From positions 105,609 through 169,608 of IMG/VR virus record IMGVR_UViG_3300043788_000023: DNA of 64,000 bases; one strand, given 5' to 3'. Positions 1 to 64,000 of this stretch are shown in pieces. Source of the stretch: a virus. The notes below the pieces were generated by a model, which saw nothing but the letters and a program-made list of their open reading frames with translations, did not search any database and had not been told where the DNA came from. How positions within the stretch are numbered: the stretch's first letter is position 1; the number at the start of each line of letters is the position of its first letter. The translations under genes were made by a program, and so were the position numbers.

Positions 1-1028
1 ATACCCCGAGGCATCTTGTACACCACGTCGCTGACGACCATGATGTCGCCGTTGGCACGGAGGATCAGGTCGCCATTCTGGATGATCGGCGTGCGTGTCA
101 TGTAGCTGCGTGAGGTGCGTGTCGTCTTGATGCCGCCCTCGTCAAGGATGCGATTGAGAGCGGAGTCGGGCGGGACGAACAGAAAATCGTACGGTCCATG
201 ATAGCCCCCGACGAACCCTGTTTCAAAGCACACGGGGCACCCAGTCTTGGGTTGCTCGCTGCCGAAGATGCAGCCGCAATGCTCTCCACGCCACATGCGG
301 AAGAAGCATAGTGCTGGCTCCCCAGTCGTCTCAAACAGATATTGGTTGCGGCGCACCATCTCTTCAAATTCCCAACTGATGTTGTCCACTTCCTGCGTGT
401 TCTTGACGACGGTGCCAGGTGCGCCAGGTGGGTGAAGCTCGCCACGGTCGCCCACGGGCACGACGGTGTAGTAAGTGCGGTTGATGGCTGTGTAGATGTC
501 AACGAAGTTCGTGAGCTTATTGAAGATCGCCTGCCAAGTCTTCACGCCGTTGTAATCCGTCACGTTGACGTTCCCGGTGTTCGCCTGCGCGGTGTCGGAC
601 ACGGCTCCGCCCGGCTTCAGCGTGTTGTCAATCAGCATCGTCACCGTACGGTCAAAACTGTTCACGGATGTCGGTCGGCGAGTCACGCCATCGGTGATGA
701 TCATCACATCGTCCGGGCTGTTGGTCGCAGTGACACGCCCCGACTTCACGGTCGTGTACGGCGTTTCGGGCAGGCGGATAACCCATTGCCCGATCTCGCC
801 CTTCTCAATGAAGTCAGACGGCTGCACATCGTACGTCACCTGCGTCAGCACAGTCATGTCACGGTAGAAATGCCCAGTGTGCGGAGCCTGATTCAGCTTG
901 ACCCAGTTGGACGGATGATCGTAAGCACGGTAGATGTTGTAGCCCTTGGTTGAATCATGGCTATCCGCCCACCACAAATCGTGCGAGCCGACGAGACCGG
1001 AATCAATGAGTAGAAGGTTTGTGACCAA
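1..1028 (-). CDS. Virion neck/head-closure-type protein, partial (runs off the left end; not in the ORF track)
   Basis: Open frame from TTG at 1028 (MVTNLLLIDSGLVGSHDLWWAD...) to the window edge. It has a CGC...CPVCFETGFVGGY motif and follows the adaptor gene directly. Confidence 0.6.
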   Translation of the reverse strand, partial: MVTNLLLIDSGLVGSHDLWWADSHDSTKGYNIYRAYDHPSNWVKLNQAPHTGHFYRDMTVLTQVTYDVQPSDFIEKGEIGQWVIRLPETPYTTVKSGRVTATNSPDDVMIITDGVTRRPTSVNSFDRTVTMLIDNTLKPGGAVSDTAQANTGNVNVTDYNGVKTWQAIFNKLTNFVDIYTAINRTYYTVVPVGDRGELHPPGAPGTVVKNTQEVDNISWEFEEMVRRNQYLFETTGEPALCFFRMWRGEHCGCIFGSEQPKTGCPVCFETGFVGGYHGPYDFLFVPPDSALNRILDEGGIKTTRTSRSYMTRTPIIQNGDLILRANGDIMVVSDVVYKMPRG

Positions 1029-1032
1029 AGCT

Positions 1033-1989
1033 TTACCCCAAGAGCCAGCGTTGCTGGCGCAGACCTGCGCTGAACGGGCGGTTCGCAGTGAGAAGCGGTG
1101 CGACGGTGTTGAACTGCTGTTGGTAAGTCTGTGCGAGTGACTGGTACAGCGCTGACTTGTTGATGTCCAGCGACACGCCGTTCAGCGAGTAACTGAACTC
1201 GTCGGCCGCCCAACGTGCGGACTCACCAGACAGGCAGTACGACGCGGCACCCAAGGCAGCGATGTTGCCCCAGTCAAACGGAATGTTGTCCAGCGTGAAA
1301 TTGAAAAAGTTCATCGGGTTGTAGACGTTCAGCGTGGAGATCGCAATGCTGAGGTTCACAAGGATCGTGGTGTCCAGCCAGATGAAGCCAACACGGGTCG
1401 TGTAATTGGAAACCACCTTGCCGGGTGTCGGCGGGCGGAAGTGGTAGTTCCTGTCCGGGTTCGTGTCAGCGATAAGTTCACGCACCACACGGATAGCCTG
1501 CGCATACATCGCTGGCGTCGTTCTTGCGGAGGCGATGGAAAGCTGCTTGCCGATGATCATTGACGGGGCTTCAAACGCCGGGTCAGCCGGGTCAATGGAC
1601 TGGACGATGAAGTCCATGTGGACGTAGTTTGCCGGGCAGTTGGCGGCGTACTGCTGAAGCTGCCAGACGATCTTGTAGATGCCCTGTCCCCACACGGTCG
1701 GGATAGTGAACTTGGCGTAGTAGGTGCCGAGGCTGGCACGGATCGGAATCTGACCAGGCGGAATTACGAGCGTTGAGCCTTCCGGGGGAAGCGGGGGTCC
1801 GCCTTCCATGTTGAGCGGCTGGTGCAGGTCGTACTCGTACGCCACCGTGGGCTTGGTCGGCACCAAGTCCCGCAACTTGAACACACTGTAGCTGATGTTG
1901 ACTGGATCAACCAGATTTCCCTGCGCGTCGCGGACTAGGATCGCCAAGTCCTGCGTTCCGGTCTGTTGTCCTTTGGTTAAAACGATCAT
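1033..1989 (-). CDS. Putative head-tail adaptor/neck protein
   Basis: 318-aa ORF. The C-terminal 'VRELIAD...FSYSLNGVSLDINKS.LYQ' resembles jumbo-phage neck proteins. Confidence 0.5.
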   Translation of the reverse strand: MIVLTKGQQTGTQDLAILVRDAQGNLVDPVNISYSVFKLRDLVPTKPTVAYEYDLHQPLNMEGGPPLPPEGSTLVIPPGQIPIRASLGTYYAKFTIPTVWGQGIYKIVWQLQQYAANCPANYVHMDFIVQSIDPADPAFEAPSMIIGKQLSIASARTTPAMYAQAIRVVRELIADTNPDRNYHFRPPTPGKVVSNYTTRVGFIWLDTTILVNLSIAISTLNVYNPMNFFNFTLDNIPFDWGNIAALGAASYCLSGESARWAADEFSYSLNGVSLDINKSALYQSLAQTYQQQFNTVAPLLTANRPFSAGLRQQRWLLG

Positions 1990-2030
1990 GGAAAGGTCTG
2001 CTCCTACCCTAGATTTGCGTATTTATTTGT

Positions 2031-2600
2031 ATGATCCTCATTGACTTGTACGGTGGACCGGGTGCTGGGAAAACGACCCTCTCGTTCTATCTCATGTATC
2101 GCCTCAAGATGGCTGGAATCCGGGCTGAACTGGTCGGCGAAGCCGCCCGTGAGCACCACATCTACGACTCCATGCCGGGCAACGTCGCACCACCGCTGCT
2201 TGACAACCAAGTCCTCTTGGCCGGACAGCAGTTTGAACGCATTCTGCGGTTGCAGCGTCATGACTTTGAAGTCGCCGTCAACGACTCGCCGCTGATCCAA
2301 GGCATGCTTTACTGCGAAGGGCAGGCGTACCACGATCACCTGAAGAAAACCATCCGGTCTTTGGAGCCGTATTTTGAAACCTACAAGGTCATGATCCATC
2401 CACGACCCGGCAGCTATGACCCGGAGAGCCGGGTGCAGCGCACAGAGAAAGAAGCACGGGCGCTGGATGCGACGGTCGTCAAATTGGCAAAGGGGAAGTT
2501 CTGGTCGGAAGTTGGCTGGGAAGACTGGGACACGCTGGGCGACGCTGTCGTCGCCTTGGCTCTGTTGAAGCGAAAGAAAAAGAAGACTAGCCGTAAGTGA
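2031..2600 (+). CDS. P-loop nucleotide kinase-like protein (NadR/AAA_28 type)
   Basis: Walker A GGPGAGKT, ELVGEAARE, VNDSPL, and R..RVQ lid. Confidence 0.75.
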   Translation: MILIDLYGGPGAGKTTLSFYLMYRLKMAGIRAELVGEAAREHHIYDSMPGNVAPPLLDNQVLLAGQQFERILRLQRHDFEVAVNDSPLIQGMLYCEGQAYHDHLKKTIRSLEPYFETYKVMIHPRPGSYDPESRVQRTEKEARALDATVVKLAKGKFWSEVGWEDWDTLGDAVVALALLKRKKKKTSRK

Positions 2601-3153
2601 TCCTCTCTTTTGATTCCATCAGGTTCTTGATCCACTCAAAGATGTTGTTCACGCCTATCGTGCCGTCTACGCGGTAAAGTTGCGCCTCACGGTCGTAGTA
2701 GCCGATCAACGGGGCGGTGCGGGTTGCGTATTCTTCCATGCGTTCGCCAATAGTCCCCGCGTTGTCGTCGGGACGTCCCTCGTTACGAGCCGCAATGCGG
2801 CGGAGAACTTCCTCCTCCGGTACTTGGAGCAGGATCGCGAGGGGATGCCCGTAGTGAGCGTAGTACCATTCCGCTTGCGTGACAGTGCGGGGATAACCAT
2901 CAAGAATGTAGCCGTCTTCGCAGTCTTCTTGCCCCAAGCGGGAAGTGATCAGGTCCTCCATCAGGTTGTCCGGCACAAGCAGACCCTTGTCAAGAGTCTC
3001 CTTGACAGCCATACCGAGGATGCTTCGTCGCTGGACATTGAAGCGCAGTATTTCTCCGGTGGAGATGTGGGGAATTCCAAAGTAGGCGGACAGGAGCTTT
3101 CCCTGAGTGCCCTTGCCAGAACCAGGCGATCCGATCAGGACAACGGGCATCAT
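2587..3153 (-). CDS. adk: Adenylate kinase
   Basis: GSPGSGKGTQ, HISTGEILR, GYILDGYPRT..QA, R.DD motifs. Start trimmed to the ATG at 3153. Ends in TAG. Confidence 0.92.
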   Translation of the reverse strand: MMPVVLIGSPGSGKGTQGKLLSAYFGIPHISTGEILRFNVQRRSILGMAVKETLDKGLLVPDNLMEDLITSRLGQEDCEDGYILDGYPRTVTQAEWYYAHYGHPLAILLQVPEEEVLRRIAARNEGRPDDNAGTIGERMEEYATRTAPLIGYYDREAQLYRVDGTIGVNNIFEWIKNLMESKERITYG

Positions 3154-3338
3154 GCGTTCCATCCTGCGAAGAACGCCTTCCAAGCGTTCTCGGTGTACGG
3201 CGAAACGTATTCACCGTTGGCGCACTGATCCAGCGAGTACCAGATAGGCTTGACGCCTTCCCTCGTCCAGAACTCAAACTCGGCGCGAGCCTTCTTTTCG
3301 TTCTTTTGTTCAGATGTCATTTCGTCTCCGTGCCGCAA
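3150..3338 (-). CDS. Small hypothetical phage protein
   Basis: ORF overlaps both neighbours by a few bases; 'Y....T..AW..F.AGW' motif. Confidence 0.55.
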   Translation of the reverse strand: MRHGDEMTSEQKNEKKARAEFEFWTREGVKPIWYSLDQCANGEYVSPYTENAWKAFFAGWNA

Positions 3339-3613
3339 GTCGTGTCGCCCGGTGGTAAGAATGCAACACCGATGTCATGGATTCCCTTGACGACATGATC
3401 TTTGTGTTTCTCGTCAGTCCAATAAACATTGTACGTGTTGAAGGTGATCTGTTCAATGACCACCTCATTGTAGCAGGCGTGGGCGGTGCCGTTGCCCGGA
3501 TTCACGGTGATCAAAGCCGGAGTTGAGTAATGAGTGAGCGACCCGCCCGCAGGCGGTTTGGAACTGCCGCAGCCTACAAGAACCAGTAAGAAAACCAACA
3601 GTGTCTTTTTCAC
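3317..3613 (-). CDS. Putative lipoprotein
   Basis: MKKTLLVFLLVLVGC lipobox signal. Confidence 0.65.
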   Translation of the reverse strand: MKKTLLVFLLVLVGCGSSKPPAGGSLTHYSTPALITVNPGNGTAHACYNEVVIEQITFNTYNVYWTDEKHKDHVVKGIHDIGVAFLPPGDTTCGTETK

Positions 3614-4440
3614 TTGTCCCCCGGATAGTTGCTGCGTGGTCTGCCTTCACCGAGGCGGACACGTTCGTACTTGTCAAACTCACAAAGGCAGTTCTGCAAA
3701 TCCTGCGCGTGCAGCGGAGGCATGCCCGCAGCCTGTATCATTGGAAGGATTGCGGCTCTCAGCCCGCAGAGGGTGACGAACCATTCGCCCTCTTTCCAGT
3801 TCTGATTGACGGGTCGCCCCATGACACGGTTCAAGCCACGCTTGCTGCCCGGTCCCTCAACGGCGAACTCCCACCAGTCCAGCGCGGTGTCCAGCATGCG
3901 TGTGTACTTGGTGTCGCACACGATCTGCCCCGCCATGAAGCTGCCGATGCCGTTGAACTCAGTCAGACGCTTCTGCAAATGGGCGCAGCTTCTCGTCTCG
4001 CCAATGTAATCCCGTCGTTCCCACAGCGGGGTAAGAATGTTGTCGGCGATGTGAGCAACCTTGGAGCCGCCCTTCCCGGCGTGGATCATGTATGCGCCCG
4101 TCCAAACCTTTTTGCCTGTGTCCGTCAAGCGCTGCATCACCGCCTTGAAGCCGTGACCCTGTCCCCACGGCACGGGGTAGCCTATCTCGGCGAGTGTGTC
4201 GGGCCAATTGACGTAGCGGGCGACTGCCATTGCGAACCACACATCGGGGTCGTTTGTGTTCGGATCACGCCAGTTTTCCTTGATCCATTGAGTGACGGTG
4301 TCGTCCTCGCGGTAGACGTTGCAGAAGCGGTAGTTCTGGAGGATGGGGTCTTGAGTCCAAGGCTTGGGCAAGCCCTGCTTGCGGTGCTGGAGCACGGCGT
4401 AGCGCTCGCTTACGAATCGGAAGAGGTCTTCGGTGCGCAC
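3610..4440 (-). CDS. aGPT-Pplase1-family (amino acid:DNA transferase-like) thymidine hypermodification protein
   Basis: PWTQDPIL.NYRFCNVYREDD.VT.WI, HhH-like GIGSFMAGQIV.D, GPGSKRGL, QNCLCEFDKY.R. Confidence 0.8.
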   Translation of the reverse strand: MRTEDLFRFVSERYAVLQHRKQGLPKPWTQDPILQNYRFCNVYREDDTVTQWIKENWRDPNTNDPDVWFAMAVARYVNWPDTLAEIGYPVPWGQGHGFKAVMQRLTDTGKKVWTGAYMIHAGKGGSKVAHIADNILTPLWERRDYIGETRSCAHLQKRLTEFNGIGSFMAGQIVCDTKYTRMLDTALDWWEFAVEGPGSKRGLNRVMGRPVNQNWKEGEWFVTLCGLRAAILPMIQAAGMPPLHAQDLQNCLCEFDKYERVRLGEGRPRSNYPGDK

Positions 4441-4671
4441 TTACTCATTATGCCCCGAGGGGGAAGCAATGTCAATCAGGGCGTTATCCTCAACGAAGTC
4501 GTAATGCTCGGCGCACAGCCAGATGCCGTCACGCTTGATTGAAGCCGGGGCGTCACAAAAGCCGTAAGGCGAGTCGTCCCCAGAGTTGTGGCAACGCCCG
4601 GCACCTGAAGCATTCAAAGCTTCGCAGGTTCCGACGCTGGCACCACCAGTGATGAACTGACAGCGGTTCAT
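4441..4671 (-). CDS. Small Cys/His zinc-finger-like protein
   Basis: CQF...CDAPASIK...WLCAEHYD; paralogous to 35232..35438. Confidence 0.6.
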   Translation of the reverse strand: MNRCQFITGGASVGTCEALNASGAGRCHNSGDDSPYGFCDAPASIKRDGIWLCAEHYDFVEDNALIDIASPSGHNE

Positions 4672-4862
4672 GACGGGATTTTGTTCAGCACCAGCCAGTG
4701 GTCAGCTTCGCAGTCCTTGGCGAGGCGAATCAGCATGGAAGCGTGTGTCTCGCAAAGCTGCACAAGCTCGCCGTCGTGCTTCTTCAGGGTAGTAGTAGCG
4801 GGGTTCTCGCAGGTGAACTTCCTAGCATCATTGTCAGCGACGGTGAATTTGCAAGTAGCCAT
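4668..4862 (-). CDS. Small zinc-finger-like protein
   Basis: CKF...CENPA...LCETH; ATGA overlap with the next gene. Confidence 0.55.
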   Translation of the reverse strand: MATCKFTVADNDARKFTCENPATTTLKKHDGELVQLCETHASMLIRLAKDCEADHWLVLNKIPS

Positions 4863-4865
4863 GGA

Positions 4866-5171
4866 TTAGCCCACAGGGTATAGGTTGCCGATCATGTCCG
4901 AAATCTGCTTGTATTCCGGTATGTCGCCGTTCTGCCAAATCTTCAGTTCTTCATACGGGCGGGTCACACGGACATCAAATTCGGCGGCTACTTTCTGGAG
5001 GACTCCTGCCACGGCGTTGATCTCTTCGTAGTTCAGCCCCTTGGCAAGCAGAAACTTTGCGGCAAGCCGTGTGATCGCGTAATTGAGATCGCCCACAGTC
5101 TCAAGCTGTTCAGACAGGGACTCTACGCATGGGTCAATGGGTTTCCGGTCGGATGGTTGTATGTACGGCAT
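4866..5171 (-). CDS. Conserved phage protein (DUF6899-like)
   Basis: MPYI...R, GDLNY.IT.L, E..R...PYE..KI..NGD pattern. Confidence 0.65.
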   Translation of the reverse strand: MPYIQPSDRKPIDPCVESLSEQLETVGDLNYAITRLAAKFLLAKGLNYEEINAVAGVLQKVAAEFDVRVTRPYEELKIWQNGDIPEYKQISDMIGNLYPVG

Positions 5172-5965
5172 TAGTTCACCTTTCTCCACGTCGCGCCTTC
5201 CATGACGTTGCTTTCGGTTTCGTAAACTGCCGATGGCTGGTAGGACTTTCGTAGTTCCTCGGGCAGTTCAAGCATCAGGGAATAGGCGATGATACTGTAG
5301 CCCAGTAGGTCACGAGCGCTGTCCTCACGCTTCTCAAAGTTTCCGGCACGATTGTCAGCCTTGAGTTGAGCGTACCGGGCGATCTTGTCCCACAGCCTGG
5401 GCAGGATACCTGGAAGGCCGTGCCTGCGGAAACTCTCGCCGTAATCCTGCGCCTTGGGGTGTAGGAATTCGCATGCAGCAGCGACACGTTCCCTGACAAG
5501 CTGTTCCGTGCTGTGGATGTCCTGAAGCTGGGCGTCGGTGAGTGCTTTTTCTTCCATCAGCACGAGCAGTGCCGATGTGTAAACCAAGAAGTGAAGGCCT
5601 TGCTCAACCATGTGGAGAAACATCGGAGACCACTTAGACGGCGGGGTGTTGCGGTTGTGCTCAATCAGGCTCTCAACCACAATGAAGCGGTAGAGCCACT
5701 GGAGCGCTATGTGCCCGAGGCTGCACGGCACGGCATCAAGCTCCGGCATGACGGTTTCTTTATCCAGTTGAGTGTCAATCCTGTCCCCGGCGATGTACCC
5801 TACGCCGTTCAGGTAGGAAAGCTGGTCAGCGGATTGAAGAAGCTCTCTAGCTTCCTTTGCGCTGATATGGGTGGGGAGGTTCTCAATCACTGGCTTCCAG
5901 CCGTCGCCGCGAACCATCAGGCTTCGGCGTACCTCTTGCCAGAAGGGGGTAGTTTCATCGCTCAT
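5171..5965 (-). CDS. Nucleotide-modification-associated domain 1 (DUF1599/Nmad1-like) protein
   Basis: C-terminal K..DYGESF...G..G...RL.DK..R...E...DS..DL.GY. Confidence 0.7.
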   Translation of the reverse strand: MSDETTPFWQEVRRSLMVRGDGWKPVIENLPTHISAKEARELLQSADQLSYLNGVGYIAGDRIDTQLDKETVMPELDAVPCSLGHIALQWLYRFIVVESLIEHNRNTPPSKWSPMFLHMVEQGLHFLVYTSALLVLMEEKALTDAQLQDIHSTEQLVRERVAAACEFLHPKAQDYGESFRRHGLPGILPRLWDKIARYAQLKADNRAGNFEKREDSARDLLGYSIIAYSLMLELPEELRKSYQPSAVYETESNVMEGATWRKVN

Positions 5966-5983
5966 ACCCCTTAATACTGCGAT

Positions 5984-6175
5984 TTAAGCTTCGTCTTCGT
6001 CGTCGCAGTTACATTGCACGACTGGGGAGGGGGCGGGATACTTTCCTGTCACCGACCGGACGAGCTTGATCACGAAGTCGCAAAGAATGCCTAAACCGAA
6101 CAGAATAAAGCACCCGGTGATGAAAGCGTGACCGGGGTACCTAGCTATCCAGTCTAGAATGTCGTTTAGATTCAT
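5984..6175 (-). CDS. Small membrane protein
   Basis: One hydrophobic segment; SD GAGGA upstream. Confidence 0.55.
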   Translation of the reverse strand: MNLNDILDWIARYPGHAFITGCFILFGLGILCDFVIKLVRSVTGKYPAPSPVVQCNCDDEDEA

Positions 6176-6422
6176 CTATCCTCACAAAGAAGTCAATGGC
6201 ATCACGCAACGTGCCCTCTTCGTTCTCAAGCCGCCAGTACACGTCTTGCAGCCTGCTATGGTTTGCGGCTAGCCAATCCATCCTGTCGCTGTCGTCCAAT
6301 TCTCACCTTCCCGAAGTACCTGATCTTGCCCTCTTTCGCCGCCTTGTTGATCTGGTGGCTAGCCCACAGGGTCATGACGATCCCCACGGAACCCAGGCTG
6401 ATGATGAAAATATCGTAGAGCA

Positions 6423-8228
6423 TCAATGGGACTCTACGCCAGAACCACCCGAGAACTGGGAAGCGGAGGCGGCTCTCGCTCTCGGCTTACGGGACTTCCT
6501 GATCGCCTTCAGTTTCTCTGGGATCACGGGTGCTGTGTCCTTCGTGTGCTTCATGTCGGTCTCAAAGCTCACGGAAGCCGTCACGGCACGCTTGAGGTCT
6601 CCGATGTTGATCGTCCGGTTCTTGGACTTCGCGAGCGTCATCGCCATGCGGATTGAGTTCTTGATCTGGCGACCGTTCACGTCGTAGCTGGAAAGCTCCG
6701 CAGCCCACTCCGGGTTGAGACCCGCAGCACCGAGGAGGTTCGTCCACACCTTCTGCGCTTTGCCTTCCTTCTTATAGTGCAGGGCGACGGAGATGCGGCT
6801 GTAGAACGCTTGGTCAATCTTCCGCACACGGTTGGTCGTGAGGAAGAGCACACCGTTGTGATACTCAAGCAGGCGCAGGAACACGCCCACCATTGCGTTG
6901 CGTTCAATGTTGTGCTCGTCACGCTCTTCAAGGAAGATGTCTGCCTCGTCAAGCAGGAGCACGGCGTCCCAGATGACGGCGACGTCAAGGATGTTGCGCA
7001 GCTTCTTTTCCAGCGTGTCGGTGCTGGTGCCGAGTTCGCCGACGCCAACGGAGTACAGAGGCTTGTGGAGGAGTTCTGCCACGGCTTCTGCCGAGGCGGT
7101 CTTGCCCCAGCCCGGAGGCCCGTGAAGCAGGAAGATCGTCCCGCCGCCTTTGCCCTCAATGATGTCTTGGAAGCCCGATCCGTGGAACTTGACAAGCGAG
7201 TAGATCAAGTCCTTCTTGTCTTCCTCCACGACGAGTTTGTCCCATGCGTCATCACGCCACTGGATGTCGGTCATGCCGTCAAGGTCAAGCTTGCCCCACT
7301 GCTTCACAGCGAGGGAGAACCCGTAAAGCTGCGGTAGGCAGCGCCAGTAATCCTTATCCGCGATGTCAGTGTTGGCACGAACCTGACCACCACGCTGGCG
7401 TTCCTCTTCAATCTGGACGCCGCAGCGTGCGACGCAGGAGCGCCAGACTTCAGGTTCTTGGCGTTCAAACGAGATCGGATCAATGACGACACGACCGTCA
7501 GCACGGAACGTGCGGGCGTTCCACCAGCTAGGCTGTTCCAGCGTGCCCTTGTAGGCAACGTAGGTACCCGGCTTGAGGAAGCGTGCGAACCGCTTGCCAC
7601 GTTCCGTCAAGAACGCTCTGTCCTTTTTCGTCACGGGACGCACGGGCAGGTCTGCCAGCGGTATGAGACCACGAAAGCCCGGCATTGAGTACGAGTACAA
7701 GCCCTGTGCGACCTCGCCCTTGACGGCGTGGACGACACTGATTGTGAACTCCCAGTAGACGCCCGCGAAGAAGGAGCGCTGGAGCTTCACGGACTTCACG
7801 ATGCCGCCAATCAGACCCTCGTCGTAGGTCTTCGCCACGATCTCGGTGCCAGCAGGGAACACGGTCTCTATGTCGCTCATCTCAACGAGACCCTTTTCCT
7901 TGCGTTTCTCGTAGGAGGTGACACGGCGCTGTTTCTCTTCTTGCAGGATGGTGATGAGCGTGCCCTTGGACGGGTGATTGATGTGGTTGATGAGGTCAAT
8001 ATAGTCGGCGAGAAAAGCAACGGGGTAGCGGTGTCCGAATTCCTCAACCATTTCTTCTTCAAGAGAATTGGTCAGATAGGACCAGACGTAGTCACGCATG
8101 CCGCCAAACTTCGGGTCACGCATGTCAATGAACTTGTGCCCACGGTCTTCAAGAAGCTGGAACCCGGCGTTTTTGGAAACGACGACTGGCTTCTCGTTGT
8201 AGGTGTAGTACTCGTAGCTTCTTGCCAA
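6423..8228 (-). CDS. AAA+ ATPase
   Basis: Walker A HGPPGWGKT, Walker B LLLDEAD, FLRLLEY..G.LFLTTNR, D.AF.SRI. Confidence 0.9.
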   Translation of the reverse strand: MARSYEYYTYNEKPVVVSKNAGFQLLEDRGHKFIDMRDPKFGGMRDYVWSYLTNSLEEEMVEEFGHRYPVAFLADYIDLINHINHPSKGTLITILQEEKQRRVTSYEKRKEKGLVEMSDIETVFPAGTEIVAKTYDEGLIGGIVKSVKLQRSFFAGVYWEFTISVVHAVKGEVAQGLYSYSMPGFRGLIPLADLPVRPVTKKDRAFLTERGKRFARFLKPGTYVAYKGTLEQPSWWNARTFRADGRVVIDPISFERQEPEVWRSCVARCGVQIEEERQRGGQVRANTDIADKDYWRCLPQLYGFSLAVKQWGKLDLDGMTDIQWRDDAWDKLVVEEDKKDLIYSLVKFHGSGFQDIIEGKGGGTIFLLHGPPGWGKTASAEAVAELLHKPLYSVGVGELGTSTDTLEKKLRNILDVAVIWDAVLLLDEADIFLEERDEHNIERNAMVGVFLRLLEYHNGVLFLTTNRVRKIDQAFYSRISVALHYKKEGKAQKVWTNLLGAAGLNPEWAAELSSYDVNGRQIKNSIRMAMTLAKSKNRTINIGDLKRAVTASVSFETDMKHTKDTAPVIPEKLKAIRKSRKPRARAASASQFSGGSGVESH

Positions 8229-8248
8229 AGGAGTAACCTCTCAAGTGA

Positions 8249-8277
8249 GCATAACCCCCTTGGCGGGGAACGTCAAG
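8249..8277 (-). promoter_or_regulatory. sigma70-like promoter of the AAA ATPase gene
   Basis: TTGACG-17 nt-TATGCT on the minus strand. Confidence 0.55.
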
Positions 8278-8386
8278 CGGCGGCCGTTATGGTTTATCTC
8301 CGCCCATCAGCCGGAAAAAAGACCGGAGCGCCCACGCACCTGCGAAGGCCACCCCGGTCCACATCAATGCTTCGGGCCAGTTCAAA

Positions 8387-9856
8387 CTAAACTCCCACAC
8401 CGTTCGCTTGGGCGTATTCCGCACCCTGCTCGTCCGCGATCTTGCGGATTTCGTCAAGGTTCTGGAAGCGCTTCATCTCGCCGTTGAGAAAAACCGTCTC
8501 AAGGCGGTCAAACGGGTAAGGGACATCACGATTTGAATTCACCACAGTCGCCCAGCGACCACGATCCTGCTTGAGCAGTACGAGGCGTCCGCCCTTGCTT
8601 GCCTTGCCCTTGTCGGTGGACGGGTCCTTGGACACCGGGATGTCCTTGCCGTCAATCACCGCGTTGCAAAGCTTGATGGCGAACTTCTGGGTGTCACGGT
8701 TGACCTTCTGGAGTAAGCCGCCTCCCATACCGCAGACGATGTTCTCGGTTGACCAGTGTGCTGCCTTGATGGCACGAAGCAGCGAGTGGATGGAGTACAA
8801 GTCCATACCGTCTCCCCACAGGGTGCCGATGCACGGGGCAAGAACCTTGTAGCCCTTGCCGTTCTCACGGGTGCCGAAGCTCTCGGCGAAGATGTCAAAC
8901 AGTTGGGGAACCTGAGTGGTCGGATCGCCGGAGTCCGGTCGGCAAACCACCTTGCCCTCACGAGCACGAATCAGATCACGAAACTCTCGTCCGAGAATTT
9001 CCTTTGCGAAGTTGAAGATGTTGTAGGAGTCGCCCACAAGGCTGATGATGCCCTTGGGGTACTTACGCAGCGCGGCTCCGACTTGCTCCGCTTCGCCAGC
9101 GCGACCCTTGATGGTGAACATTGAGTGCTCGGTCGCCGGGACGCTGTACATTGAGACGCGAGGAGCACCGTAGTACTGGTGCGTGTAGTCCATGCCGACC
9201 ATCGTATCGCTACCGAGAAAGTTGATGCCGTGCGCTGCGCCGCCACGCCCAGCCGCCTGCACGCATTCCACGCCCCGGAAGCCGAAGTCGTGAAGCTGGA
9301 AGGGGAGAGCCGCCAAGGTGTCGGCTGTTTCCTCAAGAAACTTGCGGAAGAGTTCTTTGCACATGCGTGACTTGGTCGCAACCGTGGTGCCGTACCAAGC
9401 GTGTTGGAGAACAGTCTCCATCCACTGCCCGATTCCCGGCACCCGCTGATCTGTGGAGCGGACGGTGTAGAGAACATTGCTGACCGGAACGATGCTGCCT
9501 TCTTTGACCGCTTTGATCTCAACCGGGAGCCGCCCGTCATACTTGTCCAGAATGTATTTCCAGTCGTCGTAGTGGAACGGGAAGCCCTCGTAGAAGTGGG
9601 CTTGGGTGTCTTCCTGCATGTCGTTCAGGTTTTGCAGGGTGAAGAACTTGCCGATGAAATGCTCAATCAAGAGACCTTGAAGCCCGAAGAACTGGGTGTA
9701 CGGAAACTCGCCGCCACGAGATTCAAAGTAGGCGAGCAACTCCTGCACAGCCGCTTCGTAAAAATGGGTGTTCTTGTAGCTGTCCGCCAAGTGGAGCGGG
9801 TTGGGGTCAAACGGTATCGGTGCAGCGTAAGACAAAGTCGGGTTATACACTTGCAT
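8387..9856 (-). CDS. nadV: Nicotinamide phosphoribosyltransferase (NAMPT)
   Basis: DSYK..H, LHDFGFRG, F.GSDT, SVPATEHS, DSY, RPDSGDP, GDG, GGGLLQKVNRDTQKFA.K. Confidence 0.95.
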   Translation of the reverse strand: MQVYNPTLSYAAPIPFDPNPLHLADSYKNTHFYEAAVQELLAYFESRGGEFPYTQFFGLQGLLIEHFIGKFFTLQNLNDMQEDTQAHFYEGFPFHYDDWKYILDKYDGRLPVEIKAVKEGSIVPVSNVLYTVRSTDQRVPGIGQWMETVLQHAWYGTTVATKSRMCKELFRKFLEETADTLAALPFQLHDFGFRGVECVQAAGRGGAAHGINFLGSDTMVGMDYTHQYYGAPRVSMYSVPATEHSMFTIKGRAGEAEQVGAALRKYPKGIISLVGDSYNIFNFAKEILGREFRDLIRAREGKVVCRPDSGDPTTQVPQLFDIFAESFGTRENGKGYKVLAPCIGTLWGDGMDLYSIHSLLRAIKAAHWSTENIVCGMGGGLLQKVNRDTQKFAIKLCNAVIDGKDIPVSKDPSTDKGKASKGGRLVLLKQDRGRWATVVNSNRDVPYPFDRLETVFLNGEMKRFQNLDEIRKIADEQGAEYAQANGVGV

Positions 9857-10781
9857 TTTGGGCCTCCTCTTTCTTGATGCCCTTTTCCTTCAAAAACTTC
9901 TCCAGAAGGATAAAGAGCGGCTGGTGCGTGTCAACGATGTTTCCCGCTACCAGCGCTTCGGTCTTGAACCATCTCACTTCAACAATGTCGTCGCTCGCCG
10001 TCGCACCCTGAGACGTCACGGTCGTAGAGAAGAACGAAGTCTTGACTGCACGGTCGGGCGTGTTGTAGCGCCAGTCGGGAATGAGTGCGGAGCCGATGTA
10101 CTGCATCTTGTGCGGGTCAAGCGAGGTCTCTTCAAAGACTTCGCTGCGGGCGTCTGCCTCGTAGGTCGGGCGCTTCCTCTCCGCATGTCCGCCGATGAAG
10201 CGGTACTTTCCTTCTGGATCAGTGTCCTTGCGCCCGAGGAGAATGTTCACATAGTCGGTGGTGAAGATTGCAATGTCCACAGTCGGCAGAAGCACGGGCC
10301 AGAGGTGTGCGGATGCGTAGATCATCCCGGCTCGGAACTCGGACGACTCAATGACGGTGTTGGAAAGAGCGTTGCGGATGTCGGTGCCCTTGATCTTGGA
10401 GATTTCCACCGGGAGGGTGAGTTCAACGGGGGTGTAGCGCCCTTTGTAGTGCGGGACGAATGAATCACGTCCGCCGTAGAGAGTCGCATCGCCGAACGTC
10501 ACGACCGAGGAGATTGCTTTGTCAAGCTGCTCGCTCCACATCTCGTCGTTGCGCACGTCCATGAGCGGGAGCACTGTGAAATCGGGGAATTTCGCCTGAA
10601 TCATCCTGCGGCGTGTTTCAAAATCAAGCGGATTGTCTTTGGTGAGTCCGGCTGGGTGAACGCCGACGAACACGATGACGCCGTTATGCCGGATGCGTAC
10701 TTGACGGAACAGTTCCATGTGTCCGTCGTGCAAGTCGTTGACTTGGAACCTGCCTACAACCACTCCGTAACTGGGTTTCAT
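9843..10781 (-). CDS. nadM: Bifunctional NMN adenylyltransferase / Nudix hydrolase (NadM-Nudix, NatV-like)
   Basis: VGRFQ...H.GH, NPL.F..R, and a C-terminal Nudix box (GG....E....AR.E..EET). Start trimmed to MKPSYG at 10781. Confidence 0.88.
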   Translation of the reverse strand: MKPSYGVVVGRFQVNDLHDGHMELFRQVRIRHNGVIVFVGVHPAGLTKDNPLDFETRRRMIQAKFPDFTVLPLMDVRNDEMWSEQLDKAISSVVTFGDATLYGGRDSFVPHYKGRYTPVELTLPVEISKIKGTDIRNALSNTVIESSEFRAGMIYASAHLWPVLLPTVDIAIFTTDYVNILLGRKDTDPEGKYRFIGGHAERKRPTYEADARSEVFEETSLDPHKMQYIGSALIPDWRYNTPDRAVKTSFFSTTVTSQGATASDDIVEVRWFKTEALVAGNIVDTHQPLFILLEKFLKEKGIKKEEAQNASV

Positions 10782-10954
10782 CTGAAGAACTTTCCGACTA
10801 CGGCAATCGCCGACAGAAAGAAGGCGGCGACGACCAGCAGTCCAAGTACAGAAGTCAGACGCACGATCACAAACGAGTGGGCGATGACCCAATATCCCAC
10901 ATAGAGCAGAAATGCTGCCATCAACACAAGAAGAATGGCGAGACGTCTCATCAT
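10778..10954 (-). CDS. Small two-TM membrane protein
   Basis: MMRRLAILLVLMAAFLLYVGYW...; ATGA overlap with nadM. Confidence 0.5.
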   Translation of the reverse strand: MMRRLAILLVLMAAFLLYVGYWVIAHSFVIVRLTSVLGLLVVAAFFLSAIAVVGKFFR

Positions 10955-11090
10955 ACTTATCTCCAACTCCCAAATCTTATCCGGTACGCAATGGGGGCGC
11001 TGACGACAGCGAGAACTACTCCCAAAGCGAGGACGTACCGATGGGTGAAAATGTCCGTCCATGTAGAAACCAAGATCATCTGAGGGGGCA

Positions 11091-11330
11091 TCACTTCAGT
11101 TCTCCGGCTGCGAAGGCTTTCTCAAGCTCGGCGCTGACGATGGGGTTGTCCACTCTAAAAACGGCAACAGAGTCCCACTGCTCTTGGAGCTTCTTGGCGT
11201 ACCCACGATCACTTTCTGAAAGAGCGGTGTTGTACTTCAGGTTGAAAAGGAAGTTCGCCATCTTCGCGCCAATGAAGTCGGCGCGGGTAACCGGACGGCG
11301 TGTCTCAGCCTTTTTCTTAGCCTTCGCCAT
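11091..11330 (-). CDS. Hypothetical protein
   Basis: 79-aa ORF with GAGGT SD. Confidence 0.6.
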   Translation of the reverse strand: MAKAKKKAETRRPVTRADFIGAKMANFLFNLKYNTALSESDRGYAKKLQEQWDSVAVFRVDNPIVSAELEKAFAAGELK

Positions 11331-11343
11331 CTTGACCTCTCAC

Positions 11344-13380
11344 TTACTTAGATGCGGCGGTCTTGGGTAAAGCGTCAATTTCTTTCAGGAATCTGGAGGG
11401 GGCTACCCGCTGGACGTTGGCGCTGCCTTGGACGGGCACCTTCTCCGGTAGGCACAATACTAGCGCATCCTTGGCACGGGTGCAAGCTACATAAAACAAA
11501 CGCCTTTCCTCCTCTATTTCCTCGTCGGAACCCATGGAGAACCTGTTGGGGAGGCTGCCCTCGTACACGTTGGTGACGTACACCCGCTTCCATTCCAGCC
11601 CCTTCGCGGAGTGGATCGTGCTGATGGTCACGGAGCCTTGGCGCAACTCCTCCATCTTGCGGTCGTACTGCATCTGGGTAAGCTCCCCGGTCGCAAGCTG
11701 GCGGTCGTACATGATCTTCTCAGTCTCGTCGCCCTTGGTGCGGTCAAGCGCCATCTGGAAAATCAGGTCTTCCAGCGTCATGTTGGCGTCAATGGTGAGG
11801 GACTGAACCATGAGAATGAAGCGTTCGATGTTCTCCAGCTTGGTCTTCACCTTGTCCGGGTCTTTCTTGTACTTTTCCTTCTGGTACTTGCGGTAGTCAA
11901 ACAGGGCGAGCAGCTTCTCAACGGCGGTGAGAGGCATGTCCTTGAATTCGGTGACCATGTCAACGATGCCGATGAGATTGTGCAACCGTTCGTTTTCTTT
12001 CGCGGCCTCCAACAGGTCACCGTCAAACCGCTGGTTCGCGTCAATCCTCAGCTTGTTGAGCGCAACCTCGCCCACGCCACAGCGGGGCACGCCGCAGCAG
12101 CGCATGAACGCAGTGAAGTCCTTGCGGTTGCATACCAACCGAAGATAGCCAAGGATGTCCTTCACCTCCTCGGTCTGGAGCAAGCCACGTCCGCCACGCA
12201 CGATGTACGGGATACGCCGACGCACAAGCTCACCCTCTAGGTCACGCACCTGCATACCGCTGCGCACGAGGATGGCATTTTCTTTGAACAGAATCGGGTC
12301 TTGTTTACGTGAAGCATCATTCTTGATCTGCTGGGCGATGATCTCGGCGCAGTTCTGGGGCAGGCTGGCACGGAACAGTCGCCAGTCCCCTTCCTCCTCA
12401 CGGAACACGTCCATTTGAAGAGGGATGGTTTCAGTCATCGTCTTTTGAATCTTGTTGGCGAGATGCACGATCAATTTCTTGCTACGGTGATTCCGCTTGA
12501 TGCGGTGCATGGTGGGCGTCGTATCACGCCAGTTCTCGCTGTAGTCCTTCAGGATTTTCGGCACGGCTCCGTTGAAGCCGTAGATGGACTGACCCATGTC
12601 CCCGACGACGTACAGGTTCATGTTCTCCGGTGCGAGGAGACCGTTGACGAATTCCCACTGCACCGGGTTCGTGTCCTGTGCCTCGTCCATGAGGACGTGA
12701 TCAAATTGCTTTTGAAGGACTGCCTTCCACTGTGGGTCGTTGCGCATCCTGCGGACGACGAGGTGGAGCATGTCGTCAAAGTCAACCACGGAGTTCTTGC
12801 GCTTCTCGTCCTCAAAAAGCTCCCAGAGGTCAAGGTACTCCTCGGTCATTGCATGATACCCGGAGTGCTGCTCAAGCGCCTTCTCATGGACAGCGTCGGT
12901 GTAATCGTCACGGAAACCCACGCCACGAGCACGATGGAAGCCGATCTTCTCCAGAACGGAGTAGGTGTAGCCGTTGCCCCGAGGTTCGCTGCGCCCGTGC
13001 TTCTCGTCGTAGCGTTCAATGATCTTCTTCATCAACTGCGATTGGTCGTATTCGTCAAGCGGTGTAACGTGCTGCTGAAGACCGAATGCTTTGGGGTTCT
13101 TGCGGATGCCGGACAGTGCGAGGGAGTGGATCGTGGAGACACGAGGCTCCTTGTCCATGGGCGTGTCAAGACCCAAGCCAAGGCGATCCTTGAGTTCTCC
13201 CGCGGCCTTATTGGTGAACGTGATGGCACAGATGCGACGGGGCTGCACGCCCTGCTCCATAAGCCAGCGGACACGCTCAGTGAGCACACGAGTCTTACCA
13301 GAGCCAGCGCCAGCGATTAGAACGGCAGGCTTACCTACCGGATGCTGTACGGCGGCTGTTTGCTCTTCGTTTAGCTGCAC
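11344..13380 (-). CDS. uvrD: UvrD/PcrA/Rep superfamily 1 DNA helicase
   Basis: LNEEQ..AV, AGAGSGKTRVL, TFTNKAA, DEAQDTN, VGD..QSIYGF, TIHSAKGLEW, EERRLFYVA.TRA. Start at GTG 13380. Confidence 0.95.
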   Translation of the reverse strand: MQLNEEQTAAVQHPVGKPAVLIAGAGSGKTRVLTERVRWLMEQGVQPRRICAITFTNKAAGELKDRLGLGLDTPMDKEPRVSTIHSLALSGIRKNPKAFGLQQHVTPLDEYDQSQLMKKIIERYDEKHGRSEPRGNGYTYSVLEKIGFHRARGVGFRDDYTDAVHEKALEQHSGYHAMTEEYLDLWELFEDEKRKNSVVDFDDMLHLVVRRMRNDPQWKAVLQKQFDHVLMDEAQDTNPVQWEFVNGLLAPENMNLYVVGDMGQSIYGFNGAVPKILKDYSENWRDTTPTMHRIKRNHRSKKLIVHLANKIQKTMTETIPLQMDVFREEEGDWRLFRASLPQNCAEIIAQQIKNDASRKQDPILFKENAILVRSGMQVRDLEGELVRRRIPYIVRGGRGLLQTEEVKDILGYLRLVCNRKDFTAFMRCCGVPRCGVGEVALNKLRIDANQRFDGDLLEAAKENERLHNLIGIVDMVTEFKDMPLTAVEKLLALFDYRKYQKEKYKKDPDKVKTKLENIERFILMVQSLTIDANMTLEDLIFQMALDRTKGDETEKIMYDRQLATGELTQMQYDRKMEELRQGSVTISTIHSAKGLEWKRVYVTNVYEGSLPNRFSMGSDEEIEEERRLFYVACTRAKDALVLCLPEKVPVQGSANVQRVAPSRFLKEIDALPKTAASK

Positions 13381-14137
13381 GCTTTTTCCCTTCAAACCTA
13401 GCAACGAGGGCGGTTGCATTGTCGCCCGTAGGCATTGCCACAGCACGGTCAACGATGGCTTGCGCCTCAGCGCCTTCCTCAACCAGCTTGACTATGCTCT
13501 CTGCTGCCACGGCAAAATTGTAGTGGCTGGGATCAAATACGCCGTCCGTCGCTACGATTACGAAGCTGTCTTGGTTGACCTTTACGGTATAGATGTCAGG
13601 CACACGTGACAGCACACGGTTCAAGTGGTAGTTGCCGAGAGCACGTGCCATCTGCAACCCACCGCCGCTGAAGCTTGCGCAAAGGTAGCCGTTAAGGACG
13701 ATTCCACCACGCTCCTCCGCTGCCCTGCGCTCTTCGTAATTGGTGCGGACATTGTGCTCGGGTCCGATGTTGATCTTACCCTCGGCGTCCTTGATGACGA
13801 TGGGACTGTCTCCCAGAATAGCGCACGTCACCGTGTTGCCCCTGTACGGAATGTACGCGAGGGACAGCGTGGAGCCGGGGTTGAGATGCCTAGTCAGCGA
13901 GTGAAGCTTGTTGATCGCCTTCTTCAGGGCGGTGCGAGGCGTGGCTTTAGGCTCGGTAATCTCGTCGGCGAAAATGCCGGGAAACTTCTCGGACGCAAGG
14001 TGCGACACTTGCTGACCGCCATGGCCGTCAAACACGCCGATCAGCAGCCCCTTCGGGCAGCTTACGGTGAAAAAGCGGTCTTCCTGATAACCACGCAGAC
14101 CCACGTGGGTCGCAGATGTTGTAGGTTTTATCTTCAT
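13331..14137 (-). CDS. PP2C-family Ser/Thr protein phosphatase
   Basis: R.YQEDR, GVFDGHGG, GST, LGDS, GL.MARALG, ATDGVFD, DNAT. Confidence 0.9.
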   Translation of the reverse strand: MKIKPTTSATHVGLRGYQEDRFFTVSCPKGLLIGVFDGHGGQQVSHLASEKFPGIFADEITEPKATPRTALKKAINKLHSLTRHLNPGSTLSLAYIPYRGNTVTCAILGDSPIVIKDAEGKINIGPEHNVRTNYEERRAAEERGGIVLNGYLCASFSGGGLQMARALGNYHLNRVLSRVPDIYTVKVNQDSFVIVATDGVFDPSHYNFAVAAESIVKLVEEGAEAQAIVDRAVAMPTGDNATALVARFEGKKRAAKRRANSRRTASGR

Positions 14138-14424
14138 ATCATGTACTGCGTGACTTGGATGTTCACGTCCTTGAAAACGATGTCGTAACAGGGTTCGCAC
14201 AAAACCGCGGTGTGTATGTCCCCGTCTTTCTGGGAACCATAGCCCCAGCCTTGCTTGAGCAGGAAGTGGTTGGCGAACGAAGGTTCGTGGTAGATGCTGT
14301 ACGGCTCGCCCATAGGGTTCCAGCCGCCCTCTACGATCTTCTCAATCTCCACACCGCAGCGGTCGCAGGTGACCTTGTCCAATTCCTTGCGTTCGGAGTT
14401 GACGATTTTGTATGTTAGACCCAT
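14134..14424 (-). CDS. Zinc-ribbon hypothetical protein
   Basis: CDRCG...GWGYGS.KDG....LCE.C; start MGLTYK at 14424. Confidence 0.6.
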   Translation of the reverse strand: MGLTYKIVNSERKELDKVTCDRCGVEIEKIVEGGWNPMGEPYSIYHEPSFANHFLLKQGWGYGSQKDGDIHTAVLCEPCYDIVFKDVNIQVTQYMI

Positions 14425-14440
14425 GCAGACTAATACTGCA

Positions 14441-14473
14441 AAAAGAAAAGCCCCGGCTTTTGAGACCGGGGCT
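14441..14473 (-). terminator. Rho-independent terminator
   Basis: AGCCCCGG-loop-CCGGGGCT followed by TTTCTTTT. Confidence 0.75.
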
Positions 14474-14497
14474 TCTCCGTGGTGAGGTCTGCAAACT

Positions 14498-15613
14498 TTA
14501 GAAGCCGCTGTCTCCGCCAGAACTGCCGCCGAAACCGCTGTCGCTGGAGCCGCCAAAATCGCTGCTGGGCGGGTCGTAGCTGGGCGTGGATTCCGGTTCG
14601 GAGAAGCTGGTGTCCGGTGCCGACTGCGTAGGCTCTTCCCAAGTTGAGTCGGGAGCCGAGGGCGCAGGCGGGGTGTAGGAGGGCGCTGGTTCAACGTAAG
14701 TCGTCTGCGGTTGTTCATAGACCACAGTCGGGTTGTTCGGACGGCTGAGCATCTCGCCGACCACTAAACCAGAGACGAAGCCATCGCCACTGCCGGAGTT
14801 GTTGTTGATCACGGTCGTGTGCGAAGGCGCTGCCGCTGCGTAGCGGTAGGGGTTGGGCGGTGTGGCGTAAGACGTACGATCCGGCACGGGCGTGGTGTCG
14901 TAGTCGGTTGTCGTGGGTGTGGTCGTTTCCGTTTCCTCAGTCTTCTTGCGGAGGACGAAGTAAAGCACGAGACCGAAGATGCTCAACGTGAGCAGGACAA
15001 GGAAGAAAACCAGGAGTCCAGACGTTCCGCTGTTGTCGGTTTGCTGGGTCTGCACCGGGGCTGTGTTCTGCGCACCTGACGCTGTGTACGTGCGTGGTTG
15101 CCCGGCTGCGCCGGGTCCACGCTGTTGAGCGACGTGGAAAGAAGTCGCCTGCCCGGTCGTGCCCGTCAGAACGGCCGCGAGACCTAGTTCCCATTGGCGG
15201 TTCTTGAAATACGTGTTGGAAAGCTGGCTGTAAGTGGACGTGATGTCAAACGCACCGTTGTAGTACGAGCCGAGAAACATGTTCTTGGCGCGGTCGTTCG
15301 GCGCAACCATGACCACGAAGAGATTCGCCTTGCGCTGTCCGTTGGTCGTCCAGCTTGGGCAGTTTAACTCAAAGCGCCGTTCCACGTCGGAAAGGCTGGA
15401 GCCATAATTGGCGATTGAATCAACGATGACGACCTTGACGTCTGCGCCTTGATTGATCAGAGTGCGGGCGGCGCTGCCGATGACCTGCGGGTTGTGGATG
15501 ACCCCGGCTTGGTCAATGATGGTCGCATTGCATTGAGTCTGGGTTTGGGCTTGAGTCAGCGGGGCAAAGAGTAGAACGAGCGCCGCGACGAGCAAAGACA
15601 ATCTTAGGTTCAT
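14498..15613 (-). CDS. TPM-domain membrane protein with a low-complexity C-terminal tail
   Basis: Signal peptide, IIDQAGVI TPM-like start, one TM helix, Gly/Ser tail (DFGGSSDSGFGGSSGGDSGF). Confidence 0.7.
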   Translation of the reverse strand: MNLRLSLLVAALVLLFAPLTQAQTQTQCNATIIDQAGVIHNPQVIGSAARTLINQGADVKVVIVDSIANYGSSLSDVERRFELNCPSWTTNGQRKANLFVVMVAPNDRAKNMFLGSYYNGAFDITSTYSQLSNTYFKNRQWELGLAAVLTGTTGQATSFHVAQQRGPGAAGQPRTYTASGAQNTAPVQTQQTDNSGTSGLLVFFLVLLTLSIFGLVLYFVLRKKTEETETTTPTTTDYDTTPVPDRTSYATPPNPYRYAAAAPSHTTVINNNSGSGDGFVSGLVVGEMLSRPNNPTVVYEQPQTTYVEPAPSYTPPAPSAPDSTWEEPTQSAPDTSFSEPESTPSYDPPSSDFGGSSDSGFGGSSGGDSGF

Positions 15614-15668
15614 GGTGATCTCCTGTACTGAAAATACCAGAGCGGGGGAAATTTACAAGGAAGGCCTT

Positions 15669-15699
15669 AAAAAGAAAAAGCCCCGGCGAACCGGGGCTT
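15669..15699 (-). terminator. Rho-independent terminator
   Basis: AAGCCCCGG-TTCG-CCGGGGCTT followed by a T-tract. Confidence 0.8.
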
Positions 15700-15714
15700 C
15701 CTCCCACTCTAGGA

Positions 15715-16404
15715 TTAGAGGACGAACTTGAGTCCGCCGCCGCCAGTCCACGTGGTTGCACGCAGAATGGACGAGGTAGAACCCGTCAGGTTGGACGAGA
15801 AGGACAAGGTCTGGGTGAAACGGAGGTGCTTGCGAATTCCAGTCTTGCCGAGGATGATCTCGTTGGTCACGTTGAAGGAACGATCTGCCACCGGGGGATT
15901 GATGTTGGTGATGGAAAAGCCACCGGGCAGGATGTAGTTGGCGATGATGCGATCACGGCTGAAGTTGAAGCCGCCGCCGACGAATGGACGGGCCTGAGCA
16001 ACGTTCACGCTGGTAAAGAAAGAGCGGACGCCCTCTTCACCTTGCTGAATGGTCGTGAAACCTGTGACTTGGTTGGAGTAGGATGCGCCGCCGCCGACGA
16101 GCACTACCTTGAAAATCTTGAGGTAGCCTGACCCCGTCACCTTGCCCGTGTAGCCGGACGCGGTGCTGAAGCCGTTGGCAAACGATTCCTGATAGTTGAC
16201 ATCGAGCAGCAGGTGCTTGGTGCTGGACTCAATACCGACGCCGACGTTGGCGCTCGGGGTGGAAGAGTTCAGGACTGAGCCTGTGCCAGTTCCGGTGATG
16301 CCGATGGTGCCGTAAGGTGCAAAAGCGCCGTTCTGTGCGTGAGCCGGGGCGACGAGCGCCAGAGCCGCGAACAGAGCGATGACTGCTAAGGTTAGAACCT
16401 TCAT
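15715..16404 (-). CDS. Outer-membrane beta-barrel-like protein
   Basis: Signal peptide, alternating amphipathic strands, C-terminal GGGLKFVL. Confidence 0.6.
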   Translation of the reverse strand: MKVLTLAVIALFAALALVAPAHAQNGAFAPYGTIGITGTGTGSVLNSSTPSANVGVGIESSTKHLLLDVNYQESFANGFSTASGYTGKVTGSGYLKIFKVVLVGGGASYSNQVTGFTTIQQGEEGVRSFFTSVNVAQARPFVGGGFNFSRDRIIANYILPGGFSITNINPPVADRSFNVTNEIILGKTGIRKHLRFTQTLSFSSNLTGSTSSILRATTWTGGGGLKFVL

Positions 16405-16498
16405 TCTGTTTTTCTCCTGTGGGTTTTGCCCAGACCCTATAATACTCGGAAAAGAACGAATGGCGCAAACTTTTTGTAATGATTGTAAAATAAAGGAC

Positions 16499-17425
16499 TT
16501 AGTTGAAGTGGGCGAATAGGAAATTCACCCCGCCGTCGTTGCTGTACACGACACCATGCTTTAGGCTCGCCACTACGATGTGGTTTCGGTCTGTGGCGAT
16601 CATGTCATTGACAACCACGACGTTGAGGCTCCGACGCTTCCAAGAGTCCCCGCCGTTGGTGGAAAGGAATACGCCGTCAGTCGTCCCAGCATAAATCGTG
16701 TTCTTGTCCACTTGGAAAAGAACCTTGGTTCGCCGTGCATCCTTGCTCGTCTTCAGCTTTTTGTACTGCTCACCGTCGTCGCTGCCTTTGTATATGCCGG
16801 AGCACGCACCGATGTAGACCGTTGAGGGGTCGGTCTTGTCAAGGATGATGGAAAAGAAATCTGAATCGTTGATCAAGCCCTTGTCTATGGGGTGCCAAGC
16901 GGCTCCGCCGTTGTGCGTGACGTAACCCAAGTGCCAAGTCCCTGCAAAAATCTGATTGGGGTAGTTCGGGTCTACAGCTACGCTCTGGACGTTCTTGATC
17001 GTGAAAATTTTGTCCCAAGTCATCCCCTGATCCGTTGAACGATACACGCCGTCCAAACCGCCAGCGATGAGCGTATCCCCGGAGAGTGCCAACCCACGGA
17101 TGCTTTTGTGGAGCGTCAGTTCCCAAGTCTTCCCTTCATCAAGGGAACGGAAGAAGTCGCCCACATTAGGATTGTTCAAATCCCAAGCGGCGATGTAGAT
17201 GCGACCGCCGTCCGTCAGGATGCGGTCAATCACGTACTGGTTGCCGAACGAAACGAAAGCTTGCCACGAAACGCCTTGATCGTGAGAGGTGTAGAGGATT
17301 CCAGCGGAGGTTCCTAGATACAGCACGCCGGGGGCGGCTGCCAAGCTGCGGGCCTCTATGTATGGCATAGAGACCCGCGCCGGGACAAGGAAGAATACTA
17401 CGAGTGCGAGGAGAAAGGCTCTCAT
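16499..17425 (-). CDS. Secreted BNR/Asp-box beta-propeller protein
   Basis: Repeated S.D.G.(T/S)W Asp-box motifs and a signal peptide. Confidence 0.8.
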   Translation of the reverse strand: MRAFLLALVVFFLVPARVSMPYIEARSLAAAPGVLYLGTSAGILYTSHDQGVSWQAFVSFGNQYVIDRILTDGGRIYIAAWDLNNPNVGDFFRSLDEGKTWELTLHKSIRGLALSGDTLIAGGLDGVYRSTDQGMTWDKIFTIKNVQSVAVDPNYPNQIFAGTWHLGYVTHNGGAAWHPIDKGLINDSDFFSIILDKTDPSTVYIGACSGIYKGSDDGEQYKKLKTSKDARRTKVLFQVDKNTIYAGTTDGVFLSTNGGDSWKRRSLNVVVVNDMIATDRNHIVVASLKHGVVYSNDGGVNFLFAHFN

Positions 17426-17901
17426 TGCTCCCGAATCGTGACAGTGTTGCCCGTGGTCGCATCGGCAGTTACGCTGATGCGGGAAGGAGCAATTCCGAAC
17501 TTGGATTCACCGCTGGTGAGATAGCGACGAACGCCCTGAACGTTCTTGGCACTTCCACGAACCACGACTGTCTTGGTGGGATTGCTCTGCAACCACAACG
17601 CCACAGTGTCAAGCGATGCTTTGCAGAGGTTGGTGACCACAGCCTTGGCTCCGAACTGGCACGATGCGTCAAACGTCGGCACAGTTGCAGGTGTGGGTGT
17701 AACCGGAACCGGAGTCGGAACCGGGGTGGGTGCCGTAACCGTCACCACTGCCGGGGGCACTGGTGTTGGAGGAGGCGGCACTGGTGTCGGTGCTATGGTC
17801 AGAACCAAAGCTGCCGTGGCAACCACGACGGCGGTAATGAAAGGTCGCCGTGCCGCCAAGTGGAGAACGCCTGAAATACTTCCCGATGGAGAACCGTACA
17901 T
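17422..17901 (-). CDS. Membrane-anchored Pro-rich protein with an OmpA-C-like domain
   Basis: TM helix, PTPV repeats, 'KASLDTVALWLQSNP...VV.G...V..YL...GIAPSRI'. Confidence 0.55.
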   Translation of the reverse strand: MYGSPSGSISGVLHLAARRPFITAVVVATAALVLTIAPTPVPPPPTPVPPAVVTVTAPTPVPTPVPVTPTPATVPTFDASCQFGAKAVVTNLCKASLDTVALWLQSNPTKTVVVRGSAKNVQGVRRYLTSGESKFGIAPSRISVTADATTGNTVTIREQ

Positions 17902-17902
17902 G

Positions 17903-18784
17903 TTATTGTCGCCCCTTTTTGTTGAAAAGATTCCAATCAAATGATGTGTTGAAGAAGAAATAAGCACCCGTGGACGAAAGCCCCGAGATGAAGCGGTTTT
18001 CGTGACGTACCGAAGCGCCTATCTCAGTGTACACGCCGTGGATGGGAGCAGCAAGCTTAATTCCGCCACCGCCCGCAACTTTGTTTTCCCAATCGTTCCC
18101 CTGCGTGTCGCCGACGAATCGGATTTCAGCGTAGGGAATGAGAGCCACGCGACCGAAGCGGTGAGCGATGACGCCCTGTTGGACGTTGCCCATGCCGATC
18201 ACGTTGTTGTGCTCAATGGGTTCGATGTTGCCCGCTTCAAACCACGCAGAACCGGGGAAGCGGCTCTTCGGGTCAGCCATGGGCTGCCAGCCGAACCAGC
18301 CGTTGACGAAGCCTGTTGCTCCGCCGCGCTGCGTTGGCAGGTTGTAGGTGCCGTTGACCAGAGTCGGGCTGAGGAACTGTCCGGTTCCGACGTAGCGATC
18401 TTCGTACTGGTAGCCACCGCTGACGCTGATGACTCCATGCCGGAAGAACTTGTTGATCTTCGCTCCACCGAACGGCAGGACCATGTTGTTCCACGGGTAG
18501 CCGTAGGTGTCGTTGCCCAGCGAAACGCTGGCGTATGGGGTGAATGTGACGGAGCCTTTGGCGGTGCTAAACAGCGTTACGCCCTGCTCCACGTAGATTT
18601 CGGATTGAATGTTGCCATGCTCGACCGGGCTTGAGTCGCCGACTGACGTCCAAGCCTGACCGGGAAAGGCGGAAACTTGCAGCGTGCTGCCCTTGGCAGC
18701 GGGGATCGGGCCGTCCTGCGCGAAAGCCGCTGAGGCTACCGTCAGGGTTAAAGCTAGGAACAGTGCTGAGAGTACGTTTTTCAT
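17903..18784 (-). CDS. Outer-membrane beta-barrel-like protein with an internal duplication
   Basis: Signal peptide; two related halves (FPG.AW...P.EH.N......V.QGV...PYA......D..G..W.N.V...GG.K). Confidence 0.6.
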   Translation of the reverse strand: MKNVLSALFLALTLTVASAAFAQDGPIPAAKGSTLQVSAFPGQAWTSVGDSSPVEHGNIQSEIYVEQGVTLFSTAKGSVTFTPYASVSLGNDTYGYPWNNMVLPFGGAKINKFFRHGVISVSGGYQYEDRYVGTGQFLSPTLVNGTYNLPTQRGGATGFVNGWFGWQPMADPKSRFPGSAWFEAGNIEPIEHNNVIGMGNVQQGVIAHRFGRVALIPYAEIRFVGDTQGNDWENKVAGGGGIKLAAPIHGVYTEIGASVRHENRFISGLSSTGAYFFFNTSFDWNLFNKKGRQ

Positions 18785-18871
18785 AAATCTCCTTGTTCCC
18801 CTTTGATGCTGTGAACATCGGGCGGGGTGCGCCCTTTTTGAAAAAAGTGCTTGGTGCCAGTAATTTTTACC

Positions 18872-19936
18872 TTAGTACCTCTTTACAGAGAACCACGCTT
18901 CTGCGTGTTTGCGGGCGACGATGGTCTTCCAAAAACTGGTGAAGAGTACACCACAGTCCACAAAACGCATTACCACATACGCAGGGGACGCAAGTATCAC
19001 ATCCATCCTACGCTCGCTGATGCCGCAAAACACGGCAAGCGCGAATGTAATGAGGAAGTCGCAGCCTGTGAGCCACAGCATCCTCATCGGATATTTGAGC
19101 AGGAAGTACGGGAATAAACAGAGCATTACCCCGAAGAACATGCCCTCGCCCATGAGCAGCTTCCACTCAAGGTCAAGTCTTTTCCAGCCAGTAAAAATGT
19201 TGTACTTCAGACCAATCTGCCAAGTGCCAGTATACCACCGATTCATCTGTTTTACATAGTCCGTCAGCGTGCGTGGGTCCTGCGTGTAGACCTCGGCCTT
19301 CGGTCGGTACACGATCTTGCCCATATTTTGGCGGTGGACTTGGAGGGTCACGTCCATGTCTTCGACCAGCGTGTCACGGTTCCAGTCCAGCTTGGCGAAC
19401 ACGTCGGAGCGATAGCTGGCGGCGCATCCTGGTGCTACGTTGATCACGCCCATGTTGCTCTGCGCCTCGCGGTAGATGAAGTGCGTCACGAAGTAGCCGA
19501 AGCAGCGGTAGGCCGTGAGCCAGTTGTACGGCACACTCTTCGCCCTGCCGCACACGAGGGCGACATCCTTCCGTCCGTAGAAGCCTTTGCGGACCTCCCG
19601 GTAGTATTCCTCGTTGACCATCGTGTCGGCGTCCATCAGCGTGATGATGTCGTAGCGCTTGATTAGGTCAAAGTGGCTACAGGCACGGGCGATGGCGTTT
19701 GCCTTGCCGACGTTCTTCTCGTTGCGGAGCACGTTCACGCCGAACGACGCTGCGATCTCCCCGGTGCCGTCCGTGGAGCCGTCGTCAATCACGTACACGT
19801 CAGACGACAGCATCCGGGCGTTCAAGATGCTCTTCACTGTGCGGGCGATCACCCTTGCCTCATTCATGGCGGGAACAATGACACAAAGCCTCAAGTCGGG
19901 ACTCCTCAGTTCTGTTCTCAGGTCTTCGCTAATCAC
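18872..19936 (-). CDS. Processive GT2 glycosyltransferase (PgaC/cellulose-synthase-like)
   Basis: DDGSTD, GKA.A, DADT, VEDMD, QMNRW (D,D,D,QxxRW), C-terminal TM helices. Confidence 0.9.
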   Translation of the reverse strand: MISEDLRTELRSPDLRLCVIVPAMNEARVIARTVKSILNARMLSSDVYVIDDGSTDGTGEIAASFGVNVLRNEKNVGKANAIARACSHFDLIKRYDIITLMDADTMVNEEYYREVRKGFYGRKDVALVCGRAKSVPYNWLTAYRCFGYFVTHFIYREAQSNMGVINVAPGCAASYRSDVFAKLDWNRDTLVEDMDVTLQVHRQNMGKIVYRPKAEVYTQDPRTLTDYVKQMNRWYTGTWQIGLKYNIFTGWKRLDLEWKLLMGEGMFFGVMLCLFPYFLLKYPMRMLWLTGCDFLITFALAVFCGISERRMDVILASPAYVVMRFVDCGVLFTSFWKTIVARKHAEAWFSVKRY

Positions 19937-20892
19937 CGAGCCACGACCGTCAACGCTCTGGCATCAAACGCGACGTTGTACACACCATCTTCGGATTCAA
20001 GCTTGACTCCCTGCTGGAAAAGGTTGACGTTATCCGGTGCAGTGATGCGCAGCGTTACGCCGTCAGGAAACGCTGGTGGTACTTCCCATGAGTAAGTCAC
20101 GCCGTGCGTGTCCGTCCCCTGCTTCGCATGTTCAAATGCTTCCTGCGCCCGGAGGTAAGCTGCAACGGTTCCGAACGGTGCGATCCACAGCCCTTTATCT
20201 TCCTGCGTCTTCATGTAGTCAAGCATCCCGGTGAATGTCTCAACCGGAATAGGTTCCCAACCGCTTTTCTCATCACCGATTCCGTGAATCTGGAGCACAG
20301 TCCAAGCGTTCTTGGACATGTCGGTATCCACCCAGCTTTTGTACGTGTCAAGCGTAGTCGCTGTCATGGTGACCTGCGACGGGATGTTGTAGAAGTCTGT
20401 GTTGTCTGCGGGCACGACGTAGAAGTTGTCAGACCATCCGGCACGAGCGGCGAAGTGGAATGACTTCACCCAGCCGTCCAGCCCCGGTGACGTCTCGCCG
20501 TATGGGTAAGCGAAAGTGTAAGTGCGCAGACCCATGTTGTCCATCAGGAAATGCACCGAGTCCTCAATCTGCTCCTCTGTGTTCTCGGCATCAAGCAGAT
20601 TCGGGTGCTCGTGAGTCATGGTGTGGCTGCCGATTTCCTCTCCGTTCGTCGCAGCTTTTTCCCAATCCTTGAAGCGGGACAGTTTGGAGATCAGGAGGTA
20701 GAAGGTGCCACGCATGTCACGCTTTTCAAGCTCCGGCACGGCGATGTCAAGCTGGCACGGGCGGGCGTCGTCAAACGTGAGCGACACGGCGGCCGTGTGA
20801 TTGTCCCACGGAAGGACTTTCAGCGTCGGCGCAGTTTGAGCTTGTGCCGAGACACACATCAGGGTCAGAAACAGCACTGCAAATAGTCTCAT
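19933..20892 (-). CDS. Secreted polysaccharide deacetylase (CE4/NodB)
   Basis: SLTFDD, EIGSHTMTH, FAYPYG. Start trimmed to the MRLFAVLF signal peptide. Confidence 0.88.
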   Translation of the reverse strand: MRLFAVLFLTLMCVSAQAQTAPTLKVLPWDNHTAAVSLTFDDARPCQLDIAVPELEKRDMRGTFYLLISKLSRFKDWEKAATNGEEIGSHTMTHEHPNLLDAENTEEQIEDSVHFLMDNMGLRTYTFAYPYGETSPGLDGWVKSFHFAARAGWSDNFYVVPADNTDFYNIPSQVTMTATTLDTYKSWVDTDMSKNAWTVLQIHGIGDEKSGWEPIPVETFTGMLDYMKTQEDKGLWIAPFGTVAAYLRAQEAFEHAKQGTDTHGVTYSWEVPPAFPDGVTLRITAPDNVNLFQQGVKLESEDGVYNVAFDARALTVVAR

Positions 20893-20936
20893 ACCAATAG
20901 TATACAGCCGAGTGTGCAAGTTTGGCTGGGTCATCG

Positions 20937-22634
20937 TCAGTTCTCCACCTGTAAGATGCTCGCCACGGACGGGATGCCGGACGAGTTCACAAGAAAAAGC
21001 ATGTAGTAGCCCGGAGGGGCTACGGAACCGTTGGGCGGCACGGTCGCGGTCAGCGAACCGGAGCCGGATGTGAAAGTCACGCCGACGTAGCGCTGATCGG
21101 TGTCAAACGAGTGCGTGTCAGCGCCAAGCTTCATCAGTACGACCGTCTTGATGTTGGTGTTCGGCGTTGCGATCTGAAAACTCTGACCGTAGTGCAACAC
21201 GGTCGGTGCGGTCGTGATAGTCGGGCGGGACGCCGGGGAACCATCCGGGTTCCAGAAGTACGGCGGTTGATACACTTCAATGTGATTGTCAAATTGTCCC
21301 TGCGCTGGATTGCTGCCCATGGAAACCACGGAACCGTCCGGCAGAAGCAGCGCCGTGTTGTGGTAGAGCCGGGCGTAAGCCTGCGTCCCTGCGGGGCTGA
21401 ACGAATCCGTCGCCGGGTCATAGATTTCCGCATCCAGCGATGCAGTCGCCGGGTCTTCGTCGTTCGCAGAACCAGCCATCGTCAGCACTTTTCCGTTCGG
21501 TAGAAGGACAGCTTGCATTTCAATGCGTCCCAGCTTCATGTTGCTTTTGCTGTAGACCCAAGCCGGATTCGGCTGGCTGAGGTCAATGGTTTCCACGGTG
21601 TTCGTCGCCGGGTCGTTCCCGCCGAACGTGACGACCGTTGGCTTGTACGTGGGCGGCACGAGCGGAAGCAGAACAGCGGAGCCGTAGGTGCGGATGCCCG
21701 TGTAGTTCGTCTTGGCAACTTCGTTCCAGACCGTGGGGTTCGCTGGGTCAAACATGTAGGATTGCACATCAGGTCCAGCGTAGAAGACCTTACCGTTCGG
21801 CAGCAGGAACATGCGTGGATAAAGCTGCGGATAGAAGCCGTTGTCAACTGTTCCGTTCAGCGCAGGGTTCGTGGCGAAGTACGGGTCGTTGAAGTCCCAG
21901 CCGTTCGCCGCGCTGTAGAATTCCACGGTGTTGTTGTCCAGTGCGTTCTGATCTTGTCCGCCGAATACCATCATGCGTCCGTCGCCTAGTTCAACCACGG
22001 TCGGGTACCAGCGCCCATCCACCATCGGAAGGTCGGTGTCCGTAAAAGTCGTTGTGTTCGGGTCATAGATCGTTGCGTTTGAGGAACCAAGAAACTGGTC
22101 ATCCGCAACGGTGGAGGCGTTTCTTGCCACCTTGTGCCCCGGCATCCGTTCGGAAGTATTTGTCGCTGCGCCCGGTGCGCGTTCAGGTTGACTGTGCCCC
22201 ATCGCCCGCATCATTGCGGCGACTGTGCCGCCAGCGTAACTCTGCGTGCCTCCTGCGACGAACAGCCGCCCGTCAGGCAGGTGGGCAGCGCCATTGCAGA
22301 AGATGTCCCAGCTAGTGGTGGGAATGGTCGTGATGGTCTGCTTGATTGGATCAAGAACCGCCGCCGTGTACTGTGCGGGTGTGGTCGGGCATCCGGCTTG
22401 CGTCGGCGGGCAGTTGCCGGAGCCTTGGAGAGTCACTACCGTGCCGTCCGGCATCAGCGCCGCATGAATCGGATTGATCGGCATGGAGGCCGGGACGGTA
22501 TTCCACACGCCGTCAGGATGTGGCGTGTACGTTGGGGGAGGCGGGGGCGGTGTGCCGGGATCGGAAGTCTGCATAGACCCACCGCCGCAGGCTGTCAAGC
22601 ACAATAGAGGGAGCAATGCCAGAAAGCGTCTCAT
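20937..22634 (-). CDS. Galactose/glyoxal-oxidase-like copper radical oxidase lipoprotein (AA5, DUF1929 C-terminus)
   Basis: Lipobox LTAC; DIFCNG, RWYPT, RLYHN, THSF copper/cofactor residues; APPGYYMLF. Confidence 0.9.
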   Translation of the reverse strand: MRRFLALLPLLCLTACGGGSMQTSDPGTPPPPPPTYTPHPDGVWNTVPASMPINPIHAALMPDGTVVTLQGSGNCPPTQAGCPTTPAQYTAAVLDPIKQTITTIPTTSWDIFCNGAAHLPDGRLFVAGGTQSYAGGTVAAMMRAMGHSQPERAPGAATNTSERMPGHKVARNASTVADDQFLGSSNATIYDPNTTTFTDTDLPMVDGRWYPTVVELGDGRMMVFGGQDQNALDNNTVEFYSAANGWDFNDPYFATNPALNGTVDNGFYPQLYPRMFLLPNGKVFYAGPDVQSYMFDPANPTVWNEVAKTNYTGIRTYGSAVLLPLVPPTYKPTVVTFGGNDPATNTVETIDLSQPNPAWVYSKSNMKLGRIEMQAVLLPNGKVLTMAGSANDEDPATASLDAEIYDPATDSFSPAGTQAYARLYHNTALLLPDGSVVSMGSNPAQGQFDNHIEVYQPPYFWNPDGSPASRPTITTAPTVLHYGQSFQIATPNTNIKTVVLMKLGADTHSFDTDQRYVGVTFTSGSGSLTATVPPNGSVAPPGYYMLFLVNSSGIPSVASILQVEN

Positions 22635-22723
22635 GCTGGTTTAGATGCTCGGCAAGGTAAGAATGACGTGTTCTTGGTACATTTTTCACGGAACTTTCAG
22701 TAACATAGGTAGGGGAGAACACT

Positions 22724-23584
22724 ATGATTTCTTGGATTATCGCAGCAGCCGTAACCGCAGGAACAGGCGGAGGTTACGCCGTCTATCGTGCCAAAAAGAA
22801 AAAGCCGACCCCGGCACCCGTCCCGAAACCGACGCCACCGCCCCCACCAGCCCCCAAGCCCGTGCCTACACCTACTCCCAATCCGACGCCGACTTTTGAG
22901 GATGATTTCAGCAGCGGTACCCTGTCATCAAACTGGCGTGTATCAAACTGGACAGCGCCAGGTAACGTCGCAGGTGCGAACGTCGGCACCTTCATCCCCG
23001 CAAACGTTGATCTGAGCCAAGGTTGCCTGTGTCTCAAGTTGCAGCAGACCAAGAACGCCGATGGCTCCGTGTCCTCGGTCGGTGGTGAGATTCAGCTTAA
23101 CCAACTCTGCGGGTACGGCACGTACGTCTACGACATGCGTGCATCGTCAACGAGCGCCACGGTGTCCGGCGCAGGATCGGCCGTCAACGGTCAGATAAGC
23201 TCGGGATTCAACTACCTGCCGGATGCGAACTACAACTCAATCACCGAAATTGATGCGCCCGAGATTGAAGGGCAGCACCCGAACCAAATCTCCTACACGG
23301 TGTGGAACAACCAAGTGTCGGAAGACACCAGCGCTGTTCCGATTCTTTCGCCGGATGCCCAGTTCCACGAATACAAGTTCCAGTGGTTCGCTGGGAGCGT
23401 GAAGTTCTTCCTTGACGGTCAGCTTGTCTACACGGCTACGACGAACATCCCGGCGCAAGCCGCCTACATGATGTTCAATCATTGGGGAACGAACAGCACG
23501 AACTGGGGTGGTCTTGCGACACCGGGCGTCGACCGTTTCATGTACGTGAAGAATTTTAAGTTTTACGCGAACGCTGCTGTCTGA
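22724..23584 (+). CDS. Membrane-anchored GH16 glycoside hydrolase
   Basis: N-terminal anchor and Pro linker; EIDAPEIEG catalytic motif; FHEY...W....V.F..DG. Confidence 0.8.
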   Translation: MISWIIAAAVTAGTGGGYAVYRAKKKKPTPAPVPKPTPPPPPAPKPVPTPTPNPTPTFEDDFSSGTLSSNWRVSNWTAPGNVAGANVGTFIPANVDLSQGCLCLKLQQTKNADGSVSSVGGEIQLNQLCGYGTYVYDMRASSTSATVSGAGSAVNGQISSGFNYLPDANYNSITEIDAPEIEGQHPNQISYTVWNNQVSEDTSAVPILSPDAQFHEYKFQWFAGSVKFFLDGQLVYTATTNIPAQAAYMMFNHWGTNSTNWGGLATPGVDRFMYVKNFKFYANAAV

Positions 23585-23922
23585 AGAGTCAAGGGGTGAT
23601 GCTCTTTGACATGGCAGTTCTTGCAAAGAACTTCGCACTTCGCAATCTCGGCTAATATGCGTTCTTTACTCCAGCCGTTGTTGGCGGCCTGTGCTAGATT
23701 CGTGTCTTTCTGCGTTGGGTCTAAGTGGTGGAAATCTAAACAAGCCCAGTGGGTTTCTGGGCAACGATTACACTTCAGCGTCTTTAACTCATGAAACCAC
23801 GCCACAAGTTCGTTGCGGCGCTGGGCAATTTCAGCCCGACGCTTACGCTGGTTTTTAGCATACCAGCGCTTGTTAAAGCGACGATTATAGGTCTTCTTTT
23901 TTGCTTGGTTCTTGAATGGCAC
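23563..23922 (-). CDS. HNH endonuclease
   Basis: C..C...LDFHH.DP..K...E..KC.VLC.NCH..EH. The real start is probably GTG at 23922, because the longer ORF overlaps a tRNA. Confidence 0.85.
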   Translation of the reverse strand: MPFKNQAKKKTYNRRFNKRWYAKNQRKRRAEIAQRRNELVAWFHELKTLKCNRCPETHWACLDFHHLDPTQKDTNLAQAANNGWSKERILAEIAKCEVLCKNCHVKEHHPLTLQTAAFA

Positions 23923-23934
23923 CAAGTTTAATAC

Positions 23935-24019
23935 TGGCTGGGAAGGCAGGATTCTAACCTGCAAGCCTTGCGGCACCAGTTTCAAGGACTGGCGTGTTTA
24001 ACAATTCCACCACTTCCCA
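23935..24019 (-). tRNA. Atypical tRNA, anticodon TTG (Gln-type acceptor, long variable arm, C33)
   Basis: TGGGAAG/CTTCCCA-GCCA acceptor; CCAGT-CCTTGAA-ACTGG; variable arm GCCGCAAGGC; T loop TTAGAAT. Confidence 0.75.
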
Positions 24020-24025
24020 AGAGAT

Positions 24026-24099
24026 TGGCTGGGAGACTAGGATTCGGACCTAGACTTCTTGGTTCAGAGCCAAGCGTGTTGCCGTTACACTATCTCCCA
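24026..24099 (-). tRNA. tRNA-Gln(CTG)
   Basis: TGGGAGA...CTTGG-CTCTGAA-CCAAG...TCTCCCAGCCA. Confidence 0.92.
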
Positions 24100-24108
24100 A
24101 AAGAAAGT

Positions 24109-24182
24109 TGGCTGGGAGACCTGGATTCGAACCAGGATAGCAGGGTCCAAAGTCCTGCGTCCTACCGTTGGACGATCTCCCA
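24109..24182 (-). tRNA. tRNA-Gln(TTG)
   Basis: TGGGAGA...CAGGA-CTTTGGA-CCCTG...GGTTCGAATCC...CCCAGCCA. Confidence 0.92.
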
Positions 24183-24191
24183 AAAGAAAAT

Positions 24192-24267
24192 TGGAGCTAC
24201 CAGAGGGCATCGAACCCCCAACCTCCGCATTACAGGTGCGGCGCTCTGCCAATTGAGCTATGGTAGC
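24192..24267 (-). tRNA. tRNA-Thr(TGT), C33 variant
   Basis: GCTACCA...CCGCA-CCTGTAA-TGCGG...TGGTAGCTCCA. Confidence 0.9.
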
Positions 24268-24276
24268 GAAAATTTT

Positions 24277-24513
24277 TTACTTGCAGCAGCGCCCGTTCAT
24301 CGGATGCTGGGCTTCAGGCACCGGGTAGACCGTTGCGCCCTTGTGCTCCTCGCAGGGCCAAACGTGTTCGCTTCCGTCTCGTGCCAACCACTTGATGCCG
24401 TACTGCTCCAGCGGATTGACGACCGCCTCTACCGCCAGTTCCACGTCCCCGATCACGACCTTCTTGCCCATGAGCAGGTTCATCGCCTGCTCGCCGTTCA
24501 ACTTGATTTCCAT
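24277..24513 (-). CDS. Small hypothetical protein embedded in the tRNA operon
   Basis: MEIKLNGEQ... 78 aa with a GGGAG SD; fills the gap between two Thr tRNAs. Confidence 0.6.
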   Translation of the reverse strand: MEIKLNGEQAMNLLMGKKVVIGDVELAVEAVVNPLEQYGIKWLARDGSEHVWPCEEHKGATVYPVPEAQHPMNGRCCK

Positions 24514-24528
24514 TTCATCTCCCGAACT

Positions 24529-24604
24529 TGGAGCTACCGGGTGGATTCGAACCACCGACCTCCCCCTTACCAAGGGGGCATTCTACCAACTGAACTACGG
24601 CAGC
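24529..24604 (-). tRNA. tRNA-Thr(GGT)
   Basis: GCTGCCG...CCCCC-TTGGTAA-GGGGG...CGGTAGCTCCA. Confidence 0.93.
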
Positions 24605-24615
24605 AAACTTAAACT

Positions 24616-24691
24616 TGGAGCTACCGGAGGGCCTCGAACCCCCGACCTCCGCATTACGGGTGCGGCGCTCTACCAACTGAGCTACGGTAGC
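24616..24691 (-). tRNA. tRNA-Thr(CGT), C33 variant
   Basis: GCTACCG...CCGCA-CCCGTAA-TGCGG...CGGTAGCTCCA. Confidence 0.9.
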
Positions 24692-24702
24692 ACTACAAAA
24701 AT

Positions 24703-24777
24703 TGGTACCCATGGAGGGATTCGAACCCCCATAACACGCCTATCGAGCGTGCGTCCTAGCCGTTGGACGACACGGGT
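24703..24777 (-). tRNA. Atypical tRNA with GAT (Ile) anticodon, C33/G38 and a Glu/Gln-like D arm
   Basis: ACCCGTG/CATGGGT-ACCA; TCGTCCAACGGCTAGGAC; CACGC-TCGATAG-GCGTG. Confidence 0.75.
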
Positions 24778-24789
24778 AAAACAAAATCG

Positions 24790-24941
24790 TGGTGGAGCGT
24801 GCGGGATTCGAACCCGCTTCGGTACCAAACGATCTCAAGCCCATCCAGCTTCGGATTTTTGCCCGTCGCCTTCAACTGCTCGCTTGCGATCCGGGGAGTC
24901 GAACCCCGCGTGAGTCGTCGCTCTAGCCTCCAAGCCGCCCC
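24790..24941 (-). ncRNA. 152-nt tRNA-like RNA with an Ala-type G3-U70 acceptor and two T-loop arms
   Basis: 5' GGGGCG pairs with CGCTCC-ACCA; internal GCGGGGTTCGACTCCCCG and terminal GCGGGTTCGAATCCCGC. Confidence 0.65.
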
Positions 24942-24950
24942 ACAGAAATT

Positions 24951-25026
24951 TGGTAGGCGCGACTGGGATCGAACCAGTGACCTCAGTCTTATCAGGACTG
25001 CGCTCTGCCAACTGAGCTACGCGCCT
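24951..25026 (-). tRNA. tRNA-Ile(GAT)
   Basis: AGGCGCG...CAGTC-CTGATAA-GACTG...CGCGCCTACCA; canonical cloverleaf. Confidence 0.95.
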
Positions 25027-25039
25027 TCAAAACGTGCCT

Positions 25040-25077
25040 AAAAACAAAAAAGCCGACCACTTGTTGCTTGGTCGGCT
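25040..25077 (-). terminator. Attenuator terminator upstream of the tRNA operon
   Basis: AGCCGACCA-AGCAACAAG-TGGTCGGCT followed by TTTTTGTTTTT, just before the first tRNA. Confidence 0.85.
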
Positions 25078-25105
25078 GCTAACGTCCTGAATTTGCTGGG
25101 CTTAC

Positions 25106-25195
25106 TTAGTCTTTGAAGCCCTCAGACACGTCAACGGACCGACCGCATGTAATTCGTTGCGTCGTCGTAGTTCGCGTTGTAGGTGTCTGGTTCAT
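25106..25195 (-). CDS. Thr/Gln/Ile-rich attenuator leader peptide (MNQTPTTRTTTTQRITCGRSVDVSEGFKD)
   Basis: 29 codons, 8 Thr among the first 16; overlaps the 5' strand of an antiterminator hairpin. Confidence 0.8.
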   Translation of the reverse strand: MNQTPTTRTTTTQRITCGRSVDVSEGFKD

Positions 25196-25211
25196 GATCT
25201 TTTCTTTGTGT

Positions 25212-25246
25212 TGGCTGGGAGTCTCCGGTTTTACCAAAGACTCCCA
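25212..25246 (-). ncRNA. CCA-ended minihelix with a tRNA-Gln-like acceptor
   Basis: TGGGAGTCTTTGGT-AAA-ACCGGAGACTCCCA-GCCA. Confidence 0.65.
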
Positions 25247-25248
25247 AC

Positions 25249-25282
25249 TGGAGCCGAAACTCAGCTTTCGCTAACCTTCGGC
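25249..25282 (-). ncRNA. CCA-ended minihelix with a tRNA-Thr-like acceptor
   Basis: GCCGAAG-G-TTAGC-GAAA-GCTGA-G-TTTCGGC-TCCA. Confidence 0.65.
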
Positions 25283-25284
25283 AT

Positions 25285-25318
25285 TGGTGGAGAACCTCAG
25301 ATTTCGCTGCGATTCTCC
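25285..25318 (-). ncRNA. CCA-ended minihelix (A73, identity unclear)
   Basis: GGAGAATC-G-CAG-CGAAAT-CTG-A-GGTTCTCC-ACCA. Confidence 0.6.
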
Positions 25319-25327
25319 GTCTTGATT

Positions 25328-25356
25328 ATATTACTGGAAGTCCAGAAATATGTCAA
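25328..25356 (-). promoter_or_regulatory. sigma70 promoter of the minihelix-leader-tRNA transcript
   Basis: TTGACA-17 nt-TAATAT, with an overlapping TATAAT 3 nt further on. Confidence 0.75.
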
Positions 25357-25375
25357 GGTTATTTTCGCAGCGCCT

Positions 25376-25579
25376 TTAGACGGCTGTGACGCGTTCGGCT
25401 TGGAGACCCTTGGGTCCCTTGACCACTTCAAACTCAACTGCTGCGCCTTCGTCAAGGCTCTTGTAGCCCTCGCTCTGGATCGCCGAGAAATGTACGAATA
25501 CATCCTCGCCAGTCTGACGGGTGATAAAGCCATAGCCCTTTGCTGCGTTAAACCACTTCACGGTACCTTGTTCTGCCAT
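25376..25579 (-). CDS. cspA: Cold-shock protein
   Basis: [29 protein letters not shown]. Confidence 0.97.
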
Positions 25580-25688
25580 TTTGTTTCCTTTGATTGGATT
25601 GCTGAGAAAGTCTTTTGCGGGAGGGGTAAGCCTACAGCGGAGATCAGTTCTACCAGCTACTACACTATAATACCGAAAGTTGGGAAAG

Positions 25689-26590
25689 TCAAGCCTTGAT
25701 TAGCGGTAGTTCCTCGGGCATGATCCCGAAGGTGTCCCACCAGAACTCGGGCTGTTTGTCCCCGTTGTTCCGAAAATAGCGTCGGCCTTCACGCAGGGAC
25801 TTCTCCATGCGACCACGTTCCCCATCCATCCAGCCCATAAACGAACATTCCACGCCCTGCGGGTTGAGACGCATGAATCGCCGGATCAGGCGACGGCAGA
25901 CGTAGTTCCTGCCCCTGTTGCCCGGCACGATGTCCTGCTCGCGGAACACGCACAGGGTGCGGAAATGGTCGCGGGACACCGGGTCTAGGTCCTGCCGGAA
26001 GAGGCTCGTCTCGTCCACGCGGCTTTTGCCTTCCACGATCTGAAGCATGCGCTCGTAGCCGAAGCCCACGTCCACGGAGTGCCCCATCGGGTTCACGAGA
26101 TTGCCTACTTCAAGCCCCTCCGGCGTGAACAGTTCCGAGCAGTAGCCGCCCACGGTGCCGTCCGACCAGACGCAATCCGGGTCGTGGCACACGGGGAAGA
26201 CTCCGTTCCAGTGCCGCTCAAAGCCGGACTCCGGGTGGATGTTTACGTGGGAGATCGGGATGCCGAGGTCGCGGACGATGCCCGTCCACATGTCGCAGTG
26301 CCGCTGGTAGTCGTCCGTGCCGAAGCCGAAGCTACCGACCATCTGGAAGAAGGTCAGGTGCGTGCCGTCGCCGACCTCGTCGATGTCATTGGTGCGGACG
26401 CAGTGCTGGATGTTGCCGTGGCTGGTGCCGTCCGGTGTCTGGAACCTTGGCTTGAGTGGCTGCATCCCCGCGCTGATGAAAAGCGTGGTGGGGTCGTTCT
26501 CGGGGATTATGTTGGTGCTTGGTTCAAAGGGGAGACCGTTCTCGCTGAAGTGGCGTCGAAGGGTCTCGTTTAGGCGTCCCGCTGTGACAT
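25689..26590 (-). CDS. alaS: Truncated alanyl-tRNA synthetase (catalytic domain only); N-terminus out of frame with the SD-equipped ATG
   Basis: [69 protein letters not shown]. No editing or C-Ala domains. Confidence 0.8.
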
Positions 26591-26619
26591 GGCATCCTCC
26601 TACCCTATGATACCAGAAG

Positions 26620-26982
26620 TTAAGAGACTATGGCGGCTTTTCGTCTCGTCAAGTTAAAGGTTTCGCGCACACCCTTGAATGAGACTTCAACCTGTTTAGC
26701 TTGGGACAATAGAGCCTCAAGCACGCGCTCACAGGTACCAGAGTCGCCGTACAAAATCTCCCAGTGAACGTACCCGGCTTTCAACTCTGCCGAAGGACGG
26801 CAAGTTTGAAGATGGCTGACATCAGACGGGAGCAACCGAGGCAACACCACTTGCACGCTGTATACTTCAGCGCGTGAGGAGTTGGCGATAAGAGCGATGA
26901 TACGCTCTTTAAGCTCAAACCGTGTTAGCTCCGGCAGTTGACCGCTCATAAGTTCCCCTGTAAAGGGTTCTAATACGCTCAT
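26620..26982 (-). CDS. Hypothetical protein coupled to the kinase gene
   Basis: 120-aa ORF; ATGA overlap with 26979..27767. Confidence 0.55.
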   Translation of the reverse strand: MSVLEPFTGELMSGQLPELTRFELKERIIALIANSSRAEVYSVQVVLPRLLPSDVSHLQTCRPSAELKAGYVHWEILYGDSGTCERVLEALLSQAKQVEVSFKGVRETFNLTRRKAAIVS

Positions 26983-27767
26983 TTCGTGCCCTCCATGGCT
27001 CTGTTAGCGAAGTCGTGCGTCGGTTGGGGAAGCTCGTACACCACGCCAGCGTTTTGAAGACTGGCTTGCAGTTGCTTGCGTGTGTCTGGTGTAAACTGCC
27101 CATGGACTTTCTGAAACCCCCGATGAAAAATGGCGGAGACGTTGTCTTGATAGGTGTCCAAAATTTGGCGACCCTGAGGCTGTAAAATCCAGTCCAGAAC
27201 TTGGTTGGCTTCACCGCTTGCGTTCGCGGCGAGGGCAATCCCATAGTCAATGCCGACTAGCCCGTATGCGGGCGAATACGCCCAGTTGCCAAGGTGACGG
27301 TCGGTTACCCCGTAAGCTTTGTGGAGCCAGTGCCACTGTCCCAGTTGATCCAAGAATCGCACGCGCCATGCTTCGGTTAGCTGAATCAACCGCCATGCGT
27401 CAGGCTGCTTGTCGAGCGTTACGGCTCCGGGCACCCATACGATGACGTTTGTGTCTCGGTTTTTCAGCACCCCAATTTCGTCTATGTCAATCTTGAGGAT
27501 AGGTCGGGCATTGTCAACCCGCAGCAGCATGGCAGCCTCAGCTACGAGGCGTTCATTTCGGGCAGCATTTGCATGACTCGGCGAGGCTTTGAGACTACCC
27601 ACCACGCCGTTTTCGGTGAGTAACTTGAAGTGGGTGTCGTTGTTCGCCCCGGAACTGGTTATCGTGTCAGCGGCTACAGGCTCCACAGCAACGATTCTCC
27701 CAAGCGACAGAGATAGCGCAGTTAGCTTGGCGTTGATGCTGTCCAGCAGTGTTTGGTCGAGGAGCAT
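26979..27767 (-). CDS. HipA/PI3-4-kinase-like protein kinase
   Basis: LK...NE.L..., TDRHLGNW catalytic loop, IDYG. Confidence 0.65.
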   Translation of the reverse strand: MLLDQTLLDSINAKLTALSLSLGRIVAVEPVAADTITSSGANNDTHFKLLTENGVVGSLKASPSHANAARNERLVAEAAMLLRVDNARPILKIDIDEIGVLKNRDTNVIVWVPGAVTLDKQPDAWRLIQLTEAWRVRFLDQLGQWHWLHKAYGVTDRHLGNWAYSPAYGLVGIDYGIALAANASGEANQVLDWILQPQGRQILDTYQDNVSAIFHRGFQKVHGQFTPDTRKQLQASLQNAGVVYELPQPTHDFANRAMEGTK

Positions 27768-27775
27768 GCCCTATT

Positions 27776-28114
27776 CTAGTCTTGAACCCTTTCCCAAGTC
27801 ACGTAAACTTTTCGCGCCTTCAAACCGGATTGCTTCACGGGCTGGTAATTCACATCAACCGCCTCAACGATTCTCTCCCAATGGCAATGCTTGTTTCCAA
27901 GAGGGGCATCGTCAAAAGCACAACCGTGTGGCGCGTTGTCAGTGGGCATGATCACCGCACTTTCAGGAACATCGTAGTCTTTGGCGTACTCAGCGGCATC
28001 GGGCTGCGCCCAACTACATCCGGCTGCGCGGCAAAGCCAAAAAATAACGCCAATCAGGATGAGGCCCGACACTGTTCCAAATGGATTGCTTGAAGCCTTT
28101 TTTGTCTCAGCCAT
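27776..28114 (-). CDS. Membrane-anchored hypothetical protein
   Basis: N-terminal TM; PHGC.F..APLGNKHCH motif; ends in TAG. Confidence 0.6.
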   Translation of the reverse strand: MAETKKASSNPFGTVSGLILIGVIFWLCRAAGCSWAQPDAAEYAKDYDVPESAVIMPTDNAPHGCAFDDAPLGNKHCHWERIVEAVDVNYQPVKQSGLKARKVYVTWERVQD

Positions 28115-28299
28115 TATTGCACCGTACCCGTGATCACGCGCCCGCCGCCGTTGATGTAGTCGGGTTGAACCACGCACGGGCCTTGGATGCAGGTGTGGTT
28201 GCCAGCAGGCACTAAGTCACCTGCGTGGTAGACGGGTTGCTGTGGGGCAGAGGAACACGCACACAGCAAAACAACTGGCAGGAGCAGCAGACTTTTCAT
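28114..28299 (-). CDS. Small lipoprotein
   Basis: MKSLLLLPVVLLCAC lipobox; GGAGGG SD. Confidence 0.6.
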   Translation of the reverse strand: MKSLLLLPVVLLCACSSAPQQPVYHAGDLVPAGNHTCIQGPCVVQPDYINGGGRVITGTVQ

Positions 28300-28389
28300 C
28301 GTTCCCTCCAGCCATAGTATACAGCGGGGTCTGAAGGATTGTCTACGAAGGAAAAGCGAAGAGGGCACGTCCCATAACGGAGAGTATGT

Positions 28390-28896
28390 TTACCTGCCTG
28401 CGCGTGCTTCTTCCCTTATTTTTTCGTCTCTAAGGGCTTGGTAGATCGTTCCCACAGAGCACTGATGCTTCTTCGCAACAGCGCGATAACTCATCCCACT
28501 TTGCCGATCTCTTTTGACCGCTTCTAAATCAAAGACTCTTTTAGGTCGTCCGGGGAAACGTCCATTTTCACGGGCTTTTTCCAGCCCGCGCTTGATTCTC
28601 TCGCCCACGGGAAGCATGCTGTACAACACTGTCAGGTCTCCGGGCTTATACACGACGACGGGCAAGCCCGCTTTCGCCAGTAATCCTGCGACCTCGTTTT
28701 GATTGCCGTGCAGTTGTCGCCCTACCGTGGGGCCTTTTGTCTCAATCGGTCGAATAGTTAGTTCATCTGTCTCAGGGTCAGTTCGGTAGCAAAGAAAATC
28801 GGGCCAGCCGTTTCTGATAACAGTCCATCCATCCGCCTCAAGCTCTTCTTTAGCTTGTCGTTCCGCTTTGGTCAGATTCCTCGCCGTTATAGCCAT
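28390..28896 (-). CDS. PD-(D/E)xK (VRR-NUC-like) nuclease fused to a resolvase-type HTH
   Basis: GWPDFL...IETK...Q; ERIKRGL..AR..G...GRP; C-terminal HTH. Confidence 0.7.
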   Translation of the reverse strand: MAITARNLTKAERQAKEELEADGWTVIRNGWPDFLCYRTDPETDELTIRPIETKGPTVGRQLHGNQNEVAGLLAKAGLPVVVYKPGDLTVLYSMLPVGERIKRGLEKARENGRFPGRPKRVFDLEAVKRDRQSGMSYRAVAKKHQCSVGTIYQALRDEKIREEARAGR

Positions 28897-28901
28897 CAGA
28901 T

Positions 28902-29090
28902 TTACCTTGTCTTACACACCGCGCATCTGGAATCGCTGGGCGGTATCAGGTGCTTGCAACTGCGGCACGGGTGATAGCCCAAGTCCAGCAACGTTTTCCT
29001 GCTCCGAACGCCCCAGTCCCGGCACCACGGACACAGACCGTTTTCGTCAAGCTGGTACCAGAAATTGCGAAGTTTGGTCAGGATTCCCAT
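28902..29090 (-). CDS. Small zinc-finger protein
   Basis: Three CxxC pairs. Confidence 0.5.
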   Translation of the reverse strand: MGILTKLRNFWYQLDENGLCPWCRDWGVRSRKTLLDLGYHPCRSCKHLIPPSDSRCAVCKTR

Positions 29091-29563
29091 TTGCCCAGCT
29101 TGCTGCGCAGCCTTGCCTCTACAGCAGGGGGCACCAATCCCGAGACCGATCCGCCGTGGCGCACGACCGCCCGCACAAGCGACGAGCTTAGATAGCTGTG
29201 AGCCTCGCCGGGTATCATGAATACGGTCTCTATCTCAGGGGCGAGCTTGCGGTTCATCATCGCCATCTGTAACTCGTACTCATAGTCGGACACGGCGCGG
29301 ATGCCGCGCAGCAGGATGCGTGCTCCCAAGTGTTTCGCGTAATCCACCACCAGCCCTTCAAACGTCCCCACCTCTACGTTTGGGAGATGCTTGGTGTTCT
29401 CGTGCAGCATCTCTATCCTCTCCTCCAAGGAAAAGAGGGGTGCCTTGTCGCTCTTCAAGGGCACAGCCACGTAAACTATGCCGATCTTGGAAGCCCGCGA
29501 GATCAGGTCAAGGTGCCCGTTCGTGACGGGATCGAATGTGCCCGGATATACGACGATGTTCAC
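29078..29563 (-). CDS. coaD: Phosphopantetheine adenylyltransferase
   Basis: YPGTFDPVTNGHLD, RGIRAVSDYEYELQMA.MN, SSS.V. Confidence 0.96.
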   Translation of the reverse strand: MNIVVYPGTFDPVTNGHLDLISRASKIGIVYVAVPLKSDKAPLFSLEERIEMLHENTKHLPNVEVGTFEGLVVDYAKHLGARILLRGIRAVSDYEYELQMAMMNRKLAPEIETVFMIPGEAHSYLSSSLVRAVVRHGGSVSGLVPPAVEARLRSKLGKWES

Positions 29564-29950
29564 TTAAAAAGTTCCGATCCGCTCGCGCTTCTCCAGCCCC
29601 ATCTCCACGCACCAGTCTTGCAGCACCGTGATGGCCTTGATCACCTGCTTGCGGGTGATCTTCTTGTACTTCCGGTTGTGGAAGATGTGGTCGGCTGTCT
29701 TCTCGGCGGCGCAGGCGATGGGCAGGTTCGTGTTCCAGTCCGTCTCCTTGGCGAAGCCGCAGCCGATGGTGCCGAACTTCGGGAATATCTGCACCGCCTG
29801 GTCACGGTACAGCTTGATGCGGGCGATGAAGTAGTCCTCGTCCAGCGGGGGCGTGATTGACACCAACACACCACCCTTCGCCACGAACGTGTCTTCCGCC
29901 TTGGCGAAGCTTGCGTTGACCTCGATGACTATCTTCTTACTCGTGCTCAT
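29564..29950 (-). CDS. Hypothetical phage protein
   Basis: ITPPLDEDY...FPKFGTIGCGFA.E.DWNTNLP; typical codon usage. Confidence 0.65.
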   Translation of the reverse strand: MSTSKKIVIEVNASFAKAEDTFVAKGGVLVSITPPLDEDYFIARIKLYRDQAVQIFPKFGTIGCGFAKETDWNTNLPIACAAEKTADHIFHNRKYKKITRKQVIKAITVLQDWCVEMGLEKRERIGTF

Positions 29951-30533
29951 ACTCTTCCTTCTCAACCTTGCCCTTACGGTTGACCGTGATCTTCATGTGG
30001 TCGCCGAACATGGTCTCAAGGTCTTCCTCGTCAAAATTCCCGAGGAACTTGGAGACCTTGTCCGTCGCCTTGTCAAACGCCTTGCTGTACTCCTCGTGGG
30101 ACTTGACCTTCACGCCGTCCACGGTGATTGCACCCTTCTCGTCAATGGCGACGGTCTTGCCGTCGATGCTCATGGCGGAAATCTTCCCGCCCTTCATGCC
30201 GTCGAACATGCGCTTGTAGTCGTCCTGCGTCTTGATCTCGTCGCCGTCCTCATTGGTGAGGTCGCCGCTGTTCTCGTCGTACGTGATCTCCTGCCCGTCC
30301 AAGACCAGCGTGACGGAGGGGTAGTCGGTGTGGGCGCTGAACTCGCAGACGTCCCCGTCGTTCCAGTAGGGCGTGTACTGGGTCCAGCCGAACGTGATGA
30401 TGTCCGGGTTCTCCTCAAAGAACTCCTCCGCCATCTCAGCGAAGGCGCTCTTCGCCGTGGTCTCCATCGCCTTTTTGGCTTCGGCGATCTTCTTCTTCAG
30501 TTCTTGGTACTTCTTCGCTGCTGCGGTTGCCAT
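29937..30533 (-). CDS. Hypothetical phage protein
   Basis: WTQYTPYWNDGD.CEF and FGDH..IT motifs; start MATAAAKK. Confidence 0.7.
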   Translation of the reverse strand: MATAAAKKYQELKKKIAEAKKAMETTAKSAFAEMAEEFFEENPDIITFGWTQYTPYWNDGDVCEFSAHTDYPSVTLVLDGQEITYDENSGDLTNEDGDEIKTQDDYKRMFDGMKGGKISAMSIDGKTVAIDEKGAITVDGVKVKSHEEYSKAFDKATDKVSKFLGNFDEEDLETMFGDHMKITVNRKGKVEKEEYEHE

Positions 30534-30624
30534 GATGGGTTTCTCCTCTGATTTTGGTTCCGGTTCCGGCATGTAGTGCGGGTGTCCGACTGGCGGCTTG
30601 TTCAGTCCATTCATCGGGTCCATG

Positions 30625-31011
30625 TCAGTCCACCGTTTTCCTTTTCCTCAAAAGTCTCTTCGCTGACGGAGGCGGCTCGCCTCGCCCGGTTACCATCCAT
30701 TCCTTGACTTCCATCTCTTGGAGGAAGTCCTGCGCGGAGGGGATGAACCTCCCCCGGAAATCCTCAAGCACGTGCTGCTCGCCGATGTCCCGCACCGAGA
30801 TCGTCATGCCGTCGCTGTTCTTCAGCGTGACCCCGAAAACCAGTTCAAGGATCGTGCCCACGAACCATGCGTTGTGGGTCAGCGTCCTGTGGCGGCTGTC
30901 CGCCATCGTGCCCTTGGAGGAGTCCATGAGGTTGTGAATCTCAATGTAGTCCTCGGGCTTACCACCAAACTTTTTGGCGCTGCTCTCTGCGTGAATCCAA
31001 GGCTTCGCCAT
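30625..31011 (-). CDS. DUF6915-like protein
   Basis: MA.PW.HA.SSAKKFGG.PEDY..IH..MD.SK....D.RHR..H...EQHV.ED. Confidence 0.75.
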   Translation of the reverse strand: MAKPWIHAESSAKKFGGKPEDYIEIHNLMDSSKGTMADSRHRTLTHNAWFVGTILELVFGVTLKNSDGMTISVRDIGEQHVLEDFRGRFIPSAQDFLQEMEVKEWMVTGRGEPPPSAKRLLRKRKTVD

Positions 31012-31508
31012 CAGAGGTCATCGTCGCTTTCAACCTCTGGAAATGGGTAATCTCCCAAGTTCGTCGGGCTGTGATCAATGGTCACACCGTGGTTGTGACC
31101 CCAAGAAAGCTTGACCTCCAAGTCCGGTTCGCTTCCCCAGAACTGGAGCACCGTGCCGCCGCTGACTTGGTTCAGATGCCACCCAAAAGGCTTGCGTGAC
31201 TTCTCCACCATCGCTTGGTATTCCTTGTACGCCTTCGTCGCTGCTTCGTGTTCGGCTTTCAGTTCGCCCACGGTCTTCGTGTCGGGCGTCGCGGACGTGA
31301 TTGTTGCGCCATAGCCAGGAGACGGGGCAGGAGTTAATTTCTTGAATTCGTGTTCGGTGTTCAGGTAGGACTCTTGTGCCTGCTCGCAGAGGGCGTCAAG
31401 CTCTTCCTCTGACATGTCAATCGGCACCCAGACGTAGGTGTACCCGGTGCCGTGCTTCCAGCTTATCGGTTCACCGCAGCGCCAGTGCTCAATCCTTGCA
31501 AGCTTCAT
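31011..31508 (-). CDS. Hypothetical protein
   Basis: MKLARIEHW start with a GAGGAG SD. Confidence 0.6.
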   Translation of the reverse strand: MKLARIEHWRCGEPISWKHGTGYTYVWVPIDMSEEELDALCEQAQESYLNTEHEFKKLTPAPSPGYGATITSATPDTKTVGELKAEHEAATKAYKEYQAMVEKSRKPFGWHLNQVSGGTVLQFWGSEPDLEVKLSWGHNHGVTIDHSPTNLGDYPFPEVESDDDL

Positions 31509-31509
31509 G

Positions 31510-31809
31510 TCAGTTCTCCTCAACGATGTCAAGCATGCGTCCCGCAGCGGAAAGACGCCCACGCATATAGTTCACTGCGAAGAAAAGTTCCTCGGCTGCT
31601 TGTTGGGAGAAGGCTTGTGCGAAGATGCGACCGTCAGACTCGTAGATGTTCCACTGGTTGTTGTACATCCCGTCGTCAACGAACTCCATCCGAGTTAGAG
31701 GCAAGTAGATCATGGGAGAAAGCGCAAGGGAGGCTGCGCAGCCTCCCCCACATAGCTCACCAGTGCTCACCAGTACTGTCAAACCCTGACCCTCATCGGA
31801 GACACTCAC
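31510..31809 (-). CDS. Hypothetical protein (start uncertain)
   Basis: ORF track; co-oriented with neighbours. Confidence 0.45.
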   Translation of the reverse strand: MSVSDEGQGLTVLVSTGELCGGGCAASLALSPMIYLPLTRMEFVDDGMYNNQWNIYESDGRIFAQAFSQQAAEELFFAVNYMRGRLSAAGRMLDIVEEN

Positions 31810-31921
31810 GTGAGCTTCAACTCTCCGAACTATTGGCGGATTCTATTAGACTGGACTGTCGCTCTGGACTGTCGCCAAGTTCATAATACATCTACTGGGG
31901 GATTTTGCAACATGCGGCCGC

Positions 31922-32677
31922 TTAAGACTGCACAGCCCGCCACATGCTTTTTAGCGCACGGCTGACTTCAGCACGAGCTTCCGGTGTCCAATGTGCTGCG
32001 AGAGCTTTGGACATGCGCTTGCGCACACGGTCAGGAGCCTTGTCCCAAACCGCGGTCATCTGTTGGCTGATTCTTTCACGGTCTTCAGGGGACCAACGTG
32101 CGTCCTTGAAGGAACGTCCGTAGTTATGCTTGGGTCCGTGCCCCTTGCCTCGGTAAATGCCGTGAGCACGTGCTATCCTCGCAACGTATAAAGTGGGCTT
32201 GTTTAGGTCACGACCGATGTCAGAGTAGCTTTGATCCGGGTGCTTACGCACATATTCAGCGACCTCGGCGTTGCGCTGCCTAGATTCTTCGGTCACGTTT
32301 GTGCGGCGCTGATTGCTGCGGTACACGACCTGACCGACCACGTGCTTCGGCAACCCGAACGCTTCGGAGATTTCTATGTAGGTCATCTCAGGGTGCGACT
32401 GCACGTAGCGCAGGATGCGGGTATCACGCTTCTGTTGGAGTTCCTTGGCGGATAGGACTCGGGGCACTCGTGGTTTGGGGGTTCTCCACTCCAAGTGGGA
32501 TGTCCCGGTGAGACCAGCGGCACGGGCTTTCTTGAAGTTCCGGCGCTTCGCTGCAAAATAGACGGAGTTCATAGAACGCCCGAAGTGCGCCCCGATCTCA
32601 CGCCAAGTAAGCTCCGGGTGTTCAGCAGCGTACTTCACAACTTCATCGTTGGATTGTTTGGAACTGTACTTGCTCAT
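31922..32677 (-). CDS. Triple-HTH-repeat DNA-binding protein
   Basis: HPELTWREIGAHFG / HPEMTYIEISEAFG / HPDQSYSDIGRDLN repeats and a NUMOD3-like tail. Confidence 0.7.
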   Translation of the reverse strand: MSKYSSKQSNDEVVKYAAEHPELTWREIGAHFGRSMNSVYFAAKRRNFKKARAAGLTGTSHLEWRTPKPRVPRVLSAKELQQKRDTRILRYVQSHPEMTYIEISEAFGLPKHVVGQVVYRSNQRRTNVTEESRQRNAEVAEYVRKHPDQSYSDIGRDLNKPTLYVARIARAHGIYRGKGHGPKHNYGRSFKDARWSPEDRERISQQMTAVWDKAPDRVRKRMSKALAAHWTPEARAEVSRALKSMWRAVQS

Positions 32678-32697
32678 GCTTGCTAATACTTGAAAAT

Positions 32698-32782
32698 TGG
32701 TACGCGGGGGAGGAATCGAACCTCCGACCTCTCCTCATCAAAAGGGGAGCGCTCTGGTACAACCCAACTGAGCTACCCGCGT
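32698..32782 (-). tRNA. Atypical tRNA or pseudo-tRNA (enlarged D loop, ambiguous anticodon loop CTTTTGATG)
   Basis: ACGCGGG/CCCGCGT-ACCA acceptor; GGAGG-TTCGATT-CCTCC T arm. Confidence 0.65.
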
Positions 32783-32784
32783 AT

Positions 32785-32889
32785 TGGAGCGCCTGGGGGG
32801 ATTTGAACCCCCGACCAACGGATTATTTCTCCGCTGCTCTTGCGAGGTCGGTTTTAGAGACCGCCGCTCTACCACTGAGCTACAGGCGC
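32785..32889 (-). tRNA. 105-nt tRNA with a CTA (amber) anticodon and two extra hairpins
   Basis: GCGCCTG/CAGGCGC-TCCA; CGGT-CTCTAAA-ACCG; insert CTCGCAAGAG and GCGGA-GAAATAA-TCCGT. Confidence 0.75.
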
Positions 32890-32894
32890 AAACT

Positions 32895-32969
32895 TGGCAC
32901 CCCCGGTGGGATTTTTACCCACATGCGCGGCTTTAGAGGCCACTGCTCTTGCTGTTGAGCTACGGGAGT
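32895..32969 (-). tRNA. Amber suppressor tRNA (CTA) with a degenerate T loop
   Basis: ACTCCCG/CGGGGGT-GCCA; GTGGC-CTCTAAA-GCCGC; T loop TAAAAAT. Confidence 0.75.
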
Positions 32970-32970
32970 A

Positions 32971-33037
32971 TGGTGTACGCATCTTATCGCACCCACGAGG
33001 GCGTAAGGGAGACTTTCTTTCCGGGTGCGCGGCGTAC
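32971..33037 (-). ncRNA. Candidate CCA-ended hairpin RNA
   Basis: GTACGC...CGCACCC...GGGTGCG...GCGTAC-ACCA between two suppressor tRNAs. Confidence 0.4.
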
Positions 33038-33095
33038 CTGCGATTTTTCCCGTCAGTCGTCTCTGCGAAATATCGTTCGGTGTCTAATACTGGTG

Positions 33096-33174
33096 TGGTG
33101 GGGTCGGCGGGATTTGAACCCGGCGATCAGGGTTTTAGAGACCCCTGCTTTGGGCCAGACTAAGCTACGACCCC
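33096..33174 (-). tRNA. Amber suppressor tRNA (CTA)
   Basis: GGGGTCG/CGACCCC-ACCA; GGGGT-CTCTAAA-ACCCT; GGGTTCAAATCCC. Confidence 0.85.
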
Positions 33175-33180
33175 GCACCA

Positions 33181-33786
33181 TCAGTATACAGCCACCTCTT
33201 TCAAACTGGCTACCAGCTTCTTGCCGATCTTGTCAATCTGCTTCCACTTGATCTTGAACGTGTCGCTGTCAAGCTGATGCAGCCATGACGCGTTTGAGTG
33301 AATCTCCGCAAGACCCGCAAGGATCAGTGACGGAGCCTCGGGACGCTTGATGAACTCGTCAATGGCGGTTGCGCCCTTGATCGTGTGGATGTCCATGTCC
33401 GCCCGAATCAGGTCGCCGATCTGCTCGTCTTCCGGTGACCAGTGATCGTGCCCGTCAAGTTGTATAGCAGCATGCTTCATCCACGTCTCGTAACTGATCT
33501 GCGCGTGGTTCGTAAAATGCTGCTTGCCGTCCTCGTCCACAGTGCGACAGAACGGCTTGCCGCAGTCGTGGTAGATCAGGTAGTGCTGCATGATGTTCAG
33601 AGGAAGCTGGTGCGGCTTCATCGCTGCTGCCCACTCGGGCATGCGCCACTTGAGCTTTGGCTCCGGGCTGATGATGTCCAGATAGCGGGCGAATACGTCC
33701 ATCCCGTGATCCAGCACACTCATTCCGGGGAACTGCTCACACCTCTTCATCGGTTCTTCCAGCTTACACAGATTGGTCTACAGCAT
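33181..33786 (-). CDS. HD-domain phosphohydrolase with an in-frame TAG at codon 3
   Basis: SVLDHG, YHDCGKP, F.NHAQIS. GAGGAGG SD then ATG CTG TAG ACC..., in frame with the 33750 ATG. Confidence 0.75.
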
Positions 33787-33964
33787 TGTCTTCCTCCTCG
33801 GCGCAGAACCCGCAGTGCGGGCACGTGACGCCATATAGAATTCCCCAGCAATACGACTTGCCACACTTTTCGCAAGCAAGTCTGTGGGAGCCGGGGTTTG
33901 AGCTTCCACAGCAACAAAGTTTTGTCACCACTGGTGACGGCATAAACACGTCAAGCCAACTCAT
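33764..33964 (-). CDS. Small zinc-ribbon protein
   Basis: CEKCG...CPHCG; start MSWLDVF. Confidence 0.55.
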   Translation of the reverse strand: MSWLDVFMPSPVVTKLCCCGSSNPGSHRLACEKCGKSYCWGILYGVTCPHCGFCAEEEDNAVDQSV

Positions 33965-34629
33965 CAGACATCCTCCTCGGTGCTGCCCTGCTTGCGGACG
34001 CCCCATCCTCCGCGCCAGTATACCTCAAGGGTGTCATCCCACATCGCCTCACGGCGGTCGTTCCAACTGGGCCAGACCTCGTACTCCTTCGCGCCGATCC
34101 CGAGGATGCCACCGTGCTTTTCTTTCTTCGGCGGCAAATCCTTGACTGGGTCTTTGGGGCTGAGACCAAGCTTCCCGTAGGCGTAGTCCGCAGCGTGGCG
34201 GCATTCTTCACCGCCTGGACGAATCTCATCTGCGTGCCTTTTCACCCAGCGGTGGAAGGCGTCCATCTCAACCTTCAGTTCCACGTCGCGGCTCGCCTTG
34301 CGGGTCTCGTCATCGCTCTTGCGGTAGCGCTCGGCGGAGTCCGAGTTGCCCACTTCCGAGTAGTCAATCTCGGCGTCGGGGGTATCCCACAGCAGATCGG
34401 TGATGCTCATTGGCGAGATCACGACCTTTGATCCTTTGCTGGTGTACTTACCGCCCACGAGATCGTAGTAGGGCTTCTTCGCCGGGTCACGCTTCAGCAC
34501 TTGCAGGCGTCCGTCCCAGTACGCAGGCTCGGTGGTCACCGTGAAGATGTCCACGTTCTCCACGCAGCACTCAAGCTCACCGCTCGGATCGGCTTCCTGT
34601 AATTCCGCTATTAAGTCCTTGGTTTTCAT
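33964..34629 (-). CDS. Hypothetical phage protein
   Basis: MKTKDLIAELQEADPSGE...EPAYWDG; GGAG SD. Confidence 0.7.
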   Translation of the reverse strand: MKTKDLIAELQEADPSGELECCVENVDIFTVTTEPAYWDGRLQVLKRDPAKKPYYDLVGGKYTSKGSKVVISPMSITDLLWDTPDAEIDYSEVGNSDSAERYRKSDDETRKASRDVELKVEMDAFHRWVKRHADEIRPGGEECRHAADYAYGKLGLSPKDPVKDLPPKKEKHGGILGIGAKEYEVWPSWNDRREAMWDDTLEVYWRGGWGVRKQGSTEEDV

Positions 34630-34994
34630 TGTATTGCTCCTGTTGCGTCCGGCTCGTGCCAGAGGCGGTAATTGGACAGCGCCCGGCGCTGCACGCCCTC
34701 AATGGGGACGGTGGCAACGGCAGACAGACCCATATTGAAGTCCGGCTCGTAGAATACCTGATGACCGATGTCGTGGGAACGCAGCTTCTCAATGACACGG
34801 AAGAGCGCCGCCTTGTCGGGCACACCAATGGTGATGCACGATGGGGTCACGTCTAAATCTTGGGGTTGAGACAAACGGCGGGCGACCTCAAAGGTCGCGT
34901 GATTGGACTGAACCAACTGTTGCGCAAGGCTGATGTCCTGCCTCACGAACACGTAAAAGTAGGGGTGTTGCTGGGAAACCTAGTGCTGTGACAT
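34626..34994 (-). CDS. Peptidyl-tRNA hydrolase Pth2-like protein with an in-frame TAG at codon 5
   Basis: YFYVFVRQDIS..QQ.VQ..HA, FYEPD....SA.AT.P. ATG TCA CAG CAC TAG GTT... is in frame with the annotated 34952 ORF. Confidence 0.75.
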
Positions 34995-35050
34995 ATCCTT
35001 TGAGCCTCCATGACTCAATACTGCTAAAGTGGTCAGTAGTCAAATAAATT

Positions 35051-35206
35051 GTCGGCGCGACGAACGGGAAATCGAACCCGAACTCCATACGGTGAGGAAC
35101 CAACCGCCGCTCGCTTCGGCTGACTCATCCGGCTAGATGACGCCTCCACGATTATCGCTATCCGGGGAATTCGAACCCCGCTCTCAGCCACGAGAGGTCG
35201 CCCGAC
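35051..35206 (-). ncRNA. ~156-nt double-T-loop structured RNA
   Basis: Closing stem GTCGG-GCGAC/GTCGC-G-CCGAC; T-arm hairpins GGGGTTCGAATTCCCC and CGGGTTCGATTTCCCG; has its own promoter. Confidence 0.6.
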
Positions 35207-35225
35207 GATAACTCCAACAGTGCAT

Positions 35226-35254
35226 ATTATCTCACAGATCGGCGGCTTTGTCAA
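35226..35254 (-). promoter_or_regulatory. sigma70 promoter
   Basis: TTGACA-17 nt-GATAAT. Confidence 0.7.
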
Positions 35255-35438
35255 CAGCATCTTTTACGAAACTAAGCACCTCATCGTAGTGCTCAGCGCA
35301 CAACCAGCCCTGAGCCAGCTTGATAGACGCGGGCTTGTCGCAGAGGATCGGATCGCCGTCTTCCCCCGGCTCCGTGTGGAAATCCACGATGAACTGGCAG
35401 TTGTGCAAAACTGGCTCCAGCCGTGGAGTTCCGTCCAT
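35232..35438 (-). CDS. Small zinc-finger-like protein, paralog of 4441..4671
   Basis: CQF...CDKPASIK...WLCAEHYD. Confidence 0.6.
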   Translation of the reverse strand: MDGTPRLEPVLHNCQFIVDFHTEPGEDGDPILCDKPASIKLAQGWLCAEHYDEVLSFVKDAVDKAADL

Positions 35439-35729
35439 GTCACCACGGCTCAGGGGATTTTCCGGCGCTCATCCTCAGCATTGTTCCCGACGCCAAGGTT
35501 TGCCTATTCTTCTTTCGGCGCAATCGCACCGCTGTCCCCGAGTTGAAGAACGTCCAAGCAGCGGGGGTCAATTCCCCCTTCAAGACAAGCGCAGGTGAGT
35601 TTTACGTCACCTCTCCCCGCAAGCCCTGTCACACTTGGCAAAGTCTAGTCTCCCGTAGGTTTACTTTCGGAACCGATGACGTCTGCTGCCCACGGACACT
35701 GGAGCCTTCTGTATGATACCACCAGAAAC

Positions 35730-35753
35730 AAAAAAGCCCAGCCGAAGCTGGGC
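35730..35753 (-). terminator. Terminator of the tmRNA gene
   Basis: GCCCAGC-TTCG-GCTGGGC-TTTTTT. Confidence 0.85.
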
Positions 35754-35754
35754 G

Positions 35755-36044
35755 AATTTTGTGGTGTTGAGGATCAGAGACACCGTCTCTGGGCACGCAG
35801 GTTTTTAAGCTGCGGCTGCCATTGCCATTGCCTTTGGAGCAGTGACGTTTAGTTGTTTCCATCCTGATTTTCGAGGGTATGGTACCTCGGGTCGCTAGCT
35901 CCGTCCTCGCACGTCTTCCGTCGAAACCGATTACCCCCGCAGTGGTGGAGGTAGAGGGAATTGAACCCTCGTCCGAAAAGACTGTCTGGTGCCTTTTACC
36001 CCCACACTTACCCTTCGGCAGTCTACAGGGGCTTACGACCATCT
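35755..36044 (-). ncRNA. ssrA: Circularly permuted (two-piece) tmRNA
   Basis: The acceptor piece ends GGACGAGGGTTCAATTCCCTCTACCTCCACCA (35943). After a 4-nt spacer comes GGGGGTAATCGGTTTCGAC (35938), giving G3-U70. The tag frame ends ...VTAPKAMAMAAAA-TAA (35805). Confidence 0.9.
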
Positions 36045-36050
36045 AACCTA

Positions 36051-36079
36051 AGAATACCGTAGTTCTGGTACTTTGTCAA
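36051..36079 (-). promoter_or_regulatory. sigma70 promoter of tmRNA
   Basis: TTGACA-17 nt-TATTCT. Confidence 0.75.
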
Positions 36080-36081
36080 GT

Positions 36082-36903
36082 TCAGCGTCCACGCATGATA
36101 CGGCGGTATGCGCTCTGGGACTTGCGGTCTTCCTTAATCATTTCCCGAACTTCCTCGTAGGCGTCATCTGCCTCCCTGAAGTTCCCTTCATCAAACCTCT
36201 TCAGTTCGGCGTCAAGGTCAAGACCAAGTTCGTCTATCCACGCCAGCAGTTTCTTGCGGCGGTAGGTCTTCATCCTCTTGACCTCAGCGTCCGTCATCCC
36301 CGGTGAGGGTGCGGGCTTGTCCACGTACTTCAGGTCGTCCGGCAGGTACAGCGCTGTCACTGGTCTCTTCCAGTCGTAAGCGGGTTCCCAAGTCGGGTCT
36401 TTTTCTTTTTCACGGCGGGGTCGTTCAGACGGTTCAAAGAAGATGTCTGGTAGGTCGTCGTCAGTGATTTCAGGACGTGGCTTTTCTTCTGCCGCGGTCT
36501 TGGCCCCTTCCAGAAGTTCAATCTCGTTCTCAAGCTCAACCCTACGGAGGTCGGGGTTCTGCCATTCGTTCAGGTATTCTTCGTCCTGCACCAGTGCGAA
36601 CGCAATCTGACGTGCTCGGTCACGATATATCTTTGAAACGTTGGAGCCGTGCGTGACGAGGAACACGACGATTCCGAGGTAGCGATCCGGGTCGTCTCCT
36701 CCACTCATTGCGTCAAGCTCTTTGATGAGCACAGGAAGCTGCTTGTCAGATATAGGCTCGTCGAAGCCTTTTCCCCGTGGGTCTTGCGGGCGGTGCTTGT
36801 CTAGGATGTCATGGACGCTGTCGCTGTCGTAGGACTTGTCGCCCCACTGTCCGGCAAACTTACCTTGGCTCCCACGCCGAGTCCTGCTCAACGCTGGCGA
36901 CAT
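36082..36903 (-). CDS. Acidic hypothetical protein (possible head-internal protein; start uncertain)
   Basis: Coding-like only downstream of about 36880; overlaps the end of 36860..37552. Confidence 0.6.
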   Translation of the reverse strand: MSPALSRTRRGSQGKFAGQWGDKSYDSDSVHDILDKHRPQDPRGKGFDEPISDKQLPVLIKELDAMSGGDDPDRYLGIVVFLVTHGSNVSKIYRDRARQIAFALVQDEEYLNEWQNPDLRRVELENEIELLEGAKTAAEEKPRPEITDDDLPDIFFEPSERPRREKEKDPTWEPAYDWKRPVTALYLPDDLKYVDKPAPSPGMTDAEVKRMKTYRRKKLLAWIDELGLDLDAELKRFDEGNFREADDAYEEVREMIKEDRKSQSAYRRIMRGR

Positions 36904-37552
36904 AGTTCGGGGAGTGCAGTTCCCGTTCGTTCTGCTGTGTCGGGTCGTGCGTCTCCGCCCACATTCCCCAGAGTCCCTTGTGCGACCTGATCTGCTCGGC
37001 ATACTCCGCCTTGACGATTTCTTCGGCGACGTGCATCTCTGGCTCGGTCGGAAAGTTAAACATGGAAACTTCGTCGTCTTCGTAGTGCGTGACTTCAAAG
37101 TCTTTCATTCCAGCTTTGGCGAGATGAAACGCTACAGTTCCGGCAGCCTTCATCGGGACGGCAAAGCTGAAACGTGGGGGTCTCCCGGCGAACTTCTTTG
37201 CGGTGCGTTGGTGTCCTATGATACCCATACTCTTCAGGAAGTCCTCATCGGACTTCTTCTCGTCCTCGGGGCTGAGCGTTGGCGGTTCCTCTTCCTTCGG
37301 CTCTACGATAGTCTTAAGCGCTTCTGAATCTGTCCAGTGTGCGGAGCGGGAGCCGTCCTCGGTAATGACTTGGTAGAACGGTTCCTCTGTTTCACGGTCT
37401 ACGTCAATCTTGACCTTGATGTCGCTGTAGGGGCTGCCCCACACCTCTTCCCCGGTGCCGGATGGGAAAAACCCGTTAGCGCCGAGGATTTCACGCCAGT
37501 CGTCATCCGGGTACTTGCCCATATCTTCTGCTTTCTTTAGGAGATCGCTCAT
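36860..37552 (-). CDS. Acidic hypothetical protein
   Basis: 230-aa ORF with a GAGG SD. Confidence 0.65.
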   Translation of the reverse strand: MSDLLKKAEDMGKYPDDDWREILGANGFFPSGTGEEVWGSPYSDIKVKIDVDRETEEPFYQVITEDGSRSAHWTDSEALKTIVEPKEEEPPTLSPEDEKKSDEDFLKSMGIIGHQRTAKKFAGRPPRFSFAVPMKAAGTVAFHLAKAGMKDFEVTHYEDDEVSMFNFPTEPEMHVAEEIVKAEYAEQIRSHKGLWGMWAETHDPTQQNERELHSPNYVASVEQDSAWEPR

Positions 37553-37591
37553 CGGAGCCTCACAAAAGGAAGGGAAATTCCGGTTTTGGGG

Positions 37592-37828
37592 TCAGTTGGG
37601 GTTGGCAAACGTGCGTGGGGGGAGCTTGTCTTGATCGGTTGTCCGGTCAAGGATGTCAGCGTACTCACGGAGCAGATTCGCAAGCTCGTGACCATTCTCA
37701 GTGAGATTGCCGATGCCGATGAACTCGGTCGGGTTGGCTTTCATCATGAAGCCTGCGTAGGCGTAGCCGAGTTTCGTAGCGAGTAGGGTGAAGTTCTGGT
37801 ATGCGATCATCAGGTCTTCGGGCAGCAT
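37592..37828 (-). CDS. Hypothetical protein
   Basis: 78 aa; AGGAGG SD; TGATG coupling. Confidence 0.6.
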   Translation of the reverse strand: MLPEDLMIAYQNFTLLATKLGYAYAGFMMKANPTEFIGIGNLTENGHELANLLREYADILDRTTDQDKLPPRTFANPN

Positions 37829-38229
37829 CAGCTTTCGCCTCCTATTTCTAAGTCGTCGTCAATGTAGTCCTCATCAGGATACATCTCGTGGAATTCCTTG
37901 CGGAGCTTGTCGTAGAACTCGTCCGTCGCCTTCAAGCGTTCGGGCGTCATGGCGATGTTGCCGTGCCAGCCGTTGATTGAGTCCATCCCACGGTTCGCCT
38001 CGGCGGGGCAGGGCTGCTGAATCCAGCCGTGGTCTAGCTCAAACAGTTTGCCGTCCTTGTCAAAGGAGTGCCCGGTGAAGGCGATGCCCCAAGCCTTGCG
38101 TAGCTCCTGCCAGAGCGGGTGCTTGTTGCAGAATTCGCAGTTGTCCTCGGGTGCGTGGAGCACACGGGGATCGCAGTGGGGAAATTGTGTGATGTGTTCG
38201 CGCCGTGCCATGTTTCTATAATACACCAC
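37828..38229 (-). CDS. Hypothetical phage protein
   Basis: FPHCDPRVLHAP...C.FC..HP.WQ.LR.AWGIAFTG. Confidence 0.65.
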   Translation of the reverse strand: MVYYRNMARREHITQFPHCDPRVLHAPEDNCEFCNKHPLWQELRKAWGIAFTGHSFDKDGKLFELDHGWIQQPCPAEANRGMDSINGWHGNIAMTPERLKATDEFYDKLRKEFHEMYPDEDYIDDDLEIGGES

Positions 38230-38808
38230 TCAGCAGGTTTGTGGGGGTGTTCCACCACCGGAACCAGGCGTAGAACCTCCGGGACCGGAGCCACCGGGGT
38301 TATTAGCGGATGGTTGGAAGCCTTTGAAGCCCGGAGCGTCACGGATGACGTTAGGCCAATTCTTGAAGAGCGGGAACGTGAGCCAGTAGTTTCCTGCGAA
38401 CTCAATCCAGTAGCCACGCAGCGGATCAAAGCCCGCATCAAGCATGGTCACATTACCCATTGCGACGGGAGGAGCCGGAGGGGAGACGTTCGCTCTGTTC
38501 GCCATCAGGTAGTACGCTGGCGTCGCCGCGAATGGCGGCTGGGAAAGCTGGGCAGCAGGGATTGAGGCTCCAAACCACGGCTTCATGAAAAGTCTGAAAC
38601 CGTCTTGGCGTGATAGCTGCCCGATGTCGTAGGAGATCATAAACAGCGAGTCGCCGAAGAGAATGGTGGTCTGAACTTTCCCCCAGATTGTGGTAACGGA
38701 CAACATGGCACGATAGCCATCTTCAAACGCAACATTCCCATAACCCGGAGGAGTGACTTGCTGGGGTTGGGGTCTGCTAAGCTGCAATGCGAATATGTTT
38801 TCGCCCAT
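38230..38808 (-). CDS. Hypothetical (possibly virion) protein
   Basis: 192-aa ORF. Confidence 0.6.
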   Translation of the reverse strand: MGENIFALQLSRPQPQQVTPPGYGNVAFEDGYRAMLSVTTIWGKVQTTILFGDSLFMISYDIGQLSRQDGFRLFMKPWFGASIPAAQLSQPPFAATPAYYLMANRANVSPPAPPVAMGNVTMLDAGFDPLRGYWIEFAGNYWLTFPLFKNWPNVIRDAPGFKGFQPSANNPGGSGPGGSTPGSGGGTPPQTC

Positions 38809-38820
38809 TATGCCTTTTCG

Positions 38821-39084
38821 TTACCGCTTCATCGGACAGTTGTACTTGTGCGGGAAAGGTCTCTCGCCAAACTCAGCAGTGCGGCCGCACTTGTCGCATT
38901 TCAGAACCGACTTGCCGTCCACGTAGGTGTGCGTGAAAGTGAAGCCCATGTTGGCGTCCTGCTCTGCACGCCTGATCTCGGCTATCTCTTCCTCAGTGAA
39001 CTCAAAGTCCTCGTCATCAAGGTCGTTTGGGTTGCCGTCCTCGTCGTACTGCTCGTCCATGTAATCGTCAAAGTCAATTGCCAT
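38821..39084 (-). CDS. Acidic zinc-ribbon protein
   Basis: MAIDFDD...CDKCG...H..NC. Confidence 0.55.
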   Translation of the reverse strand: MAIDFDDYMDEQYDEDGNPNDLDDEDFEFTEEEIAEIRRAEQDANMGFTFTHTYVDGKSVLKCDKCGRTAEFGERPFPHKYNCPMKR

Positions 39085-39085
39085 G

Positions 39086-39382
39086 TCAGACCCACCCCGT
39101 GCCGCCGCAATTCTCGCAGCCCTTGCCTTGGCACTCCTTGCAGTGCAACAGTGGTTCAAGCTCCGGGTGCTCCTTGGCGATCTGAGCGTCCTTCTTTGCC
39201 CGTGCCTCGTGGTACGCCTTCAGAAATTCCTGACCAGCGGGAGTCTTCCTGAAGCCTTCCTTGAAAGTGATCCAGAACGCCGTCCAAAACTTTTCAATCC
39301 AGTTGTCCCAGATTTTCTTAATGGGCCACACGGCGAAAGCACCGATGCCAGCCCAGACCCAATGTGACCAGTGCCCACTCAT
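39086..39382 (-). CDS. Membrane-anchored protein with a DnaJ-like zinc finger
   Basis: CKECQGKGCENCGGTG. Confidence 0.55.
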   Translation of the reverse strand: MSGHWSHWVWAGIGAFAVWPIKKIWDNWIEKFWTAFWITFKEGFRKTPAGQEFLKAYHEARAKKDAQIAKEHPELEPLLHCKECQGKGCENCGGTGWV

Positions 39383-39383
39383 A

Positions 39384-40052
39384 TTAGAAGCTCAACACCC
39401 ACGAAAAGATGATGTCCACGCCAGCCGGGAGGATGAGCGGTGGGAGGGTCTTGTAGTTCACAAGCACAACGCTGTCCGCCGGACCCGGAGGTGTTGCAGC
39501 CGGGTTAAAATACGGGGCGTTCGTCATGTTCGTCGGTTGTCCGCCAGCGCCTACGAGTGTACCACCGCCGATCAATCCCATCTCACGAATGCTTTGGGTG
39601 ATGTTGTCGGTCGTGGCGTTCACCGTGGTCTGGAAGTCTACCATCGTGCTGAACTGGTTCACCGGGTTGAAGTTCACGTCCACGTAGTTGATGCGGGAAA
39701 GCGGCTTGCGCAGGAACTCGGAAATGAGCGCAGTCTGAACCGGGGAGGGGTCGGGCTGTGTCTCAGGTGCCCAGGAAGGGCTGCCAGCGCCTATTGCAAG
39801 GCCCCAGACGCCGTACAGCGGGTCTGCTGACACGCCAGCCTCGCCGAGGGTGTAGGGGACGGCTGGGGCGTTCGGGAGGGCGTTTGCCATGAGGCGTGCG
39901 AATAGCCACCGTACGACGTTCACGATGATGTTGTGACCCGTCCAAAGCACCTCGCCATTGTCTGCCCGCATGACGCGGATGTTGATTTTGGCAGGGTACT
40001 GCTGGCGATCCAGCATGTCCGAACCAAGCTCTATTTTCCTGAATTCATTCAT
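39384..40052 (-). CDS. Baseplate/tail-fibre attachment-type protein
   Basis: HNIIVN, AIGAG...W, QTAL.SE..RK, IREMGL.GG, NYKT...K/W.L.F pattern. Confidence 0.65.
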   Translation of the reverse strand: MNEFRKIELGSDMLDRQQYPAKINIRVMRADNGEVLWTGHNIIVNVVRWLFARLMANALPNAPAVPYTLGEAGVSADPLYGVWGLAIGAGSPSWAPETQPDPSPVQTALISEFLRKPLSRINYVDVNFNPVNQFSTMVDFQTTVNATTDNITQSIREMGLIGGGTLVGAGGQPTNMTNAPYFNPAATPPGPADSVVLVNYKTLPPLILPAGVDIIFSWVLSF

Positions 40053-40064
40053 AAATTCACCCTC

Positions 40065-41531
40065 TTAAATAGCTCCCTTAGCCTCAATACCCGATTCTAC
40101 AGGCTTTGTGTTCGTGAAGTCCTCATCTGTTATGGCTTTGACTCCGACTCGCTGCGCACGACCATCCCTTCTCAGGTGGTACACCGCCCATGAGCCGTCA
40201 TCCCGCTTCACGCCGTACCGCTTGATGTTGTACTGCGGGATCACCAATGCACGCTTGCCGCCCAGAGTGCCCCAGTAGCCGACACGTTCAATGATCATGA
40301 GGCCTTCAAAAATTTGTCGCCCGGACAGCTTATCTGCCGCAAGCCGCTTCTGGAGCTTGTCCAACGGTACGAGGTCGTCGTAGGTCTTGGTCGGCTTGAG
40401 ATGCACCATCACTTGGCTGCCACCATACATTTCATGCTGACGCATGACTTGCTCGGGTTTAACTTCGTACGGGTTGGGCTTTTTCTGAACCTCCGGGGTT
40501 GGCTCCGGTTCGGCCGCTTCTTTGACTTCTTCCTTCGGAGCCTGCTTCACATCTTTCGGCTGTTCAAGCTGCTCCTGCGGGATCATCGTCCAGTTGGTGC
40601 GGTTCTTCGGCACGGGGAAGTTCAGTAAGCGCATCTTGCGGAACGTCGGGCGTCCGGGGAAAATCTGAGTGCGTCCGTCAGGGAACTTGACGATGTAGTC
40701 CTGCGGTCCTTTGTACAGCGCCATATCGCCGCCAGCTACTCCTTCAGGCTGATACGTCATGCCTTCCACGGAGATTGCACGGGGGATACCGTTGAGCGGA
40801 GCGGCTTTCATTTCCTGCTCGTTCACGAAGCTCACGGGCGCAGTGAAATCCACGCTGCCCTTCTTGAGCATCTTGAGAAGCTGATTCTTGAACGACTTTC
40901 CGGTTCCGATTGGAATCGTTCCAGTAGCCCGACCCATCTGGTCGTACACGATGACAAACATCGGTTTCGGCTGTTGCTTGAGCGAACGGTTACGATACTG
41001 GCGTATCACACGTGCGCTGTCGCTGGGCTTGATCTTCTGCTTCGGCGAGTAGGTGAGTTCAATGTGGCGAATCTTCGGCTCACGCTTGAGCTTCTTCCCC
41101 GAACCTGTCACGACATGCTTCTGCGTGGCGTTGATGAAGTCCATTGGGATGTCAAACGTGCCCTCGTAAATCTGCACGGTCGGGTCTTGCCCAGCTATGT
41201 CTTGATCTTTCGCCGTGTCAGCCTCGGTGCTCATGCTCTTGAACGTGGAGAGCACAGTCTGGTACATCTTGACAATGACTGGCTCCTCGTACTCCTGCGC
41301 GATCATGAACGAAGCAACCTCGTCAAGCAACACGTTGACCGCCTCGGCGATGAGTTCCGACATGGCACGAGGCTCGCCCTCGGCGAGTGGGAAGTTCATG
41401 GAAAACACGGTAAAGTTGGGAATTCCGAGATCAAGTGCAATAGTCACACGGGGGTTCGCATCGCGGATGATAGCGAGTTCCAGCACTCCGTGCGGGGGTG
41501 AGACGTACGCGGTTTTGTCAGTCTTTTCCAT
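40065..41531 (-). CDS. Hypothetical protein in the structural module
   Basis: 488-aa ORF. Confidence 0.65.
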   Translation of the reverse strand: MEKTDKTAYVSPPHGVLELAIIRDANPRVTIALDLGIPNFTVFSMNFPLAEGEPRAMSELIAEAVNVLLDEVASFMIAQEYEEPVIVKMYQTVLSTFKSMSTEADTAKDQDIAGQDPTVQIYEGTFDIPMDFINATQKHVVTGSGKKLKREPKIRHIELTYSPKQKIKPSDSARVIRQYRNRSLKQQPKPMFVIVYDQMGRATGTIPIGTGKSFKNQLLKMLKKGSVDFTAPVSFVNEQEMKAAPLNGIPRAISVEGMTYQPEGVAGGDMALYKGPQDYIVKFPDGRTQIFPGRPTFRKMRLLNFPVPKNRTNWTMIPQEQLEQPKDVKQAPKEEVKEAAEPEPTPEVQKKPNPYEVKPEQVMRQHEMYGGSQVMVHLKPTKTYDDLVPLDKLQKRLAADKLSGRQIFEGLMIIERVGYWGTLGGKRALVIPQYNIKRYGVKRDDGSWAVYHLRRDGRAQRVGVKAITDEDFTNTKPVESGIEAKGAI

Positions 41532-41534
41532 CTA

Positions 41535-43994
41535 TCAATACAACCCAAAGATATTTAGATCGTCGCCGCCCGAGATTTCCCAGACTTGGTCAAGGCGTGG
41601 AGCCACAAGACCGTACAGGTGGTTCGGGTCAACGTTTCCGACTTCTCCGGTCGGAGGCGGTGGAGTGTTTCCGGTTCCCATGTTCAAAATTTGCACCCAG
41701 CCATTCGGGGCGCTGAACGTATTCTTGCCAACGTTGCGCCAAATGACATTGCCGTCCGTGGTGTTGCCGTTGAGCGAGTCGTTCCAGCTTGGCTTGGGGT
41801 TCGCTTGGGACACGCCAGCGTTAAGCGCAAGCTGCTGGTTGCCGTTGGTGTCTACTATGATCTGTCCGAGGAACACCGTGCCAGCCGGAACCCAGCTTGA
41901 TCCCACAGCTACGCTGGAGAGGTTGCTGTTGATCGGCGGATTTCCGAGGACGTAGTTTCCATTGACGAGGTAGTAGGCGGATTGAAGCGTCGGCGAAAGC
42001 ATGCCAGCGTCAGCTTGAACGCTTGGCGATTGGAGCGCCACGGTAGCGGTGCTTGCGATCTGGAACGTGGACACTTCAGCAGTGCCGGAATCCAACGGGT
42101 TCTGGTAGTCCCCAGCGTTGAAGTTCGCCGTGAAGCTGGTGGGCGTCACCGAGAGCACGACCACGGTCTGCCCGTTCAGGAAAGCTTGGGCTGTGCCTTG
42201 CAGAGTCACAAGCATGCCGGGGAGAAAATTGTTCGCCGCTGTTACGGTGAGGACGTTCGTACTGATTTGGGTCGCCCGCACATTGGCAACGAGGTTGTAC
42301 ACATTGTGGATCGGGGCGGTGACGTTGAGCGCCGCCGCACTGAATCCGGTGACCGTGACGTACTCCCCCTCGTGGAGAAACTGAGTCGTCGGCACGTAGG
42401 AGTACGTGGCATTGATCCCGTCCGCCATGCCGTTGAGGAGGTTGACGAATACAGTCGGAAGCGCCTGCCATTGCGGCAGCGTAAGCTGGGCGGATAGCCT
42501 TCTCCCGTACGCCGCGACGGTTGTCTTCGGGTTCGCAGGGTTGAGAGGGATAGGCTTGCCTTGCCCGTCTTTCGCCACAGTGCCGTCTGCGTTGAGCTTG
42601 AAGTTGGCGAGGGGGGCGATCCACAGCATGGGACCGAATGGCGGTTGTTCAATCTGCTTCACGAAGATGCGCAGCGTGTCCGTCATGCCGTGCGGTACAG
42701 AGTCGCATGGCACACAACAGAAGTTCGTGTAAAGCTGTTGGTAGAGCGCACGCCATACCGAGTTAAGAGCGTTGAACTGGACAGTGGTGATGTTGGCGGG
42801 GAAGCCGAACGTCGCTGTTCCAGTGGCTTCCGCTTGCGTCAAGTAGTTTGGGTGCTTGAAGTTGGCTGTGAACGAGTTGCCGGACACGGAAGTCACCGTG
42901 AGGGGCACGTTGTTCAGGAACGTTGAAACATTCAGATTGATAAGCTTGACGACCGAACCAGCCGAAACAGGAACCGCAAAGCTGAGATTGACTGTGAGAA
43001 CGTCAAACGTCACAGAAGTGCTCTGCACTGCCGGAGAAATCCCGGTCCACGTCAACTGATTGTCGCCAGTTGTGGGTCCGACTAGGTTGCCTCCAACCAG
43101 TGTCGCACCAACAGTGCTCCACGTTGGTTGCGTGATGCCGCTGGTGTTCGGAAAAACGCCGATGCTGGTCGTAAGTTGAAAGTTGCCATTGGAGTCCCGC
43201 AACAGACTGCCCAGCGGAAACACCGTGGACGCCTTCCAGTACAGCGCCGGGCTGATCCCCGTAAATCCTGTGAACTGGTAGAACGGCTGCTCGTAGGTCG
43301 GAAGCTGCACAAACTGCGATTGCGTCACGTTCTGTGGGCTGAGGATGCACTGTAAATCTTCACCTTCGCCAAAGATCGTTGTGAACTCAAGCCCGACGTG
43401 CGCTGGCTTGGCGAGTGCGATTGCGTTGTAGAGGCTCTGGATGATGGTCTGAAGCTGGAGCAACGAGGTGACCGTCGTCAGAGGATTTGATCCCGATCCA
43501 CCGACTTGCACAGCCACGCTGATCGCGTTGCGGTCGGACTGGTCAAAGACCCCGTTCCCGATTTCCTTGTAAAGCTCCACGACGTTGACGGAGATTCCCG
43601 TGTACGCAAGAATGACATCATGAATCGCTTGAACGGTCGTTCCCTCTTGGTACGCAGAGATAAGATCAACGAGCATCTGCTTGTACTGCGTGTCAAATTG
43701 CTGCGGCGAGGGCCAGTTGGATGCGATGTACAACGGCGCAGCCCAGCGGCGGCGAATGTCCGGGGGAGTCAGCAGGCTAGGGTCTTTGTTGACGAGATCG
43801 TAGGAATAATCGTAATCAAGCTTTGAAAGCTCAATCGCCAGCGCCCTGAGGAAGTTCCCCCAGATACTCTGGTCGTTGCGTGTTGCGTAGAAGTCCGCAA
43901 CTGCCTGAATCAAAGAGTTGAAGCGGGCGTCTTCGTACCGGAGAAGGTCTTCACGTGATCTGAGATAGAGCAGGTCGGGGTTGTTGTTCGCCAT
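41535..43994 (-). CDS. Baseplate wedge-like protein
   Basis: RALAIEL, Y..GTT..AI..VI.AYTG, KPAH motif; follows the baseplate J-like gene. Confidence 0.7.
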   Translation of the reverse strand: MANNNPDLLYLRSREDLLRYEDARFNSLIQAVADFYATRNDQSIWGNFLRALAIELSKLDYDYSYDLVNKDPSLLTPPDIRRRWAAPLYIASNWPSPQQFDTQYKQMLVDLISAYQEGTTVQAIHDVILAYTGISVNVVELYKEIGNGVFDQSDRNAISVAVQVGGSGSNPLTTVTSLLQLQTIIQSLYNAIALAKPAHVGLEFTTIFGEGEDLQCILSPQNVTQSQFVQLPTYEQPFYQFTGFTGISPALYWKASTVFPLGSLLRDSNGNFQLTTSIGVFPNTSGITQPTWSTVGATLVGGNLVGPTTGDNQLTWTGISPAVQSTSVTFDVLTVNLSFAVPVSAGSVVKLINLNVSTFLNNVPLTVTSVSGNSFTANFKHPNYLTQAEATGTATFGFPANITTVQFNALNSVWRALYQQLYTNFCCVPCDSVPHGMTDTLRIFVKQIEQPPFGPMLWIAPLANFKLNADGTVAKDGQGKPIPLNPANPKTTVAAYGRRLSAQLTLPQWQALPTVFVNLLNGMADGINATYSYVPTTQFLHEGEYVTVTGFSAAALNVTAPIHNVYNLVANVRATQISTNVLTVTAANNFLPGMLVTLQGTAQAFLNGQTVVVLSVTPTSFTANFNAGDYQNPLDSGTAEVSTFQIASTATVALQSPSVQADAGMLSPTLQSAYYLVNGNYVLGNPPINSNLSSVAVGSSWVPAGTVFLGQIIVDTNGNQQLALNAGVSQANPKPSWNDSLNGNTTDGNVIWRNVGKNTFSAPNGWVQILNMGTGNTPPPPTGEVGNVDPNHLYGLVAPRLDQVWEISGGDDLNIFGLY

Positions 43995-43997
43995 AGG

Positions 43998-46900
43998 TTA
44001 CCCCGCTGTCACATAGTTAATGGTGATCGTGCCCGGTGCCAAGTACTCGGTCGGCGACACCGTGACGTCTTTTGCCCCGCCTTCGTTGAAGACTTGGTAT
44101 GTGACGAAGAAAGAAAGCTGCGCTGGAGTCGGGATGTCAAGCGGAACCGTCAAGGCAATCTTTCCGCTGTTAGCATCATCCGTGCCGTAGATGTAGAACG
44201 AACCTGGCGTGGAGTTCACGATGCCTGGTGCGACGGCGAGATGCGGGACAGAGGGGCTGTTATTCAGGAAGTCCTGCAAGGACGTGGCACGGCGGAACAC
44301 CTGACCTTGGTACAACACATCCACAATCGCAGTTGGCTGTCCCCCCGTTGCGATGGTGGTATCAGGCAGCACTGTGTTGGTGCTGATCCATGCGTTGTTC
44401 GTCTTGTTCGTCTGCGTCCAAGCTGTGCCCGTGGGAATAACGACGCCGATGTCGTATGAGCCGTCACTCTTCGCACACTTGACGAGCGGGAGTTCCACGC
44501 TTTGCACGCCCGTGATCGCTTGCACTTGGCTCACAAGCTCGGACTGAAACAGGGTGGTCGTGGAGTTGTCAAGCACCACGTTGATCGCTGTACGGATGAC
44601 CGGGTCAACTGTCGCGGCGTTGGTGTTCTTGTCAAGTGTGACCGTCATGGTGATGTCAACCGGGTTGGCAACCATCGCCTTGATAAGTACGTCCGCTGCT
44701 GCTGATTGAGTCTGAGCAATAGTGTTCGCCAGAAGCTCAACGAACGTCGGGTACTGGGTGGAGACTGTGAAAGTCTCGGTCACAAAATAAGAGACCAGCA
44801 CTGTGCCGCCGTCTGGGATTCTTCCCGTGAGGATTCTCGCCAATGTGGCGGAACCGGATGTCGGGTCAACCGTGAGCGTGAAGTCAAGGTTCTCTTTATA
44901 AACCACTGTGGCAGGTGAGTTGGTGACCTTGATGTAGCGGGATTCGTGTGGAACTTGATTGCCCACTAGACCGACTGGATCAAAGGTCAAGGAGCCGATA
45001 ACATCCAGCCCGCCGTCAGCGCCCAACAAGCCGTTCCAGCCGTCAAGCGTCAAATCAAAGCCCTGCTGCGTTACCGGGAACACGTCGGTTCCGATGGTGT
45101 AGCTTTCAGGCAGCCAAGTGTTGAATACGAAACCGTCGTTGTCCAGTGTGGTGGGCAACGTGCCGTTGAGCACCTGCGCCTCGCCGGATATGAAAGTCAG
45201 CCGTTCGTACAGAACGAACTTGTTATAGGCGACGACGATCTGTTGCCCGGCTTGGATCGCGCTTCCGGTCACGGTGCCCGAAGTCAGCGTCGGTCCAGTG
45301 TTGGCTTGAATGAACGTAGCCGTGAACTGGGTCGGCGAGGCTGTGGCGATTGTCACCGTCTGATTGTTGAGGATCGCAGCGAAGGTCGGGTCTTGAATAC
45401 CGCTGAACTGTACCGATGCCCCTGCACCGAGGTCGTTAGCCGCAGATACGGTCAGCACGTTATTCACGATTGTAAGCTGCGTCAGCGTTGCGGTTGACGT
45501 GAGCGGCTGGATGCCGTACTGGTGGTACGGACCAAAAGCGACGATGTTGTAGTCCTTCCCGAACACGTATGAGGTGGACAGGTCAAGACTCAACACGCTA
45601 TTCACATTAAGGGGCACGCCGCCTGCGCCGAGGGGCTGATCCATGCCGATGTCAATGAGAGTCGGGGATGCTAGCGACCCCACGGTGATAGTCTTTTGCA
45701 CCGGGGAACTGGTCAGGGACACTTGCACGATGTCGCCCGCCTTGTTTGATCCGCCGTTCAAAAGGAAATCAGACGTGTGTACCAAGGTCACGTCGGTGCT
45801 CGGCAAGACGCCCGATCCGGTCGCCGACCCAGTGACGGAGTAGATTTGAAGCACGGGCTGAAGCGCTGGGACGTGCGAGAACGGTGAGGCAAGCCTCATG
45901 AAGAGTGCAAAGGAGTACGTGTTTGTTGCAGCGCCCGACAACGCCGCCAAAGCTGCTTGGTTTGTCGCCGGGTTGTTGTTGAGCGTGAGGGGAACCTTCG
46001 CCTTCGTGGTTGAGTTGCCCACGTATTGGTAGGCTATGTCGTTCGGGTTGATGATAATCTGACCCGTCTGATTATTGAACTGCGCTCTGTCAAGCGACAG
46101 GTAGAAAGCGTTTGACGAACGGCTCACGAAAAGTTCAACGCCGTCGTACGGAGGAAACGGCAGCGCACCAAAGTTATTGATCTGGAATGTGTTGCTACCG
46201 ATGAACGCCAGCGTGGAGTAGGTCTGCGTGTTCCCGTACACACCGTTGTCGGCGTAGGAGAACGGCACGAACTCGTCCTGCTGAGAGAACGTCGTACCCC
46301 TTGCGTAGATGTCCACCGCACCGAATACATGCTTCAGGCGAGTCGGGTCCCAGTCACGCAGCATCTCAAGATCGCCAGCCGCCACGACTTGTGCGGAGAT
46401 GACGCCGGGGGTGCTGAGAGCGGTGACGAGGTAGCCGTTGGCTGAACTGCTATCGTTGCCTGTGAACTTGCGGGCTTGGATGCGTGCGGCAAATGCAGAG
46501 TTGGATTCTTGGTCGGTGCCGAACGTAGCACCCACGAGGTTCGTCACATTCACGCCAGACGGAACGCCGTTTACTGTCTGCCTGATGGTGCCAGCCCCGA
46601 CGTTTCCGATGGAGCCTGGCTGCGTGCATTGGGCGGGAACGCTTACGCCCCACCATCCAGTGCTCGTGTTGAAGAACGAGGCGAGATTAGCGATGTTGAT
46701 TGTTCCCTGACCCTGCGTGGTGAACGTGAGAGTACCTGTCGTACTATCGGGCACCGTGGAAACGGTGGCTCCCTCGGGGATCGTGATGCTGGACGTGGGC
46801 TGCTGGTACGTGTAGAAAGTCAGCACCACGGTCGCCTGTGTTGATCCGAGGCGGGTCAATCCCGCTGCTTCGCCGAGAAGGTCAAACTGCTCATTGATGA

Positions 46901-49073
46901 GGTTCTGTGTATCCTGCGGTGACAGACCGTAGGCACGGGCAATCTGCTGCTTGTACGGGCTGGACTGGAACGGATCGGAGAGTCCATTGCCGCTTGCGTT
47001 GTCAATCTGCGAGATGGCAGAGATTGAAGTTGAAACCCTCGCAAACCACTCACGGACGGACATATTGGCAAGCTCAATGGAGAACGGATCAATGAAGATG
47101 TCTCGTACTTCGGAGCGTGGCGACAGGTCAAGGTCGGGAAGCTGCTTGTTGATCTGCGCGATCAGACGTCCTGCAATGTCCTCTTTGCGCTGGAGTACAG
47201 GGAAGTCGCTCGGATTGGCGACGTGCAGATTGACGTAGCCTGCCAGCAAAGGTCCATTCTCAACAGACTCGTACACGATGTTCGTCGTTGGGTCTTGGAC
47301 GACTGTTGAGAACATCGCATAGAACTGGGTGGCGTTGATCGTGGAGAACGGGACATCCACGGTGCTGTAGTTCGTCAGCATGGAGGTGTCAGTCGTAGAC
47401 GTAGTGCTCGTAGAGATCACGCTGACTGCCGTACCGTTGTCGGCGATTGAAGCTACTGCCCCGAGTGGTTCGGCGCTGTTGGCGTAGTTTGAGTGCGTGA
47501 AAGCTGCCCTGAATTGGAACGGGTTTGCTAAGGTAACAGTCAGGACTTGACCGTTCAGGAACGGCTCCGCTGTACCGCTGATGACCACCTGCTGTCCGAC
47601 AGAGTAGCTATTCTGCGCCGTGACAGTGAGAACGTTACCGGAGATTGAAGTCGCAGAGATAACGTTGCCGTAAGAGTTCGTGCCATTGTCAGGGTTTGAG
47701 TAAGTGAACAACGACGTAAAGGCGGTCGGCGTTGCGGTCAGGATAGTCAGGCTCTCACCGTTGAGGAACGTGGCGTTCGCAAGACTTGCGATCTCTACCA
47801 CCATGCCGGGGACAAAACTGTTCTGCGCCACGATTGTCGCAAGGTTGTTAGCGAGCACCACGTTTGAGATGACCGCTGTCGGCACGTTGACCGATGTGTT
47901 TGAGGCGGATGTTATGACCGTACCCGTGGAACTGGAGATCGCCGTGACGAGGTCTCCGAACTGAGTGAACGGCGGGTTTACGCCTGCCGGGTCGGTGGAA
48001 ATCTGCACTCTGACGCCGATGAAACCAGGGAAATCGGGAGTCACCCACTGCAACGTGCAATCAGTCTGGTTCTTTAGCGCAGAGATACCGGAAGGCGGAG
48101 CAATAGCAACTGAGAGGTCGCTTTGCGCGAACAGCAGGGAGAACCTAACTGTGGGCGTGATCGCCGTGGGTCCGATGTTCGCCCACACAAGCTGGTTGTC
48201 CAGCGTTGCCGCTTGCACTATTCCTGAGTCGGCAGCAGCAGGATAATCCGCCTGCGTGATGGGGGCAGTGAAGAACGTCGGGTTCGCATTGGAGATCGTT
48301 ACGACCTGACCGTTGAGAAGTGCGTTGACAAAGCCCGTGAGGTACACGGACTGACCTACGACAAAGGTGTTGACGCAGGTGACGGTGAGCAAGTTCGCAG
48401 AAATGGACACCTGTGTGGCAGTCGTCGGAGGCTGTTTGCTCCAAGCAGGCTGTGGTACCACGCTGCCAGAATCAGAGATGTTCGTGAAGTTCCCGGCGAC
48501 GATTGTTGATGTAAAGCCAGTGAACGTCGGGCCTGCGCCGATGAGCGCTGCGACGAGAACGGTCTGACCGTTGAGTACCGCTTCGGCGGTTCCGGTGAGA
48601 ACGACGGGCTGTCCCACGGTGAACTTGTTGTTGCACGTCACAGTGAGGACGTTGTTCACGACGGAGGTCGCCGTGATAGACGACCCGGTTGAAGACGACG
48701 TTCCAGACCCGGTTGACTGAACCACGACCTCTACGTTTCCGAACGGATCAGCAAAGCGTGTGTTTAGCGGGTAGCTGGTGCCTGGTAGCCAGGTAGCGGT
48801 TGGATCGTAGTTACGACCGATGATCGTGACATTCGTCTGCGCAACCGAAGGGGTCAGCGGGATGGACTGAGTGAACTGGTTGAAATTTCCGACGATTGAG
48901 AATGTGTTGATGGCATAGGGGGTGTTGTAAATTCCAACCTCTACACGGGTTGTGTGCTGGTCGGCATCAACTACGAGCGGAAGAACGGACGAGTCAATGG
49001 AGACCACACTCGTCCCGGTAGGCAGAACTGGGATCACCAGTTGAAGAGGCGACAATGTTGCCGAGGGTGCCAT
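43998..49073 (-). CDS. Baseplate wedge (J/gp6-like) protein with beta-repeat insertions
   Basis: DLSPRSEVRDIFIDP, TIPEGATVST, GSIGNVGAGTI, GTDQES...FA.RI, SELV..VQ.I.GV. Confidence 0.8.
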   Translation of the reverse strand: MAPSATLSPLQLVIPVLPTGTSVVSIDSSVLPLVVDADQHTTRVEVGIYNTPYAINTFSIVGNFNQFTQSIPLTPSVAQTNVTIIGRNYDPTATWLPGTSYPLNTRFADPFGNVEVVVQSTGSGTSSSTGSSITATSVVNNVLTVTCNNKFTVGQPVVLTGTAEAVLNGQTVLVAALIGAGPTFTGFTSTIVAGNFTNISDSGSVVPQPAWSKQPPTTATQVSISANLLTVTCVNTFVVGQSVYLTGFVNALLNGQVVTISNANPTFFTAPITQADYPAAADSGIVQAATLDNQLVWANIGPTAITPTVRFSLLFAQSDLSVAIAPPSGISALKNQTDCTLQWVTPDFPGFIGVRVQISTDPAGVNPPFTQFGDLVTAISSSTGTVITSASNTSVNVPTAVISNVVLANNLATIVAQNSFVPGMVVEIASLANATFLNGESLTILTATPTAFTSLFTYSNPDNGTNSYGNVISATSISGNVLTVTAQNSYSVGQQVVISGTAEPFLNGQVLTVTLANPFQFRAAFTHSNYANSAEPLGAVASIADNGTAVSVISTSTTSTTDTSMLTNYSTVDVPFSTINATQFYAMFSTVVQDPTTNIVYESVENGPLLAGYVNLHVANPSDFPVLQRKEDIAGRLIAQINKQLPDLDLSPRSEVRDIFIDPFSIELANMSVREWFARVSTSISAISQIDNASGNGLSDPFQSSPYKQQIARAYGLSPQDTQNLINEQFDLLGEAAGLTRLGSTQATVVLTFYTYQQPTSSITIPEGATVSTVPDSTTGTLTFTTQGQGTINIANLASFFNTSTGWWGVSVPAQCTQPGSIGNVGAGTIRQTVNGVPSGVNVTNLVGATFGTDQESNSAFAARIQARKFTGNDSSSANGYLVTALSTPGVISAQVVAAGDLEMLRDWDPTRLKHVFGAVDIYARGTTFSQQDEFVPFSYADNGVYGNTQTYSTLAFIGSNTFQINNFGALPFPPYDGVELFVSRSSNAFYLSLDRAQFNNQTGQIIINPNDIAYQYVGNSTTKAKVPLTLNNNPATNQAALAALSGAATNTYSFALFMRLASPFSHVPALQPVLQIYSVTGSATGSGVLPSTDVTLVHTSDFLLNGGSNKAGDIVQVSLTSSPVQKTITVGSLASPTLIDIGMDQPLGAGGVPLNVNSVLSLDLSTSYVFGKDYNIVAFGPYHQYGIQPLTSTATLTQLTIVNNVLTVSAANDLGAGASVQFSGIQDPTFAAILNNQTVTIATASPTQFTATFIQANTGPTLTSGTVTGSAIQAGQQIVVAYNKFVLYERLTFISGEAQVLNGTLPTTLDNDGFVFNTWLPESYTIGTDVFPVTQQGFDLTLDGWNGLLGADGGLDVIGSLTFDPVGLVGNQVPHESRYIKVTNSPATVVYKENLDFTLTVDPTSGSATLARILTGRIPDGGTVLVSYFVTETFTVSTQYPTFVELLANTIAQTQSAAADVLIKAMVANPVDITMTVTLDKNTNAATVDPVIRTAINVVLDNSTTTLFQSELVSQVQAITGVQSVELPLVKCAKSDGSYDIGVVIPTGTAWTQTNKTNNAWISTNTVLPDTTIATGGQPTAIVDVLYQGQVFRRATSLQDFLNNSPSVPHLAVAPGIVNSTPGSFYIYGTDDANSGKIALTVPLDIPTPAQLSFFVTYQVFNEGGAKDVTVSPTEYLAPGTITINYVTAG

Positions 49074-49867
49074 TAGCCGTTCATCCTAAGTGTGAATCCC
49101 AACGGAGCAGCCTGACCGCTGTAGTTAGACACGGTCGCACTGACCCTCACGACAGTCGGGTCTTGCTGGTCAATCGCTGCTGTTATGTTCACAATGTCCT
49201 TCAAAATCTCCTGCGGGTCTAAGTTCTGTACGGTGCTTTGAGCCTGTTGCACCCTCTGCATGTTGGTTAGGGCGTTGACGACCGCAGTCTGTATGTCTGT
49301 GTCTGTAATCTGAATACCGAGTTTGCGACCAACATAGCTCTTTATGGCGCAGACAAAGGTCGGGTAGAAGGGGCAGCGGGAGGTGAGAATCCACTTCAAG
49401 GCCTTCTGTGCCAGCTTCGTCGCTTGCGTGACTTCAGAAAATGGGGCGCTCCCCACACCCAGCTTGAGGTCATTCAGGAAGCCCGTGGCGCTGCACTTCA
49501 GGCAGTAGTCTTGCCGGGAAATGTACGAGACCTCAATCAGCGGTAGAACAAGACGGACAGGGTTGTTGAACACGATCTTGTAGAAAATGTTATCGGTTGT
49601 GAGGTCTATCCTGTCTGGGTCTAGTACCACTTGCCAGCCATAGATCGGGTCGGAGGAATGCACTTGCTGCCCGTGAATCCACATCTGAACCGACTGAGCA
49701 CCGTTGATGGGCGCACGTTGATTGATTGACGGTTGCCCAGCGTAGTTCAGAGTACGGAAGTCGTCCTGATTGACAACGTACCGCTCAAACCACTGATGGT
49801 GGTCGCACGCGCCGATGGGTAGATTCGTCATCGGGTCAAACATCAGGATGTTATAGTCAAAGCTCAT
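49073..49867 (-). CDS. Baseplate wedge gp25-like protein
   Basis: CLKC..TG, KL.QK.LKWILT, DP.EIL..I, DPT.V.V...V. Confidence 0.6.
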   Translation of the reverse strand: MSFDYNILMFDPMTNLPIGACDHHQWFERYVVNQDDFRTLNYAGQPSINQRAPINGAQSVQMWIHGQQVHSSDPIYGWQVVLDPDRIDLTTDNIFYKIVFNNPVRLVLPLIEVSYISRQDYCLKCSATGFLNDLKLGVGSAPFSEVTQATKLAQKALKWILTSRCPFYPTFVCAIKSYVGRKLGIQITDTDIQTAVVNALTNMQRVQQAQSTVQNLDPQEILKDIVNITAAIDQQDPTVVRVSATVSNYSGQAAPLGFTLRMNG

Positions 49868-50550
49868 CAGGTTCCGAGTTCCCTTGTGTCAACAGACGGT
49901 CCGGTTCCGGCAGGCGTAGAAGTTATCTGCTCAATCTCCCACTGTGTCGGGGCGTCAAGCTGGTTCACACGGAACCTCGGCTGCCCGCTCTTTTCCGGGT
50001 AGACATCCGTTTGGTCGTCTACCAAAACAGCTTCGTATTCCGGTTGACTGAAATAGCCGTTTATGCGGGTGATGAGGTTCTCCACCGTGTCGTTGGAGAA
50101 CTGCGTCGGGTTCATGGCTAGGAAAGCCTTTTCAGCCTTATCTTCCGTCTTTTCAATAACATTGCGGAGATGGTTCATGGCGAACACACTCTCGTCCTGC
50201 CGCTGAAACTGCTCCTTCATGTAATCCTTGATCTGGTACATGGCGACCATCGGAAGCTGGTCGTCACGGTACGGGTAGTTGAAGCTTCCCTGCGGACCGG
50301 GTTTCCACGGCTCTTTCTTAAAAGTCGGAGCGAGCGTTTCATCGTTCAGCGTGGCGTAGTACTGTTCAAGCACACCAGCCGTCTTGCGGAGCACCGCAGC
50401 ACGAATTTGGAAGTGCTGCTGAATCGCAGAAAAATTCTTCTCACGAGCACGTACCCATGTGTTGAACGCATTCTGCTGCGTTTTTGAGAAGTGCCCTAAG
50501 AAGTTGAACGGCGGTCCGGCGTAGCCGTATACATATCCGTTTCCTGCCAT
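49867..50550 (-). CDS. Hypothetical virion protein
   Basis: 227-aa ORF coupled within the structural operon. Confidence 0.6.
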   Translation of the reverse strand: MAGNGYVYGYAGPPFNFLGHFSKTQQNAFNTWVRAREKNFSAIQQHFQIRAAVLRKTAGVLEQYYATLNDETLAPTFKKEPWKPGPQGSFNYPYRDDQLPMVAMYQIKDYMKEQFQRQDESVFAMNHLRNVIEKTEDKAEKAFLAMNPTQFSNDTVENLITRINGYFSQPEYEAVLVDDQTDVYPEKSGQPRFRVNQLDAPTQWEIEQITSTPAGTGPSVDTRELGT

Positions 50551-50553
50551 TCA

Positions 50554-53463
50554 TCACTCCTGTGGTGCAAGGGTAAGCGCAACGGCGCATCCCGACGATT
50601 GGTTGCACGGCCAAACCACTCCGTACCCTCCGGCACCGTTCACCACCTGGTAGGCAAGAGCCGACGACCACGTGAATCCGTTAAACGAGGACGGGTTGCC
50701 CAGCAACGTCCACCCGGCTGGCACACCACCGCCGCAGCCGCCAGTTACGCAGGAGAGGAGAACGTCGTGCTGGTTACCTGTGAAAAGTGTGCCCATGTTG
50801 TTGGTGACGCTTTGGCTGGCTGACGTGTACGCTTGGTTGATCGCGATAGGCGAACCGTCAACTTGGTAGCCGTAATTCGCTCCCTGCAACTCAACGACTG
50901 TGACAGCCAAGGCTGCGTTGTTTGCGTTGGCGTGGTGGCAACCCAAGTTGGTAATTTCAGCGTCGGTCGCTGGGGCGTTGACGTTCGCAACGGAAATCCA
51001 GCAAGCTTCCTCAAAGGAGTTGTAGCTCTTCGGGGTGACTCGGTTGTAAACGTTTCCGCCGTTGTCGTGGATGGACGGTTCTCCACCACCTGAAATCGTG
51101 GACCAGTCAAACTCGGAGAAGCCCATGACCATGATGTTCCCCGGCGTGGTAGCTTGGGGCAGCGGGATAAACGCGGTGCCCTGAACGCAGCCGAACTGAC
51201 CAGGAAAGATCGTGTACGTGGCACGCTGCACGACGTTGATGCCGTACGTGATGGTGACCGGGAACGTGTACGTGGTGTTGCTGTAAAATGTCGTAGACAA
51301 ACCGCTGACTGTGTCCGTGGCAACGAATCCGAGAAGGTCTGTGGTGCCCAACTGCTGGTTCGGCGGTGTGAACGCAATCGTGAACGTACTGAAGTACACG
51401 GTCTGACCGTTGACGGTGCCTGAAGAGTGGCTTTGCAGCGCACCGCTGCCGATGAGGTTCGCCCCAGATTGTGAACTGTTGAAGTAGAAATCCATCGTCA
51501 TCGGATTGTTGTCAAGCGTGTATGCGGTTCCGGTGAGAATGTACTGTTGATTGGTGAGCGCCGTGTCGTTCGGGCTGATAGAGAACGCATACGGGGTGGG
51601 TGCGATAAAGCCAGACCCAGTCAACGAAATAGCCCGTGACACGTTGGACATGTATGTGACGGGACCGTTGATGACGAATGCCGTGCCGGAAAGATAACTG
51701 AGAGTTCCAGTCAAGCTCGTGCGAAGATTGAAGCCGCCGTTGGAGGTGGAGAACGGCACAGCCACAGGCACGGTGTACCCCGTCAAGAAGCCGGAGGTGT
51801 TAAACTGCGCTGCAACGCTGCCCGTCTGAACGGAGGTTCCGCTGTCCGATGTGAATGAGGCAGTGACGGTGTTGGTGGTCTTGCCGCCCGTGCCGATCTG
51901 CTGCGGTGACATCGGTTCGCTCAGCGTAACGGTGAACACGTGGACACCGCCGTCAGCAGGCACAGTTGACGGCGACACAGCGACCGAAGTGGGGTTCGTC
52001 ATGTAGTCAACTTCTACGCTGAATGCAATTCCGCCCGGTCCGCTCAACGATGCCGGGACGAACGTGTCGTAGCTCTTGTTGACGGAGTTGAACCAAGCAA
52101 TGTCCTCGGCGGTTACGGTAAGCTGCGTGGAAGCAGCGATGCCGGGAGGGAACGGGGTGCCGTTGTACTTGAGGCTGAACTGCCCGTCACTTGCGTCGTT
52201 GTACACGACGTTGAGGAGGCTCTGCGTGTTTCCGCTGAGCGTGAAGACGTTCGTGGCAGCAGAGGGTTTGTCTACAGCCTGACCATTGTAGGTCTGAAAG
52301 TTGAAGACGTGGGTCGGGTCGTTGTAGATGAAGAGCTTGCCTATCGTTCCCTCAAAGATCGGGATGTACTGCTTGTTCGCATACACGATCCCGTTCACGC
52401 TGACGTTCACCGTGATCTGGTTGCCCTGAATCTGAATGTTAGACTGCGCCAAGCTCAACTGCAAATTACCTGCGGGTGTCGTAGCCGGGGGAGCAGCCTG
52501 AAGAGCCACAGGCTTGATCACACCGCCTGATTCGCCGTTACCGGAAGCCGGAGGAATAGCACCCGTACCTGCGGCGTATGTCATCTGGAAGAACGTCTGC
52601 GCGTCGCCGTTGTTCACGAACCATGAGAGGAACGGATAGATTCCGGGCGTCGGGAAGTTGATGTATACGTAATCAGTCGGCTGAGTACCGATAGCCGGGG
52701 TGTTGCGGGTGCCCAACAGCGGCCATGCGCCGACTCCTGTCAGGGACGTGCCTGAGATCGCAGCGATGGCAGTGCTCGGGGAAGCTGGAGCGCCGCCGCC
52801 TGGCGTGGTCGTGAAAGCGCCAGCCACGTAGCTTGCGCCGCCGCCGATGTAAAGCGCCCAAGAGTCGTCAACCAAGAAGTAGAATGTCTGCACGCCCGCT
52901 TGAGCCACAACAAGCTGCCCCTGCAAGAACGTGACGAAAGCGCCGTCGCCCTGTGCGCCCTGACCCCAACCAAGAGGCGTGCCGAGGGATGTCAGTGCGG
53001 TACCGTCTGACTTGACGTCGTCTAGCAGCGGTGGTGTGTGCCTCAACTGCCCGGTGTTGCCGTCGTCTGTGGTGAGACCCACGATGGGAACGCCCGTTCC
53101 GGCAGTACCGTTGGTGAAGACTTGGTTGATCACCACGGTGTCTCTGTTGAGCATCGTGCCGTATGACGAGCCAACGCCATGCCACGTGGGGTTCTCGCCG
53201 GGGTTAACGTATCCGGCGATAGTCAGGTTGCTGGCGAGGGACACAGTGCCGTTTGCCGCCTGCCATGCTACGAAGGCGTTGTTTGAGACGTATGCGTGGT
53301 TGGCAATGGTAGCCGCTGCGCTGAACTGATCCTGACCGCCGTTCACACCCGTGAATGTGACGCTGGTTGAACCAGTGCCCGTGGTCGGGTCAACGTTCAC
53401 CGCGACCGTCTTGGTCTGCGGGTTGGCTCCGGTCACTGTTATCGTTATTGTCTCTGTAGGCAT
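50554..53463 (-). CDS. Large Ig-like/PA14-like virion fibre protein
   Basis: 969 aa, Thr/Ser/Gly-rich beta content; 'TFYFLVDDSWALYIG' PA14-like motif. Confidence 0.6.
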   Translation of the reverse strand: MPTETITITVTGANPQTKTVAVNVDPTTGTGSTSVTFTGVNGGQDQFSAAATIANHAYVSNNAFVAWQAANGTVSLASNLTIAGYVNPGENPTWHGVGSSYGTMLNRDTVVINQVFTNGTAGTGVPIVGLTTDDGNTGQLRHTPPLLDDVKSDGTALTSLGTPLGWGQGAQGDGAFVTFLQGQLVVAQAGVQTFYFLVDDSWALYIGGGASYVAGAFTTTPGGGAPASPSTAIAAISGTSLTGVGAWPLLGTRNTPAIGTQPTDYVYINFPTPGIYPFLSWFVNNGDAQTFFQMTYAAGTGAIPPASGNGESGGVIKPVALQAAPPATTPAGNLQLSLAQSNIQIQGNQITVNVSVNGIVYANKQYIPIFEGTIGKLFIYNDPTHVFNFQTYNGQAVDKPSAATNVFTLSGNTQSLLNVVYNDASDGQFSLKYNGTPFPPGIAASTQLTVTAEDIAWFNSVNKSYDTFVPASLSGPGGIAFSVEVDYMTNPTSVAVSPSTVPADGGVHVFTVTLSEPMSPQQIGTGGKTTNTVTASFTSDSGTSVQTGSVAAQFNTSGFLTGYTVPVAVPFSTSNGGFNLRTSLTGTLSYLSGTAFVINGPVTYMSNVSRAISLTGSGFIAPTPYAFSISPNDTALTNQQYILTGTAYTLDNNPMTMDFYFNSSQSGANLIGSGALQSHSSGTVNGQTVYFSTFTIAFTPPNQQLGTTDLLGFVATDTVSGLSTTFYSNTTYTFPVTITYGINVVQRATYTIFPGQFGCVQGTAFIPLPQATTPGNIMVMGFSEFDWSTISGGGEPSIHDNGGNVYNRVTPKSYNSFEEACWISVANVNAPATDAEITNLGCHHANANNAALAVTVVELQGANYGYQVDGSPIAINQAYTSASQSVTNNMGTLFTGNQHDVLLSCVTGGCGGGVPAGWTLLGNPSSFNGFTWSSALAYQVVNGAGGYGVVWPCNQSSGCAVALTLAPQE

Positions 53464-53475
53464 TGATCTTGTCCG

Positions 53476-56400
53476 TTATAGAAGCTGCGTCGGAAAACTC
53501 CCTGAGGACGGTGCCACAATCAGCGTACCGTCAGTGTAGACCAGCCACATAAAAGTCTTGGTAATCTGGACACCGGAATCCGTTACCGAGACCACCAAAT
53601 CGTTGTTTCCAGGCGCTCCGGCGTTGAATGGTCCGAGCAACGGGATGATCGCCGTCCTTGTCCCTGTGTTCAACTGGATGGTGCCCACCGTGATCGCAGG
53701 GTTGCTCAGCGATACCGATATGGTGCTCGTGGAGGTGCTGACCACGTTTGTCGCCACGACGTGGAACGACAGGTTAATTTCGGGGTTGATCGTCGCCACG
53801 TTCCCGGCATCCACATAGCCGAGATAGAGGGTGCTCGTGCTGTCCGTAAAGTCAATTCCAGTCTGAAGATTGAGTCCGACGTTCACCGCGACCGTGAACG
53901 CTTGGTCAACGTACGTGCCGAGTGTGTCCACCACACGGAAGAGCACGGACTTACTGTAGCCAGACTGGGTCGTGATACCGCTCACCAAACCACTGGATGA
54001 GACTCCAATACCCGTAGGCAGCGGATTTGTGTTATTCGGTGAAAGCTGGAACGTGTAGGGCGTGTTCGGGCTGCCTACGGCCGTAAGCTGGAAGCTCTCC
54101 TGAATACCCGAGACGATGTTGATCGTGAACGGCGAATTGGTGAAGTGCAAGCCGGATGGCTGCGACGTGATAGTGATGCCAGTAACAGTCGCCACGGTTG
54201 ACACGCTATCTGTCGCGTGGAACGTGAACGTCGCCGGGTTGGGGCTGAAATTGGACGGAACAGTGCCCGTGATGAGACCGCTGCTCGCCAGTGCCAAGTT
54301 CGGGGCGACAGTGTTCATGGGCGTCGGGCTGCTCGTCCACGTGTACGGCGGGACGCCGCCAGTGGCGATGAGTTGCACGCCGACAGTGCTCGGACCATAT
54401 TGCGTAGAACCACTGATGGTAGCGTTCGGCAGTGCGTTGCCGATGAACGAGTTGACGATAGCAGGTACAGCCGGGTCGCTCCACCCGATGATTGTCAGGT
54501 TCGTGTTGGGCACGACCGTGGAGATTCGGTGGTACGCGTAAGCCTGTTGACCCGTGGTGGACATGCACGAGAACCAGACGTCAAAGTAGCCTGCTTCTGT
54601 GGGGATACCAGTGATGGTGATATTGTTACCGCTGGCTCCAACTACGAGACCACGAGGCAGTGATCCAGAGAACTGGCTGGCGGACTGCAATGTCACGCCA
54701 AGGGGTGCAGTGAATGCGGTAGCGCCGTTATACGCCTGACCGATGGGCTGCGTATCAACCACGTTGTCAATAAGCGAGAACGCGCTCTGAAGCAAGCCAT
54801 TGTTGAGCAAGCCTCCCCAGTTTACCGTCGCCGTGCCATGAACCGTGCCGCCCGCATCAATGTACTGGATGGCAGTAGGTGTGCTTTGTGTGCCAGTCAA
54901 CGTACCGTAGATCAAACCAGTGTTAGCATCCAGAGACAAGCCCGGAGGAAGCGTATACGTAGGAACGACCCGTGCTGTCAAAGGCACAGGAGAGTACGGG
55001 CTTGTGGCACCGTTCAGCGGTCCCAAGTTCGGAGAATTGAAATACGGCTTGCGTGGGTTGAGTCCGACCACGTCGCCAACGATGTACGGGTGCGTGATCG
55101 TTGTGATGTTGCCAATGTCCCCGGTTGCGATTGCAGCGTGCGTCTCCAACACCGCCGAAGGGTTGGCGAGCGTCAGCGTAGTTGCGGAGGAAGCCGTGCA
55201 AAGGAAGTAGCCGTTGTTGCCTCCGTTTGTAAACCCGGTGATGGTGAAGAAGAAATTAGCGAACGCATTGCTCGCCCCGCCGATGATGGTGCCTGTGTAG
55301 ACGGCTGTGGTGCCCACAGAACCCGCCACTTGAGTCAGGTTGTAAGTCGCCGGGTCGTTGTGTGCCAGCGTCGTGTACTCTCGGGAGATGCTCTCGCTTC
55401 CCGACACTGCGGGGACGAAGGTCGTGACAGCCTGCGCAAACGGCTGCGGCGTGATGACGATTGCCGTGCCTGGCTCAGCGGGGTTGCTGTAGTTGCCGAT
55501 GACGAACGGCGTCGTGAACGAAACCGATGGTCCTGACGGCGGGTTTGACACAGTGGAGACGTCAAAGAACCGCTGAGTGTTGATTGTCGGTTCGGCCACG
55601 CCTTGAATGTACACTTGCTGTCCCGACGTGTACGTGTTGGGGGCGGTCACCGTAAGGAGGTTAGCGGTGACAGCAGTTGCCGAAATCTGCGAGAAGGTTG
55701 CCACGCCGTTCGGGTTGTTCAGTGTCAGCGTGGTGGTCGTAGACCCCGTGCAAGTGAACGTGCCATTGTTGTTTGAATTTGAGAACCCGGAAACGGTGAA
55801 CTGCTGGTTCTGGAAAGCGTTGCTCGCCGACTCAGGCTGGGCAGTCGCATAAGTGTAGACGGTATTGCCGCCAGAGTTCTGCGCTGCGTAAGCGAACGCA
55901 AGCGTCTGGTTGACCTGCAACAGGACACGGGTCTGTGCGTTGCCGAAGTACGCATTTGTAGTGGTGGCATTGTTGCCCGGAGGTCCATACCATTCCACGT
56001 CTGGCAACTGAACAGGCGGACTTACTAGCGTGGCGGACGTCGGGTCAATTGCCGTAGCGATGCCGTTACCAAGAACGGTGCCCCTGAGAGCTTTACCCAA
56101 GACCTGAGTCGCTGTCGCAGCATGTGTCTCAGCCGCCCCGAACGGATTGATCAACGTCAATGTGGTTGAAGTTGAGTGCTGACATAGAAACGGGCCGTTG
56201 TTCTGTGAGTTAAGCACGAACCCAGAGATGACAAAGAACTGTCCGGCGTAAAAGTCTACGGTCGCATTGAATCCGCTTCCAGTATAGACCGTGGTGCCAG
56301 CCGAGGCGTTTGCGACTGATGTCAAATTGAACGTTGAAGCCGACGTAGCGACGCCATTCGGGTTGTTGAGCGTGATGCTGTTCGTCGTGTTTGCGACGTA

Positions 56401-58833
56401 GTTGAACGCACCGTTGTTTGGCGCTGCGAGACCGGAGACCACATACACGTCCGAAATAGAGAACGAGAGCGACGCCGGGATGGTGTCCGTGTTGTACACG
56501 GTGTTGCCGCCAGAAGTGTTTGCGTTGGATATTACGTTGATTCTGACTCCGCCGATAGAGAACCCAGAGAGGGAACCAGAGACGGGGATAGGGAATGCTT
56601 GCGTAGTGTCAAAGATGCCCCAGCTTCCGTCAGTCGGGTGAACTTCGTTTGTCAAGATGCCTGGAACAAGGCGGATACCGCTTAGTTCCGGTTCCACGTT
56701 CACAGTGAACTGCGCGGTCGCCGAGTGGGAGGCGCTGTCCAGAACGGAAACTTGGAACGTGCGGTTGCCTGTGTTCGGGAACCCGCCCGGAGTTATGGAG
56801 GTGGCTCCGCCGACCGGAATTTCTATCTGACCGTCCACCAGTTGCGGTGCTCCAAAATAGACAATGTCGGCTGGGTTCGGCCCGAAGCCCGACAGCGTGT
56901 AAGGAGACTGACCGCCAAAGACAGGCACGATCAGCTTGAACTCTTGGAAAGTATAGATGGCGAGTTGACTGATTCGACCGAACTGTAGAGGTGCTGGGGC
57001 GAGCGTCAACGTGAAAGTCTGAGTAGCCTTCGCACCGATGGAGTCCGTGACTTGGATGGTGACGCTGTAGGTCGTCGTGAAATCCGCTGTTGAGTTGTAG
57101 GTCTGGGGCGTGCCCGAGATCAAGCCAGTGTTCGGATTGATGGTCAGCCCGGCTGGGAACGCGCCAGCGGGTGCGCTCCACTGATATGGAGGCAAGCCGC
57201 CTGCAAGCGTTGAGCCACTGTTGATGTTGCCGACCTGCATCTGCACGTTGTACGCCGTGCCTACCTGTGCCACACCGAGGGTCGTCGCAGACGGGATAAG
57301 AGGCGTCACAGTCGGCGGTACCGGAGGCTGGTTTATGATCGTGTAATTCTGGTTGGCCGCGATCTGCACCTTCATGTCCGTCTCAACCAGCATGGTTAGC
57401 GTTGCGTGCGCAACGGAGGGCGGTGTGCTGGAATCGGTCACCGCAAAGCTGGCGGTGAAGAGACCGAGTTCAAGCGGGGTGCCGCTGATGACACCAGCCG
57501 TGTTCATGGTGACGCCGGGTGGAAGCGGGTCAACACTCCAGATGAAAGGGGGCACGCCTCCCTGAGTCTGCATCTGGAATGTGCCACCAAGAGCTTGCGT
57601 GACCGACTTACCCACGAAGAGTGTTGGCAGCGAGGTAGTAGAGATGCCTACCGGAGTAGACTCCGTGGTGGTGGTCGCCGTGAGTTCGTACGGCGGTACG
57701 ATGAGTTCCTTTGACCTTGGGCGTCCCGAGATCGGGAACACGTCCACAGCCATCGTTCCGAAGAGCGAGCTTGCGTTGCCGAAGCGTGTGGAAGCGACGA
57801 GCAGCTTGAGTTCCTGCGTCACAGTATCACGCACGAGGACACGAGCGAGGACTTCCCACGGGTTAGGTGTGAGGTTGCCTGACAGGTTGTTGACGATCTC
57901 AAAGCCCTGCTGACCGCCGATGCCGAGGTTTCCGGTCAAGCCCTGTTGCGATGTTGAAGACGTGGCTGACTGCTGGTCAACGATGAAAATCTGCTGTTGA
58001 ATCTGGCTGACCTGCGTGGACAGCGGGTTGAACTGGTTGCCGCTATAGTTCCGACGTGTCTGGACAGTCACAAAGAACGTGCCCGGATTTGAGAACGACT
58101 TGACGACGACGTTTGACGCAAGAGGCAGCCACCCTGTGGTGGTGTTGTCGGGCCATAGCACTTGCCACTGGTCTGCCCCGGTGTACGCCGGGTTGAGTGT
58201 TATGGTGAGTGACTGTCCGAGTAGCAGCGTTGTAGTGCTGAAATTGAGGTTCCCGGCTGTGATCGCTGTTGGGAACGGACGTGCTGTGGGCAAAGCCAAA
58301 GTGTCCCACGGATTGCTATCAAATGAGTTCGTCGGGGACATTGTCGCTGCCCCTGCGTGAGTTTCCAGAACGGCTGCGCTGTTTTGAAGCGTCAGGGTCG
58401 TCGCTGTTGAGGCGGTGCAGAGGAATGTTCCGTTGTTTGATCCGTTGGTAAATCCCGTTACGACGAATGAAATGCCGACGTAGCTATTGCCGCCGCCGTT
58501 GATGCCCCCAGTGTATACGGCTGTGGTACCGATGGACGCCGCAACGTTGGTAAGCGTGAAGCTGGACACGGCATTCGCCGTCATCGTAAGCGTGTAAGGG
58601 GCTGCCGACGTACCAAGAACCTGCGTGAAGAACAGGCTCGCACCGCTGTAAGCTGCCGGGGCTGGGAAGAACTGAGTGATCGGCGAACCTGAACCTTGGT
58701 ACGTGATGGTCCAGCCAGAGTACTGATTGAAAAGTCCGTTCGGGCAGACAGGCGGTTGCCAGTTGACCGTCAGAACGTTGTTCTGGTCAATGATGGCTGA
58801 TGTCGGAGCGGATTGTAGTATCAGGTTGCTCAT
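53476..58833 (-). CDS. Giant putative-Ig (He_PIG) repeat virion protein
   Basis: 1785 aa; repeated GG.PPY.WS...LP.GL.....G.ISGTP...F.VTDS. Confidence 0.75.
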   Translation of the reverse strand: MSNLILQSAPTSAIIDQNNVLTVNWQPPVCPNGLFNQYSGWTITYQGSGSPITQFFPAPAAYSGASLFFTQVLGTSAAPYTLTMTANAVSSFTLTNVAASIGTTAVYTGGINGGGNSYVGISFVVTGFTNGSNNGTFLCTASTATTLTLQNSAAVLETHAGAATMSPTNSFDSNPWDTLALPTARPFPTAITAGNLNFSTTTLLLGQSLTITLNPAYTGADQWQVLWPDNTTTGWLPLASNVVVKSFSNPGTFFVTVQTRRNYSGNQFNPLSTQVSQIQQQIFIVDQQSATSSTSQQGLTGNLGIGGQQGFEIVNNLSGNLTPNPWEVLARVLVRDTVTQELKLLVASTRFGNASSLFGTMAVDVFPISGRPRSKELIVPPYELTATTTTESTPVGISTTSLPTLFVGKSVTQALGGTFQMQTQGGVPPFIWSVDPLPPGVTMNTAGVISGTPLELGLFTASFAVTDSSTPPSVAHATLTMLVETDMKVQIAANQNYTIINQPPVPPTVTPLIPSATTLGVAQVGTAYNVQMQVGNINSGSTLAGGLPPYQWSAPAGAFPAGLTINPNTGLISGTPQTYNSTADFTTTYSVTIQVTDSIGAKATQTFTLTLAPAPLQFGRISQLAIYTFQEFKLIVPVFGGQSPYTLSGFGPNPADIVYFGAPQLVDGQIEIPVGGATSITPGGFPNTGNRTFQVSVLDSASHSATAQFTVNVEPELSGIRLVPGILTNEVHPTDGSWGIFDTTQAFPIPVSGSLSGFSIGGVRINVISNANTSGGNTVYNTDTIPASLSFSISDVYVVSGLAAPNNGAFNYVANTTNSITLNNPNGVATSASTFNLTSVANASAGTTVYTGSGFNATVDFYAGQFFVISGFVLNSQNNGPFLCQHSTSTTLTLINPFGAAETHAATATQVLGKALRGTVLGNGIATAIDPTSATLVSPPVQLPDVEWYGPPGNNATTTNAYFGNAQTRVLLQVNQTLAFAYAAQNSGGNTVYTYATAQPESASNAFQNQQFTVSGFSNSNNNGTFTCTGSTTTTLTLNNPNGVATFSQISATAVTANLLTVTAPNTYTSGQQVYIQGVAEPTINTQRFFDVSTVSNPPSGPSVSFTTPFVIGNYSNPAEPGTAIVITPQPFAQAVTTFVPAVSGSESISREYTTLAHNDPATYNLTQVAGSVGTTAVYTGTIIGGASNAFANFFFTITGFTNGGNNGYFLCTASSATTLTLANPSAVLETHAAIATGDIGNITTITHPYIVGDVVGLNPRKPYFNSPNLGPLNGATSPYSPVPLTARVVPTYTLPPGLSLDANTGLIYGTLTGTQSTPTAIQYIDAGGTVHGTATVNWGGLLNNGLLQSAFSLIDNVVDTQPIGQAYNGATAFTAPLGVTLQSASQFSGSLPRGLVVGASGNNITITGIPTEAGYFDVWFSCMSTTGQQAYAYHRISTVVPNTNLTIIGWSDPAVPAIVNSFIGNALPNATISGSTQYGPSTVGVQLIATGGVPPYTWTSSPTPMNTVAPNLALASSGLITGTVPSNFSPNPATFTFHATDSVSTVATVTGITITSQPSGLHFTNSPFTINIVSGIQESFQLTAVGSPNTPYTFQLSPNNTNPLPTGIGVSSSGLVSGITTQSGYSKSVLFRVVDTLGTYVDQAFTVAVNVGLNLQTGIDFTDSTSTLYLGYVDAGNVATINPEINLSFHVVATNVVSTSTSTISVSLSNPAITVGTIQLNTGTRTAIIPLLGPFNAGAPGNNDLVVSVTDSGVQITKTFMWLVYTDGTLIVAPSSGSFPTQLL

Positions 58834-61800
58834 TATCCTACCTGCGTCGTGATGTTGGAACTTGCATCTGCCGACACGCCCCCGGTTGGAGGCGTTCCAA
58901 GAAACGGCGTTACACTGACGGTGCGTGACAAAACGCTGTTAGACTGCAATACCGCAATCCCGCCCGATTGGAAGTCTGGCGTCACAAAGATGCTTGAATT
59001 CAACTGCGCTACAGCGACAATCTGAGATGCCGCCAAGTTTGTCTCGCTTGACGGGGCGTGAGCTTCCAAACTCAAGGTGCTGTTGCGTGAAACCGAATAG
59101 AACGCACCTGGCTGATGCAGTGTGCCCCCAGCAGTCAATGCGACGTTGGAAGAAGTCACGTTTGATTGGGCAGCCACGATTCCTGCGCCCGCATCGGGCA
59201 CGTTCAGCAGACCGCCGTCAAGAATCACGCTGTCGCAGCCCACGAAAGAGCCAGCCTGCACATTGTTGACCCACTGGCAGCCGACCATGTCTATGTCGCC
59301 GTTGTAGGCAACGAGAGCCGGATTGTTAAAACCTTTGAATCCAATTCCGTTCAGGATCACACGGCTGGTGTCCATGTAGAATGCACAGGTTGGGCCGTCG
59401 CCAAATCCGGGGAACCCGGTCGCATCAATAACCACGGGGTTTGTAGCACCCGATGTCTGCGAGATGACGAGGCGTCCTTCCCCCTGAATGACTCGGGAGA
59501 GATTCGCGATGCAATAAATCTTGGAGGAACGAATGTCCCCGTCGCCCAAGGCGACCACGTTGATGTTGGGTGTCGTGGTGAGGGAGTACGGGATTCCCGT
59601 ATCCGCACAGATGACCACGCACGGGAACGTGAGCACAGGCGGGAACAGGGAGATTGCCTTTCCAAGCGTAGCCAGCGATTCGGTCAAGCTAAGCCCGGAG
59701 TTATTGTCGCTGCCAGTTGAGTTGTTCACATACAATGTGATCGGCGCGACGGTGGTCTGGAGGTTCTGCCCAAGCACGGTGCGTGCCGTGGGCGGCTGGA
59801 TGGCGAAGCCGATGTGTGGGATAGCCTGTCCGAATCCACGCTGCGCCGTCTGCGTGAACTGAATCGTCTTGCGTGTGTCCTTGTTGATCGGCGGGATGAA
59901 GTCGTTCGTGTGCAATGGCGCAAGGAACGTGTCCTCAACATTGTCAAACTGCATCGCGACGAAGTTGCTGTCAAAGAAAGATTGAAGCGGTGTGTTGGTA
60001 AGCTGCGCATCGTTCCAGTTGAGGAGTGCAGGGAGCATGGTGATGATCGGAAGCTCACGATTGTACGGGTACACGTCAGCGAGACCCACCACGGGCGCTG
60101 CTCCAGTGCCGTTTGAGGTGATGAGCGCGTTGTCTTCAGTGTGGATGATTTCGTACACACGGTTGAGGACACCCTCGCCTTGGTAAGGGATGTACTGTTC
60201 GCTGACGATCAGGCTTGAAGCCGGAGTCAGAGACGGGAGAATTGATCCGACGAAGAAAAACGGTTGAGCGCCTGCGAGTAGCGGGTCAAGAGTGACGGTG
60301 CCCGGAACCACGATTGTCAGCGTGCCGTTGATTGGGTTGATGCTTTGAACCTGTACTTCCTGCGCGGACGGCGGATTGGTGGAATTGTTGACGACCCAGA
60401 TGAAGCGGTTTGTGTCGTCTCCCGACAGCCCCTTGAACACGCAATTCTGGAAGCCCAACACGATGGTCGTAGCCGTGCCGACCCCACCCGGTGCCCGCAC
60501 GTTCAGCACGGAGACTCGTGGGTCCATCGGGAAGTTCGCATCACCGGACCAGTTGCCGAACAGCACGGTCTCTTCAATTTCCGTGATGCCCTTGACTGGG
60601 GCGTTGAAGTTCGCTTGGCACGTGTTAGCCAATAGCAGTTCAAATATGACAGTTGAGTTCGCCGATACGGCGGCTTGGATCGTGACCACAGTCTGGGTGT
60701 TGGTGCTGATCGTGGTTCCCATGGTCTGCCCAGAGATCGTGTAGAATGCCTTGGTTGCGAAGTCAAAAGCCTTCACGCAGTAGAGGGCGTTGAGGCTGCC
60801 GCTGACTTTGTTTGTCGGGATCACGAAAACAGTGCTCGTCTGTCCGCCGACAGTTTCCTGAACTCCGGCAGCACCCGACACGGCGAGCCACAGCCTTGTG
60901 CCGAACTGGATGTCGGAGTACTCGGGGCTGATTGCCAGCAAGGAGTTGACCGAGGCACGATGCCCGTTGACGATGGTGGATGTGGGCAGCGCGATCTGCG
61001 TTGTGTCAACGACGTACTCGGACACACCGAAGACTGGATACACGATGCCGCTTGCGTTGTCCGAAAGAGTTCCGCCGTCCACGGAGAACGGAATTACACG
61101 GAGGTCAGTGCCAGTGCCAGCGGGATAGGTCACGCCGACTGTAACGTAGAGAGGATTTGTACCGGGGTCAAACGCAGTGTTTCCGAGATTGACGACGAAC
61201 TGCACCGAGATTTGCGAGGTGCCGAGGTTTGACGGTTCAAACTGCCCCTGAAGCAATGAAGCGGGCGTCCTCGTGTTCAGCACGTTGTTGCTGACGATGG
61301 CAGTCACATCCACGGAAGTGATCTTTCCTGCGGACGTGGTCGGTAGAGCTATGGCAAACGTGTCGTTGAGCGTCCAAGCCGCTGTGGTGTTGCCGCTCGT
61401 CTTCGCTGAGATCGGCACAGCAATCGTGGTGAAATATGTGCGTGCATCGGAACTGAATCCGTTCTGAAAGCCGTCCCACTGACCCACTGTGTTCGTGTTG
61501 GCGATGCTCGCAGGAGCAATAGCCACGTTGTATTCCAGTGTGGAACCCAGCGCCCTCGGATCGTTGCCCGGTGAGAGACCACGAGAAATAGCCAGCTTGG
61601 TGTTGCCTGTCACGAGGTCGCCGAAGCCGAACCGCATGTCGGAATCCAAGTCGTCGCCTTGGAGACGCACGGTGGAACGTGTGTCAACAACGTCAGCCGG
61701 AAAAATCTGGTCGGCAAGCTCGCTGTCAAAGCGCCCGGAGATGCCAGTGAATGTGGTGCCGGAACCGGGAACGCTAGCAGCAGCGCAGCCGAAGAGATTT

Positions 61801-62879
61801 TGCACGACGTCAAAGTTTCCCGTGTTGCGTTGGAACACGACGGCGAGCGGCATGGCGTAGCTGTAGCCGTCCATGGTGCCAAGAGAGTTGTTGACGTTTC
61901 CGTCTCCCGCAACCCACAGCCCGGTATCGCCGTTGATCGGATACGGATTCCAGTAAGCATTGTTTATGCGTCCGGTGCTTGGATCAAGCGGTGCTACCCC
62001 AACGGGTACGGTGACATAGGCGACGTAATAAGCGCCGTTGTACAGCACCACGTTGCCGTCCACGTACGATGCGCCGCCACGCCACGGCTGGATGTTCGGG
62101 TTACCACCCATGTAGCTGAACTGATAGGGCAGCAGCCCTTGCAGCGGTGAAATGCCGGGTGCGGGCGAACGGAGAGAAGCCTGTGCGTAGACTGCGTTGA
62201 AAATGTTTTGGAACGACGGGGCATCGTTCGTGTCCGGGTCTAGACCGAACTTGAACGTGCTGAAGTTGTAGTTCAAGCCCACGCGCTGCACATTGATGCG
62301 CCACTGAATCTGTGCGCGTTCTGTGGTGAACAGACCAGCCGTCACGTCAATGGAGTCGTCAGGAAGAATTTCTGCATTGTTCGGGCTGGGTTGGATGCCG
62401 CCGTACGGGTAGAAATAGAAGAGCTTCGTGATCGGGTCTTGGAAGTACCCCTGCCCCGTGACCGGGTTGAGTGACTGGTACCAGAGTTCAAGGAACACCA
62501 CATACAGGCGGGCGGGTTCTTCCGCAGTGCCAGGTGCCCAGTTTGAGGGCGCAGGAATCTGTACACGGTTCTGAGAAAGATTGGAAGACTGGTTGCCGAC
62601 GATGGGCACCACGGTACCGTTGAAGAGTACATCAAAAGCCGGGATGGTGAAGACCAGAGGGTTCTGGATGTTGAACACCAGCGGGGAGTACGTCAGGCAG
62701 CCAGAGGCGACCATGTCGTTGAGGACGGCCGCACGCTTGGAGTCTTGCAGGTCTTGAATGACGTTGATGTCAGCGTCGCTGATCTCGTGATCGTGGAGAG
62801 CGACGATGGTTCTGAGGCTCTTCCCGCTCGGGTCAAGGGTTCGTGAAACGATCAGGGGGTATTGGAATGTGCTCGCCAT
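58833..62879 (-). CDS. Large virion/baseplate-associated protein with a C-terminal beta-helix-like region
   Basis: 1348 aa; VSRTLDP..., YVVFLELWY, ER.QIQWRI, DGYSYA.PLA.VFQRN; LYVN...G.D.N.G. Confidence 0.7.
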   Translation of the reverse strand: MASTFQYPLIVSRTLDPSGKSLRTIVALHDHEISDADINVIQDLQDSKRAAVLNDMVASGCLTYSPLVFNIQNPLVFTIPAFDVLFNGTVVPIVGNQSSNLSQNRVQIPAPSNWAPGTAEEPARLYVVFLELWYQSLNPVTGQGYFQDPITKLFYFYPYGGIQPSPNNAEILPDDSIDVTAGLFTTERAQIQWRINVQRVGLNYNFSTFKFGLDPDTNDAPSFQNIFNAVYAQASLRSPAPGISPLQGLLPYQFSYMGGNPNIQPWRGGASYVDGNVVLYNGAYYVAYVTVPVGVAPLDPSTGRINNAYWNPYPINGDTGLWVAGDGNVNNSLGTMDGYSYAMPLAVVFQRNTGNFDVVQNLFGCAAASVPGSGTTFTGISGRFDSELADQIFPADVVDTRSTVRLQGDDLDSDMRFGFGDLVTGNTKLAISRGLSPGNDPRALGSTLEYNVAIAPASIANTNTVGQWDGFQNGFSSDARTYFTTIAVPISAKTSGNTTAAWTLNDTFAIALPTTSAGKITSVDVTAIVSNNVLNTRTPASLLQGQFEPSNLGTSQISVQFVVNLGNTAFDPGTNPLYVTVGVTYPAGTGTDLRVIPFSVDGGTLSDNASGIVYPVFGVSEYVVDTTQIALPTSTIVNGHRASVNSLLAISPEYSDIQFGTRLWLAVSGAAGVQETVGGQTSTVFVIPTNKVSGSLNALYCVKAFDFATKAFYTISGQTMGTTISTNTQTVVTIQAAVSANSTVIFELLLANTCQANFNAPVKGITEIEETVLFGNWSGDANFPMDPRVSVLNVRAPGGVGTATTIVLGFQNCVFKGLSGDDTNRFIWVVNNSTNPPSAQEVQVQSINPINGTLTIVVPGTVTLDPLLAGAQPFFFVGSILPSLTPASSLIVSEQYIPYQGEGVLNRVYEIIHTEDNALITSNGTGAAPVVGLADVYPYNRELPIITMLPALLNWNDAQLTNTPLQSFFDSNFVAMQFDNVEDTFLAPLHTNDFIPPINKDTRKTIQFTQTAQRGFGQAIPHIGFAIQPPTARTVLGQNLQTTVAPITLYVNNSTGSDNNSGLSLTESLATLGKAISLFPPVLTFPCVVICADTGIPYSLTTTPNINVVALGDGDIRSSKIYCIANLSRVIQGEGRLVISQTSGATNPVVIDATGFPGFGDGPTCAFYMDTSRVILNGIGFKGFNNPALVAYNGDIDMVGCQWVNNVQAGSFVGCDSVILDGGLLNVPDAGAGIVAAQSNVTSSNVALTAGGTLHQPGAFYSVSRNSTLSLEAHAPSSETNLAASQIVAVAQLNSSIFVTPDFQSGGIAVLQSNSVLSRTVSVTPFLGTPPTGGVSADASSNITTQVG

Positions 62880-63292
62880 TAGACCGCCGCAGCCTCTCTG
62901 ACAACAAATACTCCGGGTTCCTTACAACCGCAGGATGTTTTCCCGCCAGCTAAAGCCTTGCCGCTGACCTCAATGACGGCACCGCAGCAGCACTTGCATG
63001 CCCAGCAGGAATGGGAGGAGTCTCCGACCTTCTGGGAATTGACCCGCCAGACCACAAGCAGGCTGCCGAAGCGCTGGTTGACGAGGTTGAACCTCTTCTC
63101 CATCTTTGACTTGCGCATCTTGCTGGAGGCGCAACCGCAGGACTTCGTACGTCCGTTCAGGAGGTGATCCTCACGGACCGTTTTCTCCTTACCGCAGAGA
63201 CAATGCACCCGCCATGTGGCACGGGAGCCAACTGGCTCGCCCCTGCCCACAACCGACAAAAGCCCGAAACGCTGCCCGGTGAGTTCTCTCAT
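62879..63292 (-). CDS. Homing-endonuclease-associated Cys-rich repeat protein
   Basis: Two repeats L.GQRFG.L.V....W...C.CG.......L..G.T.SCGC; no nuclease domain visible. Confidence 0.7.
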   Translation of the reverse strand: MRELTGQRFGLLSVVGRGEPVGSRATWRVHCLCGKEKTVREDHLLNGRTKSCGCASSKMRKSKMEKRFNLVNQRFGSLLVVWRVNSQKVGDSSHSCWACKCCCGAVIEVSGKALAGGKTSCGCKEPGVFVVREAAAV

Positions 63293-63360
63293 CTCTACTT
63301 GGGGGAACGATAGTGGGTAACCGTGGAACAACTAGCGAACGCCTTTGTTAGGGGAGCCAG

Positions 63361-64000
63361 ATGCCTTACGATTTCATAGACCAGAATATCGTGGCTACGT
63401 GCCTGATCCAGCCGCACGACAACGATTCGTTCTACAACCCTATCCCCCTCCTACACACAGGGTTCGCCTTCAACGGCAACCATTACACCCTCGGGGTTCA
63501 GGACGGCAATGCAAGCCCGTACCACGCCGCTGGCGGGAACCTTCAAGCAACGTGGTGGACTGAGGCGCAGGCGGGTAACGAGTTCCGAGGCGACCAACAA
63601 AACTTCCCGACCTACGGTCTCGTTTTGGTTTCCCCCGTCTCGCTGGTGATCTTGGACCAAGGTACTCCGGTCGCCACAGCTAACGCCCTTCCCTTGTGGA
63701 TGCAGTTCTTGCTTGCGGACAACAACGCACTTGCGAACAACTTTGACGGCGCAGTCATAGGCTTCACGCCAGCCAGCGTGTGCTATGCGGATGGAATCAT
63801 CTCTGTGACGTACGTGCCGGACTCAGGCTGCCAAGCCACTTACACGTACCCGGTGTGGAACCCCTCAACCAGCTACAACGCTGGCGACATCGTCACATAC
63901 AACGGCGTGCGCTACGAGGCGCTCTTGTTCGGCGCTCCTTTAGCTCCTCCGGTTGCTGGCATTCCGCCGACGCTCAACCCCAATTTCTGGAAGGTAGAGA
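63361..64000 (+). CDS. Virion protein with a CBM5/12-like motif, partial (runs off the right end)
   Basis: GGGGAG SD and ATG at 63361, open to the end; WNPSTSYNAGDIVTYNGVRYEA. Confidence 0.65.
   Translation, partial: MPYDFIDQNIVATCLIQPHDNDSFYNPIPLLHTGFAFNGNHYTLGVQDGNASPYHAAGGNLQATWWTEAQAGNEFRGDQQNFPTYGLVLVSPVSLVILDQGTPVATANALPLWMQFLLADNNALANNFDGAVIGFTPASVCYADGIISVTYVPDSGCQATYTYPVWNPSTSYNAGDIVTYNGVRYEALLFGAPLAPPVAGIPPTLNPNFWKVE

Follow-up and report, generated by a model that had tools for sequence, protein, structure and literature searches.

A putative leader-peptide attenuator upstream of an Ile/Thr/Gln tRNA array in a large soil phage

Results

The locus lies in a 64,000-nt stretch of DNA (the window) from the 169.6-kb genome of a large soil phage belonging to a soil/peat clade, and all of its features are on the minus strand. 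A sigma-70-type promoter, TTGACA-17-TAATAT (25356..25328; 10 of 12 matches), is present upstream of a short leader ORF as an earlier note on this DNA had claimed, and the same promoter design precedes the leaders of L001, L005, L014, L025, L026, L029 and L030. Downstream of the leader and an intrinsic terminator, eight tRNA genes follow in the order tRNA-Ile (GAT; 24951..25026), a second copy of tRNA-Ile (GAT; 24703..24777), tRNA-Thr (CGT; 24616-24691), tRNA-Thr (GGT; 24529-24604), tRNA-Thr (TGT; 24192..24267), tRNA-Gln (TTG; 24109-24182), tRNA-Gln (CTG; 24026-24099) and another tRNA-Gln (TTG; 23935-24019), so that all Thr, Gln and Ile species named in that note were found. The first of these genes begins 14 nt past the U-tract of the terminator. 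As a search for sigma-70-like promoters across 23500-25100 found none, the tRNA array appears to depend on readthrough from the leader. This is the single leader cassette of the 169.6-kb genome, and no leader was found before the second tRNA array of the window (32698-33174). The phage also carries further translation parts, namely an AlaRS-like fragment, a tmRNA and suppressor tRNAs.

Between the promoter and the ORF, three hairpins each ending in N-CCA (25318-25285, 25282-25249 and 25246-25212) lie inside the transcript, and the 296-nt leader RNA as a whole is highly structured (z = -7.05). The stems of these hairpins covary and the NCCA tails are retained in nine close homologues, but the hairpins are missing from L004, L005 and L037, in which the ORF and the switch described below remain. 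These hairpins are part of the transcript and stand outside the conserved switch.

The leader ORF has 29 codons followed by TAA (25106..25195), which agrees in position and length with the earlier claim. Its regulatory codon run, codons 3-16 (25148..25189, region 1), contains Gln, eight Thr, Gln and Ile codons with interspersed Pro and two Arg codons; the Thr codons are ACA (three), ACG (four) and ACT (one), the Gln codons are CAG and CAA, and the Ile codon is ATT, exactly as had been read from the sequence before. Of the 15 codons after Met (codons 2-16), 11 are read by the downstream tRNAs, an enrichment with a binomial P of 1.3e-6 against a genome background of 16%, and each of the six anticodon species of the array has at least one cognate codon in the leader. 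Among the 734 ATG ORFs of 20-60 codons in the 169.6-kb genome, the leader ORF ranks first for cognate codons, the next best having eight. The match between leader and array is thus more than chance. Two invariant Arg CGA codons also lie inside the regulatory run, and the phage encodes no Arg tRNA. The Shine-Dalgarno sequence ahead of the AUG is weak (AAGAUC/GAGAUC). In L005 and L037 a mere 7-10 nt separate the -10 box from the AUG, so that translation there would need to be leaderless or nearly so.

Folding of the leader predicts a classical four-region design with a 1:2 hairpin, a 2:3 antiterminator and a 3:4 terminator, of which antiterminator and terminator are mutually exclusive. The 2:3 antiterminator (25070..25144) pairs codons 18-27 with the spacer and the 5' arm of the terminator. 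The long hairpin proposed earlier (GGUCGGU/GCCGACC, GUUGACGU/ACGUUAGC, CUGA/UCAG and GGGCUU/AAGCCC) was recovered as the minimum-energy fold of 25153-25070, at -32.8 kcal/mol (z = -4.2), and none of 200 shuffled sequences folded as well. The antiterminator is formed in every homologue, with 92.5% of cells paired in the alignment and three pairs changed on both sides; an A-to-G change in region 2 is matched in region 3 (AU in nine sequences, GC in two). An apical hairpin is predicted at 25098..25121 and holds the stop codon (25108-25106) in its loop. The intrinsic terminator (25040..25077), located just upstream of the first tRNA where it had been claimed, consists of a 9-bp GC-rich stem, a 9-nt loop and a U-tract (-15.2 kcal/mol, z = -3.4), with 98% of cells paired and three pairs changed on both sides in the homologue alignment. 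The 9-nt loop is the sole cause of its having been missed by a simple terminator scan. One position of the terminator 5' arm covaries both with its partner in region 2 (UA in ten sequences, GC in one) and with its partner in region 4 (AU in ten, CG in two).

The 1:2 hairpin (25123..25189; -21.8 kcal/mol), a feature absent from the earlier note, pairs region 2, which forms the antiterminator's 5' strand, with the Thr-codon stretch. All homologues are predicted to form it, at -21 to -29 kcal/mol; its z-score in the window is only -2.3, and an alignment of 12 sequences has 87.8% of its cells paired, with almost no covariation.

According to the calculated energies, 2:3 (-32.8 kcal/mol) is favored over the apical hairpin together with 3:4 (-25.3), and the combination of 1:2, apical hairpin and 3:4 (-48.3) is in turn favored over 2:3 alone (-34.0). 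When a ribosome was modelled at the stop codon, the terminator formed. A ribosome modelled as stalled at Ile codon 15 covers GGUCGGU and the terminator again formed; the last Thr codon (16) is likewise too near region 2, and a stall there is predicted to permit termination. With respect to the earlier proposal that the leader senses Thr, Gln and Ile, the model weakens the Ile part. Pairing of region 2 with bases past the U-tract, which appeared in ribosome-masked folds of the whole sequence, was discarded as spurious and is absent in L001; truncated transcripts were used for folding for this reason.

Thirteen distinct contigs, the window and 12 more, share the ORF, open over 29-31 codons, the three structures and a tRNA-Ile (GAT) right after the terminator, and in every homologue contig that is long enough Thr (CGT, GGT, TGT) and Gln (TTG, CTG) tRNAs follow. 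The expectation that homologous loci would keep the leader and the alternative hairpin was borne out in 13 of 13 contigs, window included, of which 11 of the 12 further ones came from a search pattern requiring the Thr-run peptide and most are close relatives. L037 was recovered by a pattern that left the Thr run unconstrained, so that it allows an unbiased test of the coding signal: relative to the window, four of its Thr codons differ in the third base alone, and Gln, which also belongs to the array, takes the place of one Thr. Translation of the leader gains indirect support from this synonymous variation. The L005 cassette has two small protein ORFs in the interval from terminator to tRNAs. 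The pattern matches L003, L007, L011/L016, L015, L018, L020-L022, L036 and L038-L044 were discarded as coding or unrelated sequence. An exact 35-nt leader pattern contained two bases specific to the window and for this reason matched no viral contig. As blastn of the leader against 50,697 deposited phage records gave no match, no cultured relative is at hand.

Four RNA libraries, each of a different study, contain contigs that cover the leader (25084-25290, 25084-25420, 25087-25239 and 25070-25475). None of these bridges the terminator, and as they are assembled contigs from relatives at 2-6x depth this was counted neither for nor against termination. A break at the same place could also result from variation among strains in the terminator loop, and contigs of this kind can reveal neither RNA ends nor translation.

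In two distant relatives, G001 and G002 (phages of 463 kb and 332 kb), ten cassettes of six classes were found: Ser; Trp/His/Arg/Asn/(Gln)/Lys; Val/Gly/Ala/Asp/Cys/Glu; Tyr/Leu/Phe; Pro/Met/Phe; and Ile/Thr/Gln. Together they cover nearly all amino acids. The earlier note had expected the codon content of leaders to track tRNA content, and each of the ten leaders is written in the codons of the array that it precedes. By two measures the true pairing of leaders with arrays outscored every other permutation, out of 720 in one test and 24 in the other, and the leaders sample 70 of the 75 anticodon species of their own arrays (93%), as compared with 40% for mismatched pairs. From these comparisons, it is evident that the codon match extends across many cassettes. 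In seven of the eight cassettes having a clear terminator, the 3' coding part of the leader is a pairing partner of the terminator 5' arm. A strong GC stem with a U-tract overlapping the antiterminator is present in 11 of the 13 cassettes examined, of Ile/Thr/Gln and other types, and the two Pro/Met/Phe cassettes are without a canonical terminator. The Ile/Thr/Gln and Val/Gly/Ala cassettes of G001 contain an identical 17-nt spacer. The terminator of the Ser cassette L025 is plain, and no leader was found before the Lys/suppressor arrays at the start of L027 and L034.

Discussion

The cassette is probably a ribosome-mediated, leader-peptide transcription attenuator that regulates the phage's own Ile, Thr and Gln tRNAs. 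Such an attenuator had been proposed in the earlier note, and both comparative tests, the one on homologous loci and the one on codon tracking, came out in its favor. We infer that the leader is translated, that translation and transcription are coupled, and that readthrough is caused by stalling; the direction and the size of the response are part of the same inference. Host RNA polymerase would start at the promoter and transcribe the leader, and a ribosome would translate the 29-codon ORF as the polymerase moves ahead. When all cognate aminoacyl-tRNAs are plentiful, the ribosome would reach the stop codon in the apical loop and occlude region 2, so that the 3:4 terminator could form and transcription would stop 14 nt before the first tRNA. 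Slow decoding of the Thr or Gln codons (codons 3-13) would stall the ribosome on region 1, leaving region 2 free for 2:3 pairing, which would sequester the 5' arm of the terminator and let the polymerase enter the array. With no ribosome loaded, 1:2 and 3:4 are expected to form and transcription to terminate. The phage thus probably makes its Ile, Thr and Gln tRNAs only when their codons are read slowly, and because the output would be the very tRNAs that are sensed, the circuit would constitute direct negative product feedback on the phage tRNA supply.

Other explanations of the same locus are less compatible with these data. That the terminator merely ends a short csp-linked or small RNA transcript, with an incidental ORF and tRNAs arising from constitutive leak-through, is barely credible: the strong structure of the 296-nt leader RNA and the lack of a strong Shine-Dalgarno sequence would agree with it, and the RNA-library contigs that stop short of bridging the terminator give a weak hint in the same direction, but if the ORF were incidental, it would not head the list of 734 for cognate codons, nor would 13 homologues keep it open and vary its Thr run only synonymously, nor would it be re-spelled for six array classes, a point on which the permutation tests largely refute this explanation. 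In addition, the upstream hairpins are lost in L004, L005 and L037, where the ORF and the switch are kept. It is very unlikely that control is exerted by RNA processing or Rho instead of intrinsic termination, leader translation deciding precursor cleavage or stability, for example if the CCA-ended hairpins were handled by tRNA-processing enzymes. The Pro/Met/Phe cassettes without a canonical terminator and the three NCCA-ended hairpins upstream of the leader in the close clade would suit this explanation, but 11 of the 13 cassettes have the strong GC stem and U-tract overlapping the antiterminator, and the NCCA hairpins are dispensable in distant homologues.

What the attenuator reports, and for what purpose, has more than one possible answer. 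The charged fraction of tRNA is what the leader attenuators of thr, ilv, his and trp respond to, and by this precedent a translated leader might report amino-acid starvation and tune tRNA synthesis to host nutrition in a manner similar to stringent control. We consider this unlikely, since extra tRNA does not relieve an amino-acid shortage, which would make the response futile, and since a sensor of amino acids, unlike a sensor of tRNA species, would have no need to sample each isoacceptor (three Thr tRNAs through ACA, ACG and ACU, two Gln tRNAs through CAA and CAG). A purpose in counter-defence is possible, if somewhat doubtful: the same device would stay off until anticodon nucleases or other tRNA-damaging defences deplete the host Thr, Gln and Ile tRNAs and would then switch on their replacements. 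A sensor that reads decoding speed would respond to a loss of host tRNAs, the leader has at least one sampling codon for every isoacceptor of the array, as replacement logic would need, and the phage invests heavily in translation parts such as the AlaRS-like fragment, the tmRNA and the suppressor tRNAs. However, no sequence feature points to a defence trigger, and the near-complete amino-acid coverage of the G001 and G002 cassettes is more in keeping with general homeostasis of a private tRNA pool than with an answer to a single nuclease. The data are accounted for just as well by simple product feedback as by a trigger in host tRNA cleavage. As a broader and still tentative idea, the attenuators may give these large phages modular, closed-loop control over a tRNA pool of their own, in which each array has a sampler ORF with about one codon per isoacceptor, a shortage of any single species opens the array, and the cassettes, to judge from the 17-nt spacer shared by two of them in G001, are paralogous, re-spelled copies of one another that double as an automatic reply to tRNA-destroying defences.

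Attenuation of this kind bears on the long-standing question of why phages carry tRNAs and when these are expressed, and it predicts that phage tRNA expression is demand-driven and not constitutive. It would also explain why tRNA genes of large phages are grouped by amino acid, as the arrays may be regulatory units, and synthetic biology could use the cassettes as compact sensors that report on individual tRNA species and can be re-spelled.

Leader-peptide attenuation is a textbook mechanism of amino-acid biosynthesis operons and a few aminoacyl-tRNA synthetase operons, in which the ribosome reports amino-acid supply. No published account of leader-peptide attenuation over tRNA genes was found in the literature searched. 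With tRNAs as the regulated genes, what the ribosome reports would be the supply of the product, separately for each isoacceptor. Rfam searches of the window at gathering thresholds and of 23800-25500 at E-values up to 5 yielded no leader, T-box or riboswitch family; matches to Qrr, PhrS and cspA in the leader were at chance level and far below threshold, and were rejected. T-box riboswitches resemble the phage cassette in that the state of a specific tRNA is sensed through a terminator/antiterminator switch, but they bind uncharged tRNA directly and without translation, whereas the cassette has a conserved ORF and no T-box match. The pheM leader of pheST is likewise a leader-peptide attenuator over a component of the translation apparatus; its target is a bacterial protein-coding synthetase operon, whereas that of the phage cassette is a set of non-coding tRNA genes.

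The leader thrL of Escherichia coli and Salmonella has a Thr-rich ORF with Ile codons, 1:2, 2:3 and 3:4 hairpins and a terminator before the regulated genes, and stalling at its regulatory codons favors the antiterminator. The phage cassette is alike in its short Thr-rich ORF with Ile, its predicted alternative hairpins and its intrinsic terminator. The two leaders share no homology in sequence or structure, and no Rfam leader family matched the phage leader even at E-values up to 5. Furthermore, thrL regulates enzymes of amino-acid biosynthesis whereas the phage cassette would regulate tRNA genes, the sensed molecule being the product, and the phage leader, unlike thrL, adds Gln codons and uses one codon per isoacceptor. 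Several amino acids per leader are also found in the leaders of ilvGMEDA (Ile/Leu/Val) and ilvBN (Val/Leu), as here with Thr, Gln and perhaps Ile, and this multiple sampling is more striking in the Trp/His/Arg/Asn/Gln/Lys and Val/Gly/Ala/Asp/Cys/Glu cassettes of the relatives. In the ilv leaders the codon runs correspond to end-products of a shared pathway, whereas the set of codons in a phage leader is defined only by the tRNA genes downstream, with synonymous codons chosen to cover each anticodon.

The tRNA cassette and its leader

The promoter, ORF, codon counts, hairpin, terminator and tRNAs reported in the earlier note are all present, at the coordinates given there, on the minus strand of the window. 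A promoter recognized by sequence match (TTGACA-17-TAATAT, 25356..25328) is followed by a leader ORF of 29 codons (25195..25106), in which codons 2–16 include eight for Thr (ACA three times, ACG four times, and ACU), two for Gln (CAG and CAA), and one for Ile (AUU). Codons 18–27 provide the 5' strand of the 2:3 antiterminator hairpin (within 25153-25070; MFE -32.8 kcal/mol, z = -4.2, 0/200 shuffles), which closes with GGUCGGU:GCCGACC, and the latter heptamer is also the 5' arm of the intrinsic terminator 3:4 (25077-25040; 9-bp stem and U-tract, z = -3.4). The Thr-codon stretch (from CAGACAC) pairs with region 2 (ending GUGUCUG) in a 1:2 hairpin (25189-25123; -21.8 kcal/mol, z = -2.3) and, as a small apical hairpin (25121-25098) carries the stop codon in its loop, the classical four regions are obtained. 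The array opens with tRNA-Ile(GAT), 14 nt past the terminator, and continues with a second Ile-GAT, Thr-CGT, Thr-GGT, Thr-TGT, and the Gln tRNAs TTG, CTG, and TTG; no sigma-70-like promoter was found from the terminator to the end of this array. Membership in Rfam leader families or the T-box family was not detected when the window was searched at the gathering threshold and the region 23800-25500 at E values up to 5.

Among 734 ATG-initiated ORFs of 20–60 codons in the whole genome, the leader ranks first for cognate codons (11/15 versus 8 in the runner-up), an enrichment with a binomial P of 1.3e-6 against a genome background of 16%. Each of the six anticodon species of the array has a cognate codon in the leader. 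The match between leader and array is beyond chance. The leader also contains two invariant Arg CGA codons, for which the phage has no matching tRNA.

Predicted folding and ribosome position

The 2:3 hairpin (-32.8 kcal/mol) is more stable than the apical hairpin plus 3:4 (-25.3 kcal/mol), and the combination of 1:2, apical hairpin, and 3:4 (-48.3 kcal/mol) is more stable than 2:3 alone (-34.0 kcal/mol); these computed energies fit the classical attenuation model. The terminator forms when a ribosome is modelled on the stop codon, and region 2 stays free when stalls are modelled at codons 4–12. When the stall is modelled at codon 15 (Ile) or 16, GGUCGGU is covered and the terminator is predicted. 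Thr and Gln codons are therefore well placed for sensing, and sensing of Ile is doubtful, which weakens the Ile part of the earlier proposal.

Homologous Ile/Thr/Gln cassettes

Twelve further distinct contigs were found, by a neighbor-gene search and two pattern scans, to carry this cassette: L001 (=L002 and L009), L004 (=L013, a 332-kb phage), L005 (=L023, a 463-kb phage), L006, L008, L010, L012, L014, L017, L019, L024, and L037, which was discovered later with a pattern that left the Thr run unconstrained. The other 11 came from a pattern demanding a Thr-run peptide, and conservation of the run in them is therefore not independent. Compared with the window, L037 has four Thr codons that differ only in the third base and one Thr replaced by Gln, also an array amino acid, which is the apparent signature of selection on decoding rather than on the RNA sequence.

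Leader and alternative hairpin are kept in all 13 contigs including the window, with an ORF of 29–31 codons whose stop lies within the apical hairpin. Folded singly, the 13 sequences gave -21 to -29 kcal/mol for 1:2, -25 to -32 for apical hairpin plus 3:4, and -30 to -39 for 2:3. All 13 have tRNA-Ile(GAT) after the terminator, and Thr CGT/GGT/TGT and Gln TTG/CTG are located downstream in every contig that is long enough. A weak Shine-Dalgarno signal precedes the leader. The -10 box is just 7–10 nt from the leader AUG in L005 (8440-8490) and L037 (9195-9237), which implies that these two leader mRNAs would be translated as leaderless or nearly leaderless messages. The leader is represented in RNA-library contigs from four studies. 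These do not extend across the terminator, but RNA ends cannot be read from assembled contigs.

Covariation was counted for the three structures on an alignment of 12 sequences (A1). In the antiterminator, 92.5% of cells are paired and three pairs differ on both sides, the observed measures being attained in 0–23 of 500 shuffles. The terminator stem has 98% and three such pairs, and the 1:2 hairpin 87.8% and hardly any covariation. One base of the terminator 5' arm changes together with both alternative partners (UA in ten and GC in one sequence with region 2; AU in ten and CG in two with region 4), and where L001 and L014 have G for A in region 2, region 3 carries the corresponding change (AU in nine, GC in two). 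At this modest family depth, the covariation is supportive of alternative pairing rather than conclusive.

Leader-array matching in two distant relatives

Two distant relatives, with 69 and 49 tRNAs, have them in arrays grouped by amino acid. Nearly every array has a short ORF and a terminator on its upstream side, together with a promoter designed like that of the cassette described above. The leader of the Ser array (GCU, GGA, UGA, and CGA plus Leu UAA) has nine consecutive codons with UCC, UCA, UCG, UCU, AGU, AGC, and UUA; the Trp/His/Arg/Asn/Gln/Lys leader has a run with one each of CGA, CGG, CGU, and CGC plus UGG, CAU, CAC, AAU, AAA, AAG, and CAG; the Tyr/Leu/Phe leader has CUA, CUG, CUC, CUU, UUG, UAU, and UUC. 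Leaders of the Val/Gly/Ala/Asp/Cys/Glu, Pro/Met/Phe, and Ile/Thr/Gln arrays likewise match their own arrays. The expectation that leader codons track tRNA content in related phages was borne out by permutation: for the six cassettes of the 463-kb phage no other of the 720 permutations scores as well as the true assignment, which also comes first among 24 for the four of the 332-kb phage, and both measures employed (share of cognate codons in the leader and share of array anticodons sampled) agree. Of 75 anticodon species, 70 (93%) are sampled by the leader of their own array, versus 40% for mismatched pairs.

The terminator 5' arm has its pairing partner in the 3' coding part of the leader in 7/8 cassettes with a clear terminator, and in these seven a ribosome modelled at the stop codon releases the arm. 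No canonical GC stem with U-tract was found before the first tRNA of the Pro/Met/Phe cassettes (L030, around 440-640; L031, around 6800-6935), which may have a different switch; their leaders are codon-matched, Met, Pro, and Phe codons alternating. The Lys/suppressor arrays of the relatives have no leader. Because an identical 17-nt spacer, GAAAUCAGAGACUUCCG, stands just before the terminator in the Ile/Thr/Gln (L027, around 2430-2530) and Val/Gly/Ala/Asp/Cys/Glu (L028, around 1090-1140) cassettes of the 463-kb phage, the sequences suggest that cassettes are paralogues re-spelled for each array. Nearly the same spacer occurs in L037.

Genome setting and other elements

The virus record is a single contig of 169,608 bases, the window being its final 64 kb, and all 11 tRNAs and the permuted tmRNA of the genome are located within the window. 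The features of the window described here are also on the minus strand. Three hairpins with 12–13-bp stems, short GAAA-type loops, and N-CCA tails lie between promoter and leader (25212-25318). They resemble tRNA acceptor/T-arm minihelices, and the third ends in CCCAGCCA, as do the downstream Gln tRNAs. Their stems covary and the NCCA tails are kept among nine close homologues; L010 and L012 have two such hairpins, and L004, L005, and L037 none.

The two Ile tRNAs, which lie 154 to 449 nt apart in the homologues, are separated in the window by an element of about 150 nt (24786-24941) whose tmRNA match is weak (23.8 bits, below the cut-off of 47 bits). Pairing of the ends of this element resembles an acceptor stem in which the third pair is G:U, with a T-arm and a 3' A-CCA in addition, and it may be an Ala-type tRNA-like RNA or mini-tmRNA. 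One upstream neighbor of the cassette encodes a 258-aa AlaRS-like protein (25689-26465; PF01411, E = 1.8e-16), a fragment whose match is confined to the catalytic-core part of class II alanyl-tRNA synthetase and 81% identical to its L001 counterpart; the gene adjoins the G3:U70-type RNA and the CCA-ended hairpins. A cold-shock-domain gene is the other upstream neighbor.

A 78-aa ORF between Thr-GGT and Thr-TGT (24277-24516) and two small ORFs between terminator and first tRNA in L005 (7900-8310) have no Pfam match; such ORFs in or before arrays would be co-regulated by the putative attenuator. No leader ORF was found upstream of the second tRNA array (32698-33174), which comprises three amber suppressor tRNAs with a CUA anticodon (102 nt long in one case) and a tRNA-Glu(CUC), and near which the permuted tmRNA (35714-36036) is located. 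The gene immediately upstream of this array has an in-frame TAG as third codon.

Proposed mechanism and known systems

It is very likely that the tRNA array is subject to ribosome-mediated (leader-peptide) attenuation with product feedback, an interpretation supported by the comparative tests that the earlier note had proposed. Rapid decoding of the leader would lead to termination before the array. If Thr or Gln codons were decoded slowly, antitermination and transcription of the array would follow, and the limiting tRNAs so supplied would close the loop. That synonymous codons are sampled for each isoacceptor argues for tRNA species, not amino acids, as the sensed quantity.

An incidental ORF situated before a plain terminator is effectively excluded, as the permutation tests count against it. 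Cleavage of host tRNAs as the natural trigger is consistent with the data, but nothing in the sequence points to it, and since the cassettes of the relatives span nearly all amino acids, general homeostasis fits better.

No published attenuation or leader peptide before tRNA genes or phage tRNA arrays was found in the full-text literature, coverage of which leaves out most subscription journals. The working principle of the putative device is that of the thr, ilv, his, and trp leaders, and pheM-pheST works likewise; a known mechanism, leader-peptide attenuation, would here be applied to phage tRNA arrays, with codon matching at the level of isoacceptors.

Follow-up and report, generated by a model that had tools for sequence, protein, structure and literature searches.

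The minus strand of the window, the whole 64,000-nt stretch of DNA analysed here, contains at 24790–24941 a 152-nt tRNA-like RNA gene with an alanine acceptor and two T-arms, and an anticodon arm cannot be built by hand from any part of its sequence. We read this element as a genuine gene, restricted to one phage lineage, whose RNA is a tRNA mimic that does not decode and derives from a tRNA-Ala-like top half. We give a functional mimic of this kind a probability of about one half, and judging by its sequence such a mimic is probably alanylatable. The element is well supported as a gene; the fold of its junction is unproven and its function we infer. The source is a 169.6-kb IMG/VR virus record of an uncultured jumbo phage from soil, with a CheckV completeness of ~54%. 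No description of such an RNA is found in Rfam or in the literature searched.

In the following, RNA position p equals 24942 minus the coordinate in the window, and all features lie on the minus strand. The 5' acceptor strand GGGGCG (24936–24941, RNA 1–6) bears G3 of the G3·U70 pair. It faces the 3' acceptor strand ACGCUCC, which is followed by the discriminator A149 and a genome-encoded CCA (together 24790–24800, RNA 142–152). From the sequence, the pairs read G1–C148, G2–C147, G3·U146, G4–C145, C5–G144 and G6–C143, and all six are invariant in the three copies compared (n=3). Position 7 of the acceptor is a G7·A142 mismatch, so that the helix has six pairs rather than seven. As in any tRNA, the terminal T-arm 2 (24801–24817, RNA 125–141; GCGGG-UUCGAAU-CCCGC) lies immediately next to the 3' acceptor strand of 7 nt. 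The element thereby has what is expected of an RF00005 member at this end, namely an acceptor coaxial with a canonical T-arm, a discriminator and CCA. The alanine identity set G3·U70, A73, G2–C71 and G4–C69 is present together with the 3' CCA and is invariant in all three sequences. A GGGGCG/CGCUCC-ACCA acceptor with G3–U70 and a normal terminal T arm had already been proposed in a sequence-only reading of this DNA, and both can be read directly on the minus strand.

Between the acceptor strands, a D-arm-like hairpin (24920–24935, RNA 7–22) of the form GCUU-GGAGGCUA-GAGC resembles the canonical GCUC-AGUUGGUA-GAGC, with an alternative pairing to RNA 115–123 possible. The linker GACGACUCACG (24909–24919, RNA 23–33), in which A27 is G in both homologs, leads to T-arm 1 (24892–24908, RNA 34–50; CGGGG-UUCGACU-CCCCG). 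This arm is invariant and is the second, interior T-arm hairpin of the sequence-only reading. Its 3' strand is followed without a gap by the 5' strand of helix H (24882–24891, RNA 51–60). Helix H is capped by a variable tip (24841–24881, RNA 61–101), which is 41 nt long in the window copy, and is closed by its 3' strand at 24831–24840 (RNA 102–111). The invariant linker GUUUGGUACCGAA (24818–24830, RNA 112–124) contains a canonical D-loop-like UUGGUA and connects helix H to T-arm 2.

Annotation tools pass over the element. ARAGORN makes no call at 24790–24941 in its default, intron (0–200 nt), tmRNA, relaxed-score or mitochondrial modes, in line with the earlier statement that no anticodon arm is recognisable. 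No Rfam family is found there at gathering score. Neither at gathering score nor at E≤10 does the element match RF00005 (tRNA) or any Rfam intron family. With the Rfam tmRNA models, matches are limited to 17-nt T-arm fragments, at 24801–24817 and 24892–24908, with 10–13 bits against a 47-bit cut-off; both T-arms are thus recovered as T-arms. At E≤10 the top whole-element match is YrlA, which scores 13.2 bits (cut-off 69 bits) and is shifted onto the adjacent tRNA, and an identity as YrlA is rejected. The tRNA, tmRNA and YrlA models that had been suggested as a check therefore assign the locus to no known family. A descriptor consisting of GGGGC, two T-loops and GCTCCACCA matches once in the window and in none of 100 shuffles.

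The window copy contains a 14-codon frame, GCA GUU GAA ... GCU UGA, at 24841–24880 (−) (RNA 63–107). It starts with the usual tmRNA resume codon, and its stop codon, which lies in a strand of helix H, is GCG in both homologs. The frame is absent from L075 and L077, the contigs that carry these homologs, and probably arose by chance. The earlier claim that the RNA has no tag frame holds in substance. With the tmRNA models unmatched, no pseudoknots and the tag frame lost in both homologs, we also rejected an identity as tmRNA.

The element is embedded in a tRNA operon. In the window ARAGORN finds 11 tRNAs and a permuted tmRNA, none of them at the element. A sigma-70-like promoter (TTGACA-17-TAATAT, 25328–25356, minus) is followed by a Thr/Gln/Ile-rich leader and by an attenuator hairpin of the terminator type; L002, L075 and L077 retain both the leader and the terminator. 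A tRNA-Ile(GAU) gene at 24951–25026 (minus) ends 9 nt before the element, and another at 24703–24777 (minus) begins 12 nt after it, both called by ARAGORN and Rfam. Downstream of the second tRNA-Ile follow three tRNA-Thr and then three tRNA-Gln genes, and all neighbouring tRNA genes encode their CCA. With its 9- and 12-nt spacers to the tRNA-Ile genes and the promoter upstream, the element occupies a tRNA slot of a polycistronic precursor. Of the suggestion that it is a chargeable tRNA mimic, the identity set, the acceptor/T stack, the CCA and the fit into a tRNA slot all stand, and charging itself would follow from the known rules of AlaRS recognition. Elsewhere in the window, at 32788–32889 (−), Rfam calls a tRNA of 102 nt with 62 bits that ARAGORN misses. 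It sits between tRNA-Glu(CUC) and CUA-anticodon tRNAs and may have a long insert or a long variable arm.

A metagenome scan yields two syntenic homologs at exactly the same operon position, both in soil metagenome contigs: L075:1094–1247(−) with 154 nt and L077:1165–1295(+) with 131 nt. The sequence-only reading had called for a covariance model built from homologs. This model, R1, made from the three sequences, gives 162–190 bits for these three only, and across 1.19 Mb of phage loci no other sequence exceeds 30 bits. We define as core RNA 1–60 plus 102–152 (111 nt) and compare it in the three full sequences from the window, L075 and L077. The core is nearly invariant, with eight variable positions and ~94–98% identity among the copies. 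Between the window copy and L075 the core differs at 7 of 111 positions and the tip at 9 of 43 (Fisher p=0.015), the tip differences being two indels and about seven substitutions. The tip measures 41 nt in the window, 43 nt in L075 and 20 nt in L077, where it is a simple hairpin UGCC-AGUAAUA-GGCA. The GA/GG internal loop at its base is conserved.

Six of the eight variable core positions fall within helix H, which pairs RNA 51–60 with 102–111. Four of its ten pairs show one-sided changes (G–C or A–U to or from G·U) with pairing kept, and the G55·A107 mismatch of the window copy is G–C in both homologs, which therefore have a perfect 10-bp helix. All six substitutions in the helix keep or improve pairing. 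Two-sided, compensatory covariation is absent among the three sequences. None of the three copies has lost either T-loop, any part of the alanine identity set or the CCA.

In the fold that we prefer as a model, the RNA would consist of two cross-paired tRNA top halves, one forming an open alanine head and one a closed head. The crosswise pairing is seen in 1–6/143–148 and 51–60/102–111, and either helix has the other half's T-arm stacked on it. Each half would run from a 5' helix strand through an N-UU(U)GG D-loop-like motif to a T-arm that stacks on the helix of the other half. Helix H extends T-arm 1 without a gap in the way the acceptor extends T-arm 2, and T-arm 1 on helix H, capped by the variable tip, would make up the closed head. 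G3·U70, CCA and a free end are all missing from this internal head. Folding the L077 copy without constraints gives a minimum-energy structure in which the acceptor, T-arm 1, helix H, the tip hairpin and T-arm 2 are all present. The two T-arms are complementary to one another, and in the thermodynamic optimum of the window copy, of L075 and of the alignment they form one duplex instead. We judge this pairing less likely because both sequences are perfect GGUUCGAnUCC T-arm motifs. The overall folding z-score of the element is only −1.45. For the junction, two models have similar energies and the fold is ambiguous. Model 1 keeps hairpin 7–22, and in it the invariant UUUGGUA (113–119) of the 3' linker stays unpaired as a further D-loop-like element. 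Model 2 pairs 9–12 with 120–123 and 14–18 with 115–119 and forms a small hairpin at 19–30. The changes G14U and A27G give model 2 extra pairs and no more, and they provide covariation for neither model.

The distribution of the element is very narrow. In the closest viral relative (L002/L006, with a mini-AlaRS 81% identical to that of the window) the terminator is followed directly by the odd tRNA-Ile and by tRNA-Thr, and the first tRNA-Ile and the element are both absent. A complete 332-kb relative (71%) has two tRNA-Ile genes 18 nt apart and carries no copy of the element genome-wide. The element was not found in GenBank phages, bacterial genomes or the other loci examined. By blastn against 74 loci, GenBank phages and the whole records of five relatives, it gives only T-arm or acceptor-end matches. 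Apart from tandem pairs of tRNAs and a single TLD-only gene, pattern scans of viral contigs for GGGGC, T-loop, T-loop and GCTCCACCA return nothing. The viral-contig scan with a shorter T-loop spacing returns no match, and neither does a search of viral contigs for an exact 21-mer of the core. A viral scan for two tandem CTCCACCA ends gives mostly Gly/Pro-rich coding repeats, and the pattern scan of genome contigs gives one chance match, an ordinary tRNA-Ala. Ala-type ends in the 69 viral loci with a mini-AlaRS belong to tRNA-Ala genes or to a small number of unusual candidates that carry no annotation; none is related to the element. We also considered an origin from the tRNA-Ala genes of the relatives and rejected it, the similarity being merely generic (20–22 of 28 nt at the 3' end). 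In these searches the RNA is restricted to this phage lineage. Because it is missing from the closest relatives with the same operon and from the complete 332-kb genome, the phage group is evidently not dependent on it.

Further copies are present in public contigs covering the region. An identical piece occurs in a freshwater run, a contig from lake water spans the full element and differs by 12 substitutions but by no gap, and a soil contig holds an L075-type copy. A 168-nt contig from a peat metatranscriptome reads adapter, 8 unmatched letters, the RNA from nt 152 to ~28, and adapter. It gives a weak hint of transcription, as a single low-depth contig from one library in which DNA carry-over is possible.

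The narrow distribution would also be expected of a neutral by-product, in which a tRNA-Ala-like gene recombined with a piece of another tRNA gene, was scrambled in this way and is still transcribed and trimmed within the operon without having a function. We consider this somewhat unlikely. It agrees with the loss of the element from relatives that have the same operon, with the lack of two-sided covariation and with the mismatches G7·A142 and, in the window copy only, G55·A107. Conservation as such is a weak argument against it, since the operon is ~90–95% identical and tRNA-Thr(CGU) is identical in all three copies over the aligned part. Any decay, however, is unevenly spread. Differences are concentrated in the tip, which also carries large indels, while T-loops, alanine identity set and CCA are intact in every copy. 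The six substitutions in helix H keep or improve pairing and repair one mismatch, the deletion in L077 has left a tidier closed hairpin, and copies persist across several habitats. At the other end of the scale, we find it scarcely credible that the element is a tRNA-Ala gene interrupted by an insert, removal of which by splicing would yield an ordinary decoding tRNA. The tRNA-Ala-like ends would suit such a gene, as would the lack of any tRNA-Ala gene in the 169.6-kb fragment. The complete relative, however, has tRNA-Ala genes in a different cluster, and for this reason the missing half of the present genome probably holds them. Moreover, an anticodon stem-loop does not assemble and ARAGORN with introns of 0–200 nt is negative. 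The sole loop-like CGC triplet lies inside helix H and is CGU in L075; the sequence around it, AUCGCAA (RNA 52–58), was tried as an anticodon loop and rejected on these grounds. A group I intron does not fit into ~75 nt, the number of extra nucleotides here.

Two further explanations start from tmRNA. The element could be a tmRNA-like, TLD-only RNA that binds SmpB (and EF-Tu) and modulates or blocks trans-translation of the host. For this there is a precedent in mycobacteriophage DS6A, where a TLD-only molecule strongly inhibits tmRNA, perhaps by SmpB titration (PMC4131195). Like the tmRNA TLD and the DS6A molecule, the element is phage-encoded, has an alanine acceptor with G3·U70, A73 and CCA and a T-arm, and lacks an anticodon and a conserved tag frame; RNase P processing and AlaRS charging are expected in both cases. 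The phage has its own permuted tmRNA (RF04321) at 35714–36036, 11 kb from the element, and a bona fide 80-nt TLD-only gene exists in another viral contig (L004). An SmpB gene is absent from the 169.6-kb fragment. We nevertheless regard this explanation as improbable. The 5' side of the tmRNA consensus, like that of the L004 gene, has a GG-UUCGAC D-loop analogue, and the element has a D-stem-like hairpin in its place. Further features without a counterpart in a tmRNA TLD are its complete second T-arm and the 10-bp helix that ends in a variable tip. Pseudoknots are missing and the covariance match is limited to the 17-nt T-arms, with ARAGORN negative in tmRNA mode. A P2a-type helix adjoining the T-arm in standard geometry was not found, a weak 9–12/120–123 pairing being possible, and relatives retain the tmRNA without the RNA. 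More doubtful again is a permuted two-piece RNA, in which the tip is excised and the two pieces, with a second free end, are held together by the acceptor and helix H. The order T-arm, 3' strand, variable segment, 5' strand in the internal head is the acceptor topology of permuted tmRNA, of which the genome has an example, and the tip is free in length and sequence. In contrast to permuted tmRNA, the internal 3' strand is not followed by CCA and the internal helix has no G3·U70 alanine pair. Helix H has 10 bp and not 7, and there is no sign of removal of the tip: the single contig from the peat RNA library crosses it unbroken (RNA nt 28–152).

The truncated AlaRS that the sequence-only reading had placed about 750 nt away is indeed encoded at 25689–26465 (minus). 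The ORF of 258 aa matches Pfam tRNA-synt_2c and is a compact homolog of the AlaRS catalytic core. It belongs to a family of at least 320 proteins of ~255–265 aa, which occurs in 69 viral loci. The family profile aligns to approximately residues 55–361 of 435-aa AlaRS fragments, with internal deletions, and alignment A1 shows many invariant Gly, Arg, Cys and Trp positions. A role of this enzyme as the specific partner of the RNA is not borne out. The RNA is confined to the window and two metagenome contigs, whereas the mini-AlaRS occurs in many phages without it, and those phages carry tmRNA and tRNA-Ala genes. It is likewise missing from the relatives whose mini-AlaRS is 81% and 71% identical and lies in the same operon context. 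A specific link between the two is unsupported because the enzyme family is far more widespread than the element. Tunturi 5 was considered as a cultured relative carrying the operon and dropped, as tblastn with the mini-AlaRS gave no match in the cultured relatives of the phage collection.

A non-decoding alanine mimic could be made and used as follows. RNase P requires only the acceptor/T stack. A cut by RNase P at G1 and 3' trimming to CCA would release the RNA in the same way as the neighbouring tRNAs; we infer this because both steps need only the acceptor/T stack. In the work of Francklyn and Schimmel in 1989, acceptor helices (minihelices) with G3·U70 were reportedly charged by AlaRS. 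The open head of the element, a 6+5-bp acceptor/T stack with G3·U70 and ACCA, shares with alanine minihelices what AlaRS needs. AlaRS charges tmRNA via G3·U70 (PMC3929946, PMC3985003), and alanine minihelices and microhelices are its substrates (PMC11392972). By the same rules, AlaRS would alanylate the open head via G3·U70, as it does minihelices and tmRNA. Since the RNA cannot read codons, it would most likely compete for proteins that read the acceptor end and the elbow of tRNA, or serve them as a decoy. Candidate targets are host toxins directed at tRNA ends, defence enzymes and tRNA-handling factors. This decoy role may take perhaps half of the share given to a functional mimic.

Compared with synthetic minihelices, the element is a natural gene, a larger RNA and one with a second elbow. 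With YrlA (RF02553) it shares a tRNA-like module, a T-arm with a D-arm mimic, within a non-coding RNA that also occurs in phages. The 5' and 3' ends of YrlA form a Ro-binding stem, whereas those of the element form a CCA-ended alanine acceptor. T4 RNAC and RNAD (species 1 and 2) are stable RNAs of ~120–140 nt inside the T4 tRNA cluster. To our knowledge, neither alanine identity nor two T-arms has been reported for them. Location in a phage tRNA cluster and similar size are what they share with the element, a likeness by description only. Their function is still unexplained (PMC9697503).

Several other loci attracted our attention during the scans. The 80-nt gene at L004:797–876 (−) (IMGVR_UViG_3300006149_000023) directly follows a tRNA-Ile(UAU) and has the look of a TLD-only tmRNA, with a GGGGCUG/CAGCUCC-ACCA acceptor, a GGUUUCGAC D-loop analogue, a short P2 hairpin CUACGA/UCGUAG, GGAC and a T-arm; it goes uncalled by ARAGORN. 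In contig L076 (Ga0181568_10091040), positions 150–450 (−) hold a tandem array of at least four genes of ~66–70 nt, spaced by 4–5 nt, none of them called by ARAGORN. They combine a GGGG..CUCCACCA alanine-type acceptor (G3·U70) and a T-arm with a non-standard core. Matches of 28–31 nt to the element occur in Roseobacter phage DSS3P8 (KT870145.1:6588–6618), Mycobacterium phage Nanosmite (MW578836.1:57068–57098) and Acidovorax phage ACP17 (KY979132.2:319–346). They cover a T-arm and an alanine-type acceptor 3' strand (RNA 120/122 to 147/152), coincide with no annotated feature and may represent unannotated alanine-type tRNA-like or tmRNA genes. In the complete 332-kb relative, a hairpin at L079:1480–1560 (−), equivalent to G001:C1 ~21010–21090, is identical to T-arm 1 over 19 nt (GCGGGGUUCGACUCCCCGG). 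It stands in a non-tRNA context, is followed by a GCGAC-UCAAGG-GUCGC hairpin and is not called as a tRNA by ARAGORN. Within the operon, the spacer between the second tRNA-Ile and tRNA-Thr(CGU) is an insertion hotspot. There L075:960–1020 (−) carries an insert of 52 nt that includes a perfect palindromic hairpin of 13 bp (ACCCAUAUAGCGG...CCGCUAUAUGGGU), and in L007:12130–12343 (+) the insert is 214 nt long and contains a small ORF.

For annotation, the element is a warning: to standard tRNA, tmRNA and Rfam tools, genes of this kind look like empty spacers within tRNA arrays. The narrow distribution limits the weight of the finding. Tentatively, we consider it possible that this double-elbow alanine acceptor, with one chargeable and one closed head, stands for a wider, undescribed class of anticodon-less alanine mimics of phages, which, in the contest between phage and host over tRNAs, would capture toxins or enzymes of the host directed at the ends or elbows of tRNA, or would recruit AlaRS or EF-Tu. 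The main known examples of mimics that retain just the amino-acid-accepting half of tRNA are tmRNA and synthetic minihelices. An alanine head joined to a closed second elbow in a natural phage gene would be a new architecture. If the RNA is charged and stable, it would provide an object for studying how phages use non-decoding tRNA-like RNAs, possibly as decoys against tRNA-targeting defences, as competitors for AlaRS, EF-Tu or SmpB, or as alanine donors.

Follow-up and report, generated by a model that had tools for sequence, protein, structure and literature searches.

The window analysed here is a stretch of 64,000 nucleotides that forms the final 64 kb of a 169,608-bp IMG/VR virus record with a CheckV completeness of ~54%. 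All features of the locus described below lie on the minus strand. In the direction of transcription, a gene for the catalytic core of an alanyl-tRNA synthetase (mini-AlaRS, 258 aa, 26465..25689; Pfam tRNA-synt_2c, 60 bits) is followed by the cold-shock protein gene csp (25579..25376) and by a near-consensus sigma-70-type promoter (TTGACA-17-TAATAT, 25356..25328) with 10 of 12 consensus matches. The promoter precedes three consecutive hairpins, H1 (25318..25285), H2 (25282..25249) and H3 (25246..25212). Downstream of them are a leader ORF of 29 codons (25195..25106), in which Thr, Gln and Ile codons are abundant and which is a separate finding included here as context, and an intrinsic terminator (GCCGACC...GGUCGGC plus a U tract, about 25076..25041) between the leader and the first tRNA gene. 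The terminator was seen in the fold of the 287-nt leader and is conserved in the alignment of relatives. The tRNA array (25026..23935), described using ARAGORN, Rfam and acceptor comparison, contains a tRNA-Ile, an Ala-identity tRNA-like RNA, an Ile-like tRNA, three tRNA-Thr with a small ORF between them, and three tRNA-Gln, with an encoded CCA on every gene. The csp gene has no terminator of its own and its stop codon is just 20 nt from the hairpins, while the mini-AlaRS gene is located 370 nt upstream.

The mini-AlaRS protein comprises the catalytic core alone and has 320 metagenome homologues. Most of the phage contigs fetched through these homologues show the gene order of the window (L043-L047), and one homologue with ~51% identity is found on a bacterial-looking contig (L051).

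Each of the three units consists of a hairpin of 12-14 bp, a single base and CCA, 34-35 nt in total, and the units are separated by spacers of 2 nt (AU and GU). H1 (GGAGAAU...GUUCUCC-ACCA) is 34 nt long and has the discriminator A and a C at position -1, H2 (GCCGAAG...UUUCGGC-UCCA, 34 nt) has the discriminator U, a GAAA loop and a U at -1, and H3 (UGGGAGU...ACUCCCA-GCCA, 35 nt) has the discriminator G and a U at -1. These coordinates and folds agree with the original prediction, made by a model from the sequence letters, which had described three consecutive 34-35-nt hairpins with a discriminator and CCA and 2-nt spacers between them, including a GGAG/CTCC-ACCA unit that corresponds to H1. The calculated folding energies were -15.1 kcal/mol for H1 (z -3.7), -19.4 kcal/mol for H2 (z -5.0) and -23.0 kcal/mol for H3 (z -6.7). 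The 107-nt block folded into three separate hairpins (z -8.4), and the same fold was obtained within the whole 287-nt leader.

When both strands of the 169,608-bp record were scanned for hairpins followed by NCCA, 94 loose candidates were obtained, among which H2 and H3 were the two most stable and H1-H3 the only adjacent set. The covariance model R1 scored H1 and H2 at 41.4 and 42.4 bits, respectively. The unit covariance model recovered all copies in the relatives and, in the 169.6-kb record, H1-H3 only; against 36 unrelated loci it produced no match.

The three hairpins possess the helix, the discriminator base N73 and the CCA end of a tRNA (ACCA, UCCA and GCCA), as found in the CCA-encoding tRNA genes of this phage, and they lack the D, anticodon and T arms of the cloverleaf. 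As anticipated by the original prediction, every unit is a lone hairpin with no D or anticodon arm, and tRNA scanners miss it: ARAGORN and Rfam called no tRNA at 25212-25318. The units have the dimensions of an acceptor-TpsiC minihelix, with a helix of ~12 bp (7 + 5) and a length of ~35 nt including NCCA; 12 paired positions are present in all nine aligned units, and the length is 34-35 nt in all loci. The 7-nt T-loop (T54-psi55-C56) is absent, the loops being CGAAAU, GAAA, GAGA or (G)UAAAA(C). The sequence features of RNase P hairpin substrates (helix length, single-stranded 3' N-CCA and the -1 base) were found in 16 of 16 units.

Other classes of structured RNA fit these hairpins poorly. They are followed by NCCA and then by the next hairpin or an A-rich stretch, which is not the arrangement of an intrinsic terminator, and a terminator scanner listed nothing at the three positions. 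A search for a T-box or another catalogued tRNA-sensing leader in 25036-25322 returned no Rfam match with E <= 1 except for the upstream cspA element. The alanine determinant G3:U70 is absent, with position 3-28 being G-C, C-G or A-U in all aligned units. Readings of the hairpins as a terminator, an attachment-site remnant or a tRNA pseudogene were rejected on anatomy and covariation. T-box-like pairing of the NCCA ends with a leader UGGN was also rejected, because L001, a related locus, does not conserve the UGGU found in the terminator arm of the window.

Loci of relatives were fetched via the neighbouring synthetase gene and the leader sequence and not via the hairpins, so that conservation of the hairpins could be judged fairly. 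Their shared synteny includes the synthetase, often csp, the promoter, the leader ORF, the terminator, Ile, Thr and Gln tRNAs, and a GH16 gene, and the same promoter is found at the same position in all relatives. Three units are located between the promoter and the leader ORF in the window and in L001 (identical to L040), L039, L041, L042, L044 and L045, two in L043 and one in L046, with none at the leader of L047 (identical to L054) and L055. The promoter, leader ORF and terminator are present regardless of this copy number (0-3). The units are absent in two relatives and are thus accessory to the leader ORF and terminator; judged from this distribution, they are insertable modules that are dispensable for either element. 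Their placement upstream of the terminator, as originally proposed, is borne out, since they are found between the conserved promoter and the terminator. In L047, a 14-bp hairpin with ACCA is present in the other tRNA array of this phage, 1 nt past the CCA of a tRNA. All arrays belong to a single clade of uncultured phages from soil, peat and freshwater, and no more than a handful of them are independent.

BLAST searches of the region against deposited phage genomes found tRNA and csp similarity only and no homologous array. A 15-mer taken from the 3' half of H3 had exact matches at 36 loci in IMG/VR, which were dismissed as chance matches in apparently coding DNA with no fold and no model match, and four loci matched by a degenerate H3-loop pattern, which lack tRNAs, were likewise attributed to chance. 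L047 also contains two aberrant tRNA-like genes. One of them (2374-2446) has a 5-nt anticodon loop and the acceptor GGGCGGU-A, which is near the hairpin type GGGCGGC-A, and the other (2850-2923) was called with a 2-nt anticodon and is directly followed by the hairpin-ACCA unit.

Conservation was analysed in a listed set of 16 units from seven loci. In all 16, the hairpin is 30 or 31 nt long, it is followed by a discriminator and CCA, and the base at -1 is U or C, with spacers of 1-3 nt. The sequence is variable among units, whereas the pairing is conserved. Pairing of the 12-bp helix was scored in nine distinct units of 34 nt and amounted to 95.4% of cells, compared to 31-52% with slid partners; ten of the 12 helix pairs show changes on both sides, and the covariation score was reached by none of 500 shuffles. 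An alignment of five three-unit arrays revealed compensatory changes at 18 of 39 pairs. The clearest case is L041, where H2 has changed at ten of its 34 positions and the changes are confined to the stem. Four pairs, among them bp 4 and 5, were exchanged on both sides in a compensatory manner, and two further single changes maintain or re-establish the pairing. The promoter stretch, H1, H3 and the leader of L041 are 97-100% identical to the window, which points to a fast local turnover of H2. The H1 orthologue of L001 is heavily changed, yet it is paired at all 12 positions, and the H3 orthologues in L001, L044 and L045 contain compensatory changes as well. This comparative sequence evidence confirms the three hairpins as real, conserved elements under selection for structure, and their layout resembles that of a tRNA array, as the original prediction had noted. 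Loss of pairing or of the CCA in homologous loci, which the original prediction had named as part of the outcome that would speak against it, was not what we found.

These data bear directly on the possibility that the units are tRNA genes in decay or ordinary 5'-UTR hairpins with a fortuitous CCA, lacking any function of their own. The variable copy number (0-3), the loops that are not T-loops, and the lack of an RNA-family match could be seen in this light. However, decay or coincidence would have to account for a CCA in every one of the 16 units, where chance would place it at the right offset in 1 of 64 per unit, as well as for the fixed length of 30-31 nt and the extensive compensatory changes, and we consider this explanation strongly disfavoured and very improbable. 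As a minor feature of alignment A3, the U8.G23 wobble (columns 8 and 23) is kept in seven of nine units with an invariant G at column 23, and a G.U pair occurs at helix position 7 in four of nine.

The acceptor ends of the hairpins were compared with those of the tRNAs encoded by the same phages. H3 (UGGGAGU...G73) matches the tRNA-Gln of the window (UGGGAGA/UCUCCCA-G; genes 24182..24109 and 24099..24026, minus strand) at six of seven base pairs and at G73, with the Gln-like features U1-A72, G2-C71, G3-C70 and G73. In its orthologues, bp 2-4 (GGG) and G73 are retained throughout, and U1-A72 is present in three of four, with A1-U72 in L045. H2 shares G1-C72, C2-G71 and U73 with the three tRNA-Thr of the window, and bp 1-3 and N73 are kept in its orthologues (GCC...U). 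In L001, H2 (GCCGGGG) matches the tRNA-Thr(CGT) of that phage (GCCGGGU) at six of seven base pairs plus U73. Thus, both the copy of the Gln acceptor and the Thr-type GC start with U73 that had been noticed initially are recovered in this comparison. Base pairs 4-7 vary.

H1 (GGAGAAU-A) is a good match to no tRNA of the locus. L043 and L046 have G1/A73 units only (GGGCGGC-A), which resemble the tRNA-Ile acceptors of these loci (AGGCGUG-A and GGGCGUG-A), and H3 of L001 keeps UGGGGG although the tRNA-Gln acceptors of this phage read UGCC.... Since G1-C72 with A73 is the commonest tRNA end, this part of the identity match is weak evidence. Acceptor mimicry is thus real for two of the three units of the window, and it is suggestive overall and not strict.

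The leader ORF downstream of the hairpins (MxQT..TTRTTTTQRIT..) is conserved in frame in seven of eight relatives, with Thr, Gln and Ile accounting for 11-13 of the first 17 codons. The Thr-rich frame of L043 is shifted by +1 relative to its ATG. The leader ATG of L055 is only 8 nt past the -10 box, and its mRNA would be nearly leaderless. A CAGACAC/GUGUCUG helix is invariant in this comparison, which covered the window, L001, L044-L047 and L055 and showed no conserved Shine-Dalgarno sequence. A degenerate pattern of the leader codons had no match in 185,579 prokaryote genomes.

Leader codons and downstream tRNAs (Ile, Thr and Gln) match the Thr-like end of H2 and the Gln-like end of H3, and the mini-AlaRS gene is close upstream, which would suit a function of the hairpins as regulatory ligands. 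In such a scheme, IleRS, ThrRS, GlnRS or the phage mini-AlaRS would bind or charge the minihelices, adjusting the charging sensed by the leader peptide. GlnRS and IleRS depend strongly on the anticodon, however, and this argues against such ligands, as does the lack of G3:U70, and hence of alanine identity, in every unit. A point in favour of the ligands is that charging of acceptor microhelices by a viral mini-AlaRS has been reported (PMC10036535). The leader peptide and terminator are the same in relatives with 0-2 units, indicating that the attenuator does not need them. We therefore regard regulatory ligands as quite improbable and a role of the hairpins in tuning the attenuator as unlikely; the corresponding part of the original prediction, in which ligands of aminoacyl-tRNA synthetases tune the attenuator, is disfavoured by the hairpin-less relatives with their intact leader ORF and terminator.

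Our preferred reading, which we advance tentatively and place somewhat below an even chance, is that the units represent independent, non-decoding acceptor-arm minihelix genes, released as CCA-ended RNAs and likely occupying proteins that read acceptor ends. Each unit consists of 12 stacked base pairs with a GNRA-like loop cap, the discriminator and CCA. Transcription would start at the strong operon promoter, and since the units precede the terminator, each initiation at this near-consensus sequence would yield them, whether or not reading continues into the tRNA genes. RNase P would then cut the 5' side of each unit, 3' exonucleases would trim the 1-3-nt spacers back to the CCA as in polycistronic tRNA transcripts, and stable CCA-ended RNAs of 34-35 nt would be released. 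Acceptor/T-stem hairpins with a 3' RCCA are known to be cleaved by bacterial RNase P, with the 12-bp stack acting as a ruler and the RCCA pairing with the P15 loop (PMC11143913). GAAA-capped hairpins are also RNase P substrates, best with U at -1, although such loops lower the efficiency and accuracy of cleavage in vitro for some -1/+73 combinations (PMC10465520). In polycistronic transcripts, RNase P also cuts closely spaced tRNAs apart, and the short trailers that remain are left to exonucleases (PMC2190699). The GNRA-like loops in place of T-loops would speak against minihelix genes, as would the lack of a tRNA partner for H1 and the inconstant identities across relatives (only G1/A73 in L043 and L046). 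The same may be said of the origin of the few independent arrays from one clade and of the two relatives without units.

Cleavage by RNase P is also central to the main rival explanation, which we rate as rather unlikely. Here, the units are processing or stability signals only, that is, tRNA-like punctuation cut by RNase P with the hairpins as by-products. RNase P would split csp read-through from the leader mRNA, and the base-paired 5' end would shield the leader from 5'-end-dependent decay. The shape of the units is that of RNase P hairpin substrates, they occupy the extreme 5' end of the transcription unit at 20 nt from the csp stop, and an RNA-library contig (soil metatranscriptome X2, 25070-25475) spans csp, the promoter and the hairpins, all of which is in line with this explanation, as is the processing of phage C4 and M3 RNAs and of operon mRNAs by RNase P. 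However, one unit would suffice for this purpose, whereas up to three with the discriminators A, U and G are kept. In addition, a pure RNase P signal would be poorly served by U1-A72 and U73, which are typical of tRNA-Gln and tRNA-Thr, and the pairs conserved together with the discriminator (bp 1-3 and N73 in H2 orthologues, bp 2-4 and G73 in H3 orthologues) argue in the same direction. The relatives without units retain the promoter and leader, and the unit of L047 sits in a tRNA array, where there is no mRNA in need of separation.

Contigs from four metatranscriptomes (four studies of soil or sediment) cover the hairpins and leader at a depth of 2-6 and end at 25070-25087, near the terminator. 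As evidence of expression they are no more than a hint, since contigs are blind to RNA ends, DNA carry-over is possible and the terminator is divergent among relatives. The record yielded neither a CCA-adding enzyme nor RtcB, but its completeness of ~54% means that such an absence says little.

With regard to the function of the proposed minihelix genes, only the acceptor stem, N73 and CCA are kept, in two units with a Thr or Gln signature, and the most likely role is thus to occupy proteins that read the acceptor stem together with the CCA. Candidate targets would be toxins of host defence that cut or modify the 3' ends of tRNAs, with the hairpins acting as decoys that spare the real tRNAs, and we consider such a role, which the original prediction had suggested, a plausible hypothesis. 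Several toxins recognise precisely this part of a tRNA, the acceptor stem with its CCA. H2 has G1-C72, C2-G71, G4-C69 and A5-U68, which are all four determinants cited in this context, and bp 4 and 5 are swapped in L041; these observations would fit a decoy without proving one. A more elaborate and, in our estimate, unlikely version of this idea combines the hairpins with the leader-peptide sensor into a two-layer answer of the phage to host toxins of this kind. Constitutive acceptor-stem decoys, each tuned to a tRNA resupplied by the operon (Thr, Gln and perhaps Ile), would act first, replacement tRNAs would follow on demand, and the turnover of bp 4-5 would be the trace of an arms race with the stem-reading surface of the toxin.

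Synthetic acceptor-TpsiC minihelices of 35 nt have been used since 1989 as minimal substrates for synthetases, the CCA-adding enzyme and RNase P; their use with the toxSAS FaRel2 is more recent. The phage units resemble them in length (34-35 nt), in the ~12 stacked base pairs with discriminator and CCA, in the lack of D and anticodon arms, and in the copying of acceptor pairs from specific tRNAs. In contrast to these constructs, the phage units are natural, genome-encoded, conserved and tandem, and their loops are GNRA-like (GAAA, GAGA, CGAAAU and UAAAA) instead of the 7-nt T-loop. An acceptor plus T-stem-length helix is also found in RNase P model hairpins (pATSer and its GAAA-loop version), in the C4 precursor of phages P1 and P7, and in M3 RNA, and at the level of sequence features the units share with RNase P hairpin substrates a 3' N-CCA suited to pairing with the P15 loop as well as a pyrimidine at -1. 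However, C4 and M3 occur as single RNAs, serve other functions and do not form arrays of acceptor mimics beside tRNA genes.

The species 1 and 2 RNAs of phage T4 are stable RNAs of ~120-140 nt and unknown function that belong to the phage tRNA operon and undergo maturation by the enzymes of tRNA processing. The hairpins are likewise small structured RNAs encoded in a phage tRNA operon, but they are simple acceptor-arm hairpins of a different size, and no sequence relation was seen using Rfam. The phage T5 tRNA-Tyr and tRNA-Lys are reported to evade retron and PARIS effectors (PMC11555353). Like these tRNAs, the hairpins are encoded by a phage within a tRNA cluster and would serve to protect against attacks on the tRNA of the host; the T5 tRNAs are complete tRNAs that decode and replace the damaged species, whereas the hairpins cannot decode and could only mimic or compete.

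Full-text literature searches found synthetic minihelices, RNase P hairpins, C4 and M3, and decoding phage tRNAs deployed against defences, and no natural phage minihelix genes. The tandem arrangement of three units with different identities, their placement before a leader-peptide terminator and the copy number polymorphism of 0-3 appear to be new. Minihelices have been laboratory constructs for more than 30 years, and a natural, conserved, tandem set in a phage would mean that viral genomes hold genes for RNAs made up of nothing but the acceptor end. As decoys, the hairpins would be the first RNA-only counter to defences directed at tRNA 3' ends (toxSAS, MenT-type and GNAT toxins, acceptor-stem nucleases) and could be used as probes of toxin specificity, and as processing signals only they would represent tRNA-like punctuation in a bacterial virus. 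In either case, these units are missed by tRNA and RNA-family annotation.

Several other elements were noted on the minus strand around the locus. The Ala-identity tRNA-like RNA of the array (24790-24941), located between the two Ile genes, has the acceptor GGGGCG/CGCUCC with G3:U70, A73-CCA and two T-arm-like motifs; it shows a weak Rfam tmRNA match (23.8 bits), and ARAGORN is silent there. The small ORF between the tRNA-Thr genes (24277-24507) has 76 codons and a Shine-Dalgarno sequence, with no Pfam match. Farther away, a 102-nt element at 32788-32889 matches the Rfam tRNA family (62 bits) and is not listed by ARAGORN; it is probably a tRNA with an insertion or intron, and it is located between two tRNAs with CTA anticodons (amber suppressor-type) and a tRNA-Glu-like gene. 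A weak match to mascRNA, a tRNA-like small RNA, was found at 35156-35213, and 35805-36003 holds a permuted tmRNA (70.6 bits), accompanied by a promoter-like sequence and a terminator of its own.

Follow-up and report, generated by a model that had tools for sequence, protein, structure and literature searches.

The amber module lies on the minus strand of a 169.6-kb phage genome (IMG/VR record IMGVR_UViG_3300043788_000023), at positions 32785–35254 of the window, that is, of the 64,000-nucleotide stretch analysed here (positions 105,609–169,608 of the record). Read 5′ to 3′ on that strand, it is composed of a promoter, a Pth2-fold gene, two small ORFs, an HD-domain gene, and three tRNA genes with the anticodon CUA:

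35226–35254, minus strand: sigma-70-like promoter, TTGACA-17-GATAAT with a TG extension, at the head of the operon
34626–34994, minus strand: Pth2-fold gene; SD GGAGG at 35009–35005, ATG at 34994, gate TAG at 34982–34980 (codon 5), stop TGA at 34628–34626
33964–34629, minus strand: 221-codon ORF, its ATG overlapping the stop of the Pth2-like gene (ATGA); the family lies beside the module in 10 loci
33764–34006, minus strand: 80-codon Cys-rich ORF in a different frame, its 3′ end overlapping the HD gate
33181–33786, minus strand: HD-domain gene; SD GAGGAGG at 33799–33793, ATG at 33786, gate TAG at 33780–33778 (codon 3), stop at 33183–33181
33096–33174, minus strand: tRNA(CUA) no. 1; acceptor GGGGUCG, A73, CCA encoded (ARAGORN and Rfam)
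32895–32969, minus strand: tRNA(CUA) no. 2; A1–U72, G73, T loop UAAAAAU, CCA encoded (ARAGORN and Rfam)
32785–32889, minus strand: tRNA(CUA) no. 3; G1–C72, C2–G71, G3–C70, U73, a 7-bp extra (variable) arm, CCA encoded (ARAGORN and Rfam)

No terminator-like site was found on the minus strand between the promoter and the tRNAs; the genes and tRNAs probably form one operon and would be co-transcribed.

All three tRNAs are cloverleafs with the anticodon CUA in a 7-nt loop, the structure expected of amber suppressors, and they score 53–62 bits against Rfam RF00005; ARAGORN picks up nos. 1 and 2 directly and no. 3 once introns are allowed. Their acceptor stems and discriminator bases (A73, G73, and U73) differ from one another. 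In a relative, tRNA no. 1 keeps the CUCUAAA loop on a wholly different acceptor stem, and in locus L118 the acceptor, anticodon, and extra arms of tRNA no. 3 have all changed in a compensatory way, so that the extra arm stays paired. We infer that these tRNAs are charged and decode UAG. The conserved spacer between tRNAs 1 and 2 has no match in Rfam, and its predicted fold is no better than that of shuffled sequences.

The Pth2-like gene begins with GGAGG, 10 nt, and ATG-TCA-CAG-CAC-TAG-GTT, so that a G follows the gate. Beyond the TAG, the first ATG, GTG, or TTG is the GTG at 34952, which encodes the tenth residue after the TAG and falls in the middle of the predicted strand β1 (residues 7–13 in the same count); a protein started there would lose half of β1 together with a tyrosine that is invariant in an alignment of eight sequences. 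The AF2 model has a pLDDT of 86.6, and the top 13 Foldseek matches are all Pth2 chains (2zv3, 3erj, 1wn2, 1q7s, and 1xty; probability 1.00, TM 0.60–0.70), supported by a PDB profile match to Pth2 with E 0.0016 and by PHROG matches that include phrog_3668, “hydrolase”. A Pfam search found no family at E ≤ 0.01, and we file the protein as Pth2-fold and not as a member of PF01981. Residues R13, D15, Q24, H27, and E78 are invariant, which suggests an active enzyme.

In the HD gene, GAGGAGG is followed after 6 nt by ATG-CTG-TAG-ACC, with A as the base after the gate. Its first fallback start, ATG 33750, is a nearly invariant internal methionine without an SD, and a shorter, SD-less isoform could be made from it without suppression. 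The protein matches phrog_14850 (E 3e-48); Pfam returned nothing at E ≤ 0.01. Its AF2 model (pLDDT 93.9) shows residues 3–12 after the TAG as a confident helix, and the stretch past the TAG is homologous to the ordinary N-terminus of ungated homologues (ME3, Arash, and CBB). In fold, the protein comes closest to the HD half of the class II tRNA nucleotidyltransferase of A. aeolicus (3wfo–3wfs; Foldseek probability 1.00, TMq about 0.6), with a PDB profile match to the same entries (E 1.7e-4) covering HDIGKP and its flanks. The metal-binding His…His-Asp…Asp motif is conserved, and H24, H70–D71, H91, D127, and H131 are invariant in 28 sequences, with the motif YHDCGKP.

The preliminary description of this DNA, made from the sequence alone, had claimed three CUA tRNAs, an in-frame TAG just after the start of both genes, and a first strand of the Pth2-like protein beginning before the fallback GTG, and all three claims agree with the features given above.

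Of the two small ORFs, the 221-codon one belongs to the sole family that recurs as a neighbour in the compared loci. The 80-codon ORF has no match in PHROG or Pfam, and the SD of the HD gene sits within its 3′ end. Immediately ahead of the HD gate, around the end of this ORF, relatives about 86% identical differ in sequence, yet SD-ATG-NNN-TAG is still kept in relatives lacking that end. We considered whether the HD gene and the Cys-rich ORF could be one gene split by a frameshift, and rejected this on account of the missing PHROG and Pfam matches and the variable end of the ORF in close relatives.

The genome as a whole uses the standard code. ORFs called with it cover 94% of the 169.6 kb, and the 134 confident genes end in TAA (73), TGA (45), or TAG (16); two long ORFs of about 2,800 and 1,950 aa likewise stop at TAG. 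TAGs flanked by coding signal on both sides are in no excess over TAAs in the genome. Genome-wide recoding of TAG (code 15) is rejected on these grounds, and the earlier view that the phage is not recoded throughout is borne out. Backup stops are not unusually close behind the 16 genes ending in TAG, so any suppression must be partial or tolerated. Scanning for SD-ATG-X(1–25)-stop ahead of predicted genes gave one further TAG case, at genome position 40181 outside the window, where the gene possesses an SD and a GTG start of its own; we take this case as chance. The combination of an upstream ATG behind a strong SD, a TAG after it, and a fallback start lacking an SD occurs in this genome at the Pth2-like and HD genes only.

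For comparison, a viral contig collection was scanned with the HD alignment, and the homologues compared come from 87 further loci, of which GenBank phages account for 7 and IMG/VR for 80. Of 68 distinct Pth2-like ORFs, 62 have an in-frame TAG as their 5′ boundary, as do 55 of 72 distinct HD ORFs; the bounding stop of the Pth2-like ORFs is almost always TAG and never TAA. In 55/68 and 48/72, respectively, an ATG lies 1–4 codons upstream, placing the TAG at codons 2–5 (hereafter “gated”), against 31 of 1455 control ORFs (2%) in the same loci, several of which are themselves Pth2 homologues overlooked by tblastn. The alignment of homologues that had been suggested as a check shows a conserved TAG, and chance is not, on this comparative evidence, an adequate explanation of it. 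A further 23 TAG-gated candidates in the 87 loci include at least six divergent Pth2-like or HD genes; the remainder, considered as extra gated families, look like chance.

The surroundings of the TAG are conserved as well. Of the Pth2-like genes, 32/56 have an SD core ahead of the gate ATG but only 2 have one ahead of the first start downstream; for the HD genes the figures are 25/49 and 3. Among the gated Pth2-like genes found by tblastn, 35 of 43 have no ATG, GTG, or TTG between the TAG and the start of homology. The base after the Pth2-like gate is A in 50/55 and a purine in 54/55, and according to a passage in PMC6266110, which cites Bossi 1983, a purine after UAG favours amber suppression. 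Genes in which HD and Pth2 are fused, in both orders (XacN1, L055, L059, and L067; L029, L048, L062, and others), have a single gate, at the head. The start region of the Pth2-like gene matches two other metagenome contigs over about 100 aligned nucleotides, identical save for one 1-nt indel; metagenome contigs about 86% identical to the window, from at least two samples and independent assemblies, keep both TAGs, and the HD gate is kept in relatives although the upstream gene and the codons on either side of the TAG (codon 2 and the one that follows the gate) have all changed. Found together, then, are a conserved in-frame stop, protein conservation 3′ of it, and a start signal 5′ of it. Conserved across about 100 loci, the early TAG looks, from sequence comparison, like a conserved translational switch.

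The early TAG is found in the company of CUA tRNAs. Within 5 kb of the module, 44 of 238 tRNAs (18%) have the anticodon CUA, all on the strand of the genes, and in 12 loci a CUA tRNA is the only tRNA nearby. About half of the IMG/VR loci have no CUA tRNA within 5 kb, the span covered by the scan; all six gated cultured phages that were checked (ME3, Arash, CBB, GAP32, RsoM2USA, and XacN1) carry one.

From these patterns we believe it likely that synthesis of the full-length Pth2-like and HD proteins needs decoding of UAG by the phage's own suppressor tRNAs, forming a gene-specific gate in a phage that otherwise keeps the standard code. Ribosomes would initiate at the SD-preceded ATG 34994 and ATG 33786 and meet UAG after four and two sense codons, respectively. 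RF1 acting there would release a peptide of 2–4 residues, while a charged phage tRNA(CUA) would give the full-length enzyme. The residue would be inserted near the N-terminus at a site of poor conservation, and each of the three tRNAs, whatever its identity, should therefore do at the gate. Since UAG would need a charged phage tRNA in competition with RF1, the output of both tRNA-3′-end enzymes would follow the ratio of processed and charged suppressor tRNA to RF1. The preliminary description had both genes expressed only on readthrough. Readthrough itself is well supported by a TAG that is conserved, linked to CUA tRNAs, and followed by a purine, by the SD before the gate ATG, and by the single gate of the fusions; “only” is too strong for the HD gene, given ATG 33750. 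Its further proposal, that the products are enzymes of tRNA recycling and repair, gains support from the Pth2 and CCA-enzyme HD folds, while its suggestions of an impaired RF1 and of autoregulation in the manner of prfB are tentative ideas about purpose.

An explanation that dispenses with readthrough is that these are ordinary genes starting at GTG 34952 and ATG 33750, the upstream ATG…TAG having arisen by chance, through decay of the N-terminus, or as a fault of assembly. Programmatic ORF calling does begin the ORFs at these two codons, GenBank annotators chose likewise or skipped the genes, and the internal methionine of the HD protein is conserved; however, this reading is already contradicted by the comparative data, with gates in 55/68 and 48/72 distinct homologues against 2% of controls, fallback starts lacking an SD, the same TAGs in other metagenome contigs, and half of β1 and the invariant tyrosine lost from the Pth2-like protein, and we give it hardly any credence. 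Better placed, but still improbable, is a leader mini-ORF acting without suppression, in which termination or peptidyl-tRNA drop-off at ATG-X(1–4)-TAG controls re-initiation at a non-canonical codon and the tRNAs serve another purpose. Drop-off of peptidyl-tRNA is known from the bar minigenes of phage lambda and is high for mini-ORFs of about 2–4 sense codons, the very length class found here, and the product of one of the genes has the fold of a peptidyl-tRNA hydrolase. The codon after the TAG is the weak start ATT in 28/55 Pth2-like gates, where it is the commonest, and in 20/48 HD gates, for which termination and re-initiation would be possible; yet it is GTT and ACC in the window and AAC, AAT, ACC, ACG, CTG, or GGC elsewhere, none of them a start. 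A leader also gives no reason for the near-exclusive use of TAG, for a frame shared with the enzyme, or for the co-travel with CUA tRNAs, and the HD genes of the CBB type have their TAG at codon 47, in the middle of the domain.

The gate might instead sense RF1: near-cognate tRNAs of the host would read it whenever RF1 runs short or is inhibited, and the phage tRNAs would be incidental. This recalls prfB, a translation-related gene that likewise has a stop early in its frame, and about half of the loci lack a CUA tRNA nearby; the share of CUA among the tRNAs near the module, often as the sole tRNA, its presence in every gated cultured phage checked, and the purine after UAG, which favours decoding by a suppressor, speak against it, and we regard it as quite unlikely. 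Sensing of RF1 is nevertheless compatible with the gate operated by phage suppressor tRNAs, because readthrough depends on the ratio of tRNA to RF1.

Several known systems resemble the proposed suppressor-tRNA gate in part. The prfB gene (RF2) has an early in-frame UGA and is autoregulated through a +1 frameshift, sensing its own product; it shares with the module the early stop, the translation-related gene, and the choice between termination and alternative decoding, but in the phage the frame is kept, a dedicated tRNA would supply the alternative decoding, and any feedback from the products is hypothetical. In code-15 phages, a phage tRNA(CUA) reads in-frame UAG as Gln, and recoding has been proposed to time the translation of a subset of genes (bioRxiv 10.1101/2021.08.26.457843; PMC9523058). 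The phage-encoded tRNA(CUA) and the in-frame UAG in phage genes are common to both; unlike in those phages, TAG here terminates 16/134 genes, the standard-code density is normal (94%), and only two genes have the in-frame TAG, within the first few codons, the targets being tRNA-end enzymes and not late or lysis genes. The Streptomyces bldA tRNA-Leu(UUA) gates genes containing TTA (PMC10732093) and is likewise a dedicated tRNA limiting translation of the few genes that bear its codon, but its codon is a rare sense codon used in cellular development, in contrast to a stop codon read by an orthogonal viral suppressor, with tRNA and targets in one operon. A synthetic feed-forward “leak dampener” has an early UAG in the target and a co-induced amber suppressor tRNA, and its output requires the mRNA and the tRNA together (PMC7969014); the phage module would be the natural counterpart of this engineered device, widespread in large phages.

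As to the enzymes, the Pth2-like protein shares with Pth2 hydrolases the fold and the motifs R-x-D and Q-x-x-H-A. The HD protein shares with the HD domain of class II tRNA nucleotidyltransferases the fold and the invariant His, His-Asp, His, and Asp; unlike them, it stands alone, without a polymerase head. PTH2 has already been noted in jumbo phages, in a survey that mentions neither a gate nor a tRNA link (PMC7824862), and our literature search found no published description of the amber gate.

For the purpose of the gate we tentatively prefer a feed-forward delay and leak filter, which may confine the enzymes to cells where the tRNA programme of the phage is already under way. A more doubtful second possibility is feedback, in which tRNA-3′-end enzymes would set their own level via an orthogonal reporter tRNA. 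More speculative again, and rather unlikely, is that the suppressor tRNA is chiefly the key to a lock, making the module a self-contained sensor of tRNA 3′-end status (processing, CCA, charging) that controls a two-enzyme deblocking system, its output feeding back on the sensor tRNA, possibly against toxins with which the host blocks or cleaves the 3′ ends of tRNAs. If this were true, it would be a natural and portable tRNA-operated switch in which the codon of the lock and the anticodon of the key co-evolve (UAG/CUA, UGA/UCA).

Many standard-code phages carry amber suppressor tRNAs without a known use, and a gated pair of tRNA-end enzymes offers a concrete target for them, testable in the cultured phages CBB, ME3, Arash, RsoM2USA, and XacN1. 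The authors of the XacN1 genome identified no target genes for its suppressor tRNAs (PMC5852040), and the RsoM2USA paper reports a CUA tRNA without naming a specific target (PMC8504454). The module would illustrate how tRNAs gate gene expression in nature and could supply synthetic biology with natural orthogonal pairs of tRNA and leader; the gate itself is a possible intermediate towards full reassignment of a stop codon. For annotation, the consequence is that GenBank records routinely omit these genes or give them in truncated or split form.

Suppressor tRNAs that read UGA are found as well: the Atu_ph07 paper describes one with the anticodon UCA, its target not named (PMC6102473). In our comparison, and in line with the suppressor-tRNA gate, two genomes, related to one another, have TGA at the position of the HD gate, where it may simply end an in-frame upstream gene (in L008, a GTG follows directly), and these two genomes carry a tRNA(UCA).

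The contig is a single piece of 169,608 bp with a GC content of 56.8%, and the window, its final 64 kb, is phage-like, carries most of its genes on the − strand and contains every tRNA gene of the genome together with a permuted tmRNA (ARAGORN, Rfam). The relevant region, in order of transcription, contains:

35714–36036, − strand: permuted tmRNA (Rfam, 70.6 bits), situated shortly before the operon and served by a separate promoter and terminator
35254–35226, − strand: strong sigma-70-like promoter at the head of the operon
34994–34626, − strand: Pth2-like gene, the first after the promoter
34629–33964, − strand: 221-codon ORF, its ATG overlapping the Pth2-like stop (ATGA); no Pfam or PHROG match
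34006–33764, − strand: 80-codon Cys-rich ORF
33786–33181, − strand: HD gene
33174–33096, − strand: tRNA(CUA) 1
32969–32895, − strand: tRNA(CUA) 2
32889–32785, − strand: tRNA(CUA) 3, with a 7-bp extra arm
32782–32698, − strand: an odd fourth tRNA, which ARAGORN reads as Glu(CUC), the D arm being poor

All three suppressor tRNAs of the preliminary description were recovered by both ARAGORN and Rfam. No terminator-like site was found on the − strand from the promoter through the tRNA series, and the Pth2-like gene, the ORFs, the HD gene and the tRNAs are likely co-transcribed. Features of the window's own are the three different acceptor identities of its three suppressor tRNAs, the two extra ORFs separating the gated genes, and the adjoining permuted tmRNA. 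The family of the 221-codon ORF lies beside the module in 10 loci (L007:2349–2972 and nine from IMG/VR), a 595-kb uncultured phage among them. The 5′ leader of the operon (35040–35215, −) contains the T-arm-like sequences GGTTCGAATTCC and GGTTCGATTTCC.

The Pth2-like and HD genes both open, as had been noticed, with an early in-frame TAG, here called a gate: the former starts GGAGG, 10 nt, ATG TCA CAG CAC TAG GTT, and the latter GAGGAGG, 6 nt, ATG CTG TAG ACC. Scanning all predicted genes of the genome for an upstream ATG preceded by a Shine–Dalgarno sequence (SD) and followed by one in-frame stop singled out these two, which have the strongest upstream SDs and none before their fallback starts. 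The genome as a whole follows the standard code, in agreement with the preliminary description: standard-code ORFs cover 94% of it, TAG closes 16 of the 134 confident genes (TAA 73, TGA 45), including ORFs of about 2,800 and 1,950 aa, and TAGs flanked by coding signal on both sides are not commoner than TAAs. Close backup stops are not present at the 16 TAG terminators, a point that speaks against too strong a reading of the gate.

The gate is found well beyond the window. Pth2-like and HD genes adjoin in many jumbo phages (tblastn); the Pth2-like gene begins ATG GCA CAA TAG AAT in CBB, ATG-X-TAG in RsoM2USA, ME3 and Arash, and ATG-X-X-TAG in the 595-kb uncultured phage, and the HD gene of RsoM2USA has an early TAG too. 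Scanning IMG/VR with an HD alignment gave 80 further loci, and profile searches were run over all 87. Among distinct Pth2-like ORFs, the 5′ bound is TAG in 62/68, TGA in 6/68 and TAA in 0/68, with an ATG one to four codons ahead of the TAG in 55; distinct HD ORFs are bounded by TAG in 55/72, with an ATG ahead in 48. The comparison of homologs proposed earlier as a check finds the TAG kept in most. Among control ORFs taken from these loci, 31/1455 have such an arrangement, and several of these 31 are Pth2 homologues overlooked by tblastn. HD/Pth2-like fusions occur in both orders, one at loci L005 (XacN1, beginning ATG AAA TAG and fused as HD-Pth2), L055, L059 and L067, the other at L029, L048, L062, L065, L070, L071, L074 and L083, and each fused ORF has one early TAG at its head, which ties the gate to the translation start and the two enzymes to one function. 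GenBank records skip, shorten or split the module genes, the Pth2-like gene often being truncated or unannotated. In CBB/GAP32-type phages, an in-frame TAG lies at codon 47 of the HD gene, inside the domain (L004, Pectobacterium phage CBB, 2462–3031; L081, L082, L086, L087), and GenBank enters this gene as two separate hypothetical proteins.

Contigs about 86% identical to the window were found in at least two metagenome samples. In these relatives, one 1-nt indel is the sole difference at the start of the Pth2-like gene, across the SD, the TAG and the stretch that follows. The HD gate keeps its TAG and SD spacing; changes have occurred in codon 2 (CTG to ATG), in the codon after the TAG (ACC to ATC) and in two later codons, and the sequence upstream is wholly different. 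This conservation rules out the assembly error about which the preliminary description had cautioned and shows, judged from these comparisons, that the early TAG is under selection for itself.

Initiation downstream of the TAG would make readthrough unnecessary. However, 35/43 gated Pth2-like genes found by tblastn reach their conserved core from the TAG without passing a canonical start codon, and in the window the sole candidate, GTG 34952 (residue 10 of the post-TAG protein), falls in the middle of predicted strand β1 (residues 7–13), right after a Tyr invariant in an eight-sequence alignment, so that the first strand does begin ahead of it, as had been pointed out. In the HD gene, the 9–13 residues past the TAG correspond in alignment to the usual N-terminal end of homologues that have no gate (ME3, Arash, CBB), and they are modelled as a confident helix (pLDDT 93 over the first ten residues). 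An SD core precedes the gate ATG in 32/56 Pth2-like and 25/49 HD genes, but the first downstream start in just two and three, respectively. In Pth2 gates the TAG is followed by A in 50/55 cases and by a purine in 54/55 (in the window, by G in the Pth2-like and by A in the HD gene), a bias absent from the true TAG terminators of the genome (purine in 7/16); a purine after UAG raises amber suppression up to ten-fold, according to PMC6266110, which cites Bossi and Roth. On the other side, a nearly invariant internal Met of the HD gene may start a shorter ungated isoform, and some members may re-initiate after the stop, given the ATT next to the TAG in 28/55 Pth2 gates. The proposed need for readthrough is supported by conservation, SDs and starts, while the claim that the HD gene is expressed only in this way is weakened by the internal Met.

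A lock-and-key readthrough gate is the best-supported reading of these sequence patterns: full-length enzymes would be made only when the phage tRNA(CUA) outcompetes release factor 1 (RF1) at the early UAG, and failed decoding would lose just a 2–4-residue peptide. CUA tRNAs account for 44/238 tRNAs within 5 kb of the module and lie without exception on the gene strand, and 12 loci have no other tRNA nearby; the gated cultured phages checked (ME3, Arash, CBB, GAP32, RsoM2USA, XacN1) have one in 6/6 cases. At loci L008 and L013, which hold the IMG/VR genes nearest to the HD gene of the window, the HD gate position (around 4970) is occupied by ATG-X-TGA, in frame with an upstream ORF, and their genomes have a tRNA(UCA) (G001:C1:72537–73891; G002:C1:101642–101716), with no CUA tRNA among those recovered, whereas L010 combines a TAG gate with a CUA tRNA. 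This is a weak hint, from two related genomes, of covariation between lock and key; the TGA may simply be the terminator of the gene upstream, which is in frame with it, and a GTG comes directly after the TGA in L008.

The Pth2-like model (pLDDT 86.6) has only Pth2 proteins as its top PDB fold matches (MJ0051, AF2095, PH1539, human Bit1 and S. solfataricus Pth2; TM 0.60–0.70), while profile agreement is weak (E 0.0016) and the Pfam Pth2 model (PF01981) gives no match, and we therefore classify it by its Pth2 fold and do not assign it to PF01981. For the HD protein (pLDDT 93.9; His, His-Asp, His and Asp invariant), the Aquifex aeolicus class II tRNA nucleotidyltransferase gives the best match, through its C-terminal half, which contains the HD domain, in sequence (E 1.7e-4) as well as fold (TMq about 0.6). 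Fold and sequence together make tRNA 3′ ends the most likely site of action of both proteins, the predicted targets being an ester-linked aminoacyl or peptidyl group for the Pth2-like protein and phosphate groups for the HD protein.

The gate could serve as a feed-forward delay and leak filter, for which a synthetic amber-suppressor circuit is the counterpart (PMC7969014); it could also close a feedback loop via an orthogonal reporter tRNA, or could read out the tRNA/RF1 balance, as first proposed. Full-text searches of the literature turned up no account of it, and as far as we can tell this class of module is unpublished: the XacN1 authors, reading through terminal stops only, did not find suppressor-tRNA targets, the papers on RsoM2USA and Atu_ph07 do not point to particular ones, and a survey of jumbo phages that records PTH2 mentions no gate and no link to tRNAs.

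The tRNA cluster is kept in the relatives of the window. The acceptor stem of tRNA 1 is completely different there, with an unchanged CUCUAAA loop, and tRNA 3 has compensatory pairs in three arms; since these keep the pairing of the 7-bp extra arm, we accept tRNA 3 as genuinely class-II-like and reject an intron artefact. The spacer of about 100 nt between tRNAs 1 and 2 (32970–33069, −) is nearly identical in relatives that are elsewhere just 80–86% or so identical and whose tRNA 1 acceptor stem is wholly different; Rfam gave no match for the spacer, which is predicted to fold no better than shuffled sequences. At L118:2062–2136, a homologue of tRNA(CUA) 2, C replaces the near-universal U at position 33 (CCCUAAA vs. 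CUCUAAA). The anticodon arm of the fourth tRNA is abnormal, its minimum-energy fold giving a stem of 8 bp and a loop of 5 nt; the relatives have a homologue called as tRNA-Ser(UGA), and 8 nt are inserted in the D loop of the window copy.
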